In this document: positions 1 through 30,600 of the stretch, piece by piece
Layout of the letters: each line of letters begins with the position of its first letter
Position numbering within the stretch: the first letter of the stretch is position 1
DNA from: Promethearchaeati archaeon
GTDB lineage: Archaea > Asgardarchaeota > Heimdallarchaeia > Heimdallarchaeales > Heimdallarchaeaceae
Assembly (NCBI GenBank): GCA_013166775.1
Contig: JABLTJ010000036.1
Coordinates: 1 to 30,600 of the forward strand
Direction: 5' to 3'
Length of the DNA stretch: 30,600 nt
Program-made: the position numbers and the translations under genes
Notes under the pieces: model-generated
What the model was told of the DNA's origin: nothing
Database searches by the model: none
What the model saw: the letters and a program-made list of their open reading frames with translations, nothing else

Positions 1-293
1 AATCAGGGAATGTTGTTTGCAAAAGATTGTTATAACTAGCATAGTAGTTACTAAAATGCCCTGAATAAACAAGAAATGTACTTATAGTTGAGAATAAAAG
101 AGGTATAAAAAGTAAAAGAACTGTTTTATTTCTACCTTTTCCCTACATCATCTCAAATCCATGTTATATTTATCACCAATTTAAATATTGCCTATTTACT
201 TTGTACTTCCTTCTACAATCTATTGAAAAAGAAAAAAAAGAACAAAAGCTTTTACCCTTTCATTCTTAATTTTTTTTTGATAATTTAACACTT

Positions 294-1154
294 TTATGTA
301 TGATAATTCAATGTTACCTTAAGGATTAAACCATTATAGTAATTGCTCCAATATTTCCTTCTTCCGTCTAACCAATCGAATTTCAGATAGCTATTTTCGT
401 ATGTTTCAACTTCAATATAAGGAAAATCCCATTCAGCATAAGTCCATACATCATTGAATTGTCTTTCTCCAGTTGTATCTGTATCTTTGACAGTTAACCT
501 TGCTTTGAAAAGTAATGCATCTTCTCCATTATCTTCATCCCAGACTTTAATTATCCAATCCAATAGTCCAACATTAAGTCGAATGTTATTATACTCTTTG
601 TCATAATATCCACTACCATCGAAATCATTGTTATTCAATACATGTTCTGCAGATATACCATCTTCATAATCATCCCAAGCAGTCTGTGATGTTTGAGTTG
701 TTTCGTGTGATATCGTGAAATAAATATCTCCTTTACCAAAATCTGAATCTTGAGAAACCAGTAAAATACTGCTAGCTCTATAAAAAAATGGAAAAAATAC
801 TTTTCGCTGACAAAACACTTCCTGATCCTTTGTTATGATATAAGGAGAATAGAACCAGAGAACAAGGACGAGGAGGGTAATCAAACCTATACTCAAAATT
901 ACTCTTAGCAATGGAGTACTTAATACATCCCTTAATTTAGTAATAAAAGAAGAACTAGCTTGAGAGAAAGAAGGAAGGATTTTGGTAATCAACTCTGGAA
1001 AAAGGAAGAAAAAAGCTGTTAATCCTACAATCAAAGTAACAATATAAGAAAAAATAGATTTTATCCAATATTTTGTAATTCGTTCATTTGCATCAGAATC
1101 TGATGAGTATGAGGAATTCCTTTTCTTGTTATACTGATTTCTGGAATCCTTCAT
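294..1154 (-). CDS. Hypothetical membrane protein: two N-terminal TM helices plus an acidic beta-rich, possibly C2-like domain
   Basis: The ORF track gives 294..1220; the first ATG (MKDSR) is at 1154. It has two hydrophobic stretches (IFSYIVTLIVGLTAFFFLF, VILSIGLITLLVLVLWFY) followed by the motifs DSDFGKGDIYFTI and IKVWDEDNGED. Confidence 0.6.
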   Translation of the reverse strand: MKDSRNQYNKKRNSSYSSDSDANERITKYWIKSIFSYIVTLIVGLTAFFFLFPELITKILPSFSQASSSFITKLRDVLSTPLLRVILSIGLITLLVLVLWFYSPYIITKDQEVFCQRKVFFPFFYRASSILLVSQDSDFGKGDIYFTISHETTQTSQTAWDDYEDGISAEHVLNNNDFDGSGYYDKEYNNIRLNVGLLDWIIKVWDEDNGEDALLFKARLTVKDTDTTGERQFNDVWTYAEWDFPYIEVETYENSYLKFDWLDGRRKYWSNYYNGLILKVTLNYHT

Positions 1155-1263
1155 GTTCACCACTTGAGTGTATAGTTTATTCAAACCTACTGATTCAACT
1201 AAACAAGAATATAAAAACACATCAAGAGGTAAGAAAATAAGCTAAGAAAAAAAAGTTAGTATA

Positions 1264-1455
1264 TTGTTTGTAATATTGGTGCAGACAAGAAGTAATATAA
1301 ATCTCACTGGGCCATTCTTCACTCTCAAAAATTTAGTAACTCCAGGTGATGCTTTTAACTCTGGATTTCTTATTATCGACTATCTCAACGATATAAACAT
1401 CGATGCCAAATTAGAAGTAATTAACTATGACTGTAACAATCCTGATCCTTCCTAA
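1264..1455 (+). pseudogene. Possible decayed fragment of a PfkB/ribokinase-family kinase (C-terminal signature)
   Basis: VTPGDAFNSGFL resembles the PfkB signature DTxGAGDAFxxGF. The ORF is only 63 aa with a TTG start, and the rest of the domain is absent. Confidence 0.3.
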
Positions 1456-1523
1456 CAATCAACAAAAATTGGGATTAAACAATTTAATATCTTTTTCTCG
1501 AAAAAAACCGAATAAAAGAAAAA

Positions 1524-2453
1524 TCAGTTCGATTTTTCATTCTTCAAATCTATTAGTTCTTGAGGTACAATAGTTTTTATTCTCCTTGGGGCTACTTCAA
1601 ATTCTATACTCCTTGCTCCAAAACTAACAATCTCACCTTCAACTTCTATTGGTAGAGGTTTGTCTACTTCTAAACTCACTTTCTTGCCATTATAGAAATT
1701 AACTCCTTTCTTACCAATATGCTTACCTGGTTTTAGAACATTAAGAAGATAAAACTGGTAAAGTTTTCTTACATCTCCAGCTATAACTATTTGAAAATCA
1801 TCTCTAAAACCATAATTATTTGGTAAAACATTGAATCCTGCTCCAAATCGGTTCCCAAATCCTGCTGCCATAATTACTAACTTTGTCTTAATTTCATCTA
1901 AGTCATCAATCTGAATTCTTGATGGAACTACTCTATATTTTGCTATTCCTTTAAGAGCAAGGTAATAGTATTTGACAAATCCTCTTAACCATTTAGCATC
2001 TGTGAATGACGATACTGAGATAGTTGCTCCAACTCCTGTGTCTACAATATTTATAAAATACCGTTCATTATCCTCACATCTTGCTATTCCTACTCCAAGA
2101 TCTAGCATTTTAAATTCACGTAGAATATTCAAACTCCTCATGTAGTTATCATCATATTTATGCCCAAAAGCAAAATCATTGCCATTTCCTAAAGGAAGAA
2201 CCCCAAATGTTCCATCTATTTCATATACACCGTTTGCAACTTCATTTACTGTACCATCCCCTCCTGTTGCTACTATGCAGTCGAAATCTTTTCCTTTATC
2301 TCGAGCAATATCAATTGCATGAAGGGGTTCTTTTGTTAGTTCTACCGAATAATCAAAATTTTGATTCTTAATATCTGATTCAACCTTTGGCCACAACTTA
2401 CCAATTTTACCATTTCTAGCATTAGGATTGACTATAAATAAATATGAAACCAT
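1524..2453 (-). CDS. Diacylglycerol kinase family lipid kinase (YegS/DAGK-like)
   Basis: Motifs IVNPNA, GGDGTVNEV, LPLGNGNDFA, RYFIN, FGAG and PIEVEGE; 309 aa. Confidence 0.92.
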   Translation of the reverse strand: MVSYLFIVNPNARNGKIGKLWPKVESDIKNQNFDYSVELTKEPLHAIDIARDKGKDFDCIVATGGDGTVNEVANGVYEIDGTFGVLPLGNGNDFAFGHKYDDNYMRSLNILREFKMLDLGVGIARCEDNERYFINIVDTGVGATISVSSFTDAKWLRGFVKYYYLALKGIAKYRVVPSRIQIDDLDEIKTKLVIMAAGFGNRFGAGFNVLPNNYGFRDDFQIVIAGDVRKLYQFYLLNVLKPGKHIGKKGVNFYNGKKVSLEVDKPLPIEVEGEIVSFGARSIEFEVAPRRIKTIVPQELIDLKNEKSN

Positions 2454-2500
2454 AGAACAAACTGAAACCAGCTATATTTAAAGTTTAATGAGAAACAGAA

Positions 2501-2592
2501 TGGAGCCTCGGAGGGGACTTGAACCCCTGTCCTGTGGTTGTCTCTTTCAAAAATACGAGACCACCGCTCTCAGCCGGCTGAGCTACCAAGGC
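2501..2592 (-). tRNA. tRNA-Thr(CGT) with a 14-nt intron at 37/38 (2540..2553) and encoded CCA
   Basis: The reverse complement folds as a cloverleaf: acceptor GCCTTGG/CCGAGGC, U73, CCA; anticodon stem GTGGT/ACCAC; T arm AGGGG-TTCAAGT-CCCCT. The loop becomes CTCGTAA after removing TTTTTGAAAGAGAC. Confidence 0.93.
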
Positions 2593-2648
2593 ATGTTCAT
2601 TCATTATTTGGTACAGAATATAGATAAAAAATAGATATGCAATAAGAA

Positions 2649-3872
2649 TCAATCTAACGGAAATGTTGCATATCCTCTGAATTCAATCCAATCCTTAAGC
2701 CGTTCCTCAATTATTTCCTGAATCGCGTCTTGATCTAAGCTTCTTGCCATCTCTTCGTCTTGAGTGAACATAGCCATAATATAGCGATCTCCGCCAAATC
2801 TTAAATCCCTTAGGATAAAGATCTCATTAACATCTTTGTCTAATGTATATCTTCTGATTCTTAGAAATGGTTCTCTCATATTTACTATGGTTTCAATAGC
2901 TTCATAATATGCTGTATGTGCTAAATCCTCTAATTCCTCTTGTTCTGAGTACTGAGCGAAACACACATTACTTCTAAAATCATATAAACCAAAGAAATCA
3001 GCTTTAAGCTGCTTAGCAGCCTGTTCTGATGCATCAATAACTCCATGCTGTATAAGTGATATATCTCTAAATATGTGAGAAAAAGCTCCTAAAATGGAAG
3101 ATCTTATCTTTACGCTTGTTCTGAATAAATCTTTAGCAGAATTAAAGTAGGGACTATTGTTTGTCATATATTCAATAATTGAGCTAAAAATCTCTGTTGT
3201 TTTATCATCAATTTCATATTCAGGGTCAGATTTATGAAAGAATATTTTCCAAGGTACCTTGAGTTTTAAGGCATTTGTAACATTTGTAATTTGCTTCAGA
3301 TATTCAAAGCTCTCTTCAAATCTGTCTTTAGCTTGTACATCAACAACATAGATTACAATATCTGTTCCGAGGAAGTATTGCTGAGGATTATTTAGATAAT
3401 CTTCACGATAGACGTTTTGTCCTCCTAGTTCATGAATATGTACATCCATACCGAAAACTTCGATTTTGCTTCTCAACAGTCCTCTCGTCGGTGTGAGAGC
3501 ATATAACTTTTGAAACAATAATGATAATGCACCTCGATGCTTTAGAGCTATTGATAATGAAGTTTTACCTGCATTATCTGTCCCTACCATTACGATTTTA
3601 GCACCCGTCGTAATTTTATCAGTATCACCAACTAAAAGAAGTCGGCTAGCTGCTATCCAGCTGTTTACTCTCTCTTTTGGAATCTTCTTGATTATTTTTT
3701 CGTAATGCTGATCCCACTTACTAGCTAAATCATCAATAGTTTCTAAGTTCATTTCTTTCAATAACTTATATTCTTCTTCTGAAATGTCAAGCAAAGCAAT
3801 TATTGGGAATTTCTTAATATCTTCTTTCTCTTTAAATTCGTCTTTTAGGAGTTTGTTCCTCAGCTCAGTCAT
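2649..3872 (-). CDS. Ras-superfamily small GTPase (Arf/Rag-like) with an N-terminal helical/HhH-like domain and a C-terminal roadblock/longin-like domain
   Basis: G1 GTDNAGKTS, G2 PTRG, G3 ELGGQ, IYVVDVQ, G4 HKSD and G5 TSV. The ORF track starts at 3932; MTELR at 3872 is the likelier start. The flanking domain calls are tentative. Confidence 0.85.
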   Translation of the reverse strand: MTELRNKLLKDEFKEKEDIKKFPIIALLDISEEEYKLLKEMNLETIDDLASKWDQHYEKIIKKIPKERVNSWIAASRLLLVGDTDKITTGAKIVMVGTDNAGKTSLSIALKHRGALSLLFQKLYALTPTRGLLRSKIEVFGMDVHIHELGGQNVYREDYLNNPQQYFLGTDIVIYVVDVQAKDRFEESFEYLKQITNVTNALKLKVPWKIFFHKSDPEYEIDDKTTEIFSSIIEYMTNNSPYFNSAKDLFRTSVKIRSSILGAFSHIFRDISLIQHGVIDASEQAAKQLKADFFGLYDFRSNVCFAQYSEQEELEDLAHTAYYEAIETIVNMREPFLRIRRYTLDKDVNEIFILRDLRFGGDRYIMAMFTQDEEMARSLDQDAIQEIIEERLKDWIEFRGYATFPLD

Positions 3873-4033
3873 CTTCAATCTTCTCCAGTATGATGAAGGG
3901 ATTAAACAAGTTTCTTGATTACACTTATTCATAAGTCAAATAAGTATTTTGTTGACAATCATATGATAGTTTCTTTATCTTCTTTGCATAAATAAAGTTT
4001 AAAAAGGCAAAAGCTAGCGCTTTAATAAATTGA

Positions 4034-6067
4034 ATGGAGTATACGAAATTGCGAAAACAAAGAATTAGATTTCTGATTATCTTATCAATGATAATTCTAG
4101 GACAATTCCTAGCAAGTAGTTTAGGAACTTCTTTTATGTCAACAGATACTAAAAGTAATGATAAAACATATGATTTACAAGGCAATATTGTCTATTTTAA
4201 TAGTACTGAACCTGTGATAGATGGGATTTTAGATAGCTATATAGGTGAATGGGAAAATGCAACAGTCTACAATAGTGAATTTGGTAAGAATCATATTCCA
4301 ATAACAATTCGTGTTCAAGCAAATTTAACTCATCTATTTATGGGTCTTAGTTATACAAGTTCAATTTATATTCCAATTAACACAACTATTCCGGTAGGGG
4401 ATAGTTATAATAATGAATCTCACACATGGTATACAATACTATTTGATAGAAACTATGATCGATCAATCGGATCTGAATTATCTCCAGATGATGCAATTGC
4501 AATAAATTATCGTATAGAAGGAGCTCAAGATTCTTATGTTAATGGAACTAATGATGTAAATTCATTTGTAACTGATTTAGACATTGGTGGAGAAGAGAAT
4601 TCTTTTTCTGCTCTGACTGAAGAAGAAGGTGATTTCAATGAACATATTGTTTCTATTGAATTAGTCAAAGAACTAAAATCAGAAGACATTCAAGGATATG
4701 ATATTGAACTCAATCCTAGTGATTCAATGAATTTTGGATTAATCGTATTTCAGAACTATACTGCATCATTTAACTATACTTATTTGTTCGAAAATAGACC
4801 AACAATTTTGATGACCTTCACCTTAGAACCCCAACATACCTTCTTTTCTCATATTGAGGATTATTCAAAAATGGATGTTCTTACTTATGCAACACAATCA
4901 GACAAAACAGCGTGGGAGAATATGACATCGTTTTCATACTTCCTCTCTTCTTATGATATGAATGTAACACATATCACACCTAATGATAACTATGTATTTA
5001 CTGCTAAAAGATTAGCAGATCTTGATCTTGTTATATTGGCAGGTTCATTGAGAAACTTTGAGGATGATGAAATTGAAGCATTAAGATCTTATGCAGCATC
5101 TGGTGGTAGTTTGATGATTCTAGGAGATGCAGGAAGAAGAGGTCAAAGAGTGAATGAATTACTAGCTTATTTTGGTGTTGAAATTTACAATGCAACTCTA
5201 TTTTCAAAAGAATTAACTGTTAACTCATCCATTTCCGTTGATAATTCAGCACTTTATAATCTACCTTACTTATCCAACACTACGGCATTTACAGATCAAG
5301 CAATAGATTTGATTGAGTATGATGGGTCAGCAATTAATTTCACTTTGAAAACTGGAGAGGGAATAATTCAGCTGCAAGATGGGGATTTATACCCTACAAT
5401 TGAGATTCTTGGAGATTATTTCATCGATTTAGATAAAGATGGAATGTTTGATGCAAGTAATGATAAATCTATAAATGATTCAGCTACACTGCAAGCAGGA
5501 GTTGAATTATTAAGGGGTGGAAGACTAATCATCACAGCTTCTTCTGACTTCATGAACAATAGTTATGTTGCCAGTGCATCAAACAGGTACATGTTTTTAA
5601 GACAAGTTCAGTGGCTTCTTGGTTTTCAAAACACAATTTCATTTGATACCTATAATATTTTACAAAACGAGGTTGTCATAGATGAAGCAATAGATGTGGA
5701 AATTTCAGTAACAGGTGATAATGGAACAATTTTGGACAACCTTAGAGTATATGTAGCTGTGCAAGAATTGAAAACTGACATAAATAAAGCAAATCTTACA
5801 ACAGTAGATGACACTAATTACAATGGCTCTATTATCCCACAAACAACTAGGGATAAAGCTAAATTTATTGATATTGTAATACGCATGCATCAAAGAGGAC
5901 ATGGATACAATGAAACATCTCTTTACCAAATCTATGTTAAGCCAATAAATGAAAATCCTCTAGAACCTGATATAATAGCATTAATACTATTCATCGTATC
6001 TATTGGTCTTGTAGGTGTAGGAGCATTTGCTATAAAGAAATACAAAATTATTGAGAAAGATACATAG
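4034..6067 (+). CDS. Single-pass cell-surface glycoprotein: signal/anchor, DOMON/CBM9-like domain, GIFT (GldG/IFT52/DUF4350-like) domain, Ig-like domain, C-terminal TM
   Basis: N-terminal hydrophobic segment; PVIDG..GEW and 'LFMGL..WYTILFD' (DOMON/CBM9-like); DLVILAG..FEDDEIEALRSYAASGGSLMILGD and GGRLIITASSDFMNN (GIFT-like); many N-x-S/T sequons; C-terminal TM followed by KKYK. Confidence 0.7.
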   Translation: MEYTKLRKQRIRFLIILSMIILGQFLASSLGTSFMSTDTKSNDKTYDLQGNIVYFNSTEPVIDGILDSYIGEWENATVYNSEFGKNHIPITIRVQANLTHLFMGLSYTSSIYIPINTTIPVGDSYNNESHTWYTILFDRNYDRSIGSELSPDDAIAINYRIEGAQDSYVNGTNDVNSFVTDLDIGGEENSFSALTEEEGDFNEHIVSIELVKELKSEDIQGYDIELNPSDSMNFGLIVFQNYTASFNYTYLFENRPTILMTFTLEPQHTFFSHIEDYSKMDVLTYATQSDKTAWENMTSFSYFLSSYDMNVTHITPNDNYVFTAKRLADLDLVILAGSLRNFEDDEIEALRSYAASGGSLMILGDAGRRGQRVNELLAYFGVEIYNATLFSKELTVNSSISVDNSALYNLPYLSNTTAFTDQAIDLIEYDGSAINFTLKTGEGIIQLQDGDLYPTIEILGDYFIDLDKDGMFDASNDKSINDSATLQAGVELLRGGRLIITASSDFMNNSYVASASNRYMFLRQVQWLLGFQNTISFDTYNILQNEVVIDEAIDVEISVTGDNGTILDNLRVYVAVQELKTDINKANLTTVDDTNYNGSIIPQTTRDKAKFIDIVIRMHQRGHGYNETSLYQIYVKPINENPLEPDIIALILFIVSIGLVGVGAFAIKKYKIIEKDT

Positions 6068-6155
6068 TATCTTTCTAATTTTCTTCATTTTTTAATATTT
6101 ATTGAATAAATCTTAAATTGGTTGTTCTACAATAATTCTATAGTGTGTATAGTCA

Positions 6156-6878
6156 ATGATTACATTAGCAATATTTTCTGATGTGCATGCCAACTTAGAA
6201 GCTTTAGCTACTGTAGTTGACTATATCAATGATTTATCACCAGATATTATCATTTATTTAGGTGATACAATAGGTTATGGACCTAATCCAAAAGAATGTA
6301 TCGAAATCGTAGAAAAAATAGCTCAAATTCATGTGGTGGGAAATCATGATTATGCCATATTCACAAATAATTTCACATACTTTAATCCCCTACCAAAAAT
6401 ATCACTGTCCTGGACTAAAAATCAAATTTCAGAATATGAAATACAACTATTAGGTTCTCATCCTTTTTTCTCCATTTTTCCTCTTTTTGTTACAGAAGGC
6501 AATGCTATGTTCGTTCATGGTTCTCCAAGAAAACCTTTACGGGACTATGTATCTCCCAATTTACCTTCTTGGTCATACAACATGTTTTTCGAAATAACTC
6601 GTGAATATACAGAAATTGATTTTCTTTTCTTAGGACATACACATAAACCCCTACATATCGTTAATGAACAGAAGCATCTTCTTAATCCAGGTTCTGTAGG
6701 TCAACCAAGAGATAAAGATCCTAGAGCATCCTTCATGATTTTCAAAATCAGAGAAAAAACCAAAGAATTTGAATATGAGCATATTAGACTTGAATATGAT
6801 GTTGATACCACTTGTAAAAAAATGGAAGAATATAACTTTCATCCATTTCTCATAAACAGACTCAAACGTGGAATCTGA
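6156..6878 (+). CDS. Calcineurin-like metallophosphoesterase (YfcE/ApaH-related)
   Basis: Motifs SDVHAN, LGDTIGYG, GNHD, VHGSP, GHTH and NPGSVGQPRD. Confidence 0.92.
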   Translation: MITLAIFSDVHANLEALATVVDYINDLSPDIIIYLGDTIGYGPNPKECIEIVEKIAQIHVVGNHDYAIFTNNFTYFNPLPKISLSWTKNQISEYEIQLLGSHPFFSIFPLFVTEGNAMFVHGSPRKPLRDYVSPNLPSWSYNMFFEITREYTEIDFLFLGHTHKPLHIVNEQKHLLNPGSVGQPRDKDPRASFMIFKIREKTKEFEYEHIRLEYDVDTTCKKMEEYNFHPFLINRLKRGI

Positions 6879-6891
6879 AGAAAGGGAATGA

Positions 6892-7962
6892 TTACTCGTT
6901 CTCAGTTTTACTTTCTCCTAGTTCTTCATCTTTTTCTATTTTTTCAAGTTCCTTTTCTTTAATAAAGATAGATGAGATGGCTGCTGTTGAGAGGGTTAAT
7001 CCTGTCCCTACTAGAGTTTGATATATCACAACAGCTGCAGCTATTGCTGAAGTAATTGTTGCAGATAGACCTTCAAGGAGTGCCTGTGCAGTTATAGTTC
7101 CTGTTCCTAAGCCAGCTGGTGTGATTATGCCTGCTAACAAAGTAATTGATGATATGCTTGCTGCATCAATGAATAAAATAGGTTCACTAAACGCTAGTAA
7201 GGTTAATTTTAATGAATAAAATTCTAGTACCCACCGGAGAACTGTAGTAATTACTACTCCTGTCGCCATGAGCTTTTGCTTGTAAAGATGTTTCAGTGAT
7301 ATATAATAATTTTCTAAAGCAGGATGGATTACTCTCTCTAACCATTTTTCTCCTTTTGCTGAAAATTTACCAGTTATCACCTTAAGGATTTTTAATGCAA
7401 AATAACCTATTGGAGGGAAAAATAAGATAAAGGATAATAGAATTGTTACTCCTAAAGATGCATAAAATATTATTCTATAGATTATAATATTTTCTGGGTT
7501 AATTTTGGGAATTGTAATTGCTAGAGCAACAATAAAGAAAATTAAAACAAATAACATGTCAAGAATTCTGAAAAAAACTATGGCGGCTATAGAAGAAGAA
7601 CGGGGAACGGAAACAGATCTCTTATTTATCTCAACACTTACAATTTCTCCTGATTTAAGCGGACCAATTGTGCTAAATCCATATCCAACAAAAAAAGGAA
7701 TAAGGAATCCTTTGAATGTTAAATGATCTGACGATGCCCTAAGCAGTATGTAAAAACGGTATGCTTTGACGAAAAGACTAGTCACCATTAAGAGGAACGC
7801 CAATACCAACAAGTAAACTATTGTTTCTCTATATGCTAGAAAAGTATCTGCTAATTCACCTTTTAACCATAAACGAAGAAAAAAATATGTAAGTGTGCCA
7901 ATCATGATAAGAATGACAATAATCCGAAAGAGGTGTTTTTTAAAAAAACTTGCAATGCTCAT
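6892..7962 (-). CDS. Lysylphosphatidylglycerol synthase TM-domain / flippase-like membrane protein (UPF0104)
   Basis: Polytopic membrane protein with KAYRFYILL, GPLKSGE, FRILD and TPAGLG, matching the family patterns R.W..LL, P.R.GE, ER..D and PGG.G. Confidence 0.8.
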   Translation of the reverse strand: MSIASFFKKHLFRIIVILIMIGTLTYFFLRLWLKGELADTFLAYRETIVYLLVLAFLLMVTSLFVKAYRFYILLRASSDHLTFKGFLIPFFVGYGFSTIGPLKSGEIVSVEINKRSVSVPRSSSIAAIVFFRILDMLFVLIFFIVALAITIPKINPENIIIYRIIFYASLGVTILLSFILFFPPIGYFALKILKVITGKFSAKGEKWLERVIHPALENYYISLKHLYKQKLMATGVVITTVLRWVLEFYSLKLTLLAFSEPILFIDAASISSITLLAGIITPAGLGTGTITAQALLEGLSATITSAIAAAVVIYQTLVGTGLTLSTAAISSIFIKEKELEKIEKDEELGESKTENE

Positions 7963-8059
7963 CGGGTTAAACCTTCATGAATATGAAATTAAATCCGTTA
8001 AACAGAATCAACAAATGGGAGGAGAAAGGAAGAAAAATAAATCTATACCTTTTCTTCTA

Positions 8060-8221
8060 TTAACCTGCTGAAGGTTCTTCTGGAAAATATTCATAAGTAC
8101 ATTCTTTACAAACAATTTTCTTCCTGTATATAGGTTGATGACCGAAGTAAGCAATTGGTTTCGATTTATCCTCCACTTCTTTGAGATTTTTACTGTGACA
8201 TTTAGGGCATTCTTTCGCCAT
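8060..8221 (-). CDS. Small Cys4 zinc-ribbon protein, 53 aa (absent from the ORF track)
   Basis: Manual translation gives MAKECPKCHSKNLKEVEDKSKPIAYFGHQPIYRKKIVCKECTYEYFPEEPSAG*. It has CPKC...CKEC and an AGGTGA SD site upstream. Confidence 0.8.
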   Translation of the reverse strand: MAKECPKCHSKNLKEVEDKSKPIAYFGHQPIYRKKIVCKECTYEYFPEEPSAG

Positions 8222-8430
8222 TTCTAATTTTCACCTTTAGAATTGTTTCTTGCGGTTTATTACCAATTCTTCATTTAAAAAATTTGTGTAAGTTTCCATC
8301 TGTTAAATTAATATAATTTCTAATTCTACAAACTAAATCTTAACAAAAATGTTACTTAAGAGAATTTTGTCGGAATATTTATTGTTTTTAAATTTCTAAC
8401 CTGATTTAAAACTAAAAGTTGGTCTAGAAA

Positions 8431-8814
8431 TTATTTTTCAGACCATAATCTAAGAATATTACCAAAAGGATCTTCAAATGTAGCACAAAATCCATGTTCA
8501 TCAGAAATCTTTGACTTACCTTCTAGAGTTTTTCCTCCTGATTTTTCTATGCTTACTAATGTATCTTCTATACTTTCAGTACTAATATAAAGCATGAACT
8601 CTCCTTTCATTTCTCTTTCTGAAAGTTCAAATCCTCCCCCTACTCCTTCTTCTGTGTCTTTGAAAAATGCATAAGTTTCTCCAGTTATTGTTACCTTCCA
8701 TCCAAAAACCTTTTCAAAGAATTCTTTTGCGATAGTCATATTCTTAACAGGAATTTCCATATGGACAATTTTATGATTCTTTTGCAGAATATCACCTCTA
8801 AATTTACAAACCAT
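8431..8814 (-). CDS. VOC (glyoxalase/bleomycin-resistance) family protein
   Basis: Motifs IVHMEIPV, AKEFFEKVFGW, GGGF, IEKSGGK and FEDPFGN. The true start may be CTG at 8787 (see findings). Confidence 0.88.
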   Translation of the reverse strand: MVCKFRGDILQKNHKIVHMEIPVKNMTIAKEFFEKVFGWKVTITGETYAFFKDTEEGVGGGFELSEREMKGEFMLYISTESIEDTLVSIEKSGGKTLEGKSKISDEHGFCATFEDPFGNILRLWSEK

Positions 8815-8821
8815 GATGTAG

Positions 8822-8829
8822 TTATATAA
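8822..8829. promoter_or_regulatory. Palindromic TATA box (TTATATAA), probably shared by the divergent VOC and bshC genes
   Basis: Perfect palindrome in the 49-bp intergenic gap, about 35 nt upstream of the bshC ATG. Confidence 0.5.
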
Positions 8830-8863
8830 GAATTGTTAAGAATGGAGAAAATAAATCATTTTT

Positions 8864-10486
8864 ATGGATACTATAGGAGATCTTTATGATGATTTAATTC
8901 GTAAAGATACAAGTTTTCCAGATTCCAAATATTTCTATGGGGCGATTGCTAAAACTTATGGAGATGCTGTTGATTTAGCTTTTCAACTACCAAGACTTGA
9001 TATAAATGAGGTTCGCATGGAAAAGTTGAAAACCATTTTAAGAGGTTTTCATAAGAAACTTGGGATTCTTACACCAAAAGTTGAAGAACATTTAGAAATG
9101 ATACAAGATGGAGTTGTTATAGCTGGACAACAAGCTACTATTTTTGGAGGATCAGGAATAATAGGAAATAAAATAGCAACAGCTGTTAAGATATCTGATA
9201 TTAGTAAGAAAAAAGAAAAACCTTTGGTTCCAGTTTTTCTCATAAATACTCATGATGGAATACAATCAGAAATTACAACTATTCACCTGATGAATAATCA
9301 ATCAGCAAATAGTAAAGCTATTCATCTATCTGATTTAGTTGAAGGTGTAGCTGCTAATACAATTAAAACTGATAATTATAACTGGCTAAATGAGAACTTA
9401 GATATTATTAGGAATATATTTAGTGAATTTAAAACATCTTTAGAAAAAACTGAATATAAATTATACTCTGAAAAAGTAGAACATCTCTTAACATTTCTTA
9501 GAGAAACATATCGCACTTCAAAAACTATTGAAGATTGGATAGCTTTAATTTGGGGAATTCAATCAAACATTATCAATGATTGGGGGGTCATTTATATTCC
9601 ATCATCTAATCCTGAAATAAGGAAGATGACTGCTGAAAGTTTTATTCCCTTCTTAAGAAATAGAAATGAATACATAGACGAGTTCAATCAAGCTACAAAT
9701 AGAATAGCAGAATTGAATCTTCGTCCAACCACAGCAAGAAAAGAAAGTGATTATTCTCCCTTCTTCTATGAATGTCCAAATGATGGTTTCCGGGTTACTT
9801 TTTCTTGTTCAGAAGATAATAATGATGTGGTTTTCCAAGGTAAATGTCCTCTAGATAAAGAAGAATATAGCATCAAAGTCAATAAGGATGACATTGATTT
9901 ATCAGATTATGCTACTAATCTATCTCCAAGATTAGATACAAACCAAGCTCAACTTCAAACAATTTTACCCACATACATCAGAGTTTCAGGGCCAGGAGAG
10001 ATAAACTACAATGCTCAAGTAATACCTGCTGTTAGAAAAATAGGAATTAATTATCCATTATATGTAAAATATAATAGAATACATTACAATACTCCATGGA
10101 TAGAAAAAATATCAAAAGATCCTTCACTAGAATCACACACCTTATTTTCTTCAGAGTTTTTCAAAACACTTGGAGTTTTATCTAGAGCTAGGAGGAAGGA
10201 TGAGAAAGAAGAACTGCATAATGCATCCAACTTACTTTCTGAGAAACTAATTTCAAAGATTACCCTATTAAAATCTATTTCTGAAGAACCAACAAATCCA
10301 ATATCGAAATACAAATCTTGGCAATTTGGTATGTATGATGAATTTCATCAATGGCAAGAAGTTAGCTGGCCTTGGTTTGTAATGGCATCAATTTCAGGAA
10401 TAGGAGATTACCTTGCTTCGTATTACAGATATTACTCCAAAGACTCATTAGTTGGTGGTATTGGTTACATAAATACCAGATTATAA
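8864..10486 (+). CDS. bshC: Bacillithiol biosynthesis cysteine-adding enzyme BshC-like
   Basis: Motifs VIAGQQATIFGG (cf. TGQQ..LFGGP), PLVPVF, LSP and SGPGEINYNAQ (cf. GGPGE.AY.AQ). The 540-aa length is typical, and it lies next to bshA. Confidence 0.8.
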   Translation: MDTIGDLYDDLIRKDTSFPDSKYFYGAIAKTYGDAVDLAFQLPRLDINEVRMEKLKTILRGFHKKLGILTPKVEEHLEMIQDGVVIAGQQATIFGGSGIIGNKIATAVKISDISKKKEKPLVPVFLINTHDGIQSEITTIHLMNNQSANSKAIHLSDLVEGVAANTIKTDNYNWLNENLDIIRNIFSEFKTSLEKTEYKLYSEKVEHLLTFLRETYRTSKTIEDWIALIWGIQSNIINDWGVIYIPSSNPEIRKMTAESFIPFLRNRNEYIDEFNQATNRIAELNLRPTTARKESDYSPFFYECPNDGFRVTFSCSEDNNDVVFQGKCPLDKEEYSIKVNKDDIDLSDYATNLSPRLDTNQAQLQTILPTYIRVSGPGEINYNAQVIPAVRKIGINYPLYVKYNRIHYNTPWIEKISKDPSLESHTLFSSEFFKTLGVLSRARRKDEKEELHNASNLLSEKLISKITLLKSISEEPTNPISKYKSWQFGMYDEFHQWQEVSWPWFVMASISGIGDYLASYYRYYSKDSLVGGIGYINTRL

Positions 10487-11602
10487 TTTATCTAAAGTTT
10501 TCGAATACCATTCTACATATTTATCTGCAATTTTTGATGATTCGAATTTTTCAATAACTTTTCGTCTTCCTTTTTCTCCCATCTTTTTTACAAGATTTTC
10601 ATCATCTAGCAATGCACTCATATATTCAACGAATTCCGTTTTATTGCCTAATTCGTAAATGAATCCATTTATTTTATGATCTAGAACTTCTGGAATGCCC
10701 CCAACATTAGGAGCTATCACTGGAGACTCACACGACATAGCTTCAGCGATAGTCAAACCAAAACTCTCGTTTGTGCTTGCAGATAGAAGAGCTGATCCGC
10801 AGTTATATATGGGAGTTATTGATGTTCTTACTCCTTGGAAGCTAACATGTTCTCGAATTCCAAGTTTATTAGCTATATCCTCACATTTCTTCCTTTCGGG
10901 ACCTTCACCAACCATAATTAATCCAACTTCAGGATAATTTTTTACAATTTCAGCAAATGATTCTACAATGAAAGGAGCGTTTTTAATTGGTCTAAAGTTG
11001 GAAACATGGACAAAATTTTTCTCATATTTAATTCGAAAATCACAAAGTTGTACATCTATTTTCCTATACTTTTCTGTATCAATTGGATTGTAAAGAACTT
11101 CAATATCATTCTTAGCAGAAAATTTTGCTTCAATTTCTCCTTTTAAATAATCAGAGACAGTTGATAGGCCATCAACATTTTCAAAAACATGTGATATTAC
11201 AGGATTATATGCAGGATCTACTCCTAATGTATGAATATCTGATCCATGAGCTGTTATTCCTACTGGAATTTTAGTTATATTTTTAGCTATATAAGCAGAT
11301 ACTCCAACTGGGATTGCATAATGAATATGCAAGAGATCTAGATCCCATTTCTTAACTATATTAACAAGTTTAGAAGCTGCAAGTATTGTATAAGGTGCTC
11401 CGATGTCCCTAAATAGAGGATAGGATAGAATATCAACCAAATCTAAGGTAATGTTAGGGTGTCGAGAAGTACGCAACAAAAAGGGTGTATCATAACTAAT
11501 TAAATGAATATCATGTCCTTTTTTAGCTAGTTCAATTGCTAATTGTGTAGCAACTATTCCAGATCCACCTACTGTTGGAAAACAATTTATTCCAATCTTC
11601 AT
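10481..11602 (-). CDS. bshA: N-acetyl-alpha-D-glucosaminyl L-malate synthase BshA (GT4 glycosyltransferase)
   Basis: The N-terminus MKIGINCFPTVGGSGIVATQL, then YPLF..PY, HIHYAIP, HGSDI, HVSNFRPIK and ESFGL..AEAM, is characteristic of BshA. Confidence 0.9.
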   Translation of the reverse strand: MKIGINCFPTVGGSGIVATQLAIELAKKGHDIHLISYDTPFLLRTSRHPNITLDLVDILSYPLFRDIGAPYTILAASKLVNIVKKWDLDLLHIHYAIPVGVSAYIAKNITKIPVGITAHGSDIHTLGVDPAYNPVISHVFENVDGLSTVSDYLKGEIEAKFSAKNDIEVLYNPIDTEKYRKIDVQLCDFRIKYEKNFVHVSNFRPIKNAPFIVESFAEIVKNYPEVGLIMVGEGPERKKCEDIANKLGIREHVSFQGVRTSITPIYNCGSALLSASTNESFGLTIAEAMSCESPVIAPNVGGIPEVLDHKINGFIYELGNKTEFVEYMSALLDDENLVKKMGEKGRRKVIEKFESSKIADKYVEWYSKTLDKL

Positions 11603-11683
11603 AATGTATGTAGTTTTGATAAGGCATTAAAAAAAATTCTGTATGTAAACATAAATGATGTAAATTTGAACATTCTTGCAGAT

Positions 11684-12235
11684 TTAGTTATTATCATACA
11701 ACTTTGAGATGATTTTTGTTTGGATTTTCACAACATCTTTACTACTCTTTGCTTCCTTATAGGCATCTAAATACTCTTTATTTATTTTATAAAATTCTTC
11801 TCCCCATTTTACCAAGGAGAGGATTTTCATCGCTTGTTTCTTTGCTCCCAATATTATAAGAGAAGCACTAATAGCTTCTAGAGTACTCAATTTTGAAGGT
11901 ACTCCATAGTTTGTAGGATTTGCTGCAACTAGAAAGGGAAGCGCTCTCCCTTTCCCTTTACTTAAAATCTTTTTCCCACTCTCAATATCATTCCATGAGC
12001 AATCAACGCCTACTATTCCGAATTTCTCTGCAAAATCTTTGTCTGCAGGAGATAGAGCTATATCTGAAAAGGGAGTTAGAACAATATTATTAGTTCGAAT
12101 TTTATTTGAATTAATTTCTACAGCTTTATCAAAACGAAGAATACGTGAGGCAGTACATATCTTGGGATTACATGTACGTAGATTGCAAATAAAGACTCTC
12201 AATTCTTTTTCAGTAGGGGAATTCATTATGACCAT
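11684..12235 (-). CDS. tsr3: 16S/18S rRNA aminocarboxypropyltransferase Tsr3 (DUF367)
   Basis: Motifs CNPKICT, LSPADK, VDCSW, RALPFLVAANPTNYG, KLSTLEA and KWGEEFYKIN. Confidence 0.93.
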   Translation of the reverse strand: MVIMNSPTEKELRVFICNLRTCNPKICTASRILRFDKAVEINSNKIRTNNIVLTPFSDIALSPADKDFAEKFGIVGVDCSWNDIESGKKILSKGKGRALPFLVAANPTNYGVPSKLSTLEAISASLIILGAKKQAMKILSLVKWGEEFYKINKEYLDAYKEAKSSKDVVKIQTKIISKLYDNN

Positions 12236-12267
12236 TTTATTATGAGATTTTTTTTCTTAAAGAAAGA

Positions 12268-12344
12268 TGGCAGTCCCGATGCGATTCGAACGCACGACCC
12301 TCTGCTTAGGAGGCAGATGCTCTATCCAGCTGAGCTACGGGACC
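12268..12344 (-). tRNA. tRNA-Arg(CCT), encoded CCA
   Basis: Acceptor GGTCCCG/CGGGACT-G-CCA; anticodon arm TCTGC-CTCCTAA-GCAGA; T loop TTCGAAT. Confidence 0.97.
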
Positions 12345-12455
12345 TTATTGTTTTTCTTTTTTCTCTTTTTAAGAGTTTTACTTTTCATTCTTTATCATTC
12401 AAAAATCAAGTGAGGATAAATCTTATTCTCTATTATTAGCAAAATAATACAGTAG

Positions 12456-13160
12456 TTAAGTTGCAAATGGGTCATATTCTGCAACCTTCTCCTTCAACTT
12501 ATCAATCTTTTTAGTTATAATTGTAATATCTTCCTTAGATTTGAGCTCTTTGAACATATCCAAAGCATCTTCAAACGATCTTAGAGCTGATTGCATCGTC
12601 TCTGGTGATTCCTTTTTTAGATTCTTCTCAGCACTTTCGATATACAAATTAGCTATCCTAATCATCAAATCTTTCTCTTGTTTCTTATTTTTCATCAATA
12701 TTGTGGTTTCCAATGCATCTCTTAGAAATTTTGCAGATTTTTGGGAATCTTTCTCAGCTTCAGCTAATTCTTCAAAATGTTTCATGCTTTTAATTAAAGC
12801 ATTTTTTGCTTTTGTAGGATCTACACATAACAAACATTGTCCAGCTATGAAAAGAGCTTTTGCTTTTTCTTCTGTACTTGTTGTTTTAGCTTCAATTGAT
12901 TCTGCTAATTGTGCTCCGAAGCTAAGTGCTAAGTTTCCTATTTCTAGAAAAATTCGTGACCTGTTCATCAGATTCTTTTCTTTCTTCCAACAATCAGCAG
13001 TTCGATAAGCAAAATATATAGCTTCTTCTGGTTCATTGTTTTTAATAGCCAAAGAAATAAGATGTTCAAAAGTTCGAGCAGCATCTTTGAAACGATTAGC
13101 ATTATAATTTGCATTAGCCTCTTCAATTAATATGTTCATCTTCATCTCAATATCGGACAT
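12456..13160 (-). CDS. All-helical TPR/SNAP-like repeat protein
   Basis: Amphipathic helices with TPR-like A..Y/F..A spacing. The segment KAKALFIAGQCLLCVDPTKAKNAL resembles alpha-SNAP. Confidence 0.6.
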   Translation of the reverse strand: MSDIEMKMNILIEEANANYNANRFKDAARTFEHLISLAIKNNEPEEAIYFAYRTADCWKKEKNLMNRSRIFLEIGNLALSFGAQLAESIEAKTTSTEEKAKALFIAGQCLLCVDPTKAKNALIKSMKHFEELAEAEKDSQKSAKFLRDALETTILMKNKKQEKDLMIRIANLYIESAEKNLKKESPETMQSALRSFEDALDMFKELKSKEDITIITKKIDKLKEKVAEYDPFAT

Positions 13161-13264
13161 TTGTCTCTAAATATATTCTCAGACCCACTTCTTATTTCTT
13201 TTGAATATACTAGTTAAAAATTTCTGAAGAAGGAGTCTAATAAATAAATTGAAATCGCTTCTTG

Positions 13265-14830
13265 CTAGATTTTTGGCCATTTGAAAGCATTTCTCAGATG
13301 CCAGAACCTATACCAATTACTCGGGTCTACCTCTTCTAAAGGTGCATATTGTACTCCAAGAAAATCCAATCTTTTAGAGAAACGAGAAAGACGTCCTCTG
13401 AAATCTTTGTAATTTCTCCTTTCTCTTAGAGACCAACCTGTTTCTGCTATTGCAGAGAGTCTTGGAAAAACTTGCCATTCCAGTCTTTCGATTGTAGGTA
13501 TCCATTCAGTCCAAATAGTTGCTTCAACACCAAGAATATTTGTATAGTATTTTTCATCCAAATCTTTAGGAACTGGTTCAAATGCATATGTTTTCTTCAA
13601 GGGAGTTACGATGTAATTGTAATCAAGATAATAACGGAAAAATCTGGATACAACAACATTTCCCCCTTCCTGAATATGCGTCATTACTTGTTTCTTGTTC
13701 ATTTTCCACCAATGAATAATTACATTTCTATCAATCTTGTTATGTAGAATTTCGTTCCATCCCATTGTAATTATTCCTTTGGATTTCAAAAAGGATGCAA
13801 TTCTATCAGTAAAATAATGATGAAGTGATTGAACTTCATCGATGTTCTCATTTTTCATTCTTCTCTGACATTGACTGCATTCTTTCCATCTCCTCTTTGG
13901 TACTTCGTCCCCTCCGATATGAATGATTTCTGAAGGAAATAGAAATATTACTTCTTCAAGTACATCCTCTAAAAAACGAAAAGTCTCTTCTTGTCCTGCA
14001 CAAAAGATATTTGAAAAAATTCCTGGTTTGATTGCAACATCTAGAATCTCTTTTCGACAACTTAATTCTGGGTGTGAAGCAATTGCAGCAGTTGCATGAC
14101 CTGGCATCTCAATTTCAGGAATAACAGTAATAAATCTCTCTTGAGCATATCTCACAATTTCAAGTATATCTTCCCTTGTGTAAAATCCTTGGTGGGGTTT
14201 ACCTCTATACTTTTTTCCAATATGTTTCACAATTTTGGAATCTTTTCTTTTAGATCCTTTCTCTGTTAGTTTCGGGTATTTTTTAATATCAATCCTCCAG
14301 CCTTGATCATCCGTTAGATGCCAATGAAATACGTTCATTTTCATTAATCCCATAAGATCTAATAAGTGCTTAATAGTCTTAATTTCTTGATAATGTCTAC
14401 TAACATCTAACATTACTCCCCTCCATTTGAAACGAGGTTTGTCTTCTATTTTTATGCAAGGAATCTTCCATTCAGTATTTTTATTGAAAGAAATTTTTTC
14501 ACACTCTGGAGGAAGGAGTTGACGTAATGATTGTAATCCATTAAAAATCCCATGAGGACTAGTTGCAGTCAAACGTACGAAATCAATTGTTACTATAAGT
14601 AAATAACCCTCTGATTCCAACTGAGATAATGTTTGATCTATTTCAAAGATTATACATTCCTTGTCCTTTTTTGATGATGTTCTCTCCAATATCTTATCTG
14701 TTGAATTTAGGATGAATTCTATGAAGAAATCAACTATCTCTTCTAATTCATCATCAAAGAAAATTTGTGTTTTTGAGTTAATAACAAAGGAACCCTCTTT
14801 GTAAAGAATCTTTTCAGGTAATGGAATCAT
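13265..14830 (-). CDS. Beta-N-acetylhexosaminidase (GH20), no signal peptide
   Basis: Motifs DKPRFKWRGVMLDVSRH, FHWHLTDDQGWR, IPEIEMPGHA, catalytic HIGGDE, YLDY and IWTEWI. Confidence 0.95.
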   Translation of the reverse strand: MIPLPEKILYKEGSFVINSKTQIFFDDELEEIVDFFIEFILNSTDKILERTSSKKDKECIIFEIDQTLSQLESEGYLLIVTIDFVRLTATSPHGIFNGLQSLRQLLPPECEKISFNKNTEWKIPCIKIEDKPRFKWRGVMLDVSRHYQEIKTIKHLLDLMGLMKMNVFHWHLTDDQGWRIDIKKYPKLTEKGSKRKDSKIVKHIGKKYRGKPHQGFYTREDILEIVRYAQERFITVIPEIEMPGHATAAIASHPELSCRKEILDVAIKPGIFSNIFCAGQEETFRFLEDVLEEVIFLFPSEIIHIGGDEVPKRRWKECSQCQRRMKNENIDEVQSLHHYFTDRIASFLKSKGIITMGWNEILHNKIDRNVIIHWWKMNKKQVMTHIQEGGNVVVSRFFRYYLDYNYIVTPLKKTYAFEPVPKDLDEKYYTNILGVEATIWTEWIPTIERLEWQVFPRLSAIAETGWSLRERRNYKDFRGRLSRFSKRLDFLGVQYAPLEEVDPSNWYRFWHLRNAFKWPKI

Positions 14831-14947
14831 GAGTAATAGAATAGTAAAATCGTGGGTTATAATATATTTCGCAAAGATATTTCTTTAGATTGGAAGATAG
14901 TAAAAGGTAAAGGTTTTAAAGTACTTTAACTCAAAGCCAATGATAAT

Positions 14948-17410
14948 ATGTCAGCCGCTGATTATTTTCTAGATATATGGAATAACCTCTTGGGGGGAGA
15001 TGTTACAATAATTATTGGTATATTAATTGCTTTGCTAGGATTACTTTTCCTAGTAACTGAAATTAGGACAAAAATCAAGCATGGAACTACTTCTGAAAAT
15101 ATGATGTTGGCTTTAATTGGTCTAACATTCGGATTAGTACTTATCTTGATGAGTGCTTGGCTATTAGCTATCGCTTTAGCATTTTTTGTTCTTGCTGTTT
15201 ATCAAACATATCAGTTGCGAGAATCTCCAGTTTGGCGAGAATTAATGATAACTTCAGTTGCTACATATTTTGTCTTTCTCGTAGGAACAGTTGGTGACAA
15301 AATCTATTTCTTGATCAAAGGTGAGGAAACAGAGATTTTCACTGGTTGGGCATATAATTTGATGATTTATGTATTTCTAATAATGGCTTTAATCTTCTTT
15401 GGAAGAAGATTTATCTTAGTAAGTAGAATGATGTCTCCGCAACTTCTATATCTAGTTCTTTTTGCATTAATCTATGTAATATTATATACAGTTACAAATA
15501 TATTAGAAAATACTGGAACTATAACAGCTGAGAATCTCTCAGTATTTTATCTATCTGCTGCAATTCCTGATAACATAGCTGAAAGAATTATATTCCTTAC
15601 AATTGCACCTTATGAAATTATTATTCTTCTTGCGTTCGGAATGTATTTTATTTCTGGTCCTTTATTAACAAAGCTCCTAGGAATAAAAAAGATAGATGAT
15701 GAAAGAGTTTTAGGAATTGTAGAAGAAGTTAGATTAAAATTAGGTATAAGGAAGAAAATTAAAGTCGGTTTCGTTGAAGCTCCTATCCTAAATGCAATGG
15801 CTTATGGACCATTCTTTGACCAAAGGGTTGCTTTAATAGCTAGGGACTTATCAGAATTTAGTGATGAGGATATCAAGGGGATAGTTGCTCATGAACTAGC
15901 TCATAATTCTAGACTTCATGTTGTGTGGCTTCAATTTATTGCAGCAGCTGAAATGGTGATAAAGAAAGCTTTCTTATTACCAGCAACAACTTTGGATTAT
16001 GCTGCATATCCACAAGAAGTCCCATTTGCAGTTTACTTCTTGATAAATTATGGTATTCTTGCTATATTGCTGATATTCGTAAGAGTTTTGGAAGGAGATG
16101 CTGATCTTCAAACGAAGAAAATAGGATATGGTACAGAACTAGCACAAGTTTTATACAAACTGGAAGGTTTTTACCAAGGAATCGCAGGTGATTTTGGTAT
16201 CAATGTACAACTGTTAACAGGTAAAGAGTTCACAGAAGAGGAAAACCAAAGATTTCTTGGAGAAGCTGGAATACGGTTATACAGACATCTACATAGACCA
16301 GGTAGATGGGATATGTTTGCTAATATTTTCATGTCACATCCAAGATCTGCATATCGAATTGTAGCAATGATTGACGATGAAATTTCTCCAATTAAAGGAG
16401 CACTATTACCATACTGGCTTCTTTTACCAAATTTTATGAGAAGAAAATCTTTGAGGAAACTAAATAGGAAGAGAGATGAATTTGTTGAACTTATTTCAAA
16501 TAAGTACAATTCATTCTATGGTAAAGATGGAGTAAAATCTTTTCTTGAAATTACAAAAATGGATAAATTATTATCAATGCTTCATGGTAGAACTATTGTA
16601 GCTTATGATCACATCGATGATATCGTTGTTGAAGGAAAAGTATCAGGCATTCATATTAGTGATAAAATAAGCAGACCAATTTTTCTGAAAATTCAAAGTG
16701 AGTCAGAAGAGAAACAAATTCAAGTAACAGATTTCATTATTCATGATGCACAATTGAATGAACAATATATTCTCCGAAACGGAAGAATGGGAAAACTAAC
16801 ATCATGGAAAAAATATCCAAAGAAAAATCAACCATTTTTTGTCTTTCAATCATTGGATGATGAATCTAAAACATTCGAAACAAAATATACAGGTAAACCT
16901 GTTAAATTCTTAGAAGGACTTACAGGTAAGGAAGTCTTCTTCTACAAAGAAGGAACTGACAGAATAGCACGTCTGATTAAAACAAATATTGATAATAGTT
17001 TTCAAACATCTGAATTCACATTTGAAGTTGATGAAAAAGGAGAATTTAAGGAACTTAAAATCATGGGGAATGATTTAATTGTTGACCTACCACCTGTTCT
17101 TCTAAGATTTTCCAAAGAGAAAATGGAACATCAAACCAATTTATTAAAATCCCTAATTGGACAATCTGTGATACTGTATACAAAAGAAGAACTCGAAATA
17201 GGAATTGCATGTGAGATATCAGATATTACTGAGGACGAGATAATATACAAGATAAGAGAAAAAGAATCTCGAGTATACAGAAAGAAAGTTGATTACATCT
17301 ATGTCTATGTTAATGTTCCTAAGATAATGATAAAAAGTCATGTATCTTTTCTGGATAGATTGTTATTCAGAATTTCAAACTGGAGAGATATGAGACACAT
17401 AATGGGATAA
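14948..17410 (+). CDS. M48 (HtpX/Ste24-like) membrane zinc metalloprotease with extra N-terminal TMs and a long C-terminal beta-rich extension
   Basis: Motifs LNAMAYG, IVAHELAH (HExxH), LEGDAD (third ligand) and SHPR. It has multiple N-terminal TM helices and is 820 aa long. Confidence 0.88.
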   Translation: MSAADYFLDIWNNLLGGDVTIIIGILIALLGLLFLVTEIRTKIKHGTTSENMMLALIGLTFGLVLILMSAWLLAIALAFFVLAVYQTYQLRESPVWRELMITSVATYFVFLVGTVGDKIYFLIKGEETEIFTGWAYNLMIYVFLIMALIFFGRRFILVSRMMSPQLLYLVLFALIYVILYTVTNILENTGTITAENLSVFYLSAAIPDNIAERIIFLTIAPYEIIILLAFGMYFISGPLLTKLLGIKKIDDERVLGIVEEVRLKLGIRKKIKVGFVEAPILNAMAYGPFFDQRVALIARDLSEFSDEDIKGIVAHELAHNSRLHVVWLQFIAAAEMVIKKAFLLPATTLDYAAYPQEVPFAVYFLINYGILAILLIFVRVLEGDADLQTKKIGYGTELAQVLYKLEGFYQGIAGDFGINVQLLTGKEFTEEENQRFLGEAGIRLYRHLHRPGRWDMFANIFMSHPRSAYRIVAMIDDEISPIKGALLPYWLLLPNFMRRKSLRKLNRKRDEFVELISNKYNSFYGKDGVKSFLEITKMDKLLSMLHGRTIVAYDHIDDIVVEGKVSGIHISDKISRPIFLKIQSESEEKQIQVTDFIIHDAQLNEQYILRNGRMGKLTSWKKYPKKNQPFFVFQSLDDESKTFETKYTGKPVKFLEGLTGKEVFFYKEGTDRIARLIKTNIDNSFQTSEFTFEVDEKGEFKELKIMGNDLIVDLPPVLLRFSKEKMEHQTNLLKSLIGQSVILYTKEELEIGIACEISDITEDEIIYKIREKESRVYRKKVDYIYVYVNVPKIMIKSHVSFLDRLLFRISNWRDMRHIMG

Positions 17411-17562
17411 TCAGAAATTTTCACTCAGAAAAGGTGTAATACATCTTTACACCGAATTCTCCTATTACAAGTTTTTTGTCAATAAAATGATTTTTTTCAT
17501 GTTTTCAGCATAATACACTGATATTAAGGTTTGTTTTTAATAGAGACACAGATTTTAAACTG

Positions 17563-17931
17563 ATGAATGAACAACTGTCTGTCATCAATTATGTACTCAA
17601 GAAAGAATTTTCCTTACGAAATGAAACTGTAAGAGAGAATGCCACCTTTAAATTAGGAAGGCAGAAGTTTGTAATTGATTTTTACTTACAAGGAAAGCAA
17701 ATTGGTATTATTACAATGAATTGGAAACGAACAATTCCAACAAATAAATTATTACAATTAGAGCAACTGATCAAAACTCTAAATCTGAAGAAATTGGTTC
17801 TAATATGTAATTCAATCAGTGGGAACGCTAGAGAATTTCTAGCAAGACGTGATATACCGATTCAAGTAGTTCATCTAAATGAGGTTATATGCAAAGAGAA
17901 AGGAATTGATGATTTTATTTCCTGTTCTTAA
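17563..17931 (+). CDS. Small restriction-endonuclease-fold (Mrr-like) protein, probably catalytically degenerate
   Basis: G.....IDF...IGI.TMNWKRTI...LVLICNSIS..AREF follows the Mrr_cat pattern, but the (D/E)xK motif is missing. Confidence 0.55.
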   Translation: MNEQLSVINYVLKKEFSLRNETVRENATFKLGRQKFVIDFYLQGKQIGIITMNWKRTIPTNKLLQLEQLIKTLNLKKLVLICNSISGNAREFLARRDIPIQVVHLNEVICKEKGIDDFISCS

Positions 17932-18951
17932 TTAACCAAAATATGAATCTAATATAGTTTGTTTTGATAATGGATATGCAGTGAACCCCCTTCTTCGTAA
18001 CTCCGCAGCAAATCTTGTAGTATGTCCATACACTGTGAAAATCTGCTTTGGATCACATTTTTCACATATTTCAATTAACTCTGAAAAATCTGCATGATCA
18101 CTTATTGGAATCCCATGGTCAACTCCCATTCTATATCTATAATTCTTTGATATCCCCCATCCAGAAAAAGCAAAAAGTTTGACGCCATATTTTTCTTTTA
18201 AGTAGGAATAAAACTTATCCCTTCCAGATTTTAAAGGAGCAAAAAGTATCCAATTAGCTTTCTCAGCAAGAATATTCTTCTCCTTTGCTTCTTGATAGGA
18301 TATAGCTTTTATGTAACCTTTTACTCCATTAGATTCAAGAAAAGAATTAATCTTAAAGTTCGCTCCATGCAAGATTATTGTCTCTGAAAGATTACCAAAC
18401 GCATGATAAAGCATTTGAGCTTTACCCAATGGGTAACCCATTAACACAACTGGTATATTATTGTCTAAATATGTTCTAATCTCATCTTTTGTCTGTTCAA
18501 TCACATCATTATAATGTGGAAATTCATATTCAGGAGAACCAAACGTACTCTCTACGATAAGTGTATCACATTTTGTAGGTTCAAATGGTTGTAAGAAACC
18601 TTTATCTCTAATAGAAACATCTCCTGTATAAATTAATTTTCCGTCATTTGAATCTGCAATAAGTGCAGTAGACCCAATTATATGACCACTCGAGACTTGA
18701 TTAAATGAAACATTTTCTTGTGTAAAGTTCTCATAAAATTCCGCGTCTTCATAATTTGAAACAAAATTATTTAGAAGCAATTTTGTAACATGTGATGTAA
18801 TAATGTTCGTCTTTGGAAGCTTCTTGGGTATATGATCTGAATGTGCGTGACTTATAAACGATAATGGATAATAATTCGAATTTGTACTATCACAAGTGAT
18901 CTTCCAGTTTCTTCCTTCAATGTGAATTGCTTTGGACAAATATACTTTCAT
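17932..18951 (-). CDS. Metallo-beta-lactamase/beta-CASP nuclease
   Basis: Motifs SHAHSDH, GHIIGS, YTGD, VESTFG, GYPLGKAQ, SGW and SDHAD. Confidence 0.9.
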   Translation of the reverse strand: MKVYLSKAIHIEGRNWKITCDSTNSNYYPLSFISHAHSDHIPKKLPKTNIITSHVTKLLLNNFVSNYEDAEFYENFTQENVSFNQVSSGHIIGSTALIADSNDGKLIYTGDVSIRDKGFLQPFEPTKCDTLIVESTFGSPEYEFPHYNDVIEQTKDEIRTYLDNNIPVVLMGYPLGKAQMLYHAFGNLSETIILHGANFKINSFLESNGVKGYIKAISYQEAKEKNILAEKANWILFAPLKSGRDKFYSYLKEKYGVKLFAFSGWGISKNYRYRMGVDHGIPISDHADFSELIEICEKCDPKQIFTVYGHTTRFAAELRRRGFTAYPLSKQTILDSYFG

Positions 18952-19049
18952 TTATTCCTCTATCTATAATAAATAATTCAATATTTATACATTTATTATT
19001 TCTTCAAAATAATCAAGTAAAAATAATAAAAAAAGAAAGAAAATGCTTA

Positions 19050-19703
19050 TTATTTATAAGGCATTATTTGTATAGCGATATTTTCGTCAGTTAATTCTAC
19101 ATCTCTAGCTGCTCTTTTGATAGCTTCTTTTGCAATCTCAACCATTTCCTCAGTTGTAAGATCTTCATTGTATTTTTCTTTCAGATAAGCAATTGCTTCT
19201 GAATCTCCTTCTCCCATTGCTTTAGCTTTGCATGAAGCTACACTACCTCCAGGATCAACAAATTGTAGATTTGGTCCTGTATGATCAATTCCTCCAAAGA
19301 GCATTCCCACACCAAAAGGTCTTAAACCTCCTTGTTGTGTGAAAAGTTGCACGTAATCACCTATTTTTATGGCTAAACCTTTAACATCAATTGGATCTCT
19401 ATAGGTCAACCTGAAGATTTCAGCTTCTAGACGAGCTCGACTTATTAATATTCGTCCATCTGCTGCTACTCCTGCAAAAATAGCTTGAATATTTTCTGAA
19501 ATTTTATGAATTTTCAGATCAGGTTCATTTAGGTCAACTACTCTAAGTAAGCCTGCTAAAACAACACCGCTCTTGCTTTTGATTCCTATAGCGATACTTC
19601 CTCTTCGAACTGATTCTCGAGCATATTCTGTTTGAATAATTCTCCCTTCAGGAGAATACATTACTGTGCTTCTGTCATATCCCATCGATTGTGGACCCAA
19701 CAT
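19050..19703 (-). CDS. psmA: 20S proteasome alpha subunit (divergent, C-terminally short)
   Basis: Alpha signature YDRSTVMYSPEGRIIQTEYA, plus G..ADGR, TQ.GG.RPFGV and DPGG; 217 aa. Confidence 0.93.
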   Translation of the reverse strand: MLGPQSMGYDRSTVMYSPEGRIIQTEYARESVRRGSIAIGIKSKSGVVLAGLLRVVDLNEPDLKIHKISENIQAIFAGVAADGRILISRARLEAEIFRLTYRDPIDVKGLAIKIGDYVQLFTQQGGLRPFGVGMLFGGIDHTGPNLQFVDPGGSVASCKAKAMGEGDSEAIAYLKEKYNEDLTTEEMVEIAKEAIKRAARDVELTDENIAIQIMPYK

Positions 19704-19704
19704 T

Positions 19705-20370
19705 TTATTCTTCCTCCAAAACCTTAATTATATCTTCAGAAGTCAATCTTCTAACTCCTTTTTTGTTCACGACTGCTACGTCCATTCCGTCACCAGTTGC
19801 TGCATCTCTACTAATTGCTGTAGCTAAAGCTTTGATAGCTATTTTGAGACCTTCTACTTCGGTAAGATTAGCTTTCCATCTTGATTCCAGAACACCAATA
19901 GCGATTGGGGATCCTGAACCTGTAGAAGCAAAATCTTCATCACTGATTCCACCTGCCATATCAAGTGTAAATACATGTGGTCCTTCATCATCAAGTCCAC
20001 AAACCATCATATTTACCCAGTATGGAAAGTACGATCTATATTGTTCATACATTATGGATGCTAACAGATTCCCTGCCATCTTTGTCGATGGTGCATAACC
20101 TCTTCCTAATTCATAGAGGTTAATATTTGCTCTAGTTAGGTTAACTAGATACTGAGCATCGGAAACCATACCTGCAATAGTTGCTACTGTATGTTTGTTT
20201 AATTCATGGAGTTTTTCAGCTTTCTTTGAAGCTACAAATGTACCCATTGAAGCTCTTCTATCTGCTGCTGCAATTATTCCGTCTTTTATTCTTAGTGCTA
20301 CAGTTGTAGTACCATGCTTTGGTTCCATATATTGATTATTGGGCATTCCATTGAAATTTGGATTATTCAT
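19705..20370 (-). CDS. psmB: 20S proteasome beta subunit with propeptide and catalytic Thr
   Basis: Processing site HG|TTT, plus AADRRAS, K33, AGMVSDAQ, TGSGS and RDAATGDG. SD GAGGTAA at 20375..20381. Confidence 0.95.
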   Translation of the reverse strand: MNNPNFNGMPNNQYMEPKHGTTTVALRIKDGIIAAADRRASMGTFVASKKAEKLHELNKHTVATIAGMVSDAQYLVNLTRANINLYELGRGYAPSTKMAGNLLASIMYEQYRSYFPYWVNMMVCGLDDEGPHVFTLDMAGGISDEDFASTGSGSPIAIGVLESRWKANLTEVEGLKIAIKALATAISRDAATGDGMDVAVVNKKGVRRLTSEDIIKVLEEE

Positions 20371-20433
20371 GATATTACCTCATTTTTTCCTTTTATATTG
20401 AATATAAATATTTAATGTTTTTCTACTAAAATA

Positions 20434-21144
20434 TTAGTTATATGAATTTTGATTAATCTCTTCATCGATCTCTTCAATTTCTGATAGAATATCATTTTGA
20501 TTCACGATTTCGTTTTTTATCCAATTTGAAATATAAGTCATTTCAGAGTAACTTGGATGTTTTGTTCGATATTCTATATCAACATCACCAAAAGCTCCTA
20601 TGAAGAGGTGGACTTGGTTATTTCTACCGTCTTCCCAGCAAAGTTCTATACTGTTTTCCAGATTTTTTCTGTAAAGATATCTAAATTTACCAAACCATCT
20701 TCTTTCCAGATAAGATGCTATAATATCTTGATCAATAGGTGGAATGATTTTCATTCTTTTCCAGTTTGAATAAGATAAATTTTCTTGTGTATTGATTGCT
20801 CTATTCTTGATTAGATCTCTAAGAAGTTCTCTAGTTCGTTTACTCCCCAAATCAGTTATTTCATATGTACCATTATCTTTCTTTAGAAGTAATCCTCTAT
20901 CTTGTAATCGCTTAAGTGCTTTAGTTAACTGATGTTGATGAAGGGAAGTTGTTTTTCTTAAACCAGAGAATGTGTAAGAAACTTGTGAATCTGATAAAAT
21001 CAGAAGCAATTGAACCTCAGGTATAGTTAGATAGTTGTAATCTGTATTATAGAAATAATCATACGGCAATTCATCTAATTTTGGTATCGTACTCTGACTC
21101 TTGTCATAGAAAGGTATATCTTGATACCCTTGGTCCATATTCAT
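20434..21144 (-). CDS. Winged helix-turn-helix (MarR/HxlR-like) protein with an uncharacterised C-terminal domain
   Basis: FSGLRKTTSLHQHQLTKALKRLQDRGLL.K..NGTYEITDLG is a typical wHTH. The N-terminus is Tyr/Asp-rich. Confidence 0.8.
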   Translation of the reverse strand: MNMDQGYQDIPFYDKSQSTIPKLDELPYDYFYNTDYNYLTIPEVQLLLILSDSQVSYTFSGLRKTTSLHQHQLTKALKRLQDRGLLLKKDNGTYEITDLGSKRTRELLRDLIKNRAINTQENLSYSNWKRMKIIPPIDQDIIASYLERRWFGKFRYLYRKNLENSIELCWEDGRNNQVHLFIGAFGDVDIEYRTKHPSYSEMTYISNWIKNEIVNQNDILSEIEEIDEEINQNSYN

Positions 21145-21251
21145 TTCTCTTCACAATGTTTACGATTATTTAGCTATATAATGACTCAGTTACAACAGAT
21201 TCTTAAGAAACTTCAATAATCTCTTTGAATTAATATTGAGGTTCTTTTAGT

Positions 21252-22988
21252 TTAATCTTCGTTTTCTTCCTCATTCCTCAACTCTTTTGTTGTGGCCGCA
21301 GAAGTGGGATGTAAGTAAACCTCTCCATCAAGAATCGTGTAAGGTATCCTTCTTTGATCTATCCATGAAGCTGTTTCTCTGAACTCTTTAAACATATCAT
21401 TGCTTACAATCATTGCATTCTCCTCTTCTGCAAGTCTTAGTATGAATTTATCTCCATCAACTCTAGCAGGAAGCATTTTCATTGCACCATCTTTTACTAG
21501 TTTATCTAATCGTCTTTGATTGTCTATTTGATACCTTAAAGCTGCATCTGCAACAGTTACAATCTTCTTGAAATTCGCTCTACTTAATCTATTAATCATA
21601 GCTTCAATATTATTTATTTTTGGCTTGTCACTAGAGCCTTTCTCTTCCCAAGCAATGTTGCTACCATCTAGAATAACTGTATCTAGAGGATATATTACTT
21701 CGGGAAATTGCCTTTCTGAATCTAATCTACCCTTGGATGATAATCGCTTTATAACGTCTCTAGAGAAATATATGATCCCAATCAGCATAGAAGCAAAGAT
21801 GATACCATAAGCATAATATAGATTCATCCCATCTGAAATCTCACCCATAGGATATATGATGATAGTTCTTATGATGGATGAGATTAACGTTGAGTACCAT
21901 TTAGTTTCCGTTATGGTTGTCCACTCAATCTCTATCCAAAATCTTAAGTTTGCAGCTCCTTCGGTCGTTGAGTTTGCATCTACAGTGAAGAAATGTACCC
22001 CTGAGCTGACTTTGATAATATTAATCTCTCCATTCTCATATTCCAATTTTTCACAATCTAGTCTTGGTGCAATAAACAGTGATTCATCTTCTTCATTGTC
22101 GACTGTAAATGAGATAACATAAGTTTCTCCCATAGTAGCATTCGATGGTATTTCATAACTATCCAAATTCAAATAGGGGTTAACAATGATATCTAGCGGA
22201 TCGCTAATACCAATTATCTGAACTAAAGGTTCATCAATCGTTCTATATGAATACGAAAAAGAATATTTCTTATAGAGATATATATCAGGATCAAAACGTA
22301 TATTGCCTTGATATGTTTCTCCATCTGTTAACTCTAATTCAAAAACATCTATGTAGATTTCGACAGAACCTATTGTACCTGAACTTTCAATATTTGTTAG
22401 AGAAACATTTGTAACTGTTGAACCACCAATGTTAGTTATCGCGTAATTCACTGCGTTACTCTCATTTCTGGTCAGAAAAGAAGGATTCTCAGGGAAAAAC
22501 ATTCTTACTCTCCCAACAGGAAGAATGGTTAATTCAAATGTCCTTTGAAGTTGATATGTGTCTGTTGTAGAGCTATTTGCCAATGCATTTACAGAATAAG
22601 TACCTGCATTTAGACTATTGAAGTTTGACCAGATAACGGTTTCATTAACGTAATCTGTTGTTAGAACAGGAATGGTTTTCTCATAAATTAATGAGTCAGA
22701 AGCGGATGTAATATTAAAATAAATGTCAGAATCTGGAAGAAGTGAAGAATCATTTTCATCAACAAATCTAAAATGAAGTATTAAATCATCCACTCCTCTT
22801 GTTATAAAGCTTGAATTTAGTAATAATTCAAAAGTCGCATTTCTTGATTGATCGAAATAGTAATTATCGTTTGTTGTTCCTAGATTCCTTTGGTCCCCTA
22901 AAGTAGTAATTGGATTCATGAAGCCAAACAGCAGAATGAAACCGAAAATAACTAAATTTACTCTAGAGGACCATAACCTCCTAAACAT
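21252..22988 (-). CDS. Type I membrane protein: signal peptide, Ig/CARDB-like ectodomain, TM helix, cytoplasmic Zc3h12a/Regnase-like NYN (PIN-fold) ribonuclease
   Basis: Signal VNLVIFGFILLFGFM; 10 N-x-S/T sequons before the TM (YYAYGIIFASMLIGIIYFS, then RDVIKR); after it VILDGSNIA, VAD, DGDKFIL, IVSNDMF and WI..RR. TTG at 22991 is followed directly by ATG at 22988. Confidence 0.85.
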   Translation of the reverse strand: MFRRLWSSRVNLVIFGFILLFGFMNPITTLGDQRNLGTTNDNYYFDQSRNATFELLLNSSFITRGVDDLILHFRFVDENDSSLLPDSDIYFNITSASDSLIYEKTIPVLTTDYVNETVIWSNFNSLNAGTYSVNALANSSTTDTYQLQRTFELTILPVGRVRMFFPENPSFLTRNESNAVNYAITNIGGSTVTNVSLTNIESSGTIGSVEIYIDVFELELTDGETYQGNIRFDPDIYLYKKYSFSYSYRTIDEPLVQIIGISDPLDIIVNPYLNLDSYEIPSNATMGETYVISFTVDNEEDESLFIAPRLDCEKLEYENGEINIIKVSSGVHFFTVDANSTTEGAANLRFWIEIEWTTITETKWYSTLISSIIRTIIIYPMGEISDGMNLYYAYGIIFASMLIGIIYFSRDVIKRLSSKGRLDSERQFPEVIYPLDTVILDGSNIAWEEKGSSDKPKINNIEAMINRLSRANFKKIVTVADAALRYQIDNQRRLDKLVKDGAMKMLPARVDGDKFILRLAEEENAMIVSNDMFKEFRETASWIDQRRIPYTILDGEVYLHPTSAATTKELRNEEENED

Positions 22989-22998
22989 CAATTGACAC

Positions 22999-23021
22999 TT
23001 CTATTCTATTCTATTCTATTC
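22999..23021. repeat. Pentanucleotide tandem repeat (TTCTA) x ~4.6
   Basis: ttctattctattctattctattc lies just upstream of the membrane RNase start codon. Confidence 0.8.
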
Positions 23022-23110
23022 AAGACTTATTTAGTTTGTCAATATAATAAGTTTATCTAGTAATATCTGTTTTTCTCCTAAATAAATTTCTGAAAAGAAA
23101 AAATAATGTA

Positions 23111-23441
23111 ATTGGACGATGCGAAAATACCCCTGATTCTGTTTGGAAGCCGTCAAGGACCTTCCTGGCAACATTCGTCTAAGCACTTTACCCGGCTCAA
23201 AGAGCCCTATTTAAGCTTGCTCCAAGATGCTTGGCCGTTTCATCGTTCCCTATATTCTCCTCAGCAAATTATCTCAATAATGTCACCATTATCTTCATCG
23301 CATCATTGTCTCGGAATATAGGACGTGTCGTTTCTGTTCCATGAGCCACACTCTCGCATGGTGGAAAGTTTCCACATCTGATAGAGGAGTCAGGAGGTTC
23401 CTCAGTTTTAAACCGATGGTTGCCCTTTCGCTTCGTCCAAT
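23111..23441 (-). ncRNA. rnpB: Archaeal RNase P RNA
   Basis: Minus strand shows P1 ATTGGACGAAGCGAAA/TTTCGCATCGTCCAAT, CR-I GAGGAACCTCCTGA pairing with CR-V ACAGAATCAGGGGTA, plus ACAGAAA, TGAAAC, GGAGCAAG and AGACGAATG. It is a GC-richer island. Confidence 0.93.
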
Positions 23442-23563
23442 CATCATTATCTCAATTATTAAAATAAAGCTAGCTATTGTAGTGAGGTTGTCTTTATTTA
23501 TACATTAATTACTCAAATTTGTGGGGTTTATATAGATTTATTTAACTCAGAACAGCGAAAGTA

Positions 23564-23926
23564 ATGACGTTTTTATGGGGAGATACTGAAGATGCGAGAG
23601 ATGCTAAGAAAAACTCATTTGAAAGAAGATTAGCGGTAATATTAAGTGAGCAAGGAAAAATTCACATAAACGAATTGATGAAAATTATGTGGGGTGGGCA
23701 TTATCTATTAACCAATTTTCAAGGAATTCTAGAAATGGTGAAACATTTAGTAAAAGAGGGGAAGATTATTTTTAATGATAATTATATTTCTTTAGCATTA
23801 ATGACTGTTTTTGAAGATGGAGGGTTTAGAGAAAAATCTGTTTGGGATATTATCCAGAAAGAAGAAGATGTGGAAGAAAAGAAAGAAATAATGAGACGAT
23901 ATAAAGAAATTAATTCACTAACTTGA
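23564..23926 (+). CDS. Hypothetical protein, possibly with a winged-helix domain
   Basis: ATG ORF with a TATA-like TTTATATA upstream. The pattern ILSEQGKIHINEL...VKHLVKEGKII is wH-like. Confidence 0.6.
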   Translation: MTFLWGDTEDARDAKKNSFERRLAVILSEQGKIHINELMKIMWGGHYLLTNFQGILEMVKHLVKEGKIIFNDNYISLALMTVFEDGGFREKSVWDIIQKEEDVEEKKEIMRRYKEINSLT

Positions 23927-24019
23927 TTAGAATTTATGTTATCAAATAGGTTATATCATCGAAAAATATTTAGAGGGTAGTTTTAAGAACAGATTAATTC
24001 CAATAATCGTAAGGAGTTA

Positions 24020-24095
24020 GGACCAGTAGTTCAGTGGATAGAATGGCTGCCTGCGGAGCAGTTGGTCGTCGGTTCGAATCCGATCTGGTCCGCCA
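24020..24095 (+). tRNA. tRNA-Arg(GCG), encoded CCA
   Basis: Acceptor GGACCAG/CTGGTCC-G-CCA; anticodon arm GCTGC-CTGCGGA-GCAGT; T arm GTCGG-TTCGAAT-CCGAT. Confidence 0.97.
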
Positions 24096-24107
24096 ATTTA
24101 TTTTTTT
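24096..24107 (+). terminator. Oligo-T archaeal terminator after tRNA-Arg(GCG)
   Basis: A T-rich tract ending in a T7 run lies directly after the CCA. Confidence 0.5.
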
Positions 24108-24121
24108 GCCTTATCAGTTTT

Positions 24122-24772
24122 TCATAACTCTGAATGTTTTATCTTGTAAAAGGGACTATTTTTCTTCAGAGGAATTTGCATGAAAGCTTCAGCATATTTG
24201 ACAGATGCTTGAGTACCTCTCATCAAAGTTCTGTAACGATGAAAATTAATGTAAAAATCGTCTCCACCTTTGTGTAGTTGTGATTTATAACATCTAATAG
24301 CTTTCTCTTTCTTTTGATAAAATTCAGTTATATCGATAAATATATGGGGATTTGGAAGCAAAACTGTAGTTTCTGAAGTATAAAGTTTGGATACAAGGTG
24401 GGGATTTTCATATTGTGTTTCATGAGCTGCCCATTCAATACATTCTCTAACAATCTTAAACGTTGATTTATGATCAATATGATAATCCTCCTCAATATGA
24501 GTAATGATTATATCTGGTTTAAAATCTAATATAAATTCTATAAGCCTCTGTGTTATTAGTTGTTCATTTTTATGTACATCAGGATAATCAAAAATAAGAT
24601 TCTCCTCAATCCCCAATGCTTTAACTGCTTCGAAATATTCAGATTTCCTAACACTATCTGAAGATAAACAAACAGTAATTACTTGATCACCTTCTGCTGC
24701 GTACTTAGCTATTGTCCCACCTGTGCTAAGAGATTCATCATCAGGATGAGCAAAAATAAATGCAAGTTTCAC
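24122..24772 (-). CDS. PIG-L/LmbE family deacetylase (candidate BshB)
   Basis: Motifs FAHPDDE, GGTIAKY, RKSE, HIDH, YKSQ and YAEAF; GTG start. Confidence 0.88.
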   Translation of the reverse strand: MKLAFIFAHPDDESLSTGGTIAKYAAEGDQVITVCLSSDSVRKSEYFEAVKALGIEENLIFDYPDVHKNEQLITQRLIEFILDFKPDIIITHIEEDYHIDHKSTFKIVRECIEWAAHETQYENPHLVSKLYTSETTVLLPNPHIFIDITEFYQKKEKAIRCYKSQLHKGGDDFYINFHRYRTLMRGTQASVKYAEAFMQIPLKKNSPFYKIKHSEL

Positions 24773-24823
24773 ACTATTATAGCTTTAACTTGCATATAAA
24801 AACAATTCCAAAGAATTTAGTAA

Positions 24824-25843
24824 CTAATCTTTTTTCTTGAGTGAATTTGTAGCATGGTATCCAGTTTTATATCCATCACCCATCAAAATTGGGGCGTAAT
24901 CTAATTCTCCTTTAACAGTTCCTGCAGCAAAAACACCCTCAACATTGGTTGAGCCGTTCTCATTTGTTTTGATGAATCCTTCTGATGTCTTTTCTAGATT
25001 TAGATTTGCGAATATTGAAAAATCAGGTTTATCCTTTAACTCAATGAATACTCCATTAACAGATATGTCTTTTACTTCATCATCTTCTCTATATCTCAAC
25101 CCTTGAACCATTTGTGTTCCAGAGATTTCTATTGTACTCAAATCTATTCCTGTTTTTATTACGATGTTTTGAGCGAGTTGTAATTTTTTCAAGAATCTTT
25201 TATCACACTTGAGTTCATCAGTTGGACATAGAAGTGTAATTTTTCTGCAATATTTCCTTAGAAAAAGTGTTCCTCTTGCTACAAAATTACCTTTTCCAAT
25301 AATGGCAACTTTCTTTCCGCGATAAAGAGCACCATCGCATACTGCGCAATACGATACTCCTTTATGTTCAAATTCATCCTCTCCTTTAATTGTTTGTTTG
25401 AGTTCTGGTACCCCTGTAGATATTATGATAGCATTTGACTTAATGGTTTCTTGTTCAGTTTTAATTTCGAATCCTGATTCACTTTTTGAAACAGATGATA
25501 TCATCTCATTTGTAACAATTATCTTTGGGAAATCTTGTTTCATTTCCTCAGGTACTTGAGTGTCAGATGTTTCCTCGGCTCGTTCTTCACCTAGTTTATC
25601 TTGTGCAAATTCAAGGTTAAAGCTTTCAACTTGTTGAACAAGTTGTTGGATGAAATCTACTCCAACAATCTTATTTATTCCAGGAATATTCTCAATCTCA
25701 CCTTTTTTTGCAGTATTAGAATCAAAGGGGATTCCAAATAATTTAATTTTTAAATCTGGATTTCTTGAATAAGCTGCTATTGCTGCTGATAGTCCTGTTA
25801 AGCCAGAACCAATGATAGCTAAGTCACAATTATTATTTTCCAT
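24824..25843 (-). CDS. Thioredoxin reductase-like flavoprotein (TrxB family, atypical)
   Basis: FAD motif IIGSGLTG, IENIPG, KGVSYCAVCDG (CxxC) and TNVEGVFAAG. The NADPH-binding motifs are altered. Confidence 0.85.
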   Translation of the reverse strand: MENNNCDLAIIGSGLTGLSAAIAAYSRNPDLKIKLFGIPFDSNTAKKGEIENIPGINKIVGVDFIQQLVQQVESFNLEFAQDKLGEERAEETSDTQVPEEMKQDFPKIIVTNEMISSVSKSESGFEIKTEQETIKSNAIIISTGVPELKQTIKGEDEFEHKGVSYCAVCDGALYRGKKVAIIGKGNFVARGTLFLRKYCRKITLLCPTDELKCDKRFLKKLQLAQNIVIKTGIDLSTIEISGTQMVQGLRYREDDEVKDISVNGVFIELKDKPDFSIFANLNLEKTSEGFIKTNENGSTNVEGVFAAGTVKGELDYAPILMGDGYKTGYHATNSLKKKD

Positions 25844-25924
25844 ATCTATAAAACTAGGTAAGTTTAAAATAAATTTATCTATGGTAAAAAATACAAATTT
25901 AGAATGAAAAAAAGAAAAAAGGGC

Positions 25925-26146
25925 TTAGTTATCGTTATTTACGATGAAATAAAAGACACTTCTCATATCTGAAAGATTACTTCGTTTAACGATTAAACCA
26001 AGTTCTATAAGTCTCCTTAACGCATACCTAGCTGTTCTAGCTGGTATTGCTGAAGCTTTTATCAATTGTTTCTGGGTTAAAGGACCCTTCTTCTCTAGAA
26101 TAGATAAAAGTTTCTTCCCTGATACTGGTATTTCTTCATCTGCCAT
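25925..26146 (-). CDS. Small winged-helix (MarR/ArsR-like) transcriptional regulator
   Basis: GPLTQKQL...IPARTARYALRRLIELGLIVKRSNLSDMRSVFY; SD-like AAGGGGA upstream. Confidence 0.88.
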   Translation of the reverse strand: MADEEIPVSGKKLLSILEKKGPLTQKQLIKASAIPARTARYALRRLIELGLIVKRSNLSDMRSVFYFIVNNDN

Positions 26147-26179
26147 GCATTATCCCCTTGCTTAGTTTGTAATACCACT

Positions 26180-26209
26180 GTAGTACTTCACGCACTACCT
26201 TTATAAAAG
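26180..26209 (-). promoter_or_regulatory. TATA box (TTTTATAAAG) abutting the inverted repeat GTAGT-N9-ACTAC, a candidate operator
   Basis: The dyad at 26180..26198 lies between the TATA box (26199..26209) and the start of the wHTH gene. Confidence 0.4.
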
Positions 26210-26500
26210 CAATCTCAGATTTTCATCCGCGATTACTTCGATTTCTTTGCGGGGGGAGTTTTTCCGCAATACTATATAATCTTGAACTGCTTTTAATAGT
26301 GGATATTTTTCTCGTATTATGATGCTATATAGGTGATTTACTTAAGTATTTAAACCTAAATCATGTAAAAATCATTTAAAAGTAGGTAATACTCCAGAAT
26401 TTCAAAGTTTTGTAAACTCATTATTTGATACCTTAACAAAATACTAGTAGAAAATTTAATAACGATAAACAATCCTTATGTTTTTCTGAGTGATGTTCTA

Positions 26501-26959
26501 GTGAGTCACACTAATGAAAGTTCCCCTGAAATTTACCATTTAGCAAATCAACTCCAAAGAATTAACTATCTTGGCAATGTCCAAACTATTCAAATCGAGT
26601 TTGAATTTATTGCAGAAGATAGAAAAAATGAATTAGAAATAGTTTTTAATGATTCAACTGGTATTGGCAAATATAAAGCCGATATGATTATTTTAGAACA
26701 AATATCTGGTAGGGACATGCTAGAAATTATTAACACTCTACACAGCATTGGAACAGTTTTTGGAGATCTATCAGCAATAGATGGTATAACAGCTTTAGTT
26801 GAAATCAACTATAAAGGTGAAACATACTTCGTTGTAGTATCTTATAACCCATTAACAAGTGGTTTGGAATTAATCTCAACATCTGAAAGCAAACTCTATT
26901 TTGAGTTACTGAATTTTATAAGAACCAAATGGGCACTCTCTAAAACCTTCCTAAAGTGA
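26501..26959 (+). CDS. Hypothetical protein, possibly with a roadblock/longin-like fold
   Basis: 152-aa ORF with a GTG start and an SD-like GAGTGA upstream. It shows a helix, beta-strands and a C-terminal helix. Confidence 0.6.
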   Translation: MSHTNESSPEIYHLANQLQRINYLGNVQTIQIEFEFIAEDRKNELEIVFNDSTGIGKYKADMIILEQISGRDMLEIINTLHSIGTVFGDLSAIDGITALVEINYKGETYFVVVSYNPLTSGLELISTSESKLYFELLNFIRTKWALSKTFLK

Positions 26960-26986
26960 TAACCTCTTCTAGATTGGGTTATAGAA

Positions 26987-28081
26987 TTACGATTCAAAAC
27001 TAAATGGTTTATCTCTGAGTAATAAGAAGAGAAGTTTTAGATTTTGCTCAAGTTTTTCAGATTGAATGTTCAAATTATTCTCCATTATTTTCTCACTGAT
27101 ATCATATAGCAGATATGAAGCAACATGAAAATCGATTGTTAACCCACTAGGATATAAATCGAAGAGACTGAAATTGGAACCTATATTTTCTAAGGCAAAA
27201 TTATATCCCTCAATAAATGCCATAATATCTTTCTGTGTTTCATCAACAGTTCCATATTTTCTGAATTCTTTGATACATGGTTTTGCGAAGAATGTTCCTA
27301 TATCCTCTGATCTATCTCTCCCTAACATTACAAATTCTGGATCAAGGATATAGATTTTTATTTTTGGTGGAAACTCACTCAGTATCTCTTGTATTGGAGC
27401 TGTTATTTCTGAGGAAAACAAAAGATTACCTTGATGAAAATCACCATGTATCATAGTTGTTCCTAGTGACTCTTCCAAAGCTATGAAAAAGGGAAGAGTT
27501 AACTCAAGAATTTCTTGCTCAATGCTATAATCTTCTATTGCAGATAGAAGGTATAAAATGAGTTTCTTATATGGCTCACTTGAGAAGTTACCTTTTTCCA
27601 CTCCATGAAAAGCAGCTAGTGTTTGCCCTGCAAGTTGATATTTATAGTCTTTTTCCATTTGTGTTTCTCTGAAGCTTTTTCCTGATACTCCTTCATATAT
27701 TATGCATCGGTTTTGAGAGCTTTTGTAGATTATTTTAGGTATGTAAATCCCAGGGAAACGTTCTGGAACTGAAGAAATAAGCGTATGATTCTTAATCTCT
27801 TTTTCAAATCTAGATTCATCTGCAGAAAATTTCACAACTAGGTTTTCAGTTTGCTTACCTGTGTCTGTATTAAGATAATACGTTACAAAATGCACTTTTG
27901 ATTTTGAAGTTCCCTTTTCTACTGACTGAACATCCTCAATTGAGATTAAATTCGGTGATTCTCCTGTATTCTCTAAAATTTGTTCCTTAAAGAAATCTTG
28001 CAAACAATCCCCTATCTGTGTAAATAATGTTCTCATTTTCTGTTTCTTTCTTACAGAATCCGCGGATGTTTCTTCAGTCAC
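26987..28081 (-). CDS. Aminoglycoside phosphotransferase/choline kinase-like (protein kinase fold) enzyme
   Basis: Motifs LVVKF, KE, IYEGVSG, LAAFH, Brenner motif HGDFHQGN, ILDPE and EDIG. Confidence 0.85.
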   Translation of the reverse strand: MTEETSADSVRKKQKMRTLFTQIGDCLQDFFKEQILENTGESPNLISIEDVQSVEKGTSKSKVHFVTYYLNTDTGKQTENLVVKFSADESRFEKEIKNHTLISSVPERFPGIYIPKIIYKSSQNRCIIYEGVSGKSFRETQMEKDYKYQLAGQTLAAFHGVEKGNFSSEPYKKLILYLLSAIEDYSIEQEILELTLPFFIALEESLGTTMIHGDFHQGNLLFSSEITAPIQEILSEFPPKIKIYILDPEFVMLGRDRSEDIGTFFAKPCIKEFRKYGTVDETQKDIMAFIEGYNFALENIGSNFSLFDLYPSGLTIDFHVASYLLYDISEKIMENNLNIQSEKLEQNLKLLFLLLRDKPFSFES

Positions 28082-28176
28082 AGTTTATACTCTCTCTTTT
28101 CTACTTTATTATTTTTTTCTAATAAAAAATGTAATCATTTATTTACAGTTAGATAAAATTGATCAGAAGATATGTA

Positions 28177-28563
28177 TTAGGTAAGTAAATTGAGTGGGTT
28201 TACCATACCAATTATTTTCTCCCCATCAACAACGATTAGATGATTAATCTTTTGCTCTTTCATTTTTAGTAGAGCAGAGGAAATAGTTTCATGGGCTGGA
28301 ATTTTTAATATTGGTTCTTGCATAACATCCTTTACTTTCACTTTCTTCAAATCATCTCCTTTTGCAAGAATCTTTACGATATCTTTTGATGTAATTATTC
28401 CAACTGCTTTTCCATTGTCAGAAACTAACAATGATCCTATATCAAACTCAGACATAATCTTAACTGCTTCTTCAAGATTTTTTGAGGATTTAACAAATAA
28501 AATACCTTTAGTCATAACACTTGAAACAGGGTCATCGATTTCATAGGTTCTAAGCGTCATCAA
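28177..28563 (-). CDS. Stand-alone CBS-pair domain protein
   Basis: VSSVMT...IGSLLV...VGIITSKDI, then VKDVM...INHLIV...IIGMV. Confidence 0.92.
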   Translation of the reverse strand: MMTLRTYEIDDPVSSVMTKGILFVKSSKNLEEAVKIMSEFDIGSLLVSDNGKAVGIITSKDIVKILAKGDDLKKVKVKDVMQEPILKIPAHETISSALLKMKEQKINHLIVVDGEKIIGMVNPLNLLT

Positions 28564-28653
28564 GATAACTTATAATGACATAAGTTAAATATTTCGCATA
28601 TTGCAATTATCAAGTGAAAAACTAGCGGAAGAAATAATTAGCTTAAAAAAATA

Positions 28654-30192
28654 ATGTTCTCAATGGATGAACCAATTCGCATATTGCACTTCAGCGATAT
28701 TCACTTTACAGAACGCTCTCTATTTATTCAGAAGAGCTATAATTCTGCTGTTGAAGTGATAAATTCTACTCCACATGATTTTGCTGTTTTTACTGGAGAT
28801 TTAACTCAAGATGGATTGAAAGAGGATTTCCAACTAGCAAATGAATTGAGACGAAAAATAGTTTCTCCCAAAATCTATTGGATTATTGGTAATCATGACA
28901 GTAGAAGTGGGGGCTTTGAAGTGTGGGAGAACATGGTAGGACCAAGAGAATTTCATGAATATAATAATGATATTCTATTCATCGGTTTGGATTCATGCAT
29001 ACCTGATCGTGATGGAGGAAGATTCGGAAGAGAAACTTTAGAGTACACAAAAAAAGTTCTTATGAAGTATGGGGATGCCAAATTAAAGCTTGTAGGTTTT
29101 CATCATCATCTTCTTCCTATTCCTAAAACAGGACGTGAGAGATCAAATGCTATTGATGCAGGAGACATGTTATCAGTGTTGCTTGACCATAATGTTGATG
29201 CCATTTTAACAGGTCATAAACACCATCCTAATGTATACAAAGTGGAAGATACTATTATTATTTCTGCAGGTAGTGTCTCAAGTTACAAGACTCGTAGTGG
29301 AGAACCTAGATCCTTAAATTATGTTGAAATTAAACCAGAGAAGGACATTAAAGTCAAAATAATGGAAACTGATGGTAAGCCTATCAAGGATGAGCTCAAG
29401 ACAATAACAAGAAGGTTTAGAATGGTAGATTCTACTGGAGGGATTTGGATGAGAATAGCACAAATCTCTGGAACCGATTTTGGATCATCAAATGGACAAC
29501 AAGAGTCTTTATTCGATAGAGGAATGAAGCTTGTAGAAAAGACTGAACCAGGTCTGATTGTTCATTGTGGGAATTTAACTGCTAAAGGACGAAGAGCAGA
29601 TTACGAAGAAGCGGTTGAGGCGTTTTTACCTTATTCTGATAGATTTGTTTTATGTCCTGGTCCAAACGATCTTAAGGGATTTGGAGATACTCTTCTGCAT
29701 AAATACTTCGATACAGAAACTATTCTTGAGAAGAATGATTCTTGCTTTTATATTTTGAATACATCTGCTCCTGAGACAGAAATAGGTGTAGTAGGTAGAA
29801 CGATACAAAATAGATTGGAAAGGTATGTTTATCACACTCGTCAAGAACACAAAGAAAAATTCCATACAATACTTATGCATCACCATCTTATACCCATTCC
29901 AGGTACAAGAGAAAAATCAGCACTGGAAGATGCAGGAGACGTTCTTAGGTTATTAGTAGATACAGGAGTAAATCTTGTACTCTCAGGACACTTAGGAAAA
30001 TCATTCTGTACCAGAGTAGAAAAAACAGCTTTCGTTAATTGTAACACAATTTCATCATCAGAAACTTCCTCATTTGAAAACAGTTTCAACTTAATTGACA
30101 TTTCTACTGAAGGAGCTATTGTTGTATCAGAAATTAATGTTCCTTCAGGTTTCAGAAGGATTTTAGGCATATTTCCAGGAATACAAACATAA
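28654..30192 (+). CDS. Tandem-domain Icc/CpdA-like metallophosphoesterase (intact first domain, degenerate second domain)
   Basis: Domain 1 has SDIH, TGDLT, GNHD, HHH and GHKH. Domain 2 has SGTD, CGNLT, GPND, HHH and GHLG. Confidence 0.88.
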   Translation: MFSMDEPIRILHFSDIHFTERSLFIQKSYNSAVEVINSTPHDFAVFTGDLTQDGLKEDFQLANELRRKIVSPKIYWIIGNHDSRSGGFEVWENMVGPREFHEYNNDILFIGLDSCIPDRDGGRFGRETLEYTKKVLMKYGDAKLKLVGFHHHLLPIPKTGRERSNAIDAGDMLSVLLDHNVDAILTGHKHHPNVYKVEDTIIISAGSVSSYKTRSGEPRSLNYVEIKPEKDIKVKIMETDGKPIKDELKTITRRFRMVDSTGGIWMRIAQISGTDFGSSNGQQESLFDRGMKLVEKTEPGLIVHCGNLTAKGRRADYEEAVEAFLPYSDRFVLCPGPNDLKGFGDTLLHKYFDTETILEKNDSCFYILNTSAPETEIGVVGRTIQNRLERYVYHTRQEHKEKFHTILMHHHLIPIPGTREKSALEDAGDVLRLLVDTGVNLVLSGHLGKSFCTRVEKTAFVNCNTISSSETSSFENSFNLIDISTEGAIVVSEINVPSGFRRILGIFPGIQT

Positions 30193-30270
30193 GCAGGATT
30201 TTTTCAAAAGTAGAAAATTGTATCAGCCTTTGTCGAAGAATATTTAAGATATATATCTTGTACTAAAATA

Positions 30271-30570
30271 ATGATGCTTCCTAGAGTAGTAAGAAAATTA
30301 AGAAAATTTTCTATTTATGTGTCTGTTTATATTATGCTTACAATATTCATGTTTTCACCTGTTGCACAGGTTTATTCAAATTATATACTTCCAAGAGAAA
30401 ATTATGATAAGATGATATTAGGAGAGGGCAATTCGCAGATTACAGATATGGAAATAATAATTAATAATCCAAATATAAAGAAAGAAGTTCGACCTTCTGA
30501 AGCAGGATCACCTTATACACCAATTACTTCAGCAAGTGGATCAGGTGATACTTTTAACCCATCCCCCTGA
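30271..30570 (+). CDS. Secreted/membrane protein N-terminus, possibly truncated or continuing beyond the TGA
   Basis: Basic N-terminus, hydrophobic signal/anchor and an S/G/P/T-rich linker. The frame stays open after the TGA to the window end. Confidence 0.5.
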   Translation: MMLPRVVRKLRKFSIYVSVYIMLTIFMFSPVAQVYSNYILPRENYDKMILGEGNSQITDMEIIINNPNIKKEVRPSEAGSPYTPITSASGSGDTFNPSP

Positions 30571-30600
30571 GGACAAGGAGGGGAACAGGCAGTCGAGAAC

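Follow-up and report, generated by a model that had tools for sequence, protein, structure and literature searches.

A candidate bacillithiol-type thiol pathway in a Heimdallarchaeaceae archaeon

Three genes on a 30,600-nucleotide stretch of DNA (hereafter the window) from a marine-sediment MAG of the family Heimdallarchaeaceae, in the Heimdall group of Asgard archaea, probably encode an Asgard-type bacillithiol pathway. They specify a BshA glycosyltransferase, an enzyme with the BshC fold and a PIG-L deacetylase; a VOC gene beside bshC appears to lie outside this core, and a TrxR-like flavoprotein encoded next to the deacetylase may serve in recycling. A bacillithiol-type thiol is the best reading of the locus, because BshA, the BshC-fold enzyme and the PIG-L protein complete the three steps.

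Bacillithiol genes in Asgard archaea, put forward in the earlier note, had been reported before. In a 2020 review, Rawat and Maupin-Furlow counted 39 InterPro hits from archaea for BshA and as many for BshC, most of them Asgard (PMC7278568), and the window proteins are 58–92% identical to Heimdallarchaeaceae MAG proteins that NCBI PGAP already names BshA or BshC. That review gives InterPro hit counts only; the deacetylase, the synteny, the zinc-ribbon BshC clade and the operon of the TrxR-like and deacetylase genes are absent from it, and our search for literature on bacillithiol in Asgard classes or MAGs found nothing beyond it. Because the core claim has already appeared in a review and among database names, the value of the present analysis lies in its details and in testability with cultured Asgard strains. 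New here, with no earlier description found, are the zinc-ribbon-type BshC and the family-wide deacetylase/TrxR-like operon.

BshA and the Asgard-type BshC

The gene at 10481–11602 (minus strand, 373 aa) is bshA. Its product scores 352.9 bits against the BshA equivalog model TIGR03999, above the cut-off of 273.7, while the next best family reaches 121 bits and the MshA model 67 bits (cut-off 462). The protein has the two-domain GT-B/GT4 architecture (PF13439 and PF00534), and phmmer aligns residues 1–367 collinearly with the solved BshA proteins of B. anthracis (2JJM/3MBO, 3e-75) and B. subtilis (5D00, 1e-72); S. aureus BshA (6N1X) is also matched over its full length. The family-HMM comparison proposed with the earlier note therefore confirms its assignment of this GT4 enzyme to BshA.

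As that note had also described, bshA converges with the bshC-like gene (8864–10486, plus strand), and both stop codons are contained in a single TTATAA hexamer (10481–10486). All of these coordinates hold: read directly, the TAA of the plus-strand gene occupies 10484–10486, and that of the minus-strand gene, as reverse complement, occupies 10481–10483. The shared-stop hexamer is also found in a relative of the same genus (L023). The sequencing runs listed for 8300–11700 are three DNA runs from one marine-sediment study, of which two may be the source of the sequence, with no RNA run among them.

The bshC-like gene encodes a 540-aa protein, putatively the cysteine-adding enzyme. The protein matches PF10079 (Rossmann-like_BshC) at 92.4 bits, above the gathering threshold of 27, and falls below the cut-off of the equivalog model TIGR03998 (99.2 versus 265.8 bits, with profile positions 39–437 of 529 matched); the Pfam C-terminal model PF24850 has no sequence match in it. 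The AF2 model (pLDDT 89.8) matches B. subtilis BshC (4WBD) with a Foldseek E value of 3.7e-20, and superimposes on it (VIA) with a Z score of 33.2 and an rmsd of 2.9 Å over 452 residues, spanning residues 1–538 of the model and 11–539 of the chain. Judged by this model, the BshC fold is complete and extends through the C-terminal helical domain. The next structural match after BshC is class I LysRS (Z of 21), and CysRS reaches a Z of ~9–11, against 33 for BshC. Structural alignments give ~17–18% identity to B. subtilis BshC, and the GQQ and GPGEINY motifs are common to the two proteins. The BshC postulated in the earlier note is thus divergent but real, with the fold and the PF10079 match found when checked and the TIGR03998 cut-off missed.

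The same note had pointed to a CPND...C...CPLD insert that may bind zinc. The cysteine motif is present (9773–9856, plus strand; residues 304–331), with CPND at residues 304–307, a lone cysteine at C315, and CPLD at residues 328–331. We reject its description as an insert, however, because the stretch falls on a β-hairpin region that 4WBD already has, and the alignment there shows just a small gap. In the AF2 model, the hairpin cysteines are located at the ends of predicted strands 300–303 and 321–327. C304 is nearly invariant and C328 invariant. In distant Asgard-type members, these turns hold a CxxC or Cx3-4C and then a CxxC, and the Heimdallarchaeaceae clade has the pattern CPxD ... C315 ... 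CP[LI][D/N/E]. We read the CPND...CPLD stretch as a degenerate version of the CxxC...CxxC zinc ribbon that distant Asgard-type BshC carries. The Asgard type differs from bacterial BshC by this zinc-ribbon-type hairpin pair, and its C-terminal region is barely matched by bacterial profiles; bacterial representatives for the most part cover profile positions 10–403.

The deacetylase and its TrxR-like neighbour

A bshB-like PIG-L/LmbE deacetylase of 216 aa is encoded at 24122–24772 (minus strand). Its best NCBIfam match is BshB1 (TIGR04001), at 91.7 bits and below the cut-off of 182.5; it scores 84.7 bits against PF02585, and 53 bits against the MshB model, for which the cut-off is 224. The best solved relatives are BC1534 (2IXD, 1.9e-16) and BshB1 (6P2T). 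In particular, H9, D12 and H101 align with the zinc ligands H12, D15 and H113 of BC1534 (PMC5790435), and all three are therefore kept. A PIG-L gene adjoins bshA in the Asgard families f2, f4, f6, f11 and f17. The cluster-linked PIG-L proteins from nine loci have their best match in this genome at C6:24122–24772, far above two paralogues, and as a reciprocal best hit the protein is, by sequence, the orthologue of the bshA-flanking deacetylase of other Asgard families. Joined to BshA and the BshC-like enzyme, it makes the three-step pathway complete. The earlier note did not include this gene.

Co-oriented with the deacetylase gene and 51 nt upstream of it lies a gene for a divergent TrxR-like flavoprotein (24824–25843, minus strand, 339 aa). 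The two genes are adjacent in 30 of 30 Heimdallarchaeaceae genomes, from five genera, and the TrxR-like orthogroup is found in Heimdallarchaeaceae only. The protein scores 205 bits against TIGR01292, below the cut-off of 343.45, while three other TrxR paralogues in the genome score 295–325 bits. It keeps the CAVC motif, has GKGNFVA in place of GGGxxA, CPT in place of HRR and GT in place of GD, and carries an acidic insertion of ~30 aa. By sequence, its nearest solved proteins are low-Mr TrxRs of the ordinary kind, and at E ≤ 1e-15 none of its solved relatives is a chain named Bdr or YpdA. Since the classic CxxC of true thioredoxin reductases is kept, thioredoxin is the default substrate; the protein may nonetheless be a recycling reductase for the oxidised thiol or for thiolated proteins.

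Known TrxR-like enzymes provide two points of comparison. Bdr (YpdA) belongs to the same TrxR fold family, but lacks the CAVC disulfide, and the flavoprotein is no Bdr orthologue (61 bits against the YpdA model, cut-off 340). FFTR, DDOR and DFTR are NADPH-independent TrxR-like enzymes; FFTR and DDOR, like the present protein, lack the GGGxxA and HRRxxxR NADPH motifs. The acidic insertion and the GT for GD set the protein apart from Bdr, FFTR, DDOR and DFTR alike. In the 88.7%-complete genome, we found no Bdr/YpdA orthologue (best TIGR04018 score 80.9 bits, against 339.9) and no match to PF06491 or TIGR04019 for the bacilliredoxins BrxA/B and BrxC.

Proposed pathway, distribution and alternatives

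In the proposed pathway, BshA (10481–11602) would join the GlcNAc of UDP-GlcNAc to L-malate, the PIG-L zinc deacetylase (24122–24772) would remove the acetyl group to give GlcN-malate, and the BshC-fold enzyme (8864–10486), with its class-I-aaRS-like Rossmann core and degenerate zinc ribbon, would add cysteine onto the free amine. This would yield bacillithiol, or a Cys-GlcN-malate variant close to it, as a cytoplasmic thiol buffer, and the TrxR-like flavoprotein, with CAVC and without the NADPH motifs, could reduce the oxidised thiol or thiolated proteins. What the analysis shows are the identities of the genes, the fold of BshC, orthology, synteny and co-occurrence across genomes; from these we infer every substrate and product in this scheme, as well as the reductase role. 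The deacetylase gene of Heimdallarchaeaceae would have left an ancestral three-gene cluster and would now be co-transcribed with the family-specific TrxR-like gene. Nobody has yet reconstituted the BshC reaction, not even with the Bacillus enzyme (PMC5790435), so the amino acid added by the BshC-like enzyme is a guess.

The scheme uses the same three families in the same logical order as the BshA-BshB-BshC system of B. subtilis, B. anthracis, S. aureus and D. radiodurans, and shares with it the co-occurrence and frequent clustering of the genes. It differs in that the Asgard BshC-like and BshB-like proteins are below both equivalog cut-offs, in that Bdr/YpdA, BrxA/B/C and FosB are known in bacteria and were not found here, and in that the host is an archaeon. 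The mycothiol system of Actinobacteria (MshA-MshB-MshC) follows the same chemical logic, with a GT4 enzyme, a PIG-L deacetylase and then cysteine ligation by a class-I-aaRS-like enzyme, but the last enzyme here has the BshC fold, not the CysRS-type fold of MshC. MshC, like CysRS, is a zinc enzyme.

BshA is above its cut-off in 134 of 300 Asgard genomes, and BshA and the BshC-like protein co-occur by family: in 27 and 26 of 28 genomes in f1, 11 and 11 of 11 in f2, 3 and 3 of 3 in f4, 69 and 69 of 76 in f11, and 16 and 17 of 19 in f17. Family f14 has BshA in none of 67 genomes, and weak matches to the BshC model in four. In most genomes of this sample that carry them, the two genes are adjacent; co-occurrence and co-localisation with bshA are also what led to BshC in the first place. 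Around nine Asgard loci only three families recur, namely BshA (9/9), PIG-L (9/9) and BshC-like (8/9); the ninth locus (L031) has a canonical bacterial-type BshC that does not group with the BshC-like proteins. The Asgard-type BshC sequences lie on one side of a branch in an unrooted tree (SH-aLRT 99), and Asgard BshAs fall outside the bacterial group (SH-aLRT 93). The separation of the Asgard type in both trees argues for old residence in Asgard archaea and against recent transfer.

It is accordingly very hard to credit that the bsh genes came by recent transfer from bacteria, or through contamination during binning, and are uninformative on Asgard biology. Experimentally, bacillithiol is known from bacteria only, with no detection in an archaeon to date (PMC7278568), and f6 together with one f24 genome does carry a canonical bshC-bshB-bshA operon, whose BshC nests among representatives taken to be bacterial. 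Against this, the contig also carries genes for a Gtr1/RagA-Arf GTPase, TSR3 and proteasome alpha and beta subunits at a uniform G+C of ~32%, Heimdallarchaeaceae genomes that are closed or nearly so keep the order and content of the neighbourhood, and 26–27 of the 28 sampled genomes of the family have the genes. We reject recent transfer or contamination on the synteny and the trees.

A weightier alternative, still an unlikely one in our judgement, is that the BshC-like enzyme uses another donor or acceptor, and that the cluster makes a related aminoacyl-glucosamine glycoside, for example GlcN-malate bearing a different amino acid, or a modified sugar on a glycan or lipid; the product might then be something other than a redox thiol. 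The score of the BshC-like protein is far below the equivalog cut-off, the protein forms its own clade, and the chemistry of BshC is unknown even in Bacillus (PMC5790435). Furthermore, the nearest non-Asgard relatives of Asgard-type BshC include, in a sister clade, a PIG-L and BshC-like pair within a glycan-like cluster of GT4/GT1, epimerase, methyltransferase and PMT_2 genes, which indicates that the wider BshC-like family is not limited to soluble thiols. The glycosyltransferase here, however, is a true BshA by its equivalog score and its full-length match to characterised BshAs, not a polymer-building GT, and the conserved partners are the three pathway genes only, with no flippase or polymerase. 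Nor was any other dedicated cysteine-thiol pathway found: the 88.7%-complete genome yielded no GCS2-type gamma-glutamylcysteine ligase and no EgtD. A CoADR-like gene (on C75) reaches 501 bits, short of the cut-off of 579.

A bacillithiol-type product is thus our preferred reading. We advance more tentatively the wider proposal that Heimdallarchaeaceae possess a self-contained bacillithiol-type system, old in Asgard archaea, in which recycling is by an NADPH-independent TrxR-like enzyme rather than by Bdr/Brx and an ancestral CxxC...CxxC ribbon of BshC is rewired to Cys/Asp; we consider it rather improbable as a whole. If Asgard archaea make bacillithiol or a close variant, that compound would be the first glycoside thiol known from Archaea and a redox buffer widespread among the closest relatives of eukaryotes, which bears on how these mostly anaerobic archaea handle oxygen and electrophiles. 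The thiol system would span three major Asgard groups, f1–f4 (the order of the window), f11 (the largest family) and f17, and would be old in a lineage related to the eukaryotic host; the BshA matches include proteins named Promethearchaeota and Thorarchaeota. The zinc-ribbon BshC would provide an independent second version of this enzyme, the reaction of which remains unsolved in bacteria, and could be more tractable for reconstituting that reaction, while the TrxR-like/deacetylase operon supplies a definite candidate for the recycling step that has been missing.

The VOC gene and the shared spacer

A 127-aa protein of the VOC (glyoxalase/bleomycin-resistance) fold is encoded at 8431–8814 (minus strand; PF00903, 40.2 bits). 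The gene diverges from bshC across a 49-nt spacer that contains the palindromic TTATATAA (8822–8829), which the earlier note had taken as a TATA box shared by the two genes. The motif occurs once in the window, versus 2.6 copies expected, and since 93 of 100 shuffles carry at least one copy, its presence alone is not beyond chance. A relative (G142), however, keeps TTATATAA together with its flanks, and there the distances to the start codons are 39 nt for bshC and 33 nt for VOC. In the window, the ATG of bshC is 38 nt from the centre of the motif and the annotated ATG of VOC 11 nt away; the codon equivalent to the G142 VOC start is CTG. The box fits bshC and not VOC, because 11 nt is too close for an archaeal TATA-to-start distance, and we infer from the sequence that it is a candidate promoter element of bshC. 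Of the shared TATA box, therefore, the motif and its relation to bshC stand, and its use by the annotated VOC gene does not.

It would be surprising if the VOC protein were a bacillithiol-dependent FosB-type S-transferase or GlxA-type glyoxalase I, coupled to bshC by a bidirectional promoter. Bacillithiol-using VOC enzymes exist in Firmicutes (PMC5790435), the gene adjoins bshC divergently wherever both are located (G000 and 10 genomes of the genus), and the box kept in G142 is well placed for both start codons. Fixed position within one genus may, however, simply be shared ancestry. The gene occurs in 12 of the 24 other genomes of its genus, in none of six genomes from the other genera of the family and at no other Asgard bsh locus that we examined, and it is broken by in-frame stops in two genomes (G145 and G157). 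Specifically, the protein scores 16.5 bits against the FosB model NF003152 (cut-off 171) and 21.2 bits against the glyoxalase model TIGR03645 (cut-off 262), so that both identities are rejected on family scores; it matches only the generic PF00903, and its best solved relative, 2R6U (8.7e-11), is an uncharacterised VOC protein. The tie to bacillithiol drawn in the earlier note is not borne out, and the gene would be a recent, dispensable neighbour of the pathway core.

On the far side of bshA, TSR3 (16S rRNA aminocarboxypropyltransferase; 11684–12235, minus strand; PF04034, 148.5 bits) is a kept neighbour and serves as context only, adjoining bshA/bshC in families f1, f2 and f4.

Identity and fold of the BshA and BshC-like proteins

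The three open reading frames described in the earlier note, encoding a VOC protein (8431-8814, minus strand), a BshC-like protein (8864-10486, plus strand) and BshA (10481-11602, minus strand), are all in place, and direct reading bears out that the stop codons of the two convergent bsh genes lie within one TTATAA. With 352.9 bits, the product of 10481-11602 clears the 273.7-bit cut-off of the BshA equivalog model, and it is collinear from end to end with the crystallised BshA proteins of B. anthracis, B. subtilis and S. aureus. The product of 8864-10486 matches Pfam family PF10079 with 92 bits and stays below the cut-off of the BshC equivalog model (99 versus 265.8 bits). An AlphaFold model of this protein, calculated with 13 homologues as input (pLDDT 89.8, pTM 0.92), matches B. 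subtilis BshC (4WBD) with a Foldseek E value of 3.7e-20, and VIA-align superimposes 452 residues over the model span 1-538 with a Z score of 33.2 and a root-mean-square deviation of 2.9 Å; the structural runners-up, class I LysRS, GluRS, MetRS and CysRS, are far behind. A lack of the BshC fold or of an HMM match, which the earlier note named as refuting its reading, is therefore not what the predicted model and the PF10079 match show.

Cysteine positions were read from alignments of 13 and 73 Asgard-type BshC proteins, in which position 328 is always cysteine (C328) and position 304 almost always (C304). In distant members, the first turn carries CxxC or Cx3-4C and the second turn carries CxxC, which, at the level of sequence, is the pattern of a four-cysteine zinc ribbon; the Heimdallarchaeaceae clade carries CPxD ... 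C315 ... CP[L/I][D/N/E]. C304 and C328 lie at the ends of predicted strands in the AlphaFold model, and the region aligns with the hairpin region of B. subtilis BshC, which is itself cysteine-free. The CPND...C...CPLD pattern reported in the earlier note is thus real and clade-specific, but it is not an insert; judged by these alignments, the motif is a rewired zinc ribbon with putative metal binding.

Distribution and phylogeny in Asgard archaea

The system in the window is a variant of a known pathway whose presence in Asgard archaea is already published: InterPro lists 39 archaeal matches each for BshA and BshC, mostly from Asgard archaea (Rawat and Maupin-Furlow 2020, PMC7278568). Later papers extending that report on Asgard BshA and BshC were not found in the literature searched, and NCBI already labels homologues of the window proteins BshA and BshC. 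The interest of the window system lies in its divergent BshC and in a putative reductase/deacetylase operon.

Scoring a single sample of 300 Asgard genomes with the BshA and BshC equivalog models puts BshA above cut-off in 134 genomes; the BshC model matches 170, with just 10 above cut-off. These 10, nine from a single genus (g15) of family f6 and one from family f24, are the canonical bacterial-type gene. BshA and BshC-like genes track each other family by family, occurring in 27 and 26, respectively, of the 28 sampled genomes of Heimdallarchaeaceae (f1), in all 11 and all 3 genomes of two other families of the order (f2 and f4), in 69 and 69 of 76 in f11, and in 16 and 17 of 19 in f17. BshA is found in none of the 67 f14 genomes, where the BshC model gives four weak matches only, and is absent from the sampled f5 genomes, where BshC matches are only very weak. 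An Asgard-type BshC profile searched against 1.8 billion representatives retrieves, at E < 1e-30, a discrete set of 58 clusters, some of which are fragments while the complete members align full-length; bacterial BshC proteins come next at about 105 bits, mostly over the N-terminal 400 positions.

The phylogenies, as proposed in the earlier note, set the Asgard type apart from bacterial sequences. In the BshC tree, a branch (SH-aLRT 99) splits the 20 Asgard-type rows from all others, and the f6 genes are nested inside the bacterial-type group. In the BshA tree, all sampled bacterial proteins share a group (SH-aLRT 93) that leaves out the Asgard BshAs other than those of f6. Both trees come from quick searches and are unrooted, and so are silent on the direction of transfer; they argue against recent transfer or contamination of the Asgard bsh genes.

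In place of the Asgard type, f6, a family of the same class, and one f24 genome have a bshC-bshB-bshA tandem of the canonical bacterial kind, with BshC at about 385 bits (loci L031, G229:C90, and L012-L021); it looks like a separate acquisition or replacement. Among the nearest relatives of Asgard BshC outside the Asgard type is a PIG-L and BshC-like pair (L115:4354-6767) in a glycan-type cluster with GT4/GT1, polysaccharide deacetylase, UDP-GlcNAc 2-epimerase, methyltransferase and PMT_2 genes, which suggests that glucosamine in glycans gets aminoacylated there.

The deacetylase, the TrxR-like gene and the product

A PIG-L deacetylase gene lies at 24122-24772 on the minus strand. Its top family is BshB1, at 91.7 bits and under the cut-off of 182.5; among solved proteins it is closest to BC1534 and BshB1. 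Its three zinc ligands are conserved. Among ten Asgard bsh loci compared, gene order is bshC-like, bshA and then a divergent PIG-L gene in f4, f11 and f17, and a tandem bshC-bshB-bshA in f6; an all-against-all comparison of nine bsh loci finds only BshA, PIG-L and BshC-like proteins recurring across Asgard families. The orthologue of the window deacetylase directly adjoins bshA in other Asgard families, and the window protein is the best match in its genome for every cluster-linked PIG-L, with two paralogues far lower. From this orthology and the cluster linkage elsewhere, the pathway is therefore complete in the window genome, but split: throughout Heimdallarchaeaceae, the deacetylase gene is 10-24 kb from bshA/bshC in every case with both on one contig.

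The deacetylase gene directly follows a co-oriented TrxR-like gene (24824-25843, minus strand) after a gap of 51 nt, and the two form a two-gene unit. The TrxR-like protein retains CAVC, bears an acidic insertion of roughly 30 residues, has lost the NADPH motifs (GGGxxA to GKGNFVA and HRR to CPT) and reads GT for GD, scoring 205 bits on the TrxR model (cut-off 343) and 61 bits on the YpdA model (cut-off 340). Five other TrxR-family paralogues are present in the genome, three of them much nearer canonical TrxR (295-325 bits). An orthologue directly upstream of PIG-L on the same strand is found in all 30 Heimdallarchaeaceae genomes searched, from five genera. At E <= 1e-40 there is none in 16 genomes of three sister families, in which PIG-L is near or beside bshA. 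Members of the orthogroup score down to 262 bits, below which ordinary TrxRs come next at 177 bits. Because neither Bdr (YpdA) nor bacilliredoxins (Brx) were found in the window's genome, which is 88.7% complete, the TrxR-like protein is, on gene linkage only, a candidate for reducing the oxidised thiol. No paper in the literature searched describes this linkage.

The observation in the earlier note is confirmed, and its interpretation, that this lineage makes bacillithiol or a variant, is partly supported. The BshC reaction has yet to be reconstituted (PMC5790435). We favour, with reasonable though not high confidence, a product that is a thiol of the bacillithiol type (bacillithiol itself has a mass of about 398 Da, and its N-methyl form is 14 Da heavier); an aminoacyl-glucosamine compound that is related but not identical is an unlikely but real contender, and the remaining weight falls to other rival readings, not all of which exclude the thiol or the aminoacyl-glucosamine.

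Elsewhere in the genome, L006:1414-2601 (G000:C5) encodes a 395-aa protein in which a glutaredoxin/mycoredoxin-like domain with CSDC (75 bits on TIGR02200, under the cut-off of 89.5) is fused to a TrxR part with CAIC (309 bits), possibly a built-in redoxin-reductase pair.

The VOC gene and other neighbours

Within the genus, 12 of 24 further genomes carry a VOC homologue; the 6 genomes from the family's other four genera carry none. The gene is the divergent neighbour of bshC where bshC was also located, and no other Asgard bsh locus examined has it. The closest match to its product among solved proteins is an uncharacterised member of the VOC family. The suggestion that it is a bacillithiol enzyme such as FosB finds no support in a FosB score of 16.5 bits versus a cut-off of 171, or in its occurrence in half of one genus, and we read it as a recent, dispensable neighbour of bshC. 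The palindrome TTATATAA, proposed as a shared TATA box, does lie in the 49-nt spacer between the two genes and occurs nowhere else in the window, but it is only 11 nt from the annotated VOC ATG and alone is not beyond chance. In a relative (G142), the ATG codons of bshC and VOC lie 39 and 33 nt from the motif, respectively, a spacing that would suit a bidirectional archaeal promoter; the window codon equivalent to that VOC start is CTG.

Two genomes of the genus carry one in-frame stop each within the matched stretches of the VOC and TrxR-like genes: G145 (contig C125, TrxR-like 6259-7206 and VOC 26128-26484) and G157 (contig C88, TrxR-like 7061-8008 and VOC 26929-27279). The stop codons, TAA in the TrxR-like gene and TAA or TGA in the VOC gene, may reflect decay of the genes, an error of assembly or recoding.

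The host genome, a MAG of 3.85 Mb, has a uniform G+C content of about 32%, and the window holds the Asgard-type genes Gtr1/RagA-Arf GTPase (2649-3932), TSR3 (11684-12235) and proteasome alpha/beta (19050-20370). The nearest homologues of the window proteins carry the name Candidatus Heimdallarchaeaceae, and the window DNA is present in marine-sediment metagenomes. In f1, f2 and f4, three families of this order, TSR3 adjoins the bsh genes, probably as plain synteny. A GH20 beta-N-acetylhexosaminidase gene (13265-14830; 370 bits), 1.7 kb from bshA, is probably a local insertion, because it was not seen at the equivalent place in three family relatives. The GTPase, a small Gtr1/RagA-Arf-like protein of 427 aa with an N-terminal extension of ~110 residues, is kept at 64-81% identity with the same neighbours in family relatives.

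Follow-up and report, generated by a model that had tools for sequence, protein, structure and literature searches.

The 30,600-nucleotide window analysed here belongs to a genome of the family Heimdallarchaeaceae. On its minus strand, an open reading frame at 21252..22991 encodes a membrane protein with a C-terminal NYN (PIN-like) domain, hereafter the membrane NYN protein (Table 1). The orthologues share a start, M-x-R-R, that aligns with the ATG at 22988; the TTG just before it (22991) is unlikely to be used instead. With this ATG as the conserved start, the coordinates initially assigned to the gene (21252-22988) are right. The conserved start and 67 full-length homologues indicate that the gene is real, and so is the fusion of receptor-like and nuclease parts that the original prediction had read from it. 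NCBIfam contains no model for the membrane NYN protein.

Table 1. Features of the membrane NYN gene and its upstream region, in window positions.
Feature	Position	Strand	Basis or remark
Whole gene	21252..22988	minus	578 aa; stop codon 21252-21254; 67 full-length homologues
N-terminal signal peptide or signal anchor, aa 2-31	22899..22988	minus	Hydropathy; AlphaFold2 (AF2) helix 2-25
Ectodomain D1, beta-sandwich, aa 50-157	22521..22844	minus	AF2 pLDDT ~90; sequon conservation; dN/dS
Ectodomain D2, CARDB/ASH-like beta-sandwich, aa 158-271	22179..22520	minus	AF2; sub-threshold CARDB match
Ectodomain D3, membrane-proximal beta-sandwich, aa 272-382	21846..22178	minus	AF2 model
Transmembrane helix, aa 391-415	21747..21821	minus	Hydropathy; AF2 helix 391-421; positive-inside statistics
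Basic juxtamembrane linker, aa 416-435	21687..21746	minus	
Predicted Zc3h12a-type NYN (PIN-like) endoribonuclease domain, aa 436-562	21306..21686	minus	PF11977; alignment; AF2/Foldseek
Acidic C-terminal tail, poorly conserved, aa 563-579	21255..21305	minus	27% mean identity; low pLDDT
5' region of the gene	22989..23116	minus	15 orthologous upstream regions compared
Archaeal RNase P RNA gene (rnpB)	23117..23435	minus	Rfam RF00373, 163 bits

The only Pfam match in the cytoplasmic part is RNase_Zc3h12a (PF11977), which covers residues 436-559 well above the cut-off (E 1.8e-17; 64 bits against 23). When the genome was searched with this profile, the membrane NYN protein scored 67.4 bits. The motifs DGSN (442-445), DGD (512-514) and SND (530-532) show little or no variation among 40 orthologues. 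By alignment to the ZC3H12C and KHNYN chains, we mapped the catalytic positions to D442, N445, D512/D514, S530, D532 and E536. Of these, D442, N445, D514, D532 and E536 align with D141, N144, D226, D244 and D248 of Regnase-1, D512/D514 with D225/D226 and S530 with S242; the D248 position is an invariant Glu (E536) in the membrane NYN family. The NYN/PIN domain with intact acidic motifs at the Regnase-1 positions, as first proposed, is thus confirmed. Across 26 diverse proteins sampled from the wider family, the catalytic positions are at least 92% conserved, and the domain also contains many conserved Arg/Lys residues. Its AF2 model (pLDDT 90.9) was matched by Foldseek to ZC3H12B/C, Regnase-1/MCPIP1 and KHNYN with TM scores of 0.70-0.73 and E-values down to 4e-9, followed by PRORP1/2 as the next-best fold matches. 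Sequence identity to the matches of the eukaryotic Zc3h12a group is only 22-26%, and the closest structural neighbours are bacterial PF11977 proteins with no assigned function. Hence, the eukaryotic analogy is distant, and a special affinity to eukaryotic NYN domains was not borne out. Beyond residue 562, Pfam and the AF2 model revealed no zinc finger or other domain, just the 17-residue acidic tail, and Pfam detected no accessory RNA-binding domain in the cytoplasmic part. Judging from sequence and model, the NYN domain is very probably an active RNase. A two-copy prediction of the cytoplasmic domain (alignment A2) returned 'no answer' with a score of 0.00 and counts neither way.

Kyte-Doolittle hydropathy delimits two hydrophobic segments, at about residues 10-30 and 391-415, and AF2 models helices at 2-25 and 391-421. 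The two methods agree on the signal peptide, the ectodomain of about 360 residues and the single transmembrane (TM) helix that had been anticipated. The N-terminal signal, found in nearly all family members, comprises an RR n-region and a 15-residue hydrophobic core (hydropathy peak, 2.04) followed by T-L-G before D, and would be cleaved. Our count also reproduced the 10 N-x-S/T sequons, all located between the two hydrophobic segments, where 5.7 are predicted from composition; none follows the TM helix (0.9 expected). Six of the 10 recur in 82% or more of 40 orthologues; these proteins have on average 11.6 sequons in the ectodomain and 0.5 in the cytoplasmic part, and the D1 sequons N51, N80, N93, N116 and N139 are conserved at 78-100%. 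The positive-inside flank of the TM helix proved to be a family trait: Lys plus Arg are more numerous after the helix than before it in 72 of 80 members, with means of 3.61 and 0.44 per 15 residues, respectively. Taken as predictions, hydropathy, AF2 helices, positive-inside statistics and sequons describe a type-I single-pass glycoprotein (N-out/C-in, with sequons outside only), and this topology supports a cytoplasmic orientation of the NYN domain.

In the AF2 model, the ectodomain consists of three beta-sandwich domains (pLDDT ~90), for which 'Ig-like' is a fair description. Pfam found a sub-threshold CARDB match in D2 (residues 170-236, E 0.013), and the family profile matches a 1771-aa protein made of HYDIN/ASH/CARDB Ig-like repeats. 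With weak matches of the CARDB/DUF11/COG1361 types, the ectodomain resembles structural archaeal surface or S-layer-type proteins. No resemblance to known ligand-binding sensor folds was found by Pfam or by a protein-language-model search, whose scores (at most 0.81) fall within the chance range. Likewise, a Foldseek search with the full-length model returned only generic tandem Ig, macroglobulin, integrin and pilin arrays (TM score ~0.15) and no specific ligand-binding relative. The distance from the TM helix to the NYN domain has a family median of 22 residues, and low pLDDT at residues 420-428 marks the linker as flexible. Apart from YF at the inner interface, helix and linker have no motif common to the wider family, so that no mechanism of transmission is visible.

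The window's own genome carries one copy of the gene. Full-length orthologues with this architecture are present in 39 of the 46 other Heimdallarchaeales genomes (26/30, 1/1, 2/3 and 10/12 in families f1, f2, f3 and f4), and none occurs elsewhere among 399 Asgard genomes. True loss in four gene-less genomes of the same genus was considered and is not supported, as all four also lack an rnpB match. In the two that were checked, contigs end inside the winged-helix (wHTH) gene, and these absences are assembly gaps. In a tree of non-eukaryotic NYN domains, the Heimdallarchaeales family groups as a single clade; short stand-alone NYN matches inside this clade look like contig-end fragments, and contigs of metagenome-assembled genomes (MAGs) often break in the ectodomain-coding part of the gene. 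From these data, the gene is vertically inherited, single-copy and near-universal in the order. The NYN domain has a dN/dS of 0.04-0.06, compared with 0.07-0.16 for neighbouring housekeeping genes, a constraint on par with that of proteasome subunits. The ectodomain has a dN/dS of 0.22-0.25 and a non-synonymous rate about five times that of the NYN domain, D1 (0.13-0.17) being slower and D3 (0.37) the fastest-evolving part of the protein. Mean pairwise identity among orthologues is 82% for the NYN domain and 37% for D3.

Directly upstream of the gene lies rnpB, also on the minus strand. Rfam recovered this adjacency in 8 of 8 family loci tested, and by coordinates 25 of the 26 Heimdallarchaeaceae genomes having both genes show rnpB in the same orientation 90-130 bp ahead of the NYN gene; the adjacency is absent from f2-f4, which retain the NYN gene. 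The Heimdallarchaeaceae neighbourhood is a housekeeping one, including psmB-psmA and an MBL-fold nuclease besides the RNase P RNA, and is syntenic within the family together with an 820-aa M48/HtpX-like (M48/M56-like) membrane peptidase encoded ~4 kb away. The neighbours in f2-f4 are an alkaline phosphatase, a MOFRL-family (glycerate kinase-like) protein, an AlaX-like protein, GyrB and an ABC transporter. Neighbours thus differ among families, and we found no operon partner conserved across the order, which agrees with the proposed one-component unit. The neighbouring wHTH protein was rejected as a dedicated partner, since 74 of the 83 genomes of the class encode a member of its family, among them genomes of families that lack the NYN gene, and since it is not adjacent to the NYN gene in f3 and f4. 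Metatranscriptome contigs of a 96-97% identical strain (two runs of one study) cover the wHTH gene and the RNase P RNA and none covers the NYN gene; such contigs cannot show absence of expression and permit no conclusion on it.

Nuclease family, fold and catalytic Asp/Asn/Ser positions are shared by the archaeal protein and the eukaryotic group of Regnase-1/MCPIP1 (ZC3H12A), ZC3H12B-D, KHNYN and N4BP1, and on this likeness we expect a metal-dependent endoribonuclease mechanism. The eukaryotic proteins are soluble and contain, besides the NYN domain, CCCH zinc-finger, KH or ubiquitin-binding modules, whereas the archaeal protein has none of these and carries instead a signal peptide, three extracellular beta-sandwiches and a TM helix. 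With these parts and no CCCH zinc finger, it falls outside the Regnase/ZC3H12 subfamily proper. The remark that Regnase-type RNases are normally soluble holds for the characterised eukaryotic members, but about 14 of the 115 relatives that our search recovered outside the family have predicted TM segments. Other Asgard NYN proteins (P0105, P0170, P0172, P0133 and P0135) have an N-terminal TM anchor and no large ectodomain. Moreover, the signal/ectodomain/TM/C-terminal PF11977 layout recurs in a PQQ beta-propeller-TM-NYN protein of a Promethearchaeota MAG (L032/P0231) and in a signal-ectodomain-TM-NYN protein of Thermofilaceae (P0109). Their ectodomains are unrelated to that of Heimdallarchaeales, and their NYN domains lie outside the Heimdallarchaeales clade. 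The layout thus arose independently in at least two other archaeal lineages, and a TM-NYN module joined to unrelated ectodomains is what one would expect of modular receptors. STAND NTPases, too, occur fused to PF11977 domains, which is a typical setting for signal-activated effectors.

Eukaryotic IRE1 is a type-I single-pass protein with a non-cytoplasmic sensor domain and a cytoplasmic RNase, and it can cleave membrane-localised mRNAs (RIDD). Its layout is analogous, not homologous, to that of the archaeal protein: as the original prediction held, the protein-kinase and KEN domains of IRE1 are unrelated, Pfam detecting neither in the archaeal protein, and the luminal fold differs too. RNase Y, through an N-terminal TM segment, and RNase E, through an amphipathic helix, are held at the inner membrane face, which provides spatial control of RNA decay. 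Both resemble the archaeal protein as endoribonucleases at the inner face of the cytoplasmic membrane, but their catalytic domains are of the HD/KH or S1/DNase I-like kind, and neither has a sizeable extracellular domain. PIN.COG4956, a membrane-anchored PIN-like protein with four TM helices and PIN-TRAM (Matelska 2017, PMC5499597), and the N-terminally anchored archaeal NYN proteins are also membrane-attached nucleases of the PIN superfamily, but without a large ectodomain. PRORP, which belongs to the same structural group of the PIN-like classification (PMC5499597), contains PPR repeats and a zinc-binding connector that have no Pfam match in the archaeal protein, and its fold scores are below those of the Zc3h12a group. 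In addition, PRORP is a protein-only RNase P, whereas genomes of the Heimdallarchaeales family encode RNase P RNA. In the literature, we found no description of the signal/Ig-like ectodomain/TM/NYN architecture, in line with the earlier impression that no archaeal example had been characterised.

As a whole, these data are best explained by a receptor-like membrane NYN endoribonuclease, a reading to which we give an even chance. A Sec-type signal peptide would export about 360 residues, which would fold into three N-glycosylated CARDB/DUF11-like beta-sandwich domains of a type-I single-pass glycoprotein. The TM helix and a basic linker of ~22 residues would keep a metal-dependent, catalytically competent NYN domain at the inner membrane face, and action in the cytoplasm close to the membrane is highly probable. 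Since there is no accessory RNA-binding domain, substrates would be chosen mainly by location, mRNAs translated at the membrane being an example. The state of the ectodomain would set the activity, most plausibly through receptor clustering that brings NYN domains together, and the protein would work alone, with no dedicated operon partner. That the ectodomain controls the RNase, an outside signal triggering cleavage, is a tentative proposal that we place slightly short of even, the sensor role being a candidate one. A bolder version, which we consider rather unlikely, would place the protein and its two independent look-alikes in an undescribed class of archaeal one-component TM receptors with RNA cleavage as an IRE1/RIDD-like output. 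Here, the ectodomain would report envelope state, secreted glycoproteins or cell-cell contact, and clustering would turn on an RNase that cuts mRNAs translated at the membrane. The original interpretation thus stands in part, with its fusion, topology and catalytic set upheld and its antiviral option disfavoured; new are the unrelated ectodomains on TM-NYN in two other archaeal lineages, the lack of an order-wide operon partner and the rnpB adjacency in Heimdallarchaeaceae.

Outside-in signalling in prokaryotes is known to end in phosphorylation, second messengers, transcription factors or proteolysis. To our knowledge, a receptor with RNA cleavage as its direct output is known only from eukaryotic IRE1. 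The gene is a conserved single-copy candidate for a receptor-RNase in Heimdallarchaeales, an Asgard order to which close archaeal relatives of eukaryotes belong. Should the enzyme prove active and under ectodomain control, archaea would gain a new signalling logic, and mRNA decay localised at membranes would have a concrete, testable analogue in the lineage giving rise to eukaryotes. Even a constitutive enzyme would be the first one for membrane-tethered RNA decay, among those of known catalytic fold, to be proposed for archaea. Being small (~165 aa), the cytoplasmic domain lends itself readily to testing.

The main rival to the receptor-like reading is a constitutive housekeeping endoribonuclease of the membrane, comparable to RNase Y or membrane-bound RNase E, whose ectodomain only anchors or positions it, for example under the S-layer. 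We judge it somewhat unlikely, but it stays a serious rival because the ectodomain resembles structural surface proteins rather than known sensor domains. Near-universal, single-copy, housekeeping-like conservation by vertical descent fits this enzyme as well as it fits a receptor. The proteasome-like constraint on the NYN domain, the housekeeping neighbours in Heimdallarchaeaceae and the lack of a conserved signalling motif in TM helix and linker speak for it. On the other hand, a TM helix is enough for tethering, as in the N-terminally anchored Asgard NYN proteins, which suggests that the ectodomain is more than an anchor. Its 360 residues and six conserved sequons also imply a function of its own. 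Moreover, unrelated ectodomains were independently recruited to TM-NYN, and an RNase lacking both regulation and an RNA-binding domain for specificity would probably do harm.

A role as antiviral or abortive-infection sensor, in which the ectodomain would recognise an attaching virus or damage to the envelope and the NYN domain would then degrade RNA of virus or host, is improbable. It would be in keeping with the well-known restriction of animal viruses by Regnase-1, KHNYN and N4BP1 (Matelska 2017, PMC5499597), with the likeness of NYN-STAND fusions to conflict systems, with the fast-evolving ectodomain and with the frequent contig breaks in its coding part, which hint at strain microdiversity. 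However, the protein has no match in PADLOC-DB 2.0, where among its neighbours only the wHTH protein matches, and weakly; there is no defence island and no adjoining mobile element, the surrounding genes being housekeeping. The distribution of the gene also differs from the patchy spread of defence genes, and the ectodomain dN/dS reflects overall purifying rather than gene-wide diversifying selection. Still less probable is a latent nuclease stored in the membrane, from which a protease, with the M48/M56-like peptidase as candidate, would free a soluble NYN domain by cutting the TM helix or linker. The synteny of this peptidase in Heimdallarchaeaceae and the flexible linker would suit such a release, but the peptidase gene is not adjacent and is unlinked to the NYN gene in f2-f4, the linker has no conserved cleavage motif, and the stand-alone NYN matches look like assembly fragments. 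Equally slim is the chance that the membrane-bound NYN domain processes tRNA precursors or the transcript of the neighbouring RNase P RNA gene. The rnpB adjacency and the rank of PRORP1/2 among the fold matches speak for this role; against it, the adjacency is missing in f2-f4 and may be inherited gene order, given that the whole region is syntenic in the family, and Pfam found no PPR-like or other tRNA-binding domain. Furthermore, the two genes are separated by a T-run terminator after rnpB and a conserved TATA-like element, TTATTA(A/T)A, ~50 nt before the ATG, as seen in the 15 orthologous upstream regions. The region between the two genes in the window also contains an (AATAG)x4 repeat, at 23001-23020.

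The NYN gene appears to encode a type-I membrane glycoprotein with an apparently active NYN RNase lying about 22 residues from the inner face of the membrane, as judged from its sequence and predicted structure. Comparison of upstream regions and N-termini places its start at a conserved ATG (22988), opening an M-x-R-R N-terminus common to the orthologues, and the originally predicted limits, 21252-22988, are thus borne out. The gene is single-copy in its genome (3.85 Mb assembly, 115 contigs, estimated 89% complete), and the window is AT-rich (GC ~32%). Hydropathy reveals two hydrophobic segments, at aa ~10-30 and aa 391-415. All ten N-x-S/T sequons fall in the stretch between the two, against 5.7 expected from composition, and none follows the TM helix, against 0.9 expected. 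Six of the ten recur in 82% or more of 40 orthologues, despite a domain identity of only 37-48%, and orthologues carry on average 11.6 sequons in the ectodomain versus 0.5 in the cytoplasmic part. Lys and Arg in 80 family members average 0.44 over the 15 residues leading up to the TM helix and 3.61 over the 15 that follow it, and the linker to the NYN domain has a median of 22 aa. The full-length AlphaFold2 model (input alignment of 40 sequences, mean pLDDT 81) comprises an N-terminal helix, three beta-sandwich domains (~50-157, 158-271, 272-382; pLDDT ~90 each), a TM helix (391-421), a flexible linker and an alpha/beta domain (436-562). Taken together, these data argue that the NYN domain is inside the cell and the N-terminal 360 aa outside and glycosylated, a placement to which signal-peptide cleavage is immaterial. 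The single-pass topology of the original prediction, with its Ig-like ectodomain and positive-inside flank, therefore agrees with our results.

The sole significant Pfam domain is PF11977, RNase_Zc3h12a (aa 436-559; 64 bits versus a cut-off of 23); a CARDB match at aa 170-236 fell below threshold. Regnase-1 residues D141, N144, D226 (with D225), S242, D244 and D248 (PMC5499597) align with D442, N445, D514 (with D512), S530, D532 and E536, so that the catalytic positions are the same, with Glu at the D248 position. These positions are invariant or almost so in the 40 orthologues, and in 26 diverse members sampled from the wider family they and several Arg/Lys residues show a conservation of 92% or higher. 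The solved ZC3H12C, ZC3H12B and KHNYN domains align with the family profile. A second model, of aa 425-579 alone (pLDDT 90.9), matches ZC3H12C, ZC3H12B, Regnase-1/MCPIP1 and KHNYN at TM-scores of 0.70-0.73, followed by PRORP1/2; bacterial PF11977 proteins in the ESM Atlas are slightly closer (0.76-0.79). By alignment, conservation and modelled fold, the domain is thus a genuine Zc3h12a-type NYN domain and belongs to the prokaryotic branch, in line with the Regnase-like assignment made initially. Neither a CCCH finger nor another RNA-binding module was found in the protein, and neither PADLOC nor NCBIfam has a model for it.

A word-based search returned 67 homologues (40-85% identity), most of them full-length and nearly all with PF11977, including those of Ca. 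Heimdallarchaeum aukensis and Heimdallarchaeota LC_2. About 30 further, more divergent representatives came from an exhaustive profile search; every full-length one retains the signal, the TM helix and the NYN domain at the C-terminus. Of 399 Asgard species genomes, 26 of the 30 from Candidatus Heimdallarchaeaceae, the family to which homologue names assign the window, yielded a full-length match, as did members of three sister families (f2, 1/1; f3, 2/3; f4, 10/12), that is, four families of one order and none beyond; outside Heimdallarchaeales, matches are confined to the NYN domain. The four same-genus genomes that gave no match also have no RNase P RNA match, and in both of those checked the contig breaks off within the adjacent wHTH gene. 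The absences checked are thus gaps in the assemblies. Of note, the sister-family genome G010 has two paralogues, one of which adjoins psmB-psmA-wHTH divergently. The public record of orthologue P0009 (648 aa) carries an annotation error, since the start called for it lies within the gene for RNase P RNA (L005 5747-6062); translation probably begins at a Met further downstream, giving ~581 aa.

Predicted TM segments are present in about 14 of the 115 best non-family NYN matches. Most of these have N-terminal helix anchors (P0105, P0170, P0121, P0172 from Hodarchaeales, P0113, P0133, P0135), and two have a receptor layout: P0231, with a beta-propeller (PF13570, 256 bits; PF13360, 177 bits), and P0109 from Thermofilaceae, with a signal peptide, an ectodomain of ~220 aa, a TM helix and PF11977. 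The Heimdallarchaeales family forms a single clade (support 98) in a FastTree of 173 NYN domains, resolved only in part (139 columns); both proteins lie outside it and would represent independent receptor-like NYN proteins. Other long Asgard NYN proteins are mostly soluble. P0111 and P0197, of ~900 aa, fuse an N-terminal STAND/AAA_16 NTPase to a C-terminal PF11977 NYN domain and look like conflict-system effectors. In addition, the Asgard family f31 has a widespread soluble protein of ~170 aa in which a zinc-finger-like motif, C-x2-C...H-x3-C, at the N-terminus precedes a PF11977-type NYN domain with DGNN for DGSN; Regnase has the opposite order of finger and NYN.

Foldseek searches with the full-length model matched only generic tandem Ig-like arrays. 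Structure searches of the Atlas matched surface proteins of archaea and bacteria, adhesin-like or of the CARDB/DUF11/COG1361 'S-layer family', only weakly (TM 0.4-0.5), and the family profile also matched a 1771-aa protein of HYDIN/ASH/CARDB Ig-like repeats. On this basis the ectodomain is a stalk of surface-protein-type beta-sandwiches, with no recognisable small-molecule sensor fold. In comparisons with the two nearest genomes, for which dS is not saturated, dN/dS is 0.04-0.06 for the NYN domain (dN 0.02), 0.07-0.16 for the neighbouring wHTH, psmB, psmA, MBL and PIG-L genes (dN 0.011-0.076), 0.22-0.25 for the whole ectodomain (dN ~0.11) and 0.37 for its membrane-proximal domain D3 (dN 0.17-0.20). 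The nuclease is thus as constrained as core proteins, and the ectodomain evolves faster, yet under purifying selection overall. MAG and metagenome contigs repeatedly break within the ectodomain-coding part (G018, G034, G038; window 21735-22766 in sequencing run X3) and assemble cleanly in the NYN-coding part, which hints at strain-level ectodomain microdiversity.

Coordinates of the genes and features discussed
Feature	Location	Strand	Details
ORF with the NYN gene	window 21252..22991	-	ORF listing of the window
Archaeal RNase P RNA (rnpB)	window 23117-23435	-	RF00373, 163 bits; ~128 bp upstream of NYN gene, same strand
(AATAG)x4 repeat	window 23001-23020	-	5' leader, right before the start codon
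MBL-fold protein	window 17932-18951	-	339 aa; downstream of psmA
tRNA	window 2504-2592	-	89 nt; called by Rfam, absent from ARAGORN output
Metatranscriptome contig, wHTH gene	window 20403-21107		96-97% identical strain
Metatranscriptome contig, RNase P RNA	window 23127-23406		96-97% identical strain
P0231	L032:3656-5668	-	Promethearchaeota MAG: signal peptide, PQQ-type beta-propeller, Ig-like segment, TM helix, basic flank, PF11977
G010 paralogues	L022:6564-8330, L023:4162-5865
P0009 gene call	L005:6001-7947, L011:1306-3252
P0111	L030:63-2738
f31 soluble NYN proteins	L025:3911-4408, L026:3364-3879, L028:3732-4241, L029:3207-3704

In Heimdallarchaeaceae the gene order is rnpB, NYN gene, 236-aa wHTH gene, psmB, psmA and an MBL-fold nuclease gene, with an M48/HtpX-like membrane peptidase farther off. 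The rnpB-NYN adjacency holds in 25 of the 26 genomes of this family with both genes, the lone exception being a contig break; a T-run and a conserved TATA-like element separate the two. The f2 gene lies divergently beside psmB-psmA-wHTH without rnpB, and in f3 and f4 none of rnpB, wHTH, psmB or psmA adjoins it, its neighbours being unrelated metabolic or housekeeping genes. Since neighbours differ between sister families and the wHTH family is distributed class-wide, we conclude that the NYN protein has no dedicated operon partner, as expected for the stand-alone part of the proposed one-component system. The Heimdallarchaeaceae neighbourhood is probably an inherited gene order.

That the RNase is active is probable, and we hold with similar confidence that it works on the cytoplasmic side, close to the membrane. 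Our best reading, held with middling confidence, is a stand-alone membrane RNase whose ectodomain state would govern its activity or position. Clustering would be the likely switch, by analogy with Regnase-1, which is reportedly dimer-dependent. In our judgement the ectodomain matters functionally and is more than an anchor, because bare TM helices suffice for tethering elsewhere, conservation extends to six sequons and the distal domains, and unrelated ectodomains have joined the same TM-NYN design. That it controls the RNase is a tentative proposal. The main rival, a constitutively active membrane RNase, seems less likely to us; the stalk-like ectodomain would suit it, and the conserved distal domains speak for more than tethering.

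The remaining alternatives each appear very improbable: a defence role, brought to mind by the STAND fusions, with PADLOC silent on the protein itself; proteolytic release, with the membrane peptidase lying at some distance; and a role linked to RNase P. For the last, NYN is the fold of PRORP, and the link to the adjacent rnpB is curious and unproven, that adjacency being limited to one family. The original prediction knew of no characterised archaeal example, and we likewise found no description of the ectodomain-TM-NYN architecture in the literature on archaeal, Asgard or transmembrane NYN/Zc3h12a RNases. A census of the PIN superfamily gives archaeal and bacterial PF11977 proteins as of function unknown and mentions TM helices for PIN.COG4956 only (PMC5499597).

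Some minor observations concern the surrounding sequence. The (AATAG)x4 repeat, at which metagenome contigs often break, is a local expansion, since orthologous loci have an unrepeated AATA(A/G)-rich stretch there. The wHTH metatranscriptome contig ends 37 nt within the 5' end of that gene (start codon 21144) and is uninformative on co-transcription with the NYN gene. The top model for the MBL-fold protein is TIGR04122, 'ligase-associated DNA damage response exonuclease' (152 bits, below the cut-off of 325), with weak RMMBL, and it may be a DNA-repair nuclease instead of an RNA beta-CASP enzyme. Finally, the tRNA at window 2504-2592 may contain an intron.
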